From NCBI GenBank assembly GCA_963718915.1, contig CAVRAI010000003.1, positions 720,001 to 752,000 of the forward strand: a DNA stretch of 32,000 nt, read 5' to 3'. Numbering within the stretch: position 1 is the stretch's first letter; every line of letters starts with the position of its first letter. Positions 1 through 32,000 of the stretch are shown here, one piece after another. The notes below the pieces were generated by a model, which saw nothing but the letters and a program-made list of their open reading frames with translations, was not told where the DNA came from and did no database searches. Source of the DNA: an uncultured Chloroflexia bacterium. GTDB taxonomy: Bacteria > Chloroflexota > Ktedonobacteria > Ktedonobacterales > JADMIN01. The position numbers were made by a program, and so were the translations under genes.

Positions 1-98
1 CTATACTTGCTCATCAGTCGGCAGGCAGCCATGCCGAACGATTCGATCAGGATCTCTTCGGGAGTATTCTGAACTTTGGCGCAACATCATCAAGGTAT

Positions 99-779
99 GT
101 GGCGCGCCGCGCACTGTTGGCCAGCATGAGAAGAGGGTTATTGAGTTCGGCCATGGAAACAAAGTATCGTATCATTTCTACTCAGCAGGTTTCTTCCTAC
201 AGACAACAACTCACAGCACGCGGCATTCGAGTTACCATTGGGTTTCATGCGACCTCTCGGAGTAAAGTTGAATCTATTCTGGAGAATGGCTTTGCGCCAA
301 GTCGCAATGGGTATGACTGGCTTGGTGATGGCGCATATTTCTGGGAAAATGATCTGGACCGCGCGGCACATTGGGCTAGGAGGCACTTCCGTTCGGAGCG
401 TGCGGTCATAGGAGTATTGCTGCGTCTTACTGGCTGTATGGACCTTCAGACACAGCGCAATTACTGGTTGAAGACGCTTCAGGCTGAATACATCGAGATT
501 CGGAACCTGCACAGGCGAAAAAGGATCAAATTGCCCAGGCAGACCCAGGGAGCGAATAGACTCGATTGCCTGGTTTTCAACAGTGCGATTGAACATATGG
601 CGGAGCGAGGCATTCTTGTTCAATCAGTACGCGAGATGTTTATCGAGGGCAAACCAGCCTGGTGGCGATCCGCGATCCGTACACAATCACATATACAGGT
701 GCCATTCGGGATGATAGCGTCATTGAGGCAGTCTGGATACTTGAGACACCAGAAGAATTCGCGGACGCTGATCGCATAG
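99..779 (+). CDS. hypothetical protein with PARP/ADP-ribosyltransferase-like (DUF3990-like) core motifs
   Basis: 226-aa ORF starting at GTG 99, with in-frame ATGs at 126 and 153 as alternative starts. FHATS...ILENGF...LGDGAYFWEN...AAHWA resembles the H-x-S/T and G-x-G-x-YF NAD-pocket motifs of H-Y-E ART folds. AEYIEI is a candidate catalytic-Glu strand. GC is lower than in neighbouring genes. The last ~25 aa look non-native, possibly because of an indel near 701. Confidence 0.45.
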   Translation: MARRALLASMRRGLLSSAMETKYRIISTQQVSSYRQQLTARGIRVTIGFHATSRSKVESILENGFAPSRNGYDWLGDGAYFWENDLDRAAHWARRHFRSERAVIGVLLRLTGCMDLQTQRNYWLKTLQAEYIEIRNLHRRKRIKLPRQTQGANRLDCLVFNSAIEHMAERGILVQSVREMFIEGKPAWWRSAIRTQSHIQVPFGMIASLRQSGYLRHQKNSRTLIA

Positions 780-828
780 TATATGGGGATAGATGATGAA
801 GACTGCCTCAGACAAAAGGCGTATCGCC

Positions 829-1437
829 TTAATTCCCTGTAGTTCCTGATTGCTGGAGCAACTTCCTCAAGACCGCATGCGCCTCCGCAAGTTGGCGTTT
901 TCTTTCTTGCTCCATCCACTGACTTAGCCGGGAATCAGGCGAGCTGAAGCCATGGGGCAATTTCCCACGAAGATTCTTCTGGAAGTCTCGATCAAGTTTT
1001 TGGAGCGTCGCCGCTAAATCCTTGATTGCCGCAAGCCCCTCGAACAAGGAACCTCCCCACTGAGCCAAAGGCGCAGGTTCGTCATGAGCAACACATGCCA
1101 CAAAACGGACACGAGCCTCTTCAAGCAACATAAAGGCTTGCTGGCTCTCACGAGACGCCGATATATACAGCATAACCTGTGGCGCGGACAACAGATCCGC
1201 GGCGTACTTGCTAATCGGGGGTTCCCCATTGGCGCCAGGAGCAGTTGGACCAGAAGCGTCTGTGGTCATCGCACGAGGATGAGGCGCATCATCATGCGCA
1301 GGGCCACCATCCTCTGCCGGACCTGTAAGCTCGGATGAATAATCGGGGTAGGTATTTACCGTAGTATTGGAGGCGACAGCGTGTATACGGCCATCTGATG
1401 GTTGAGAGGCCAAATGACCTCGGGTTCTTCGGGCCAT
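829..1437 (-). CDS. hypothetical protein (disordered Pro/Gly/Ala-rich N-terminus, small alpha/beta C-terminal domain)
   Basis: 202-aa ORF. A strong RBS AAGGAG lies 7 nt upstream of the ATG (reverse complement of 1438-1450). The C-terminal part (VMLYISASRESQQAFMLLEEARVRF) is faintly glutaredoxin-like but lacks Cys. Converges on the 99..779 ORF. Confidence 0.55.
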   Translation of the reverse strand: MARRTRGHLASQPSDGRIHAVASNTTVNTYPDYSSELTGPAEDGGPAHDDAPHPRAMTTDASGPTAPGANGEPPISKYAADLLSAPQVMLYISASRESQQAFMLLEEARVRFVACVAHDEPAPLAQWGGSLFEGLAAIKDLAATLQKLDRDFQKNLRGKLPHGFSSPDSRLSQWMEQERKRQLAEAHAVLRKLLQQSGTTGN

Positions 1438-1808
1438 TGTATATCTCCTTCACTGTTCCATCTTGACACAAGGGCGAGATGGTTCTAGTGTAGAGAACGC
1501 CTGTAGTACCTAACTACTATAGGTTAGCAGCTATTCATACACTATATTCAGTCGGCGCCGCATGAGACAGCAGGGCATTCGTGCAGACAAAGCGTGCCCC
1601 AAGTGTCTCACATTGTGTCAATGGCCCCAGATACCCTAAGGACGCCTCAGGTAAGGCAAACATTCCAGCGGATGCCTTGAAAGATCCTTCACGGCTGAGT
1701 AGAGCCGCAGAAGGAGATGCAAACACAAACATCTTGACACATTAGCACAAATGTACTGGCATTGCAAACCATACATCGCGTCAAGACTCCGATGCTATAT
1801 CTAAAAGA

Positions 1809-2261
1809 TCATTCGCTGGCAAGCACATCACGCAGCGCGGTGCGTTGCGGAGCCGGAAGCGCGGCAAGATAGTGCTCGCGCTCACGGGCGCACCACAGTC
1901 GTCGCGCTCGTTCCCAGCGCATCAGCTGAAGGTGTTGTATGCGCTGCCGCCAGTGTGGGCCGATGACCAGCAGGACGGCCAGCGCGGGAACCACGAAGGC
2001 GACCAGCAAGCCAATGCTCATGATGGCGAGCGCGGGCGTGAACCCTTGACCGGAGGGGCGGTAGAGGGCTGAGCCGACGCCGAAGAGCGCGGCCCCGGCC
2101 AGCGCGCAGACTGGCACGAAAACGCCGCGCCGCCGTTCCGCGGTTCGCACCTGGGCAGCGATATCCATGGGAACGGGTGGCCGCGGTGGTGAGAACGAGA
2201 GCAGATGTGGCTCAGGATACATCGGAGAGAGGTCTGGCCAGCCAAGTTCTGCCCAGGACAT
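1809..2261 (-). CDS. hypothetical membrane protein (2 predicted TM helices)
   Basis: The ORF is open to 2297 (TTG-ATG). The ATG at 2261 is preceded by GGAGGGAGG with 8-nt spacing, so it is preferred. Two hydrophobic helices: VFVPVCALAGAALFGVGSALY and ALAIMSIGLLVAFVVPALAVLLVI. Confidence 0.5.
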   Translation of the reverse strand: MSWAELGWPDLSPMYPEPHLLSFSPPRPPVPMDIAAQVRTAERRRGVFVPVCALAGAALFGVGSALYRPSGQGFTPALAIMSIGLLVAFVVPALAVLLVIGPHWRQRIQHLQLMRWERARRLWCAREREHYLAALPAPQRTALRDVLASE

Positions 2262-2360
2262 ATCGGCAGCCTCCCTCCGCGTATCTTCCGGCATCAAGTC
2301 GTGCTGAGCTTTACCGATCCCTGCGGGCTTTTGCCTGAATGGTCTGGTAGATGGTAGCTA

Positions 2361-3308
2361 CTAACCGTTCAGCGTCGTGGCGAGGATCGCCGCAAAGACG
2401 ACCAGCGCCGCGCAGGTGAAGAACAACACGATGGCCGCCGGGAGCAACACGACGGCGACCGACTTGCCAGTCGATAACCGCTGGCTGGCGGCGATGGCAA
2501 AGACGGCCAGGACAATCTCGTAGATCCCCAGTACGATGGAAACGATGCCACCCAGCACGGGTAGAAGTCCCAGCAGGGCGGTGACAGCCTGGATGGGCAC
2601 ATAAAAGAGCGCCATCGCATACGACTGCTGCAGGAATGTGCCTGTACCGCCGAAGATTTTGGCCACCAGAAACAGGATGGCGACGCCGATGAAGAAGCCC
2701 AGTGGTACCCCGATGATCGTGAACCAGCTCGTTCCCGTAGGGATATGCACAGTCGTCGTCGTTCCGTTGCCCTGGGGAATTGTGAAGGTCTGGATGGTAT
2801 ACAGCGCGGCGATGGCTCCGGTGATCGCCGACAAGATCCCTAGTCCAATCAGGCTGATCCAGATGTCACTCCAGTTCGCCGTGGGCAGCTCCTGCGTGAA
2901 GGACGCGACGCCCGGCTTCGTAGTGACATTGATCCACTTTTGCCAGATATGGCTCATCCCGGCGGGGACAGGTTGGCCTAGCGGCGCCGCGTAGGCCGCG
3001 CCATACGCGCCTCCGGTCGCGCCGCCGTATGCGCCACCGGGCGGTGGAGGGTACGCTCCGGCGGGTCCTGCTGGCGGAGGTGTGCCGTATGTCCCGCCGT
3101 ACGCCCCGGTGTAGGTTCCAGATGGCCCTGCTGGCGGAGGTGTGCCGTTTGGTTCGTCAGGGGGTCTGTACGCGCCGGGATTGGCAGGCTCCTGAGGATT
3201 ACCGCTATAGCCAGCGCCTGGTGTATCCTGTGGTGGTGTTGGTGGGTTCGCTGGAGTCGGTGGCTGTTCCCGCGGGTCGCGCGGAACCTGATTGGGATCG
3301 GTCGTCAT
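2361..3308 (-). CDS. Yip1-domain-like integral membrane protein with Pro/Gly/Tyr-rich N-terminal tail
   Basis: The ORF is open to 3374. The preferred start is the ATG at 3308 (MTTDPNQ). The low-complexity PPPAGP/GAYGG N-terminus is followed by about 5 TM helices (WISLIGLGILSAITGAIAALY..., IIGVPLGFFIGVAILFLVAKIFGG...), as in Yip1/DUF1282-type proteins. Confidence 0.6.
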   Translation of the reverse strand: MTTDPNQVPRDPREQPPTPANPPTPPQDTPGAGYSGNPQEPANPGAYRPPDEPNGTPPPAGPSGTYTGAYGGTYGTPPPAGPAGAYPPPPGGAYGGATGGAYGAAYAAPLGQPVPAGMSHIWQKWINVTTKPGVASFTQELPTANWSDIWISLIGLGILSAITGAIAALYTIQTFTIPQGNGTTTTVHIPTGTSWFTIIGVPLGFFIGVAILFLVAKIFGGTGTFLQQSYAMALFYVPIQAVTALLGLLPVLGGIVSIVLGIYEIVLAVFAIAASQRLSTGKSVAVVLLPAAIVLFFTCAALVVFAAILATTLNG

Positions 3309-3699
3309 CGTCGTACCGCCTTTGCCTTGCAGACGCGCGGAGAAGCGCTCAACTGCCGGGCGCAGCCTCGACAACCCGCATACCCCAGGCTGTCTGGGCG
3401 CGCCTCGATTTCATCCTTGGCTTCATCTACGGGGTGCTGTAATACGATGTGCGGTCGGCGAAGTGGGAGGTCGTCTTCTCGCCGCTTCGCCATGGGACAT
3501 TTCCCACAACTATCTGATAAATAGGCGCGTGCTGTGCGCTCTGCCGTCCTACGCGACCGTCATGAAGATACCGCTGCCATACGGTATGATCGCTGCGTCA
3601 TGACGCCATCGTGCCATCACCGGGCACGTGTCGGACATTGTATCACGGATCGTCCAGGCCCGAACTCGGCAAAAATGCGCTGCGCTCACATCCTGACTA

Positions 3700-4137
3700 C
3701 TACCGCCGATAGTCCACGGTGAGCTGGCGGTCGCGGATGAAGCGCTCGACGGTGCGGCCCTCCGGCACCGTCACCAGCCGGGTATCCGTCTCGCGGCGCA
3801 GCACGAAGTTGAAGGCGGTCGTGGAGTCATCGGGCACCGACCACAGGGGGCGGGCAAAGATGGGCTGGACGATCTCCCAGCCATCGGCCAGCGCCGTGCG
3901 TAGCTCGGTGAACCGCTGGCGAACGCCGCTCCGTGGCTGGGTTGTCTTCCCTGCTGTTGTCGCGGCGGGGTGTGTCACGGGCAGGCGCAGCACGGGCGCG
4001 GTGATCGCGCAGGCAACGGCGGATGAGCGCGCAATGGAGGGCGAACTGGCACGCGCCGCACGACGGCTACGCGCTTCGGCGAGGTCGATGACCGGCGCAG
4101 GCTCACGCACACGCGCGGTAGATGTTCTCCTGGCCAT
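3700..4137 (-). CDS. hypothetical protein, third gene of the mraZ-rsmH transcription unit
   Basis: 145-aa ORF. A GGAGG RBS lies 8 nt upstream of the ATG, 21 nt after the rsmH stop. Arg/Ala/Ser-rich N-terminus and a compact C-terminal domain (WEIVQPIFARPLWSVPDD...). No TM helix, so it is not an obvious FtsL. Confidence 0.55.
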   Translation of the reverse strand: MARRTSTARVREPAPVIDLAEARSRRAARASSPSIARSSAVACAITAPVLRLPVTHPAATTAGKTTQPRSGVRQRFTELRTALADGWEIVQPIFARPLWSVPDDSTTAFNFVLRRETDTRLVTVPEGRTVERFIRDRQLTVDYRR

Positions 4138-4158
4138 AATTCTAGCCTCCAGTTCTGC

Positions 4159-5154
4159 CTAGTTCCCAGCCTCAATCTTTGCTTCGATCTTTTCCGCCAC
4201 CCGCAGCTTCGCGCTTCGGGCGCGTGGATTCGTCGCCGTCTCTGTCTCGCTCGCCGTCAATGGATGGCGCGTCACGATACGCAGCCGTGGCGCGCGCCCA
4301 CAGACGCACTCTGGCAGTTCCGGCGGGCAGACGCAGCCACGCTCCTCCTGCTGGAAGAACCGCTTGACGATGCGATCTTCGAGCGAGTGAAAGCTGATAA
4401 CCGCCAGCCGGCCGCCGGGCCGCAGCAGGTCAGTCGCCGCCGGGAGCGCAGCCTCCAGGCTGGCCAGCTCGTCGTTGACGGCGATGCGCAGCGCCTGAAA
4501 TGTGCGCGTCGCCGGATGAATGCCACCGGGCCGCCCATGCACGACGCCCGCCACCAGCCGCGCCAGCTCGCCTGTGCGTGTGATCGGCTGCCGTTGCCGC
4601 GCCTCACCGATGCGCCGCGCGATAGCCCTTGACCGCCGCTCCTCGCCGTAGCGCCAGAGCAGATCGGCCAGTTCGGCCTCTGGTAGTGTGTTCACCAGAT
4701 CAGCCGCCGAAACGCCGCGCGTCGTATCGAAGCGCATATCGAGTGGCGCGTCATGGGAGAAGCTGAAGCCGCGCTCGCGGTCGGCAAGCTGATCGGACGA
4801 GAGGCCGAGGTCGAGCAGGATGCCGTCAACCGGGGCAAAATCCGCCGCCGTTGCCAGTTCGCCCATCCGCGCAAAGTTACCGTGAACGAGCAGCAGCCGT
4901 CCAGCGGCAATGGCCTCGGGCAGCAGTGTCCGCGCGCGTTCCAGCGCCAGCGGATCGGCGTCTATCGCCAGCACCCGGCCATCTGGCGCGGAGGCGTCGA
5001 GCAGCAGACTGGTATGTCCCGCGCCGCCGAGCGTGCCATCGAGATAGCGACCACCGGCATGCGGCTGGAGCGCGGACAACGCCTCGTCCGGCATCACGGG
5101 CATGTGTACCGTTGACGTCGCCACGGGCGGTATTCCGCGCTCTTCTGCTGTCAT
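4159..5154 (-). CDS. rsmH: 16S rRNA (cytosine1402-N4)-methyltransferase RsmH (MraW)
   Basis: HMPVM...[12 protein letters not shown] (SAM-binding motif), [17 protein letters not shown] and the C-terminal [10 protein letters not shown] are classical RsmH motifs. Lies immediately downstream of mraZ. Confidence 0.95.
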
Positions 5155-5203
5155 CGCTGGCTGTGCTTTAGTCGTTGTCGTGCTCCCTGGTTGTAGTCGC
5201 TCG

Positions 5204-5623
5204 CTAGAACGGAAGTTGCAGTATCGTCAGGTCTTCCTGCTCCATCTCTTCGTTGTAGCGCTCCCACTCGGAGGGACTCCAGATCTCGAAATGGTCGTGT
5301 ACCCCAATAACTACCGCCTCGCCATTCAGCCCGGCGTACTTGCGAAACTTCGCGGGTATGATGATGCGCCCCTGCGTGTCCATCTCGCATGCGTCTGATG
5401 TACTGAAGAAGCGGTGCATCAGCATCCGGCGTATCTTGGGATTGGGATTGGAGGCTGCCAGTTCGCTGCCTTTCTGCTCCCAGGCGTCCAGTTGATAGAC
5501 ATAGAGGCACTGCTCCACCCCACGCGACAATGCGGCCCCGCCCTCGATCTGCGGACGGAAGCGCGTCGGAATGGCCAGTCGCCCCTTGGCGTCAATCTTG
5601 TACTGAAACTCGCCTAAAAACAC
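5204..5623 (-). CDS. mraZ: transcriptional regulator MraZ
   Basis: [18 protein letters not shown] and a second half-domain with DTQGRIIIP (duplicated SpoVT/AbrB-like MraZ repeats). GTG start at 5623 with GGAGG 5 nt upstream. The 216-aa track ORF (to 5854) is an artefactual 5' extension. Confidence 0.93.
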
Positions 5624-5672
5624 CACGACCTCCGCTGGCGGGTGGCAAATGGTGGGAATGCTCTTCACACTT

Positions 5673-5698
5673 CCCCACTTAGCCCCACTTAGCCCCAC
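5673..5698 (-). promoter_or_regulatory. putative MraZ operator: three GTGGGG boxes with 10-bp phasing
   Basis: The minus strand reads GTGGGGCTAA GTGGGGCTAA GTGGGG, 50-75 nt upstream of the mraZ start and 6 nt downstream of a TATACT -10-like hexamer (5705-5710). Phased GTGG/TGGG direct repeats are the known MraZ-binding architecture. Confidence 0.55.
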
Positions 5699-5738
5699 GC
5701 ATTCAGTATAGCCCCCCACCAGCCCACCTCCTACCCCT

Positions 5739-5840
5739 TTATCCACGACTTTATCCCCCAGTTCTCCACAAGCCGTGGATAAGCCGTGGACAAGCTGTGG
5801 GGGATTTGGGTGGATATGGGGGTAAGTGGGGCGATGGGGC
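5739..5840. repeat. field of 10-11-bp phased GTGG(A/G) repeats, several matching the DnaA-box 9-mer with one mismatch
   Basis: TTATCCACG (5739-5747), TTCTCCACA (5762-5770), reverse-strand TTATCCACG (5774-5782), reverse-strand TTGTCCACG (5785-5793), reverse-strand ATATCCACC (5809-5817). The plus strand reads CCGTGGATAAG CCGTGGACAAG CTGTGGGGGAT TTGGGTGGATA TGGGGGTAAG TGGGGCGA TGGGGCAAG. Confidence 0.5.
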
Positions 5841-5902
5841 AAGAGGGCGACCAATGAGCAGGGCGCGTCGGAAGTGAAACCGAGTCCGGCTGAATTGTTG
5901 TC

Positions 5903-6039
5903 TAGCGAACGCGCCGGAAGCCAAAAGGCTCCAGCGAATGGGTGGGAAAATTCGCCGTAGCATTATGGAGTTTTACAATGTACGCCGAACACCGCACGTC
6001 GTGGTGGGCGCGGCAGACCGTAGCATAATGTAGTTTTAC
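5903..6039 (+). repeat. left array of ~23-nt CCGTAGC-RTRATG-N3-TTTTA motifs (two forward copies)
   Basis: CGCCGTAGCATTATGGAGTTTTAC (ends at 5976) and GACCGTAGCATAATGTAGTTTTAC (ends at 6039), about 60 bp apart. 5903-5976 is about 70% identical to the reverse complement of 7488-7557. Confidence 0.6.
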
Positions 6040-6317
6040 TAAATAACGTGAGTTCGGGATAAGCGAAATGCCTTCAACAGAGATATGATGCGGTTTACGA
6101 CACCCCGTCAGTCCCTGAATGGAGGCATTGTCATGAGTATACTCGACCTGGACGCCTTGTACTGCTCCGTGGATGCGTTCTGGCAGGTCTTTGAGCCGTG
6201 GTGGGAGCGCGAGTTGCTCGTCTCGGGGACGCGCCGTCGTCGACGCGCGACCCGGCTGCATCCCAGTGAAATTATGACCATCGCGATCCTCTTGCAGCAG
6301 TCGGGCTACCGCACCTT

Positions 6318-6359
6318 CAAAGCGTTCTATACAAAGCGTTCTATACAAAGCGTTCTATA
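6318..6359. repeat. tandem repeat, 14-bp unit x3 (CAAAGCGTTCTATA)
   Basis: Three perfect copies, read directly. The 28 extra nt shift the transposase frame. Confidence 0.95.
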
Positions 6360-6416
6360 CTGAGTATGTGCAGGTGCATCTGCGCCGGGAGTTTCCGCAC
6401 CTCGTGAGCTACAATC

Positions 6417-6486
6417 GCTGCATCGAATTGCTGCATCGAATTGCTGCATCGAATTGCTGCATCGAATTGCTGCATCGAATTGCTGC
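6417..6486. repeat. tandem repeat, 13-bp unit x5 plus a partial copy (GCTGCATCGAATT)
   Basis: Five perfect copies (6417-6481) plus GCTGC. The 52 extra nt shift the frame. Confidence 0.95.
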
Positions 6487-6543
6487 CGCGAGTCCTCCTT
6501 CCGCTCGCCGTCTACCTGCGCACGCAATGTGGAACCTGCACCG

Positions 6544-6565
6544 GTGTCAGCTTCGTGTCAGCTTC
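6544..6565. repeat. tandem duplication, 11-bp unit x2 (GTGTCAGCTTC)
   Basis: Two perfect copies inside the GVSFIDST (first DDE Asp) region. 11 extra nt. Confidence 0.95.
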
Positions 6566-6784
6566 ATTGACTCGACGGCCCTCGCGGTCTGTCACCCGGC
6601 GCGCATCCACCAGCATCGGGTCTTTCGCGTGGATGCCCGGCGGGGCAAGACCTCGGTGGGCTGGTTCTTCGGCTTCAAACTGCATCTGGTGGTCAACGAC
6701 CGCGGCGAACTGCTGGCGTTTTGTCTTCCCCCCGGCAACGTCGATGACCGTCAGCCTGTGCCACGCTTGGTGCGTGGCACGCAT

Positions 6785-6856
6785 CGCCTCTTCGGTCGCC
6801 TCTTCGGTCGCCTCTTCGGTCGCCTCTTCGGCCGCCTCTTCGGCCGCCTCTTCGCC
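6785..6856. repeat. tandem repeat, 12-bp unit x6 (CGCCTCTTCGGT x3, ..GGC x2, ..GCC x1)
   Basis: Six copies with 3' variants. In frame, encoding (RLFG)n-RLFA just before the DKGY Asp. Confidence 0.95.
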
Positions 6857-6858
6857 GA

Positions 6859-6878
6859 CAAAGGCTACCAAAGGCTAC
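6859..6878. repeat. tandem duplication, 10-bp unit x2 (CAAAGGCTAC)
   Basis: Two perfect copies inside the DKGYIS codons. 10 extra nt. Confidence 0.95.
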
Positions 6879-6887
6879 ATCTCGGCG

Positions 6888-6943
6888 GCGCTCGCTGAGC
6901 AGCGCTCGCTGAGCAGCGCTCGCTGAGCAGCGCTCGCTGAGCA
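6888..6943. repeat. tandem repeat, 14-bp unit x4 (GCGCTCGCTGAGCA)
   Basis: Four perfect copies. The 42 extra nt keep the frame overall, but the phase-shifted copies create a TGA. Confidence 0.95.
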
Positions 6944-7292
6944 GCTCTTGCTCACTCAGCGCCTGCGCCTCATTACCAAACTGCGCAAAAATATGCGCCA
7001 TGTGCTCATGCCCCTGGCCGACAAACTCCTGCTCCGCAAACGGGCGATCATTGAGAGCATCAACGACCAACTCAAGAACATCTGCCAGATTGAGCATACC
7101 CGCCACCGCAGCCCGCTCAACTTCCTCGTGCATCTCTTCGCCGGATTGGTCGCCTACTGCCGCCAACCCAAGAAACCCTCCCTCGTCCAAGAGCAGGAGA
7201 TGCCCGTTCATGTTACCCTGTAGTTATCCCGAACTCACGTTAATTACGACGGACCGCCACGGCGGCGGGCGACTGAAGTCGCGCCTGAAGGG

Positions 7293-7320
7293 CCTCGCCT
7301 GCTGCGCCTCGCCTGCTGCG
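7293..7320. repeat. tandem duplication, 14-bp unit x2 (CCTCGCCTGCTGCG)
   Basis: Two perfect copies, about 50 bp outside the right IS end. Confidence 0.95.
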
Positions 7321-7394
7321 CACGCTCCGCCACGACACCCGCCTGCGCGGGTTGCCCAGAACCGCTCGCCAGCGGGGAGCCGTTGGGACACGGT

Positions 7395-7455
7395 CTGGGA
7401 GTCCGCGACGGCGGACTTCGTGGCCGCAGGCCCCACAGGCGCGGTTTGAACCGCC
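7395..7455. repeat. REP-like triple-hairpin element, copy A (intergenic)
   Basis: CTGGGAGTCCGCGACGGCGGACTTCGTGGCCGCAGGCCCCACAGGCGCGGTTTGAACCGCC. Hairpins are GTCCGC-GACG-GCGGAC, GGCC-GCA-GGCC and GCGGTT-TG-AACCGC. About 88% identical to 11688-11749. Confidence 0.8.
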
Positions 7456-7487
7456 CGCGCTGCCCAGCCCGTGTCCCTGGTGCTTTC

Positions 7488-7623
7488 TAAAACCACATAA
7501 TGCTCCGGCGAATTTCCCGCCTCCCAGGCCCATGCGCCGGAGCGTTCACGCTACGGTCTGCTCACCCCACCGCAATACCCGTGTCCGTCGCACATGCTAA
7601 AAGTACATCACGCTACGGTCAGC
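7488..7623 (-). repeat. right array of CCGTAGC-RTRATG-N3-TTTTA motifs (two full and one partial copy, reverse orientation)
   Basis: The reverse complements read CGCCGGAGCATTATGTGGTTTTA (7488-7510), GCAGACCGTAGCGTG (7547-7561, partial) and GACCGTAGCGTGATGTACTTTTA (7598-7620). Spacing is about 50-60 bp. Orientation is inverted relative to the left array. Confidence 0.6.
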
Positions 7624-7858
7624 CTCGTCCGCCACACCGCGCGGTGTTCGGAGGAATCCGCGAACCAGTGAGGAGGCGTCCTGGCGGAGAACCAGGCTAG
7701 TGGTACAACGCTGCTGGCGAAACCACGTAGTAGAGAATAACGTTGGTTTGCGGTATTGCTGGCTTGCGTGTTACCTATATGGCCTGTTATGCTGCATTCC
7801 GAACTCCAATCAGCAGCCAGACATCATAGCGGCGGTTATTTCCGCGCAGGGGGTGGAC

Positions 7859-10234
7859 ATGGCGGTATCTTCTCCCAATGGCACGCAGACCACGACGGCG
7901 AATGCTGGCAAAAGATCCTCGCGCTGGCGGCCGTTCTGGCGGCTCGTCTGGCGCATCGCTGTGACGGCCATCCTCGGCGCGATTGGCGCGGCGGCGGGCT
8001 TCTACACCGAATCGCTGCTCAAAGACCTGCCCCGACTGCCCGAACAGATACGCGACGCGCCCGACGTCGTGCGCATCGTCGTGATCGCCCTTGTCGCCAT
8101 CGTGATCGCGCTGGTCATCGCCAGCTATTTCTGGGGCAAGAAGGTCGAAGATGATGAAGAGGAGACAATTGCCCCCCGGCTGGACGAACTAGCGACGGCG
8201 GACCAGGAGATCAAGAAGGATACGGAAGAGGCGAACGTCCGGCTCATTCGGATCGAAGGTATCCTGACCCGCGAGGCGCCTGCCATCCCGGCAACCGTGC
8301 TGGCCTCCAGTCTGCCACGCCCGGTGAGGCTGATTGGCCGCGACGACCAGATACGCGACCTGATGGCATCGCTGAAAGCGGGCAAGTCGAGTAGTGTTGT
8401 GGCGCTGGAGGGTATGGGCGGCGTTGGCAAGACGGCGCTGGCAGCCGAATCAGTCGCGCGATTGGCAGAGAGCGGCGATTTCCCCGGCCGGGCGGTCTGG
8501 ATCTCGGTGGCGGGGCTGACCGGCGCCAATGGGCTGGCCGAGGTATGGACGCGCATCGGCGGCGAGCTTGGTCTGCAACAGCTTGCGACGCTGACCGAGG
8601 CCGAGGCGCGGCGGCGGGCGCTGCGCGGAGAACTGGAGGGCCGAGAGTTGACGCTGCTGGCGCTGGATAACGTCGAGCGCGATTTGGACGCCAATGCGCT
8701 GCTTGATACGCTGGCGGTCGAGGGACATACCACGCTGCTGTTGACCTCGCGCTATACTCTCGCACCGCAGCGGCTCACCACAATTACACTGCGCCCGCTA
8801 CGCACGCCCGACGCCGAGACGCTCTTCCGCGACCAGATGCGACGCAGGAACGCCAGTCGCCCCAATGCAGCCGACGAGGACTATATCGCGACACTGGCCA
8901 GACTGGTTGGCGGGTTGCCGCTGGCGGTAGAGCTTGTCGCGGCATATGCGAGTGGACAGAACCTCTCGCTCGCCACGGTACTCAAGGAATTGGGAGAGAA
9001 GGGGCTTGACGCCGCCGCCTATGATGACCCGATGTATCCACAGCGGGCGCTTGTCGCGACCTTCGAGCAGTCGTGGGCTATCCTCTTGCCAACACAGCAG
9101 CAGCTGTTCGCGGGACTCTCGCTGCTGGCGGAGTCGAGCTTCCCGCGCGCTGTGGCGCTGGCGCTGGCCGCCGCGACCGAGCCGCCCGCCCGCGAGAGCG
9201 ATCTGGCGGCGCTGGTGAGCTATGCGCTGGTCGAGCCACTGGCCGATGAGCGACAACGGCTGCACCCGCTGCTGCGCGAATACGCCACCCAGAAGCTTGC
9301 TACGCTGCCAGCCACCATAGCGGCCAGCCTGGGGCAGGCGATGGCGGCATACTGGATCGCCTATGCGAAGGAGCATCCTGGCTATGACGGCATGGACGCG
9401 CTGGCGGCTGAGAATGACGGGTTGATGGGCGCGTTGACCTGGGCGCACGACCACCAGCAGCACGAAACTTTGCTGGCGCTGGCCCACTCTCTCAGCCGCT
9501 ACTGGTTCGTGCGCGGACGCATTGACGATGCGCGTCTCGCTCGCCCCTGGGCGCTCGAAGCAGCGCAAGCGACACAGAACCAGCGTGAGACGCACTGGAC
9601 GTTGCACGAACTTGCGTTATTAAAGAGTATAACCGGCGACCTGGTGGGGGCGCAATCCGGCTTTGAGGAAGCGCTGGCGCTGGCCCGGCAGTTAGGCGAC
9701 CCGTCCGCCGAACAAGTCGAACTGCACGGCCTGGCGGTGCTCAAGCTTAAGACCGGCGATGTGGCGGGCGCCCAGGCTGGCTATGAGGAAGCACTGGCGC
9801 TGGCCCAGCAACTGCACGACCCGTCCGCCGAGTTTGCCGAACTGCACGAACTGGCGGTGCTCAAGAGCAAGATCGGCGACCTGGTGGGGGCGCAATCCGG
9901 CTTTGAGGAAGCACTGGCGCTGGCCCGGCAACTGCATGACCCGGCGGATATTGCGATGGAGTTGCGCAACCTCGGTGCCCTGCTTGGGCAGAACGGCCAG
10001 CCAGAGCGCGGGCGGACGATGATCGAGGAAAGCCTGACACTGAGCGAGCAGTTGCGTGATCCGCAGGCGATTGGCGATTGTCACCAGTTTCTGGCCTGGC
10101 TCGACCGAGCTGCGGGCAACCACGCTGGCGCCATACAGCACTACCGCGAGGCGCTGCGCCGTTTCGAGCAGGTGCGCTCGCCCGATGCCGAAGATGTGCG
10201 TCGCGATCTACGCGCGCTGGGCGAGGACGCCTGA
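7859..10234 (+). CDS. membrane-anchored NB-ARC (AP-ATPase) STAND NTPase with C-terminal TPR array
   Basis: Preferred start is the ATG at 7859 (MAVSSPNG); the track start at 7700 is a GTG extension. Two N-terminal TM helices and a short acidic/coiled segment. Walker A is LEGMGGVGKTALA and Walker B is LTLLALDNVE. Also LLLTSR, the GLPLA motif (GGLPLAVELVAAY) and an MHD-like LHPLLREYA. These are followed by at least five 40-aa TPR-like units. Confidence 0.85.
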   Translation: MAVSSPNGTQTTTANAGKRSSRWRPFWRLVWRIAVTAILGAIGAAAGFYTESLLKDLPRLPEQIRDAPDVVRIVVIALVAIVIALVIASYFWGKKVEDDEEETIAPRLDELATADQEIKKDTEEANVRLIRIEGILTREAPAIPATVLASSLPRPVRLIGRDDQIRDLMASLKAGKSSSVVALEGMGGVGKTALAAESVARLAESGDFPGRAVWISVAGLTGANGLAEVWTRIGGELGLQQLATLTEAEARRRALRGELEGRELTLLALDNVERDLDANALLDTLAVEGHTTLLLTSRYTLAPQRLTTITLRPLRTPDAETLFRDQMRRRNASRPNAADEDYIATLARLVGGLPLAVELVAAYASGQNLSLATVLKELGEKGLDAAAYDDPMYPQRALVATFEQSWAILLPTQQQLFAGLSLLAESSFPRAVALALAAATEPPARESDLAALVSYALVEPLADERQRLHPLLREYATQKLATLPATIAASLGQAMAAYWIAYAKEHPGYDGMDALAAENDGLMGALTWAHDHQQHETLLALAHSLSRYWFVRGRIDDARLARPWALEAAQATQNQRETHWTLHELALLKSITGDLVGAQSGFEEALALARQLGDPSAEQVELHGLAVLKLKTGDVAGAQAGYEEALALAQQLHDPSAEFAELHELAVLKSKIGDLVGAQSGFEEALALARQLHDPADIAMELRNLGALLGQNGQPERGRTMIEESLTLSEQLRDPQAIGDCHQFLAWLDRAAGNHAGAIQHYREALRRFEQVRSPDAEDVRRDLRALGEDA
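9601..9960 (+). repeat. three tandem 120-bp units encoding near-identical TPR repeats
   Basis: Units 9601-9720, 9721-9840 and 9841-9960. A stretch of about 56 nt, GGCGACCTGGTGGGGGCGCAATCCGGCTTTGAGGAAGC.CTGGCGCTGGCCCGGCA, recurs at 9636 and 9876 with one difference. Confidence 0.9.
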
Positions 10235-10323
10235 GCGACGAATGGTATACTAGCGAGAGGCAAACAATATGCGCAGCCAGAGAATGTCATCGAATGGCGG
10301 CGATTACTTTGAGGTGACGCGCG

Positions 10324-10424
10324 CCGTAGGCTGAAGCCCTACGGCTAATCCTGTTCGTTCGGTTCCCACATAGATGGTGAGCGCGAACGCAGAGGCGGAG
10401 ACTAGCCGCGGCATTTATGCCGCG
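10324..10424. repeat. intergenic GC-rich hairpins
   Basis: CCGTAGG-CTGAAGC-CCTACGG (10324-10344) and CGCGGCAT-TT-ATGCCGCG (10407-10424), both with perfect stems. Confidence 0.75.
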
Positions 10425-10499
10425 AAGGTGGCCCCAGTATCTCCTTGACCATATAAACAGTGTCTTCATTACATATCCGCACGCCAAGGAGAGCCGCCC

Positions 10500-11588
10500 G
10501 TGATCGAGCCGCGTGATACGCCATCGGGGGATGCCGCCAGTGTGGAGCGGCGGGCGTTCGCGTGGCGCGCGCTGCTGGCGTGGTACGCCGCCGAGGGGCG
10601 GGCGGCGCTGCCCTGGCGCCACACCCGCGACCCGTATGCTGTCCTTGTCTCCGAAGTGATGCTCCAGCAGACGCAGGTGGAGCGCGTGCTACCGAAGTAT
10701 CGCGCCTTCCTGGAACAGTTCCCCACGCTGGCCGATCTGGCCGCCGCGCCGGTTGCCGAGGTCATTCGCGCCTGGGCGGGCCTGGGCTACAACATGCGCG
10801 CCGTCCGGCTGCACGAGATTGCGCGCCAGGCCGTCGAGCGCTATGAGGGGACGCTGCCCGGCAGCCTGGACGAGCTGCTCCATCTGAAGGGCATCGGCCG
10901 CTATACCGCTGGCGCAGTGGCCTGCTTTGCCTTCGAGCAGCCCGTCGCCACCGTGGACACCAACATCCGCCGCGTGCTCTGGCGTATCTTCCGTGGCGTC
11001 GAGCCAGCCGTCTGGCCTGCCGATAGCGCGTTCCAGCGCCAGATGCTCGAAGTGGCCGAGTGGGCGCTGCCACCCGATCACGCCTACGACTGGCAGCAGG
11101 CGCTGATGGATCTGGGCGCGACCGTCTGTCTGGCGCGCCGCCCGCTCTGCGAACGCTGTCCGCTCGCCGACTGCTGCGCCGCCTATCAAGAGGCCGCGCG
11201 CGTCTCGCTTTTCCCTTCCGGCGAGGTGGTGGCCCAACTGCGCGATGAGCGCGCCGCTGAAACAGACGGCGACGAACAATCCGTCCGTAAAGTAGCTGAG
11301 CGCCGCGCCGGGTATGCGACCGATACGGCGGGCAAACGGCGTCCATCGGCGCAGCCGTTCACCAGCACATCGCGCTACTTTCGCGGGCGGGTCGTCGCGA
11401 TCCTGCGCGAGATGCCGTCTGGCGCGACGCTCTCGCTGGCCGAGCTTGGCCCGCGTCTCAAGCCCGAATACTACGCCGCCGACTATCCCTGGCTACGCGC
11501 GCTGGTCGAGCGACTGGCGCGGGATGGGCTGGTGCGGCTGGCCGGAGACATCGAAGCTGCCAGCGCGGCGTATGTCTCGCTGCCATAA
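10500..11588 (+). CDS. mutY: A/G-specific adenine DNA glycosylase (MutY-like) with non-canonical C-terminal domain
   Basis: GTG start with AAGGAG 9 nt upstream. PWR..RDPY.VLVSEVMLQQTQV, the HhH motif LKGIGRYTAGAV, the catalytic-Asp motif VDTNIRRV and the 4Fe-4S loop C-x6-C-x2-C-x5-C (CLARRPLCERCPLADCC). The C-terminal ~130 aa look winged-helix-like rather than NUDIX-like. Confidence 0.88.
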   Translation: MIEPRDTPSGDAASVERRAFAWRALLAWYAAEGRAALPWRHTRDPYAVLVSEVMLQQTQVERVLPKYRAFLEQFPTLADLAAAPVAEVIRAWAGLGYNMRAVRLHEIARQAVERYEGTLPGSLDELLHLKGIGRYTAGAVACFAFEQPVATVDTNIRRVLWRIFRGVEPAVWPADSAFQRQMLEVAEWALPPDHAYDWQQALMDLGATVCLARRPLCERCPLADCCAAYQEAARVSLFPSGEVVAQLRDERAAETDGDEQSVRKVAERRAGYATDTAGKRRPSAQPFTSTSRYFRGRVVAILREMPSGATLSLAELGPRLKPEYYAADYPWLRALVERLARDGLVRLAGDIEAASAAYVSLP

Positions 11589-11620
11589 ACGCGGACTTTC
11601 GATGATAACAAGGAGCGCGT

Positions 11621-12952
11621 ATGAACAACACGCCGCCTCCAGCGAGCGAGCAATCTTTGCCAGCAGAACCAGTGCGCCAGCTGGAGTCTGGGAAGTCCGC
11701 GCAGGCGGACTTTGTGGCCGCAGGCCCTCAAGGCGCGGTTTTAACCGCCAGCGCCTCCACACCCCGCACAACAGGCCGTCGCCTGGCGCGTGGTTGCCTG
11801 ACCTCACTGAGCTGGCTGGCGCGGGCAGCGCTGCTGGCGTTGCTGCTTCTTGGCGTCTTCCTCTCGCTCTTCCCCAATGGGCGCGCCGCTCTACGGGGGA
11901 CGCTGCTGGTACCCGCCGTCCTGCTGCCAAACAAGACGACGCCGCTCACCGCGACCGGCAACACCGTTCGCCATAGCACGATGGTCGTCACCGCGCGCTC
12001 CGGGCCGGTCTACCTGGATATCTACGAGCCAGCGGATAGCGCGCCACCACTGCCCGGCGCGCGTGAGGGTGTGGTGGTCATCCCTGGCATTGGCGACGAA
12101 CGCAAAGACTCACAGCTCATCAACCTCTCGACCTCGCTGGCGCGTGAGGGGATCGTCGTGATGGACCTGACGACGCCCGCGCTCATCGCCCGACGGCTCG
12201 ACCCCGACGACGTAGACGCCGTCGTCCAGGCGTTTCTGGCGCTGGAGCATCATCCCTCGGTTGGCGCGGGGCGCGCGGGCATCCTCGGCATCAGCGGCGG
12301 CGGCGATCTTGGCATGCTGGCGGCGGCTGATCCGCGCATCCGCGATCAACTGGGCTTCATGATGCTCTTCGGCGGCTACTACGACGCCACCTCGCTGCTG
12401 CGGGACTTCGGGCGGCGCGCGCTCGACGTGGATGGCACGCTCGAACCCTGGACGCCCAACCCCGTGCCGGTGGAGGCGCTGGCCAAGACGATAGCCCCGA
12501 CGCTCAGCGCGAGCGAGGGCAAGCTGCTGGTGGGTGCGCTCTCGGAGCATGGCAAGCCGCTCACCGCTGTGCAACTCGCCAGCCTCTCGCCCGGCGCGCT
12601 CGCCGCGTACCATCTGCTCCACGGCGACGACCCCACCCATGTGGATGCCAATATTGCCGCGCTCACGCCCGCCATGCGGCGCGATCTGGTGGCGCTCTCG
12701 CCCAGCGCGGTTTTGGGTGACATTCACGCGCCGATCTACCTGCTGCACGACCGCAACGATACGTATGTGCCCTTCACCGAGTCGCGCGCCTTCGCGGCGG
12801 CGCTGGTCCAGGCGAATCATCCGCATGACTTCGTGGAGCTTAATATCTTCGCCCATGTCGAGGTAAAGTCGGGGCAGGGATTTGGCCCGCTGGTGGGTGA
12901 TGGCGTGCGGCTCTTCGGCATCCTGACCGAACTGCTGGAGCATGCCTCGTAG
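11621..12952 (+). CDS. membrane-anchored alpha/beta hydrolase (S9/dienelactone-hydrolase-like)
   Basis: ATG with AAGGAG 5 nt upstream. N-terminal TM helix (LSWLARAALLALLLLGVFLSLF), nucleophile elbow GISGGG, YLLHDRNDTYVP (Asp) and FAHVE (His). Confidence 0.8.
   Translation: MNNTPPPASEQSLPAEPVRQLESGKSAQADFVAAGPQGAVLTASASTPRTTGRRLARGCLTSLSWLARAALLALLLLGVFLSLFPNGRAALRGTLLVPAVLLPNKTTPLTATGNTVRHSTMVVTARSGPVYLDIYEPADSAPPLPGAREGVVVIPGIGDERKDSQLINLSTSLAREGIVVMDLTTPALIARRLDPDDVDAVVQAFLALEHHPSVGAGRAGILGISGGGDLGMLAAADPRIRDQLGFMMLFGGYYDATSLLRDFGRRALDVDGTLEPWTPNPVPVEALAKTIAPTLSASEGKLLVGALSEHGKPLTAVQLASLSPGALAAYHLLHGDDPTHVDANIAALTPAMRRDLVALSPSAVLGDIHAPIYLLHDRNDTYVPFTESRAFAAALVQANHPHDFVELNIFAHVEVKSGQGFGPLVGDGVRLFGILTELLEHAS
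11688..11749. repeat. REP-like triple-hairpin element, copy B (inside the hydrolase coding region)
   Basis: CTGGGAAGTCCGCGCAGGCGGACTTTGTGGCCGCAGGCCCTCAAGGCGCGGTTTTAACCGCC. It has the same three stems as copy A with different loops, and is translated in frame as SGKSAQADFVAAGPQGAVLTA. Confidence 0.8.
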
Positions 12953-12973
12953 GAATTTGGAAGGCGCGGCATT

Positions 12974-13300
12974 ATGACAACGTCGGACGAAGAGAAGCAG
13001 TCGCTGACGCTGAGTGACGCACAAAGCGCGGTAGACGCCTCGATTCAGGCGCTGGGAGGCTACTGGCCGCCGCTGGCGAACCTCGCGCGGCTCTTCGAGG
13101 AGTGTGGCGAGCTGGCGCGGGCGGTCAACCAGGCGCATGGCCCAAAGCCAGTCAAGTCGGGCGAGGTCGCCGCCTCGCTTGAAGAGGAGTTGGGCGACGT
13201 ACTTTATATTACGCTCGTGCTGGCTAACAATCTTGGCCTCGACGCAACGACAGCGCTGGAGGGCGCGCTGGCCCGTGCCAGGCAACGCGCCGCGAAGTAA
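12974..13300 (+). CDS. MazG-like nucleotide pyrophosphohydrolase (single-domain)
   Basis: 108 aa. EECGELARAV and EELGDVLYITLVLAN are the paired EExxE/EExxD metal-binding helices of all-alpha NTP-PPases. Confidence 0.75.
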   Translation: MTTSDEEKQSLTLSDAQSAVDASIQALGGYWPPLANLARLFEECGELARAVNQAHGPKPVKSGEVAASLEEELGDVLYITLVLANNLGLDATTALEGALARARQRAAK

Positions 13301-13394
13301 GGGGGCGCGGATATGTCATAGTGTGTAACCAAAGACCATACCGAAGAGTAGATATTGGGTAACATGAAGCTTCCTGATAGAAGAAGGAGCATGT

Positions 13395-13928
13395 ATGTCG
13401 GCAGGTGACGAAATCGCGGACGAGACGAAGGCTGCCAAGGACGCGACCAATGAGCTTGATCCCCGGCTGAATGACCGCAGCCCCTACCAGGGCTGCTTTG
13501 CCTGTGGCCTGCGTAACGATGTCGGGCTGAAGCTGACCTTCTGGATGGAGGGCGATGAAATCGTCACCGAGTTCACGCCGGATGCGCACTATCAGGGATT
13601 CCCCGGCGTGCTGCATGGCGGCATCCTGGCGACACTGCTCGACGAAACGCTCAGCCGCACCGCCAGCATCGAAGGGCGCTGGATGATGACCGGACGGCTG
13701 GAGATCCGCTATCGGCGTCCCGCGCCAATGGGGCCGCGCCTGCGGGTGACGGCGCGCCAACTCTCGTCGCGCTCGCGGATGGTACACGCGGAGGGCGAGG
13801 TGCGGCTAGCCGACGATCCCAGCATAATCCTGGCCGACGCGCGCGGCGTCTTTCTGCGCGTCCCCGAAGAGTATCAGAAGGAGGCAGCCGCGAATTATCC
13901 TGGCGCGGAAGAGTTTTTCAAGATGTAG
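13395..13928 (+). CDS. PaaI-family hotdog-fold thioesterase
   Basis: ATG with AAGGAG 6 nt upstream. CFACG..N..GLKL and GFPGVLHGGILATLLDE are typical PaaI/4HBT-type motifs. Confidence 0.8.
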   Translation: MSAGDEIADETKAAKDATNELDPRLNDRSPYQGCFACGLRNDVGLKLTFWMEGDEIVTEFTPDAHYQGFPGVLHGGILATLLDETLSRTASIEGRWMMTGRLEIRYRRPAPMGPRLRVTARQLSSRSRMVHAEGEVRLADDPSIILADARGVFLRVPEEYQKEAAANYPGAEEFFKM

Positions 13929-13934
13929 GTGGCT

Positions 13935-14095
13935 GGCGGCTAAAGCCGCGCCTAGGGGATGCGCACGCGCATCCACAAAGCCTGCCTGCGCAGGCTCCAG
14001 AGCGCGAAAGCGCCTGGCTTTGAACGTTTCTGGAGGCCGCATAGGCGGCCTTTGCGGCGGCCCGCAGGAAGCCCTTAGCCGCGGCTTCAGCCGCC
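13935..14095. repeat. array of about 6-7 short GC-rich hairpins (2-4 nt loops)
   Basis: GGATGCGC-AC-GCGCATCC (13957-13974), AGCCTGC-CTGC-GCAGGCT (13979-13996), GCGC-GAAA-GCGC, AGGCCGC-ATAG-GCGGCCT (14034-14051), TGCGG-CGGC-CCGCA and AGCCGCGGCT. Read as protein they give spurious PAQAGFV-type ORFs. Confidence 0.8.
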
Positions 14096-14154
14096 AAGGC
14101 TCACAAATAGCACACAGCGTAGTGGCACAGCCCCTGGAAAGGGAATCCGCAGCG

Positions 14155-14967
14155 ATGACAGCTCAAAACACTCAATTTCCCCGCTATACCGTCCGCCCAC
14201 CCGAACCCATCGAGGTTGGGCCGGACTCCATCCCCGCGCTAGTTGTGCGCCCGGAGGCTGAGGATCCTCGTCCCGCCGCCCTGGTGCAGCACGGCTACGG
14301 CGCATCCAAGGCTGATCTGCTGCCGCTCGGCCAGTTTTTGGCGTCCTACGGCTTCGTGGCGCTGCTGCCCGACGCCTGGGGACACGGCGACCGCTTCCCC
14401 ACCAGCGGCCCGAACTGGATGTCGTGCTTCTCCGCCGACTTCATCGTCGAGGTGCTGCGCCATACAGTCGATGATATGGGCGTCGCGCTGACCGCGCTGT
14501 TGGAGCGACCTGATGTGCGGCCCGGAGGCGCGCTGCTGGCGGGCTTCTCGCTTGGCGCGATTGCCTCGCTGATCGTGGGCGCCGAAGACCCGCGCGCGAC
14601 AGGCATCTACTCGATCTCCGGCTCGCCCGTGCCCGATCTGGCGCATATGCTGCCTGCGGGGTTGCCCGGCCCTGGTCCCGAGGCCGAACTTTGGGCGCGC
14701 GCCCACGACTGCGCGGAACACCTGGCCGCGTTCGCGCCCAAGCCTCTGCTGCTCCAGCACGGTCGCCATGACGATATGGTGCCGGTGGGTGGCTCGCTAC
14801 GCATCTACGAAACCGCGCAGCCGCTCTATGCCGCGCATCCCGACCGCCTGGGCCTGATGCTCTACGACCACCGCCACGACGTGACCGAGGCCGAGGTCAA
14901 CGAAGGGGTGCAGTGGCTCCTGCCTTTCTACGCCAGCGCCTATGAGGATAACGAGTCGGTGGCGTGA
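14155..14967 (+). CDS. alpha/beta hydrolase (dienelactone hydrolase/peptidase S9-like)
   Basis: Preferred start is the ATG at 14155 (MTAQNTQF), because the track start at 14020 lies inside the hairpin array. Nucleophile elbow GFSLGA, QHGRHDDMVP (Asp) and YDHRH (His). Confidence 0.8.
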   Translation: MTAQNTQFPRYTVRPPEPIEVGPDSIPALVVRPEAEDPRPAALVQHGYGASKADLLPLGQFLASYGFVALLPDAWGHGDRFPTSGPNWMSCFSADFIVEVLRHTVDDMGVALTALLERPDVRPGGALLAGFSLGAIASLIVGAEDPRATGIYSISGSPVPDLAHMLPAGLPGPGPEAELWARAHDCAEHLAAFAPKPLLLQHGRHDDMVPVGGSLRIYETAQPLYAAHPDRLGLMLYDHRHDVTEAEVNEGVQWLLPFYASAYEDNESVA

Positions 14968-15001
14968 TCAGAAACCACGATGAAGCGCAAGGGCTGGGCC
15001 G

Positions 15002-15484
15002 CTATCGCCCTTCTACTATCGTGCCATCTGGATATTGCAGCCACTTATTTCCGCAGTATTTGCAGGTATATCCGTACTTGTATCCTTCGGTACGTGACAG
15101 TACGAACCACACAGGGATAGTAATGACAAGTCCGACGCCCACCATGATGATGCCTATCACTACTGCGAGTAGGAACGGAAAGTGTCGTCGATTGTCGTTA
15201 AGGTACGTATGGCAGCGAGGACATTGTGGACTTTGTCCTCGCCGTAACACTGGTGCTGTCCTTGTAATTGTCCCCTTTGATGTAACACCAGCCTTTGCTG
15301 CTCCAGTTGAAGATGATGTCATAACGCTAAACAGAAGGATTCCTAACCCCGCCAATCCAAGAGGAACACCCACATACAACAGATACAGACCAGGGAGGAA
15401 TGGTAAAAGTACGAGTCGGAAGTACAACACAATGCCAGCTAGCAGTAGTAGCACACCCAAGATTGTTAGTCGGGAGCTACGCAT
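15002..15484 (-). CDS. membrane protein with LITAF/SIMPLE-like split zinc ribbon
   Basis: ATG at 15484 with GGAGGG 7 nt upstream. N-terminal TM helices, then CPRC, 12 aa, a 26-aa hydrophobic segment (FLLAVVIGIIMVGVGLVITIPVWFVL), 11 aa, and CKYC. GC is low: a hand count of 15061-15120 gives 29/60. Confidence 0.6.
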   Translation of the reverse strand: MRSSRLTILGVLLLLAGIVLYFRLVLLPFLPGLYLLYVGVPLGLAGLGILLFSVMTSSSTGAAKAGVTSKGTITRTAPVLRRGQSPQCPRCHTYLNDNRRHFPFLLAVVIGIIMVGVGLVITIPVWFVLSRTEGYKYGYTCKYCGNKWLQYPDGTIVEGR

Positions 15485-15792
15485 GTTCGATCCCTCCCTG
15501 TGGCGACTTAACGTTGCGACCAATCGTAATTGATTGTGAGCAGAGTACCATGCGTGTCAAGCAATTTCCATACATCCACCACGACAATTAGAGATAATAG
15601 CGGCATGAACCGCGATCTAGAAACCTTAAGGCTTGCTTAGCAACGGCTGAGAGACGGCCTAGAACCATTCCATTCCGGCGGCGGACGTGTCATCCTGTAC
15701 TCAGGCAAATGCGCTCAGTCCATCTGGAGAACGACGGCGCATAACTACATGTCCAATACGGCAAAAAAGCCTGAAAGCGAGAATGATACGTC

Positions 15793-16512
15793 ATGCGAAA
15801 GAAAGTGCTTCTTGGCGTGGCCGGAGGGGTTCTGCTGGCTGTCGGTGTGCTGGCGGGCATGATTTTCGGCGACAATATTCGCGCGCTGGCCGCCGGGAAC
15901 AACAACGCGACCGCGCAGGCGACGCCGGGCAATCGCGCCAGCTACTGCCAGTTATATATGCAGACACTCGCCAGCGACCTGGGCGTCACCACTGACAAGC
16001 TGAAGAGCGCCAATCAGGACGCCGCGCAGAAGGTCGTCAATCAACTGGCCAGCGACGGCAAGATTACCGCCGCCCAGAAGGCCGAGTTGACCCAGGCGCT
16101 GCAGAAATACGGCAGCAATCCGTGCGCCTTCGTGAATATGCATGGCGCGGCCAAGGGTCTGCGTCCGGGGCTACCGGGCATCCAGCGGGCGCTTGCTCCG
16201 GCGCGGGCCGCCATCGAGTCGGCGGTTGCCAGCACGCTGAAGATTTCCACCAGCACGCTCGAGAGCGATCTGGCCGCCGGTCAGACGATTCCGCAAATCG
16301 CGGCGGCGCAGAAGGTGAATCTAAGCGACGTCAACACTGCCTATCTCAACGCCGTCAAGTCCCAGCTCAGCAGTGCGGTCAGCGCTGGCACGATCACCCA
16401 GGCGCAGTCGGACGCGGCCTATAGCAAGGCGCAGCAGGCCGTGCAGAGCGGTAGCTATCCGCTCCTGGGCATGCGCGGCCACAAGGGCCAGCCAGCCCCG
16501 CCCGCGCAATAG
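15793..16512 (+). CDS. secreted/anchored Ala-Gln-rich hypothetical protein
   Basis: N-terminal signal/anchor MRKKVLLGVAGGVLLAVGVLAGMIFG. Repeated helical (T/I)xAQ segments. Followed by a terminator hairpin. Confidence 0.65.
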   Translation: MRKKVLLGVAGGVLLAVGVLAGMIFGDNIRALAAGNNNATAQATPGNRASYCQLYMQTLASDLGVTTDKLKSANQDAAQKVVNQLASDGKITAAQKAELTQALQKYGSNPCAFVNMHGAAKGLRPGLPGIQRALAPARAAIESAVASTLKISTSTLESDLAAGQTIPQIAAAQKVNLSDVNTAYLNAVKSQLSSAVSAGTITQAQSDAAYSKAQQAVQSGSYPLLGMRGHKGQPAPPAQ

Positions 16513-16522
16513 CCGCAATAGT
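16505..16522. repeat. tandem duplication, 9-bp unit x2 (CGCAATAGC/CGCAATAGT) spanning the stop codon
   Basis: Read directly. The TAG stop (16510-16512) is duplicated at 16519-16521. Confidence 0.85.
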
Positions 16523-16540
16523 CGGATAAGCCGAAAGGGT

Positions 16541-16570
16541 CGCCTCTCCTGTTGGGGAGGCGGCTGTTTC
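16541..16570. terminator. hairpin terminator between convergent genes
   Basis: CGCCTCTCC-TGTT-GGGGAGGCG (9-bp stem with one G-U pair) followed by GCTGTTTCG. Lies between the 16512 and 16610 gene ends. Confidence 0.6.
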
Positions 16571-16609
16571 GTGTACTCAAACTTCAATCCTGGTGGGTTT
16601 CGACCGATT

Positions 16610-17176
16610 TCAATAATATTTCTCGATGCCGCCGTAACCGACTTGCTTGCCTTTCTCCAGGCTCGCGATCAGGCTTTGGAGGCGCTTTGCGAATTCATCT
16701 GGTCGGCTCCTGGCCCCCTCGACAAACGCCACTCGAAGCCGCTGATAGGCTGGTGAGAACCGCTGAAAGTTTTGATAGGCTAATGGGTTTGCCTTGATCG
16801 CCCGCATGATGTCATCGGGAAAGACGAAATCCTTCTCAATCTCAGGTCTCACCGCCTCCAGGACATGCGGCAGGAGCTGATTCGTCTCTGCAAGATGCCT
16901 CAGCCTCTCGATGTTGGGCTGGGAGTAGTGACCTTTTGTCTTGCGCGGCGTGAATCGTTGCACGGTACTGTCGTTGCCAAAGGGTTTTTGGATGCTGTCG
17001 ATCCAGCCAAAGCAGAGCGCCTGTTCAACCGAATCGTTGTACGAGATTCTTGGCTTGCCCGATGATTTCCTGGGAAGGACCAGCCAGATCTCCGACTTTT
17101 TATCCCAGTTGTTGGCGAGCCACGTCCGCCACTCTTGCGGGTCAGCGGTATAGAACGTTTCAGTGATCTCTGGCAT
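16610..17176 (-). CDS. YdeI/OmpD-associated family protein
   Basis: WR.WL..N......IWLV, ISYNDSVEQALCFGWIDS and RFTPRK are characteristic of the YdeI (DUF1801-associated) family. GC is lower than in the flanks. Confidence 0.75.
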   Translation of the reverse strand: MPEITETFYTADPQEWRTWLANNWDKKSEIWLVLPRKSSGKPRISYNDSVEQALCFGWIDSIQKPFGNDSTVQRFTPRKTKGHYSQPNIERLRHLAETNQLLPHVLEAVRPEIEKDFVFPDDIMRAIKANPLAYQNFQRFSPAYQRLRVAFVEGARSRPDEFAKRLQSLIASLEKGKQVGYGGIEKYY

Positions 17177-17224
17177 AGCTGTGAAGCGTGTGCTGCCTCC
17201 CTAGAGAGTGGGCCGCTACTGAAT

Positions 17225-18664
17225 CTACTGGCGTGGGTGTGACGGCGGCGCGGGGATATTCGCCGAGCTATCCTGGGCGGCGGGCAGCGCCAGCGGAGTA
17301 TTGCTACCAGATGGGGCCTCACTGGCCCCGTTACTTGGTTGCGCGGGTGGCAGGCCACGCTCGACACGCAGCTTGGTGATACGCCGCCCCTTGGTGCCGA
17401 GCACGGTGAACGCCATATCCTCGTAGCGCACGGTATCGTTCACGCTCGGTATCTTATCTAGCTCCGAGATGACGAAGCCGCCGACGGTCTCATAGCCGTC
17501 CTCCGGCAGTTCCCGCTCCACCAGTTCCTCGAACTCATCCAGGCTCACCTTGGCATCGAGGATGAAGTCGTTCTCGCCAAGCTTCTCGAAGAGCTGCTCC
17601 TCGACGTCGTACTCATCCTGAATATCGCCGATGATCTCTTCCACCAGGTCTTCAATCGTGACGAGGCCCGCGACTGAACCGTACTCATCCACCACGATAG
17701 CGATATGGACGCGCTGGCTCTGCATCTCGCGCAGCAGGTCGTCCAGCCGTTTAGATTCGGGGACGAAGAACGGCGGGCGCACCATCTCGCGTATCGTCGC
17801 CTGCTGGTCCATCGCATAGATGCGCAGCAGATCCTTGGCGTAGAGCACGCCGATGATGTTATCTATCGAATCCTCATAGACAGGGATACGCGACTGGCCG
17901 CCCTGCAGAATGACCTGGGTGGCGGCGCGAATGTCGTCATCCGCCTCGACCGTCACCATATCGATGCGCGGCACCATGATTTCGCGCACGGCGGTATCCG
18001 AGAGGTCGAAGACGTTGTCGATCATCTCGCGCTCTTCCTCTTCGAGCACGCCCTCTTCCTCGCCAACCTCCACCAGCAGCCGCAGCTCATCTTCGGTGAC
18101 GAACTGGGTGCTGTAGTGACTGCCACGACCGCCGAAGAGCCGCACCATACCCGATGTCACCCAGGTGAGCGCGATAACCAGTGGCCGCAGCACGAACATG
18201 ATCGCCTCGACAGGCCCGACCAGCCAGCGTGCCCAGCGTTCCGGCGCGAGCACGGCGATGCTCTTGGGGGTGATCTCGCAGAAAATCAGCACGACCAGCG
18301 AGAGCAGCACGGTGGAGATGATCTCGGCGCCATTGAAATCGAGGTCTACCGCGATGATGGTGGCGAGCGTCGATCCGGTGATGACCGCGACGTTGCTGAC
18401 AATCAGAATCGTCGTCAAAAAGTTCTGCGGCTTCTGGAGCAGTTTGGTGATGCGCCGGGCTTTGGCGTCACCTTCCTCCGCCAGATTGCGGATGCGCAGC
18501 CGATTGACCGAGGTGAGCGCGGTCTCAGCGCCAGCGGAGATCGCCGCGACAATCAGCGTGAGAAACAGAAAAAATAGCAAAACCCAGTCATGCGGCTGAA
18601 AACCTCTCGCCCCAGCCGCCGCAAGTGTGAACAGACCCGCTAAGCCTGTACTGTCGCTCTCCAC
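17225..18664 (-). CDS. CNNM/HlyC-CorC family transporter (DUF21 + CBS pair + CorC_HlyC)
   Basis: N-terminal DUF21 TM region (SAGAETALTSVNRLRIRNLAEEGD), a CBS pair (REIMVPRIDMV...; IAIVVDEYGSVAGLVTIEDLVEEIIGDIQDEYD) and a C-terminal CorC_HlyC domain. GTG start 9 nt after the glmU stop. Confidence 0.92.
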   Translation of the reverse strand: MESDSTGLAGLFTLAAAGARGFQPHDWVLLFFLFLTLIVAAISAGAETALTSVNRLRIRNLAEEGDAKARRITKLLQKPQNFLTTILIVSNVAVITGSTLATIIAVDLDFNGAEIISTVLLSLVVLIFCEITPKSIAVLAPERWARWLVGPVEAIMFVLRPLVIALTWVTSGMVRLFGGRGSHYSTQFVTEDELRLLVEVGEEEGVLEEEEREMIDNVFDLSDTAVREIMVPRIDMVTVEADDDIRAATQVILQGGQSRIPVYEDSIDNIIGVLYAKDLLRIYAMDQQATIREMVRPPFFVPESKRLDDLLREMQSQRVHIAIVVDEYGSVAGLVTIEDLVEEIIGDIQDEYDVEEQLFEKLGENDFILDAKVSLDEFEELVERELPEDGYETVGGFVISELDKIPSVNDTVRYEDMAFTVLGTKGRRITKLRVERGLPPAQPSNGASEAPSGSNTPLALPAAQDSSANIPAPPSHPRQ

Positions 18665-18673
18665 TTTCTTGTA

Positions 18674-20209
18674 TTACTCCTTCACATCGCGTTCCGTGGC
18701 AGGCGATGCCCCGCCGCGTGGCGATGTGGTGTCGGTATCCGCCGAATCCGCCGTGGTCGCTGTGTTGGCCTCGGCAGGGTTCGTGCTGGATGGCGCGGCA
18801 GTTGACTGCGCGCCGTTTTTGGCGCGTCGCATACGGGCGGGCATGCCGACGGCCAGGCCGCCGGATGGCACATCCCGCGTCACGACGGAGCCTGCGCCAG
18901 TTCTGGCTCCGTCCCCCAAAGTTACCGGCGCGATGAGCATCGTATCGCTGCCGATAAACACATCATCCCCTACTTCTGTATGATACTTCTTCCCGTCCGG
19001 CTCAAAATTGCACGTGATGACGCCCGCCGCCACATTTGTGCGCGCGCCAATCGTGGCGTCGCCGACGTAGCTGAAGTGGTGCATCTGCACATCATCACCC
19101 AGCGTCGCATTTTTTACCTCGGCAAAATTGCCGATATGCGCGCCGGGACCAATCTCCGCTCCGGGCCGCAGCCGACTCATCGGGCCGACACGCGCACCGC
19201 TCTGCATGCGCGCGCCTTCGAGCCACGAGCCATGAACCCGGCAATCGTCGGCGATGACGCTATCCTGAATGACGCTGTAGGGGCCAATCTCGCAGCGCTC
19301 GCCGATCACCGTCCCGCCGCGCAGTGTTGTGCCGTGGCGCAGAATCGTATCCTGGCCGACGCGCACGCCCGCCTCGACATAGGTGGTCGCGGGGTCTTCG
19401 ATGGTGACGCCGCTCAGCATCAGCTCGCGCAGCACCCGCTGGCGCAAAACGGCCTCGGCCTCGGCAAGCTGGATGCGGTCATTGACTCCGGCAGCCTCCT
19501 CGATGCTGGCCCGCTGGGTGGCGACGGTCAGCCCCTCGTCCAGCGCCATCGCGACGAGGTCGGTCAGGTAATACTCGCCGTTGTCGTGCGCGGTGAGTCG
19601 TGGCAGATGGGCGGCCAGCCATGCCGTCTGGAAGCAGTAGATGCCAGAGTTGATCTCGCGAATCGCCAGCTCCGCGTTGGTGGCGTACTTCGCCTCGACG
19701 ATGCCGCGCACATGCCCGCGTTCGTCGCGCAGCACTCGGCCATACTCGCCCGGCTCGTCGGTGAACCCGGTGAGGAAGGTGAGCGTCGCGCCGTTGCGCT
19801 GGTGTTCCGCCAGCAGGGCGCGCAGGGTCTCCGGGCGCATCAGCGGCGTATCGCCGTAGAGGACGAGCATGGTCTCGGGCATGGTCTCAGGCTCGAAGCC
19901 GGAAAGGCCGATGCGGGCGGCGTCGCCGGTGCCGCATTGTGGCTCCTGGACGACGAAGCGCAGGTCGCCGTGTGCTGGCTGCCAGTGGAGGCTGGCGCGG
20001 ACGGCGTCGCGTTCGTGGCCGGTGACGACGACATAGCGGGGCGCGCTGCTGTCCGCTTCCTCGGCGGTGGGTACGAAGGCGCTATCGGCGGCGCGCAACA
20101 CGTGTTCGAGCAGAGGGCGACCGGCGACATGGTGGGCGACTTTGGGTGTGCGCGAGCGCATACGGGTCCCCTTGCCCGCGGCCAGGAGGAGAACCCCGAC
20201 AGGCCTCAT
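18674..20209 (-). CDS. glmU: bifunctional UDP-N-acetylglucosamine pyrophosphorylase / glucosamine-1-phosphate N-acetyltransferase GlmU
   Basis: LLAAGKGTRMRS..PKV, YGDTPL and a left-handed beta-helix hexapeptide region (IGPGAHIGNFAEVKN...). Preferred start is the ATG at 20209 (MRPVGVLLL). Ends in a low-complexity Thr/Ala/Ser tail of about 50 aa. Confidence 0.92.
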   Translation of the reverse strand: MRPVGVLLLAAGKGTRMRSRTPKVAHHVAGRPLLEHVLRAADSAFVPTAEEADSSAPRYVVVTGHERDAVRASLHWQPAHGDLRFVVQEPQCGTGDAARIGLSGFEPETMPETMLVLYGDTPLMRPETLRALLAEHQRNGATLTFLTGFTDEPGEYGRVLRDERGHVRGIVEAKYATNAELAIREINSGIYCFQTAWLAAHLPRLTAHDNGEYYLTDLVAMALDEGLTVATQRASIEEAAGVNDRIQLAEAEAVLRQRVLRELMLSGVTIEDPATTYVEAGVRVGQDTILRHGTTLRGGTVIGERCEIGPYSVIQDSVIADDCRVHGSWLEGARMQSGARVGPMSRLRPGAEIGPGAHIGNFAEVKNATLGDDVQMHHFSYVGDATIGARTNVAAGVITCNFEPDGKKYHTEVGDDVFIGSDTMLIAPVTLGDGARTGAGSVVTRDVPSGGLAVGMPARMRRAKNGAQSTAAPSSTNPAEANTATTADSADTDTTSPRGGASPATERDVKE

Positions 20210-20337
20210 ACGAATGCGATCACTCCCTAATATATGCGGCAGATCGATTGCCGCGCTGCCAGTACTGGCACATCCTGATTTGTTGCTGTGAGCGCTGGCG
20301 CGAACCACCAGCGGCGCTCATTGCTATCGAGACAAAC

Positions 20338-20411
20338 TGGCTCCGGCGCCAGGATTCGAACCTGGGATCGTGGATCCAAAGTCCACTGCCTTACCACTTG
20401 GCCACGCCGGA
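20338..20411 (-). tRNA. tRNA-Gln (anticodon UUG), CCA encoded
   Basis: Hand-folded cloverleaf: acceptor stem UCCGGCG/CGCCGGA, 3-bp D stem GCC/GGC, anticodon stem GUGGA/UCCAC with loop CUUUGGA, T arm CCAGG-UUCGAAU-CCUGG, discriminator G plus CCA. 74 nt. Confidence 0.93.
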
Positions 20412-20533
20412 ATGGTGCGCAATTTCACCCTGATAGTTTATCACATAAGCCCTACAGCGCAAGGTTGGGGCTGATAGAATCGCCATAGATAGCGCGATGA
20501 TGGACGCGCAATACGACATTTCACAGCGTCCGA

Positions 20534-20562
20534 TTGACGCGCCAGCCAATCAGGCGTAGAGT
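20534..20562 (+). promoter_or_regulatory. sigma70-type promoter module TTGACG-N17-TAGAGT (copy 1)
   Basis: -35 at 20534-20539, -10 at 20557-20562, about 45 nt upstream of the ATG at 20608. The same ~41-nt block recurs at 21319 and, diverged, at 22047. Confidence 0.6.
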
Positions 20563-20607
20563 ATCGCCACGTCAGGACATCACCCCGTAAATGGAAAGTG
20601 CGTCACC

Positions 20608-21324
20608 ATGCAATCGCCGCCACCACGACATCCGCACCGATTGCGCCAACTGAAGAAGCCCTGGCCGATGCTGCTGATAAGTGGCATTGCATTGGCCGTC
20701 GTAGTCGCGAGTAGTTGCGGTATTGGGTGGGTCAATCTAGTCATCAATCCCACTCCCACCATGCCTGCCATTATCGTTCAAGGCGGTGACCAGCCGCTGG
20801 ATACGCCTTTGCCGGTAGATAACGCCATTTTCGCCCCCACCCTTGGTGGCACGCCCGATGACTTCCTGCTGCAATATGGCCCGGCAACCGATAGCAGCGG
20901 CCTCACGTATGCGGGCGCCGTTGCTGGAAAGCAGGTACGCATCCTGCTGACGCTGGATGCCCCGAGTGACAGCGTTGATGACGAGTCCCACGTTCTCATC
21001 GTCGATGTGCAGGTACCTGCTGATGCGCTTGGCATAGAGACGTGGAGTGCCGCCACAGCGGATGCCATCGCCCGCACCTTCCTTCCTGCTGACGCGCAGT
21101 TCCAGGGTCTTGTCACCACAGATGGGATTGCCGCCCATCTCTACCATGTCTATCACAGCGAGGGGCTGGCTGCGACCTTCGTGCCTGACGGGTTCACAAC
21201 GGATACGCAAAGTGTCAGCAATGCCAACTACGAGTGCCATGCATGGCCGTCCTCTGCTTCTGCAGCGGCACACAGCTATGGCGAGTGCCGTATCACTCTC
21301 GGCACAGGCGCCAATGCGGATTGA
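20608..21324 (+). CDS. membrane-anchored hypothetical protein, paralog 1
   Basis: RBS GGAAAG 9 nt upstream. Basic N-terminus, one TM helix (MLLISGIALAVVVASSCGIGWV) and an extracytoplasmic domain with TLGG, ETW.A.TADAIA..FLP.DAQ and a C-terminal Cys pair (YECHAWP...GECRI). Confidence 0.75.
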   Translation: MQSPPPRHPHRLRQLKKPWPMLLISGIALAVVVASSCGIGWVNLVINPTPTMPAIIVQGGDQPLDTPLPVDNAIFAPTLGGTPDDFLLQYGPATDSSGLTYAGAVAGKQVRILLTLDAPSDSVDDESHVLIVDVQVPADALGIETWSAATADAIARTFLPADAQFQGLVTTDGIAAHLYHVYHSEGLAATFVPDGFTTDTQSVSNANYECHAWPSSASAAAHSYGECRITLGTGANAD

Positions 21325-21349
21325 CGCGCCAGCCAATCAGGCGTAGAGT
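21321..21349 (+). promoter_or_regulatory. promoter module TTGACG-N17-TAGAGT (copy 2)
   Basis: -35 at 21321-21326 overlaps the paralog-1 stop codon (TGA 21322-21324). -10 at 21344-21349. Identical to copy 1 across the core. Confidence 0.6.
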
Positions 21350-21395
21350 ATCGCCACGTTACGGTGTCACACTCGCGAATGGAGAGTGCGCTGTC

Positions 21396-22052
21396 ATGGA
21401 GTCACCGCCGCCACGGGATGAAAACCCGCACGAGAGTTCGACCATTCCGGTACCCGTCTTCGTTGGCGTGGTGTTGCTGCTGGCGCTGGCGTTCATCTGC
21501 GGGATAGGCGCTGTCGGCGTGATTCCCTCGATTCGCGGGCTGAAGCCCCCCATTCCCACCGCTACCATCCCACCGCCGCGGGCGATGGCTACGCTTGGCG
21601 GCGCCCTCGGCGACTTTACGCAGCGCTACGGCAACTCGACCGACGATAGCGGCCTCTCGTACGAGGCGATACTGGCGGGTCAGCGGGTGCGTATCGTGGT
21701 GGCGCTGGATGACGCAAGCCAGAGCCGCGATGGGCAGCAACACGTCATCGCGATTGACGTACAGCCGCCCAGTGATGCGCTTGGGGTTGAGACGTGGGAC
21801 GCTACTACGGCAGACGCGATAGCGCATTTCTTTCTGCCGGTTGATGCGCAGCTCCGGCGGACCGTCACCATAAATGGCGACACCTACCACATCTACTTCA
21901 GCGACGAGATGGCCGCGATCATGGCGCCCGGCCAGTATACCAACGCTCCCGGTAGCCTCAACTACTCCTGTCACGCCTGGCCGCCCTCCGCAACGGCTAC
22001 AGGCTATGGCCAGTGCCACATCGCCATCGGCACAGGCGTGGATCCCAATTGA
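21396..22052 (+). CDS. membrane-anchored hypothetical protein, paralog 2
   Basis: Start is the ATG at 21396 (MESPPPRDE) with GGAGAG 9 nt upstream; the track start at 21234 overlaps paralog 1. One TM helix. About 50% aa identity to paralog 1 by eye, with the same TLGG, FLP.DAQ and Cys-pair motifs. Confidence 0.75.
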   Translation: MESPPPRDENPHESSTIPVPVFVGVVLLLALAFICGIGAVGVIPSIRGLKPPIPTATIPPPRAMATLGGALGDFTQRYGNSTDDSGLSYEAILAGQRVRIVVALDDASQSRDGQQHVIAIDVQPPSDALGVETWDATTADAIAHFFLPVDAQLRRTVTINGDTYHIYFSDEMAAIMAPGQYTNAPGSLNYSCHAWPPSATATGYGQCHIAIGTGVDPN

Positions 22053-22077
22053 CGCGCCAGCCCAGGAAGCGTAGAGT
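22049..22077 (+). promoter_or_regulatory. promoter module TTGACG-N17-TAGAGT (copy 3, spacer diverged)
   Basis: -35 at 22049-22054 overlaps the paralog-2 stop. -10 at 22072-22077. Confidence 0.5.
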
Positions 22078-22180
22078 AGACGCACTAGACTGAACGCTCG
22101 TATGAGATTGAAGGTGGCCATGAACCGGCGCGACGGGTTGGGGCATCTCTGCATGTGCCATCGCAGGAGGAAGGTAGACA

Positions 22181-22801
22181 TTGGGTAGCAGCAATGCGTC
22201 CGACACGTCCGGTACGCCCCCGCAGCCTGCAATCCCGCAGGACTTGGCGACGCTCGGCGGTAGTGTGTTCGCCTTCCACGATAAACTTGGGGCCAATGGC
22301 CGCCTTTTCGAGAATGGCTGGATATACCAGGGGCCACATGGTCGGATGTGGACAGGCGTGGACACTGGCGACGATATGATGACCGACATGGGCGGCGCCT
22401 TCGAGGCAACGTCCACACGTCGCGTCCTATGCATTTTCCATGTCGGCCAGTTTCTCCACACTGCGTGGACCGTCAGCCAAGCGCAAGCGATTTGTCGCAG
22501 CTTCCTCCCGCCAGATGCGCAACTCATGGATACCGCCGATGTATACGACGTCTCACAGTCTTACCTGATTGGGCTGGAGCAGCACTACTTCAGTGCAAGC
22601 TTGGCAAACACCCTGCCAGCCGGCGTTTTCAAAGATGTGAACGGGAATCTGCTCACGCCCGGGAGGTTCTACATCTACTACGAGTTCGAGTTCACTCCCG
22701 AGATGATACGCACGCTACGCCGTGAGTCCATCACCTCACAGGTGGACGTGTGTACCCTGAGCACGGATGAAACCCATAAGAATCCGTATAAACCCGATTA
22801 A
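22181..22801 (+). CDS. divergent paralog 3 lacking the TM anchor (possibly degenerate)
   Basis: TTG start 10 nt after GGAGG. Retains TLGG and W..S.AQAICRSFLPPDAQL. The position-equivalent ATG (22121) opens only a 22-codon ORF (MNRRDGLGHLCMCHRRRKVDIG*) in another frame. Confidence 0.5.
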   Translation: MGSSNASDTSGTPPQPAIPQDLATLGGSVFAFHDKLGANGRLFENGWIYQGPHGRMWTGVDTGDDMMTDMGGAFEATSTRRVLCIFHVGQFLHTAWTVSQAQAICRSFLPPDAQLMDTADVYDVSQSYLIGLEQHYFSASLANTLPAGVFKDVNGNLLTPGRFYIYYEFEFTPEMIRTLRRESITSQVDVCTLSTDETHKNPYKPD

Positions 22802-22852
22802 CCTTGTCCTTCTGAATCCCATCGGGAGATTCAGTCAGAGGAGATGTGTCAG

Positions 22853-23041
22853 ATGGCAGACGAGTGGGAGCACGAGACTGAGGTGTTGAAGCCTGATGAT
22901 ATGGCAGTGCGGCTGAACGAGCTTGCAGAGGCGGGATGGGAGTTGGTCAGTCTTGCGCCCTGCGAGATGCTGCGCAGTCTCTCAAATAGGAAGGTTTCCA
23001 CAACACAGTATCTTGCTGTTTTCAAGCGCCGCAAGCCGTAG
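22853..23041 (+). CDS. DUF4177-like small protein
   Basis: ATG at 22853 with GAGGAG 9 nt upstream. LNELAEAGWELVSL...YLAVFKRR matches the DUF4177 pattern (GWELV...FKR). Confidence 0.6.
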   Translation: MADEWEHETEVLKPDDMAVRLNELAEAGWELVSLAPCEMLRSLSNRKVSTTQYLAVFKRRKP

Positions 23042-23382
23042 GTGACCTCATTACGATCTGCGCTCTATAACCCCGGCAACCCTCCGCCGATACCTCAGCA
23101 ACACCAAATATTGACCCCTGATTGATACAACATGTGTATGACATTGGCGCACTGCTTTTCCGCCTCCGCGCCGTGTTGGCGTATTCACTATTTCGGTACC
23201 AGACACGCCTCCTCTACACCCAAGTTACACGTGTGTACGCATACGTTGAGCATCACTGATTGCTACTCTAGGGTAAATGGTTGGAATGTGCCCTTCGCCA
23301 GACATGCTTCTGGCGCGTGTCTGGCGTGTTTCGGAATACAGTCATGACAAGCGGGCGATATGGTGTTGGAGAGGTGTGAGTC

Positions 23383-26300
23383 ATGGGGTCACAGCAGATG
23401 GCGCAACGCAAGCGCCGCACAGCAAGAGGCTCGTTTGCAGAGTGGCAACGGGTCACTCTACTCTGTATCCTGGTCTTCGCCGGGCTTGGTCTAAGCGTCG
23501 GCAGCGCATTCGTATCCGGCGTGCCGCAAGCGTCGGCGGCGGCCAACGCTATCCAGATCGAGAATACCCAGCCGGGTGACTCCACCTGGGACGATTTCAG
23601 CGCCAACCTGAGCCAGACGGCGCTCTCAGGCTATTCTTCGCCGATCAGCGTCAATCATGGGCAGACGGTGAACTTCTACGTCACCACCACCTCCGCCAGC
23701 GTGAAGATTGACATTTACCGCATGGGCTGGTACGGCGGCACCGGCGCGCGCCACATGGAAACGCTGGGCACCTATGCCGGACAGCAACAGCCGATCCCCA
23801 ATCCCGATAAGGTCACTGGCATCGTCGTCTGCAACTGGCAAATGACCGCCTCGCTGGCCGTGCCCTCCAACTGGGTGACCGGCGTCTACCTTGCCAAGCT
23901 GACCGGAACCAGTGGCGATAAGAGCTTCATCTTCTTCAACGTGCGCGACGATGGCGGCCACGAAGATTTTGTCTTCCAGACCAGCGTCACCACCTACGAG
24001 GCGTATAACACCTACGGCATCACCAGCCTCTACAACAACTCCGCCAGCGATCCAACCTACCCGTATCCGCACGCGACCAAGGTATCGTTCGACCGGCCCT
24101 TCAACCCCGGCGATAGCAATGGCGCGGGCCACTTCCTCTGGTATGAGTATCCGATGTTGCGTTGGGCCGAGAAAAATGGCTTCGACTTGACCTATACGAC
24201 CGATATTGATACTGACCTCAACACCAATCCGCTCACCAACCATAAAGCATTCCTCTCGGTCGGCCACGACGAATACTGGTCGAAGGCGATGCGCGACAAC
24301 GTCCAGGCGGCGATCAACGCTGGCGTGAACGTCGGGTTCTTCGGCGCCAACGATGTCTACTGGCAGGTCCGCTTCGAGCCGAACGCGCAGGGTGTGCCTG
24401 ACCGCGTCATGGTGGGCTATAAGGACTTCGCCACTATCAACCAGTTGCCTGGCCCTGACCCTCAATGGGGCGTCAACAATGCCATTGTGACCACTAGATT
24501 CAGGGATGATCCGCTCAACCAACCGGAAATTGGCATCGTCGGCGCTATGTTTATCGACGAGAACGATACCCCTGATGGGCGGCCCTACGTCGTCACCAAC
24601 GCATCGAGCTGGGTCTTTGCCAATACGGGCTTCGTCAACGGCACATCGGTCCCTGGTATCGTCGGCTATGAGTTCGATAACTCCTTTACGGATCCGAGTA
24701 CTCCTGGATACGCACAGTATCATACCGCCAGCCCGGCTGGCCTCCAGGTGCTCTCGGCCTCTCCCGTACAGGGCGACAATGGCCTCGAAATCGCCAACTC
24801 CACCATCTACACTGCCTCCAGTGGCGCGCGTGTCTTCGCGGCGGGCACCATCGAATGGAGCTGGGGTCTCGATAACTTCGGCGGACGGAACACTGCCAAC
24901 GCCGGTATCCAGCAGATGACCGCGAATATCTTCTATAACTTCAACGGCGGCACGCCACCGCCACCACCGCCGCCACCACCACCAGGCACCTATCTGCAGG
25001 ACAACTTCGAGTCTGGCAACCTGACGCAGTGGAACGGCCCGTTCGGCACCGGGTCGGCAGGCGTCGTCACGGGGCCGAGCGTCCACAGTGGCACCTACTC
25101 CGCCCAACTGATTGATCCGAGTGGATCCAGCCAGTATGTGACGCTTACGCAGAATCTGGTCAACAGTCCGGGGGCCAATACCTATACCCGTCTCTACTTC
25201 CAGGTCAGCGATGCCAGTGTGACTTCGACGCTTGCCGTGGCAACCGATAGTAGTGGCAATAACCGCTGGGCGGCTATCTACGATGGCGGTAGTCACGGCG
25301 TGGATACCTATTTCTGGAATGGCGCCGGTACTCGCTTCGAGTATGACAGCCCCTCCAACTTGATCTCATCCAACACCTGGTATGGATTGCAGGTTCAGTT
25401 GAACGAGGCGACGAGTGGGGCGGGCAATATCTGGCTCAACGGGACGCAGCTCGGTGGGGTGACAGGCAACCTCTCAGCCTCCACGCCGATCAACGCGCTC
25501 ACGCTCTGGAACGAAGGCCCTGGCACGACCATCGACTTTGACGATGTGATTGTCTCCGATCATGACAATGGCGCCGTCAGCAGCGGCGGGTCTCCCCCCG
25601 CCTTCAACCCGACTAACGTGAGTTTTGGCAACCAGAATATCGGCACGACCAGCGCCGCCCAGACTGTGACGCTGACCAACGCGAGCGGCTCGACGCTTCA
25701 TATCAGCGCCGTCGGTATCACCGGAAACAACACCGGTGACTTTGCCAAGGGCGCCGATACCTGCACCGGGGCCACGGTTGCGGTGAATGCCACCTGCACG
25801 GTCAGCGTGACCTTCTCGCCAACGGCGGTAGGCAACCGAAGTACCGTTCTTAGCTTTACCGATGATGGCCCCGGCAGTCCGCAGAGTGTCGCGCTCAGCG
25901 GCGCTGGCGTCGCTGTCGGCCCGGCGGTCAGCTTCAACCCGGCCAACCTGAGCTTCGGCAACCAGAATACCGGGACGACTAGCGCGGCCAAGACCGTGAC
26001 CGTCACGAATAACGGCAATGCCACCCTGCACATCACCACGGTGACGATCACCGGCACCAACCCCGGTGACTTCGCCAAGAGCGCCGATACCTGCACCGGG
26101 GCCACGGTTGCGGTGAATGCCACCTGCACGGTCAGCGTGACCTTCTCGCCAACGGCGGCGAGCGGACGGAATGCCGCGCTCTCGTTCGCGGACGACGCCG
26201 CTGGCAGCCCGCAGACCCTCGCCTTGACCGGCACGGGGGTCGCGCCAGCGATTAGCCTCACCCCGACGAGCCTGACCTACGGCAGTCAGGGAATTGGCAC

Positions 26301-28692
26301 GACCAGCACGGCGCAGACGATCACCGTGACGAATAACGGTACGGCTGCCCTGCATGTGACCTCGGTGACCTTCACCGGGACGAATGCGGGCGACTTCGCC
26401 AAGAGCGCGGATACCTGCACCGGGGCATCAGTGGCGGCCCTCGCGGCGTGTAGCGTCAGCGTGACCTTCTCACCGACGGCGACGGGCGCGCGCAGCGCCA
26501 CGATCTCCTTCGCCGATGACGTGGTACCCAGCCCGCAGACCGTCGCTCTGAGCGGCACGGGCGTTACCGTGGCGCCAGGAATAAGCTTCAATAACCCCAC
26601 ACTCACCTTCGCCAATCAGGGGGTTGGCACAACCAGCGCGGCCCAGACCGTGATTGTCACGAATAATGGCAATGCCAGTCTGCATGTGACCTCGGTGACT
26701 TTCACCGGGACGAACGCGGGCGACTTCGCCAAGAGCGCCGATACCTGCACCGGGGCCACGGTCGCGGTGAATGCCACCTGCACCGTCAGCGTGACCTTCT
26801 CGCCGACTGCGTCAGGCAGCCGCACCGCCTCACTCTCCTTCGCCGATGACGCGCCCAGCAGCCCGCAGACCGTCGCGCTCACAGGCGCTGGAATGCAGGT
26901 CGGCGTCTATCTGCAGGATGGCTTCGAGAGCGGCAATCTCAGCCAGTGGTCGGCTCCGGCGGGAACCGGCTCGGCTACTGTCCAGACCAGTGTGGTGAAT
27001 AGCGGAACCTACGCGCTGGCGATGACCAACGGCGCCAACCAGTATGTCATCACCTCGCAGAGTCTGAACGGCGGCGCGCAGGCGCACACCTTCAGCCGCC
27101 TCTACTTCCGCATCACCAACGCCAGCGTCTCCTTCAGCCTCGCCTCCGCCACCGATAGCGCGGGCAACAACTTGTGGGCGGTGGTCTACGACGCGGGCAG
27201 TCATGGTTTCGACGTCTACTTCTGGAACGGGTCGCGGACCCGCTTCGACTTCTACAGTAGCGCCAACCTGATCCAGGCGAATGCGTGGTATTCCCTGGAG
27301 ATCGAGCTGAACGAGGCGACGGCGGGCGCGGGCAATGTCTGGCTCAATGGAAATCTGCTCGGTGGGGTGACGGGTAACCTCTCGGCCACCAGCAACCTCA
27401 GCAAGCTCTTCCTCTGGAACGACGCCGCGAGCGCCACCACCTACTTCGACGATGTTGTGGTCTCCAATGTCTACAATGGGCCGTTGGGTAGCGCCGCCGC
27501 GATTGGGTTCACGCCCAGCAGTGTGAGCTTTGGCAACCAGGGCGTCGGCACGACCAGCTCGGCGCAGACCATCACCGCCAAGAACACTGGCACGGCCAAC
27601 CTGCACCTGACGACCGTTGTCATCACCGGTACGAATTCAGGTGACTTCGCCATCAGCGCCAACACCTGCAATGGCGCGGTACTGGCGCCGAACGCGACCT
27701 GTACGGTCAGTGTGACGTTCACTCCGGGTTTGGTCGGCAATCGGAGCGCCTCGCTCTCCTTCACCGATGACGCGCCGCTCAGCCCGCAGGCCGTTGCGCT
27801 GACTGGAACTGGCGCCACATCGGGGGTCAACTTCAATCCGACGAGCGTCAATTTTGGCACTCTGACGGTATCCACGACCGGCGCGGCGCAGACCATCACC
27901 GTGACGAATAATGGCGCGGCTATTCTGCATATCACCTCGGTGACGCTGACTGGGACGAACGCGGGCGACTTCGCCAAGAGCGCCGACACCTGCACCGGGG
28001 CGACCGTCGCGGCCAACGCGACGTGTACGGTCAGCCTGACGTTCACTCCCGGCGCGACAGGCGCCCGCAGCGCGTCGCTCTCCTTCGTGGATGACGCGCC
28101 GAATAGCCCGCAGACTGTGGCGCTCTCAGGCGCGGGCGCTGCCGCGGCTCCAGCGGTCAGCTTCAATCCGACCGGCCTGAGTTACGGCAACCAGAATACT
28201 GGGACGACCAGTGCGGCGAAGAGTGTCACGGTGACCAACACCGGGACGGCTGCTCTGCATGTCACCCTCGTCGCCCTTGCTGGCACGAACTCCGGTGACT
28301 TCACCATCAGCGCGGATACCTGCACCGGGGCCACGGTCGCGGCGAATGCGACCTGCTACGCCAGTGTGACGTTCACTCCCGGCGCAACGGGCGCCCGCAG
28401 CGCCACACTGACCTTTACCGACGACGCGGGCGGCAGCCCCCAGACGGTCGCGCTCTCGGGCACGGGAACCGCCGCAGGGATTTCCTTCACCCCGCCCAGT
28501 CTGAGCTATGGCAACCAGGGGACGGGATCGACCAGCGCGGCGCAGACCGTTACGGTGACCAACACCGGCACGGCTGCCCTGCACGTCACCTCGGTGACGA
28601 TCACCGGGACAAATGCGGGTGACTTTGCCAAGAGCGCCGACACCTGCACCGGGCCGCCATCGCGGCGAATGCGACCTGCACGGTCAGCGTGA
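23383..28692 (+). CDS. giant secreted modular protein, N-terminal 1769 aa (frame interrupted near 28651)
   Basis: Signal peptide (LLCILVFAGLGLSVGSAFVSGVPQASAAA). N,N-dimethylformamidase-large-subunit-like domain (ENTQPG, YRMGWYGGTGAR, TYEAYNTYG, GHDEYWS, GANDVYWQVRFE). Pro10 linker (24955-24984). Then a LamG-like domain, four ~100-aa choice-of-anchor-D/ASH-like repeats (FGNQ..GTTSAAQT.T.TN.G...LH...GDFA...DTC), a second LamG-like domain and four more repeats. Confidence 0.9.
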   Translation: MGSQQMAQRKRRTARGSFAEWQRVTLLCILVFAGLGLSVGSAFVSGVPQASAAANAIQIENTQPGDSTWDDFSANLSQTALSGYSSPISVNHGQTVNFYVTTTSASVKIDIYRMGWYGGTGARHMETLGTYAGQQQPIPNPDKVTGIVVCNWQMTASLAVPSNWVTGVYLAKLTGTSGDKSFIFFNVRDDGGHEDFVFQTSVTTYEAYNTYGITSLYNNSASDPTYPYPHATKVSFDRPFNPGDSNGAGHFLWYEYPMLRWAEKNGFDLTYTTDIDTDLNTNPLTNHKAFLSVGHDEYWSKAMRDNVQAAINAGVNVGFFGANDVYWQVRFEPNAQGVPDRVMVGYKDFATINQLPGPDPQWGVNNAIVTTRFRDDPLNQPEIGIVGAMFIDENDTPDGRPYVVTNASSWVFANTGFVNGTSVPGIVGYEFDNSFTDPSTPGYAQYHTASPAGLQVLSASPVQGDNGLEIANSTIYTASSGARVFAAGTIEWSWGLDNFGGRNTANAGIQQMTANIFYNFNGGTPPPPPPPPPPGTYLQDNFESGNLTQWNGPFGTGSAGVVTGPSVHSGTYSAQLIDPSGSSQYVTLTQNLVNSPGANTYTRLYFQVSDASVTSTLAVATDSSGNNRWAAIYDGGSHGVDTYFWNGAGTRFEYDSPSNLISSNTWYGLQVQLNEATSGAGNIWLNGTQLGGVTGNLSASTPINALTLWNEGPGTTIDFDDVIVSDHDNGAVSSGGSPPAFNPTNVSFGNQNIGTTSAAQTVTLTNASGSTLHISAVGITGNNTGDFAKGADTCTGATVAVNATCTVSVTFSPTAVGNRSTVLSFTDDGPGSPQSVALSGAGVAVGPAVSFNPANLSFGNQNTGTTSAAKTVTVTNNGNATLHITTVTITGTNPGDFAKSADTCTGATVAVNATCTVSVTFSPTAASGRNAALSFADDAAGSPQTLALTGTGVAPAISLTPTSLTYGSQGIGTTSTAQTITVTNNGTAALHVTSVTFTGTNAGDFAKSADTCTGASVAALAACSVSVTFSPTATGARSATISFADDVVPSPQTVALSGTGVTVAPGISFNNPTLTFANQGVGTTSAAQTVIVTNNGNASLHVTSVTFTGTNAGDFAKSADTCTGATVAVNATCTVSVTFSPTASGSRTASLSFADDAPSSPQTVALTGAGMQVGVYLQDGFESGNLSQWSAPAGTGSATVQTSVVNSGTYALAMTNGANQYVITSQSLNGGAQAHTFSRLYFRITNASVSFSLASATDSAGNNLWAVVYDAGSHGFDVYFWNGSRTRFDFYSSANLIQANAWYSLEIELNEATAGAGNVWLNGNLLGGVTGNLSATSNLSKLFLWNDAASATTYFDDVVVSNVYNGPLGSAAAIGFTPSSVSFGNQGVGTTSSAQTITAKNTGTANLHLTTVVITGTNSGDFAISANTCNGAVLAPNATCTVSVTFTPGLVGNRSASLSFTDDAPLSPQAVALTGTGATSGVNFNPTSVNFGTLTVSTTGAAQTITVTNNGAAILHITSVTLTGTNAGDFAKSADTCTGATVAANATCTVSLTFTPGATGARSASLSFVDDAPNSPQTVALSGAGAAAAPAVSFNPTGLSYGNQNTGTTSAAKSVTVTNTGTAALHVTLVALAGTNSGDFTISADTCTGATVAANATCYASVTFTPGATGARSATLTFTDDAGGSPQTVALSGTGTAAGISFTPPSLSYGNQGTGSTSAAQTVTVTNTGTAALHVTSVTITGTNAGDFAKSADTCTGPPSRRMRPARSA

Positions 28693-29390
28693 CCTTCGCG
28701 CCGACGGCGACGGGCGCTCGCAGCGCTACCATCTCCTTCGCCGATGACGCGCCCAGCAGCCCGCAGACCGTGGCTGTGAGCGGCACAGGAACGCAGGTCG
28801 GCGTCTACCTGCAGGATGGCTTCGAGAGCGGCAATCTCAGCCAGTGGTCGGCTCCGGCGGGAACGGGGACGGCCACGGTTGAGAACACCGTCGTCAATCG
28901 CGGCTCGAATGCGCTGGCGATGACCAACGGCGCCAACCAGTATGTGATTCTCTCGCAGAACCTGACTGGCGGCGCGCAGGCGCATACCTTCAGTCGCCTC
29001 TACTTCCGCATCACCAACGCCAGCGTCTCCTTTAGTGTCGCCTCCGCCACCGATAGCGCGGGCAACAACCTGTGGGCGGTGGTCTACGACGCGGGCAGCC
29101 ACGGGCTGGATGTCTACTTCTGGAATGGCTCACGCACCCGCTTCGACTTCTACTCTGGAACCAACCTGATCACAGCCAACACCTGGTATTCCCTGGAGAT
29201 CGAGTTGAACGAGGCGACGGCGGGCGCGGGCAATGTCTGGCTCAATGGGACATCGCTGGGTGGAGTGACGGGTAACCTCTCAGCCACCAGCAATCTGAGT
29301 CGCATCTACCTGTGGAACGACGCTTCCAGCACGACCACCTACTTCGATGACATCATCGTCTCGAACCAGTACAACGGCCTGCTGCCGTAA
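28689..29390 (+). CDS. C-terminal continuation of the giant protein (end of repeat 8 plus third LamG-like domain)
   Basis: This frame carries VTFAPTATGARSATISFADDAPSSPQTV, the rest of repeat 8, and a LamG-like domain nearly identical at nt level to 26890-27480. It is joined to the upstream ORF by restoring one G at 28651-28653. Confidence 0.85.
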   Translation: MTFAPTATGARSATISFADDAPSSPQTVAVSGTGTQVGVYLQDGFESGNLSQWSAPAGTGTATVENTVVNRGSNALAMTNGANQYVILSQNLTGGAQAHTFSRLYFRITNASVSFSVASATDSAGNNLWAVVYDAGSHGLDVYFWNGSRTRFDFYSGTNLITANTWYSLEIELNEATAGAGNVWLNGTSLGGVTGNLSATSNLSRIYLWNDASSTTTYFDDIIVSNQYNGLLP

Positions 29391-29412
29391 ACGCTGGCGA
29401 GAGACCTAGCGC

Positions 29413-29447
29413 GGGCCGTCAGGATGATCTCCTGGCGGCCCGTTTTC
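29413..29447 (+). terminator. rho-independent terminator of the giant gene
   Basis: GGGCCGTCAGG-ATGATCT-CCTGGCGGCCC (11-bp stem with one G-U pair) followed by GTTTTCG, 23 nt after the stop codon. Confidence 0.75.
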
Positions 29448-29520
29448 GTGCGCGCGTGAGCTTGGAAAACTACTTGGCTACGACAAATGGCAGAACTTCC
29501 TTGGCGTCATCCACGAGGCT

Positions 29521-30231
29521 ATGGAGGTATGTCGTGTCCAGGGCGGCAGCACAGATGGTATTTTTACCGCCATCAGTAAAAAACCCTCGGGCCGTGGTCG
29601 GCCTAGCGCCGAGTATGATTACCGCCTCACCCGTCACGCCTGCTATCTCGTTGCCGAAAGCGCTGATGGCCGTAAGGAAGAAGTAGCGCTCGCAAAGATC
29701 TACTTCGCGCTCACTACCGAGCGCTATGAGCTGCTGGCGCAGACTGAGGAGGAGCGGTTGCGCGTCGAGCACCGCCAACGCCTGCTCCGGGAGAATGCCG
29801 ATCTCGCATTACGCGCCCGAGAGGCTGGCGCAATGACATCACAGGAGTTCGCCGCCTTCTTTAATTCGGGGTACCGCGGCCTCTACCGGGAGACTCAGCA
29901 GCAGATCCGTGAGCGCAAGGGTCTCAAGAGGGGACAAGATGTCAGCGACTATATGGGCAGCCTCGAGACGGCGGCGAATATCTTTCGGGCCGCACTGGCA
30001 CACCAAATGATGGATGATCGCGGTGTCAGCGATCTACCGAGAGCCAATGTGACCCACCATGAAGCCGGAGATTCCGTGCGGACGGTCCTGCTGAGTAAGG
30101 GCATCGTGCCAGAGCAACTTCCTACACCACGGAAGAGCTTTCAACAGCTCTTGCGAGAGGAAGAAGCACGCCAACGCATCCTCGCTGAAGATCGACTTGG
30201 CCTATGGGGTGACGCTGAGGAAACGGAGTAG
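29521..30231 (+). CDS. DNA-damage-inducible protein D (DinD)-like, 5'-truncated
   Basis: LTRHACYLVAESADGRKEEVALAKIYFALTTERYE matches the DinD core (cf. E. coli [32 protein letters not shown]). The frame is open from 29428 and already encodes RELGKLLGYDKWQNFLGVIHEA, but there is no start codon before 29521. Confidence 0.7.
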   Translation: MEVCRVQGGSTDGIFTAISKKPSGRGRPSAEYDYRLTRHACYLVAESADGRKEEVALAKIYFALTTERYELLAQTEEERLRVEHRQRLLRENADLALRAREAGAMTSQEFAAFFNSGYRGLYRETQQQIRERKGLKRGQDVSDYMGSLETAANIFRAALAHQMMDDRGVSDLPRANVTHHEAGDSVRTVLLSKGIVPEQLPTPRKSFQQLLREEEARQRILAEDRLGLWGDAEETE

Positions 30232-30265
30232 CGAGGCCGCAGGAATCGAGGCGAGGTGTGTGACT

Positions 30266-30493
30266 TCACCCAGCACTCTCTGACTCATCATCCCACTTGC
30301 AGGGAGTGGTAGGGCCGTTTTTCGCTTCCTGTATCAGTTCATCCAGGAATGCGTCTGATTCGGGCGATTCCAGCAGCGCGTCCCAGCGGGCGTCGGCTAG
30401 CCACGACTCGATCTGCGCGGCCAGCGCTTCCTGCGCCTCGGGCGAGAGTGTGGCGGCTTCATTTATCGCGGCTTGCAGTTTCTCGTTCAGCAT
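30266..30493 (-). CDS. small acidic helical protein (antitoxin-like), last gene of the VWA operon
   Basis: 75 aa. GGGAGG RBS 7 nt upstream of the ATG, 52 nt after the VWA gene stop. LSPEAQEALAAQIESWL..ARWDALLESPES resembles small orphan antitoxin-like proteins. The family was not identified. Confidence 0.55.
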   Translation of the reverse strand: MLNEKLQAAINEAATLSPEAQEALAAQIESWLADARWDALLESPESDAFLDELIQEAKNGPTTPCKWDDESESAG

Positions 30494-30545
30494 CGGTAGC
30501 CTCCCTTCAGTGCTACCGCTAGCATATCACGCCGCGCATCCACAC

Positions 30546-31718
30546 TCATCTCTCGGCGCGAGCGGTCACGATGTCATTGCGCGCCGCCCAGAGACTGAGG
30601 TCGCGCTTCTGGATCGTCGCCGCCATCAGGTCGGGGAAGAGGTCGGGCGTGCAGGCGAACGACGGGATGCCGAGCGAGGCGAGCGTCGCCGCGTTGCGCT
30701 GGTCGAAGCTGGGCGCGCCCTTATCGCTGAGCGCCAGCAGGCAGACCATCTGCACGCCACTCGCCGCGATCTCGCCCGCACGCCGCAGCATCTCTTGCGT
30801 GTTGCCGCCCTCATAGAGGTCGGTTATCAGCACCAGAATGGTCTGCGCCGGGCGCGTGATAATCTGCTGGCAGTAGGCGAGCGCGCGGTTGATATCGGTG
30901 CCGCCGCCCAGTTGCGTGCCAAAGAGCAGGTCTACCGGGTCCTGCAAATCCTCGGTCAGATCCACCACCGACGTATCGAAGACGACCATGCGCGTGCTGA
31001 CGGCGCGAATCGAGGCGAGCACCGCGCCGAAGATGCCCGCATAGACCACCGACGAGGCCATCGAGCCGCTCTGGTCCACGCACAGCACGATGTCGCGCAG
31101 GGCCGAGCGCTTGTGGCCGTAGCCGACAAGCTTCTCGGCGATGATCGTGCCACGGTCGCGCTGGTAGTTCTTCAGGTTGGCGCGGATGGTGCGATGCCAG
31201 TCAATCTCGTTGGCGCGGGGACGGTACGAGCGCGTGGCGCGGTTCAGGCTGCCACGGATCGCCTGCTGCATCGGGCTGGCCAGCTTGCGCTCCAGCTCCT
31301 CGACGACCTTGCGCACGACCGCCCGCGCCGTATCCTTGGTCTTGTCGGGTATGACGTGGCTGAGCGAGAGCAGCGTCGCCACCAGATGCACGTCGGCGTC
31401 CACCTGCTCCAGCATCTCCGGCTGGAGCAGCATCTGTGTCAGGTTGAGCCGCTCTAGCGCGTCCTGCTGCATCACGCGCACCGCCGTCGAGGGGAAATAG
31501 GTGCGGATGTCGCCCAGCCAGCGCGTGACGTTCGGCGATGAGCCGCCCAGGCCAGCTGACCGCTCGCCGTCGTAGAGCGCCGCAAGCACGTCATCCATGC
31601 CACGATCCACACCCACCAGCGCGCCTGTGCCCAGGCTTTCCTGCGCCGGGCCGCCGAGCGCCAACCGCCAGCGTCGCAGCCGCTCGTCTTCTATCGGATC
31701 AGTGATTGGTGTCGTCAT
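30546..31718 (-). CDS. VWA (CoxE-like) domain protein
   Basis: N-terminal RRWRLALGG. MIDAS motif DIVLCVDQSGSM. VLITDLYEGG. The start overlaps the upstream gene by 20 nt. Confidence 0.85.
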   Translation of the reverse strand: MTTPITDPIEDERLRRWRLALGGPAQESLGTGALVGVDRGMDDVLAALYDGERSAGLGGSSPNVTRWLGDIRTYFPSTAVRVMQQDALERLNLTQMLLQPEMLEQVDADVHLVATLLSLSHVIPDKTKDTARAVVRKVVEELERKLASPMQQAIRGSLNRATRSYRPRANEIDWHRTIRANLKNYQRDRGTIIAEKLVGYGHKRSALRDIVLCVDQSGSMASSVVYAGIFGAVLASIRAVSTRMVVFDTSVVDLTEDLQDPVDLLFGTQLGGGTDINRALAYCQQIITRPAQTILVLITDLYEGGNTQEMLRRAGEIAASGVQMVCLLALSDKGAPSFDQRNAATLASLGIPSFACTPDLFPDLMAATIQKRDLSLWAARNDIVTARAER

Positions 31719-32000
31719 AGCTCACCCCCAAAATCCGCGCCAGCACCGGCAAGACCTGTCGTGCGCGCTCCTCGACCACCGCGCCTGTGGTATCGGTCGC
31801 CACAGCGGCGGCGGCGTGATGGAGATTCTTTACCTTCTCACCCATCGTCTGGCGGGCGGGGGCCTCGAAATCGCTGAAGGCGCGCCGTAAGAGCGGCAAG
31901 AGCGCCACGAACGTCTCGCCATCGAGCGCGGCCAGCCAGCCATCCAGCGCCAGCCAGAGGCCATCCTGCGCCATCATCATCTGCGCGCCGCCACGGAGCA
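31699..32000 (-). CDS. C-terminal part of a DUF5682-like protein (5' end beyond the window)
   Basis: The frame is open to the window edge. WLALDGWLAALDGETFVALLPLLRRAFSDFEAPARQ resembles the conserved DUF5682 C-terminus (LPLLRRAF), which is usually encoded next to this VWA type. Confidence 0.55.
   Translation of the reverse strand, partial: LRGGAQMMMAQDGLWLALDGWLAALDGETFVALLPLLRRAFSDFEAPARQTMGEKVKNLHHAAAAVATDTTGAVVEERARQVLPVLARILGVSYDDTNH

Follow-up and report, generated by a model that had tools for sequence, protein, structure and literature searches.

How does a transposase gene come to be broken again and again by a single kind of lesion? The question is raised by a locus in an uncultured soil bacterium of the Ktedonobacterales (Chloroflexota), studied within a window of 32 kb (the whole stretch of DNA that was analysed). 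The initial annotation had proposed that an IS982 transposase gene is inactivated here exclusively by six independent short tandem multiplications. Two features frame the problem:

6040..7246, forward strand: non-autonomous IS982-family element, about 1.2 kb long and about 1.0 kb without its arrays
6133..7223, forward strand: disrupted transposase reading frame, with stops in all three frames of the raw translation

The boundaries of the element are well defined. Its inverted-repeat arms (6040-6062 and 7224-7246) are 23 nt long and 96% complementary, and its ends are conserved with the homologous elements L001 and L002, homology to which begins at about 6044 (TAACGTGAGTTCGGGATAA) and stops at about 7242 (TTATCCCGAACTCACGTTA). 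The flanks, ...CTAAAT and AATTAC..., have at most AAT in common, and no clear target-site duplication is visible; in L002, a 5-bp duplication (ATGTT) can be read from the alignment. Between the arms, the region 6133-7223 contains no uninterrupted transposase gene of the kind that an autonomous element carries. The element is a pseudogene, or non-autonomous derivative, that cannot encode its own transposase. Scans with Rfam and for tRNAs gave no match in or around it, and an exact 57-mer from the element had no match in the genome contigs. An NB-ARC gene adjoins the element, for which PADLOC returned a generic TPR match only.

Tandem Repeats Finder (TRF) and a scan for perfect periods located seven arrays, the first six of which (14x3, 13x5, 11x2, 12x6, 10x2 and 14x4, within 6318-6945) had been recognised by eye and were all recovered:

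6318..6360, forward strand: array 1, CAAAGCGTTCTATA, 14 nt x3 (TRF x3.1, 100% matches), adding 28 nt and a frameshift
6413..6486, forward strand: array 2, CTGCATCGAATTG, 13 nt x5 (TRF x5.7, 98%), adding 52 nt and a frameshift
6544..6565, forward strand: array 3, GTGTCAGCTTC, 11 nt x2 (x2.0, 100%), adding 11 nt and a frameshift
6784..6856, forward strand: array 4, CGCCTCTTCGGN, 12 nt x6 (TRF 6784-6854, x5.9, 98%), adding 60 nt in frame
6859..6878, forward strand: array 5, CAAAGGCTAC, 10 nt x2 (x2.0, 100%), adding 10 nt and a frameshift
6888..6945, forward strand: array 6, GCGCTCGCTGAGCA, 14 nt x4 (x4.1, 100%), adding 42 nt, in frame overall
7292..7321, forward strand: array 7, GCCTCGCCTGCTGC, a perfect 14 nt x2.1, about 50 nt beyond the right inverted repeat

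Array 2 is perfect over 6417-6486 (x5.4). Arrays 4 to 6 nearly abut one another (6784-6945), and array 5 lies within the DKGY motif. Since array 7 sits in flanking non-coding DNA, lesions of this class also occur just beyond the element. When the DNA is aligned with that of two intact homologues, each of arrays 1-6 is an insertion, and the repeated peptides are absent from intact homologues with one exception. Array 4 encodes RLFG five times followed by RLFA, and 134 of 167 homologues carry RLFG twice at this site (three units in five of them). The ancestral state of array 4 is therefore two units, and collapsing it to one removes a unit too many. The 12-mer site appears to be a natural slippage site across the IS982 family. 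Within the window copy, array 4 also contains two unit variants, with three units ending in GGT and two in GGC, before a final unit ending in GCC.

End homology amounts to 1 nt for array 1, 5 nt for array 2, none for arrays 3 and 5, and 2 nt for arrays 6 and 7. A pre-existing direct repeat of at least 3 nt is found at arrays 2 and 4 only, that of array 4 being the natural 12-nt repeat, and among the flanking direct repeats only that of array 2 is clear (GCTGC, 5 nt); it was lengthened from GCT in this lineage by a TTC to TGC change (F to C). By inspection, no sequence motif is common to the array units or to their junctions.

Removing the arrays (28+52+11+60+10+42 = 203 nt) yields a frame of 888 nt (295 codons and a stop) that is free of internal stops and of any remaining frameshift, as had been traced by hand. 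The family assignment also stands, as the collapsed frame matches NCBIfam NF033520 (IS982 family transposase; 241 bits, 1.3e-71, cut-off 130) and Pfam PF13612 (DDE_Tnp_1_3; 225 bits, 4.6e-67, cut-off 27), matches that hold for the collapsed frame only. It is 90% identical to P0001, an intact protein of 294 aa. D116 (FIDST), D192 (DKGY) and E240 (IIESIND), which from general knowledge of DDE transposases we take to be the catalytic D, D and E, occupy invariant columns in an alignment of 13 sequences (12 homologues). All frame-breaking lesions are indeed tandem multiplications, but four arrays break the frame rather than six. Similarly, point mutations are absent only in the sense that no stop codon has arisen. 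Substitutions are present at columns conserved in at least 95% of homologues (F54L, Y149F and G209R) and in at least 90% (T169P and G191A, the glycine of LFGDKGY).

How long has the element been free of selection? The absence of stop codons from the collapsed frame only bounds neutral divergence to about 10% or less. Its dN/dS is slightly raised (0.09-0.115 vs 0.07-0.10 among intact copies), and as the increase is so small, it points to a short neutral phase, roughly estimated at 2% divergence.

A second copy of the element, copy B, lies on the same 910,535-bp Ktedonobacterales contig. Two window proteins (443 and 362 aa) and two reading frames of the element (76 and 91 aa) are found unchanged among the proteins recorded for this contig; P0289 and P0291 fall in the same protein clusters as the window frames, and P0241 is encoded on the contig as well. 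From these three exact proteins, the states of arrays 1 and 3-6 in copy B could be deduced. At least five of the six arrays are present, and two differ in copy number. Array 1 has two units instead of three, as P0289 equals the translated window DNA minus exactly one 14-nt unit. Array 4 has five units instead of six, in a different order, P0241 corresponding to the window sequence with five 12-nt units and two 1-nt changes. P0241 also contains the peptides CQLRVSF and DKGYQRLHLGGAR*, which mark the presence of arrays 3 and 5. P0291 begins at the TTG that is also used in the window copy, a start that depends on the TGA inside the array immediately before it, so array 6 probably has at least two units.

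The claim that the arrays are six independent lesions of the window copy is thus not supported, since at least five of them are common to its sister. They are most simply explained by descent, whereby the arrays would have arisen in a common-ancestor element that was later copied, and copy numbers would then have drifted. The suspected slippage-type change in copy number is borne out by the same comparison (14-mer x2 vs x3, 12-mer x5 vs x6): as P0289 and P0241 attest, head-to-tail units vary in number between copies, as at VNTR-type loci. The pair of paralogues thereby provides an internal clock, by which copy number shifts about as fast as base substitution.

How unusual is this density of arrays? 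It is far above chance, as thirty shuffles of the window gave no more than one perfect array per 32 kb (0-1, counting periods of at least 9). The actual sequence has eight, all within 5673-7321, and seven of them fall in 1 kb (6318-7321). Repeats at 5673-5698 and 5768-5839 were considered as part of the same phenomenon and rejected; they consist of GTGGGG boxes spaced by 10 nt directly upstream of mraZ, conserved at the equivalent position in four related contigs (L163, L165, L167 and L169), and are operator-like repeats rather than new duplications. In the element, arrays occur at about 6 per kb, compared with about 0.25 per kb in the other non-coding DNA of the window (a rough estimate from one array in about 4 kb), a density at least 20 times higher.

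Other IS982 elements do not share this state. Across 160 further loci (702 kb) drawn from genome and metagenome contigs, including other Ktedonobacterales copies and decayed ones, 33 perfect arrays were found, none of them inside the transposase gene. Only five of the 160 are at least 82% identical to the window protein, and none of these five bears arrays. Decayed copies of related organisms (L084, L085, P0245 and P0247) show ordinary small indels and point changes without arrays. The frameshifts of L084 and L085 were examined as possible tandem duplications, an idea that was dropped when they proved to be an 8-nt non-tandem insertion and a 2-nt deletion.

Related genomes nevertheless contain arrays of the same kind. 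In a uniform TRF census, relatives had 0.79 arrays per kb (0.30 perfect) vs 0.25 in controls (0.037 perfect; 695 kb). The 30 kb of the window outside 5600-7400 has 0.26 per kb, none of them perfect, which equals the control level, whereas the rate of the relatives would predict about nine perfect arrays there. It follows that this genome, in the sequence available, does not show a globally raised rate, and a simple explanation by a high rate throughout the genome is weakened. Among syntenic contigs of relatives (88-90% nucleotide identity) scanned for perfect arrays, all 15 arrays inside genes have periods of 9, 12 or 15, and nine intergenic arrays have periods of 9-20. For example, GCAGAACTAG is present at x2.8 or x4.8, and TAGCAATCTCA at x1, x2 or x3, depending on the contig, and the relative L169 also has adjacent pairs of arrays. 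These observations suggest that tandem duplications of 9-15 nt are a prominent part of the indel spectrum in some Ktedonobacterales lineages. Periods are multiples of three in every array inside genes but not between genes, a pattern that could be tied to a specific deficit in repair or Okazaki-fragment processing.

The reading that we favour, to which we give about an even chance, is neutral decay of a non-autonomous IS982 element by short tandem duplication followed by slippage. Each array would have been founded by a one-step tandem duplication of 10-14 nt, the exception being the 12-mer array, which probably expanded from the natural two-unit RLFG repeat of the family. Replication slippage would have enlarged the arrays afterwards; as loops of 10-14 nt presumably escape mismatch repair, growth would be fast once two units were present. 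The first frame-breaking hit would have freed the element of selection, so that arrays of any length could persist, and unstable arrays may in turn have provoked slippage or repair synthesis nearby, giving tight clusters such as that at 6784-6945. Because the terminal inverted repeats are intact, copy B was probably mobilised in trans by the transposase of a related IS982 element, or otherwise arose by segmental duplication. Several findings count against neutral decay of this kind. Besides the control-level density in the rest of the window, the much higher density in the element and the ordinary lesions of other decayed IS982 copies, six array births and no other indels within a short neutral phase far exceed ordinary indel-to-substitution ratios. 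In addition, with only 0-2 nt of end homology, five of the seven arrays are hard to derive from an initial slippage between direct repeats. Neutral decay also leaves the strength of the clustering unexplained.

A rival reading, which we regard as somewhat unlikely, is a regional or element-specific burst. Error-prone synthesis over about 1 kb would here have created most arrays, in a single episode or a small number of them, with slippage acting later. Candidate processes are serial template switching in break-induced or gap-repair synthesis, fill-in and end joining of staggered breaks, in which overhangs of 10-14 nt would become tandem duplications, and synthesis tied to mobilisation of the element. 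When nicks or excised patches lie in pairs on opposite strands, filling them in produces tandem duplications, and in bacteria the patch that UvrABC excises measures 12-13 nt. The seven perfect arrays within 6318-7321 against none in the other 30 kb, save the conserved MraZ-box repeat at 5673-5698, fit such an episode, as do the three nearly abutting arrays, a cluster that spans the right end of the element, the narrow 10-14-nt band of unit lengths and a neutral phase that was apparently short; short end homologies also suit staggered-end fill-in better than direct-repeat slippage. However, the unit variants of array 4 and their different order in copy B indicate several steps over time, array 2 is flanked by a repeat of the classical type (5 nt), related genomes contain such arrays singly at many unrelated sites, and no nuclease or end-joining system was identified within the window. 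It seems quite unlikely that this genome has a mutational process by which tandem duplications of 10-14 nt are introduced in clusters, and by preference, into the DNA of mobile elements, either because staggered breaks or excision patches are filled in and end-joined or through slippage-prone synthesis during trans-mobilisation. Such a process, if real, would be the bacterial equivalent of mutagenesis directed at repeats or transposons.

Could the arrays instead reflect something done to the element, or by it? The initial annotation had considered reversible silencing and a process that targets the IS. On such readings, a host defence would be damaging the DNA of the element, or changes in copy number would switch the transposase off reversibly. 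In their favour are the at least 20-fold difference in density within the window, the arrays in both known copies and the lack of any other lesion class in the window copy. Both ideas are very unlikely. The four frameshift arrays sum to 101 nt (2 mod 3), so no single slippage or copy-number change restores the gene, which is fatal to reversible silencing, and the in-frame arrays place 14-20 extra residues beside the second catalytic Asp (Asp192). Array 7 lies outside the element, descent is the simplest account of arrays in both copies, and the 160 other IS982 loci, Ktedonobacterales and decayed copies among them, are without such arrays. We know of no system of IS-directed array damage, nor of such a switch. 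The element is in decay and does not act as a switch, whether regulated or reversible. Least credible is an artefact of assembly or sequencing, by which the arrays would be absent from the DNA of the organism; this would surprise us greatly. The source is a metagenome-assembled genome, and copy B has two single-base indels, one at or near a short homopolymer (T2/C6/G2), that could be long-read consensus errors. Yet the contig has at least five of the six arrays at a further locus too, and wherever junction peptides can be read (arrays 1, 3, 4 and 5) they are identical. Comparable arrays, alike in class and size, are present in short-read contigs of related organisms that were assembled independently, and several of them were each seen in three or four separate assemblies. 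The arrays are only 20-74 nt long and can be spanned by single reads or k-mers, and the internal unit variants of array 4 look like history rather than stutter.

In summary, decay by short tandem duplication and subsequent slippage, the preferred reading, would make this locus a clean natural case in which one mutation class dominates the decay of unconstrained sequence. Should the clustering prove to be specific to the element, it would suggest that transposon DNA and duplication mutagenesis are connected in a way not described before. There is also a practical consequence for annotation, in which such copies appear as three or four short, seemingly unrelated reading frames that should be merged into one pseudogene.

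Compared with known systems, the element resembles IS982 insertion sequences in its family-model match, its 90% identity to intact transposases, its conserved terminal inverted repeats and its length of about 1 kb without the arrays. It differs from them in a frame broken at four places, some 200 nt of tandem arrays and no clearly visible target-site duplication. With phase-variable contingency genes it has in common that repeat copy number alters the reading frame, but contingency loci have one tract in which gain or loss of a unit toggles the frame, whereas here, with four frameshift arrays and two large in-frame insertions, slippage could effectively never restore the gene. MITE-like derivatives mobilised in trans provide another parallel, with intact inverted repeats, no functional transposase and at least two near-identical copies with common inactivating lesions; mobilisation in trans would apply here too, with segmental duplication as the alternative. 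Unlike MITEs, which are usually internal-deletion derivatives, the element is full length, even longer than its parent, and is known in two copies.

Searches of the literature returned nothing specific on such array decay in Ktedonobacteria or in IS elements. The closest published signature is that of yeast lacking Rad27/FEN1, in which short direct repeats give rise to ABA to ABABA insertions, one locus acquired 2-4 copies of a 16-bp unit, hotspots recur and insertions are commoner than deletions (PMC5677150). Short unique segments are tandemly duplicated in both, with multi-copy variants, but the likeness is one of outcome and need not extend to mechanism; in this bacterial host a clear flanking repeat is present at array 2 only (5 nt), the others having 0-2 nt. 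Typical bacterial VNTR or minisatellite loci are single arrays, intergenic or in surface-protein genes, unlike the seven distinct arrays in 1 kb of a mobile-element pseudogene, most of which had no pre-existing repeat in intact relatives. Nevertheless, the element is like such loci in its perfect head-to-tail units of 10-14 nt, and in a copy number that varies between two copies in one genome and, elsewhere, between related genomes.

The transposase frame (6133-7223) of the IS982-family element carries six short tandem arrays, arranged head-to-tail with the unit sizes and copy numbers reported in the initial annotation. A seventh array lies beyond the right inverted repeat of the element.

6318-6360, array 1: 14 nt x3, perfect
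6413-6486, array 2: 13 nt x5 plus a partial unit; sole mismatch in the leading partial unit
6544-6565, array 3: 11 nt x2, perfect
6784-6856, array 4: 12 nt x6, two unit variants
6859-6878, array 5: 10 nt x2, perfect
6888-6945, array 6: 14 nt x4, perfect
7292-7321, array 7: 14 nt x2.1, perfect, about 50 nt past the right inverted repeat

Arrays 4, 5 and 6 almost touch (6784-6945). Inactivation of the frame had been attributed to all six arrays, which is correct for arrays 1, 2, 3 and 5, the only ones that shift the frame, but not for arrays 4 (+60 nt) and 6 (+42 nt), which stay in frame. Collapsing the arrays does restore an intact IS982 ORF, as had been claimed: once 203 nt are removed, with one unit kept per array, 295 codons read through 888 nt without meeting an internal stop. 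Pfam DDE_Tnp_1_3 recognises the product at 4.6e-67, the NCBIfam IS982 model scores it at 241 bits against a cut-off of 130, and an intact 294-residue metagenomic transposase shares 90% identity with it. In a DNA alignment, each of these six arrays is a clean insertion relative to two intact homologous elements, and the 23-nt inverted repeats that end the element (6040-6062 and 7224-7246) are the same in homologues. Separately, the C-terminal end of the frame (7170-7190) holds a 6-nt in-frame extra relative to homologues (CAAGAG CAGGAG, giving QEQE), which may derive from an earlier, imperfect tandem duplication of 6 nt.

Array 4, whose units end in GGT (three), GGC (two) and GCC (the final unit), has grown on a repeat already present in intact proteins. 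The motif xLFG-xLFG precedes DKGY in 134 of 167 homologues, and in five of the 167 xLFG occurs three times. Ancestrally, array 4 therefore had two units, and collapse to a single one over-corrects; three or four of seven apparent departures of the collapsed ORF from conserved columns can be ascribed to this. Point mutations had been considered not evident, but a few are present: F54L, Y149F and G209R, at columns at least 95% conserved among 120 homologues, and T169P and G191A, at columns at least 90% conserved in a 13-sequence alignment. The missing stop codons are weak evidence against point decay; even with neutral divergence of as much as about 10%, the probability of finding none exceeds 5%. 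Compared with intact copies, the collapsed ORF has a dN/dS (0.09-0.115) barely above that among intact copies themselves (0.07-0.10), suggesting that the neutral phase was short, though not zero.

The window contains one copy of the element only. When its largest broken ORF (6368-6898) was searched against the protein collection, the best match was P0241, with 119 residues and encoded on an NCBI/ENA contig of 910,535 bp. P0241 includes the peptides read out of frame across the junctions of array 3 (CQLRVSF) and array 5 (DKGYQRLHLGGAR*), together with a 12-mer array that differs from array 4. Two ordinary window proteins, of 443 aa and 362 aa (MutY-like), have exact entries on that contig, indicating that the window belongs to it. 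Exact entries there also exist for the window's N-terminal ORF (76 aa, with the array-1 junction at its end) and C-terminal ORF (91 aa), each of which shares its 90% cluster with one other member encoded on that contig, P0289 and P0291 respectively. Window DNA minus one 14-nt unit reproduces P0289 exactly; for P0241, five 12-mer units in a different order are needed, as well as one deletion and one insertion of 1 nt each. P0291, one residue different from the window ORF, uses the same TTG start, and for this the sister copy must have the stop that lies inside array 6 just upstream. Judged from these proteins, the same genome holds a second, nearly identical copy with at least five of the six arrays in common, at reconstructed copy numbers of x2 rather than x3 for the 14-mer and x5 rather than x6 for the 12-mer. 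The shared arrays thus arose in an ancestor element that was then duplicated, with copy numbers changing afterwards. The same recurrence makes an assembly artefact unlikely, and the lesions can no longer be counted as six independent events of this copy, at least five being inherited.

The arrays far exceed chance expectation. Shuffled windows contain 0-1 perfect arrays of period at least 9 per 32 kb, against eight in the real window, all within 5673-7321. A further 160 IS982 loci, taken from genomes and metagenomes and totalling 702 kb, contained 33 such arrays, about one per 21 kb, and none lay inside a transposase gene. Where other IS982 copies of related organisms have decayed, ordinary small indels and substitutions are responsible.

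RsmH, whose best matches are 93-95% identical and include several named Ktedonobacterales, and its adjoining genes place the window in uncultured Ktedonobacterales. In a TRF census run uniformly on relatives, controls and the window outside the element region, the number of arrays per kb was 0.79 in relatives (80 kb; 0.30 perfect), 0.25 in controls (695 kb; 0.037 perfect) and 0.26 in the window's remaining 30 kb (0 perfect). Relatives are raised, but the rest of the window is at control level. Short perfect arrays are numerous in the related contigs; in the perfect-array scan, all 15 inside called genes have periods of 9, 12 or 15, and the nine intergenic ones have periods of 9-20, the pattern expected of a general duplication process filtered by reading-frame selection. 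Copy number also varies among relatives. For example, GCAGAACTAG, directly after the rsmH stop, occurs x2.8 or x4.8 depending on the contig, and for TAGCAATCTCA the window has x1, L165 x2 and L163 x3. The sites of these variable intergenic arrays in the relatives are:

L165 10985-11012, intergenic, right after a stop codon
L166 1900-1927, likewise
L167 2062-2109, likewise
L168 1321-1348, likewise
L163 3085-3115, likewise
L165, around the counterpart of window 12950, likewise

The mutation class is thus partly general in the clade. L163 also carries an IS605-type TnpB (1471-2710; OrfB_IS605 and Cas12f1-like_TNB), absent at the matching window site and called as two overlapping genes; it is probably frameshifted, and the split shows no tandem array.

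The element lies in an inserted segment. In four syntenic relatives (88-90% nt identical), a MutY-like glycosylase gene directly adjoins mraZ, while in the window some 4.4 kb extra (about 5840-10300) separates them, made up of what is left of the IS982 element together with an NB-ARC/TPR gene.

5204-5640, minus strand: mraZ
7700-10234: NB-ARC/TPR gene, 844 codons, with NB-ARC and TPR domains
11621-12952: 443-codon gene, 'dienelactone hydrolase' in related records

The NB-ARC/TPR gene encodes a STAND-type NTPase, for which PADLOC gave a generic TPR match only. Immediately upstream of mraZ, GTGGGG direct repeats with 10-nt spacing on the mraZ strand (5673-5698 and 5768-5839) look like an MraZ operator, matching the known MraZ box architecture. 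They are kept in the same place as GTGGGGCAAA x2.3-2.6 in L163, L165, L167 and L169, and, being conserved and operator-like, were rejected as part of the array phenomenon. Repeats at 9603-9943 (120-nt unit x2.8, TPR part of the NB-ARC gene) and 25717-26891 (330-nt unit x3.6, 74% matches, within a 1769-codon ORF at 23383-28692) are ordinary protein-domain repeats with no relation to the short arrays. Units of about 50-60 nt occur twice left of the element (5945-6038; spacing 63 nt) and two or three times, inverted, to its right (7471-7651), with arms of 48-54 nt that are 77-81% complementary; Rfam returned no match for this cluster, into one unit of which the element seems to have inserted. Non-coding 7393-7460 (69 nt), right of the element, is 87% identical to 11686-11754, in the start region of the 443-codon gene, and looks like a gene-fragment duplication within the inserted segment.

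The arrays exist, break the transposase gene, are common to both copies by inheritance and have an unstable copy number. Every array except array 4 would have been founded by a single tandem duplication of 10-14 nt, and array 4 by growth of the natural xLFG repeat, with later lengthening through replication slippage. Array 2 is flanked by a 5-nt direct repeat, GCTGC, in which a lineage-specific TTC to TGC change lengthened GCT, a classical ABA to ABABA situation. End homology at arrays 1, 3, 5, 6 and 7 is only 0-2 nt; a flap left in place and ligated, or a staggered break that was filled in, would fit this at least as well as slippage. The near-abutting arrays 4 to 6, and the side-by-side pairs in L169, suggest either that existing arrays promote new events nearby or that several arose in one complex repair episode. 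Reversible silencing through copy number, raised in the initial annotation, is not what the arrays represent: the frame-shifting ones total 101 nt (2 mod 3), the in-frame ones add 14-20 residues beside the second catalytic aspartate, and no single slippage step regains a working gene. A process directed at the IS982 element itself is a possible but unlikely alternative; it has no direct support, and array 7 lies outside the element. Background rate alone also fails to explain the cluster, given the control-level remainder of the window and the ordinary decay of other IS982 copies.

The host clade seems prone to this class of short tandem duplication, and the element is a further example of known things, an IS982 pseudogene with VNTR-type arrays formed through duplication and slippage. 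The arrays are unusually pure and dense, and the sister copy records a copy number that is still changing. The size of the excess, with about six arrays per kb in the element against almost none in the rest of the window, stands out as unexplained, and the neutral phase also looks short. The closest described signature comes from yeast without the Rad27/FEN1 flap endonuclease, where insertions via short direct repeats dominate, hotspots recur and multi-copy variants of a 16-bp unit occur (PMC5677150); the likeness is one of outcome.
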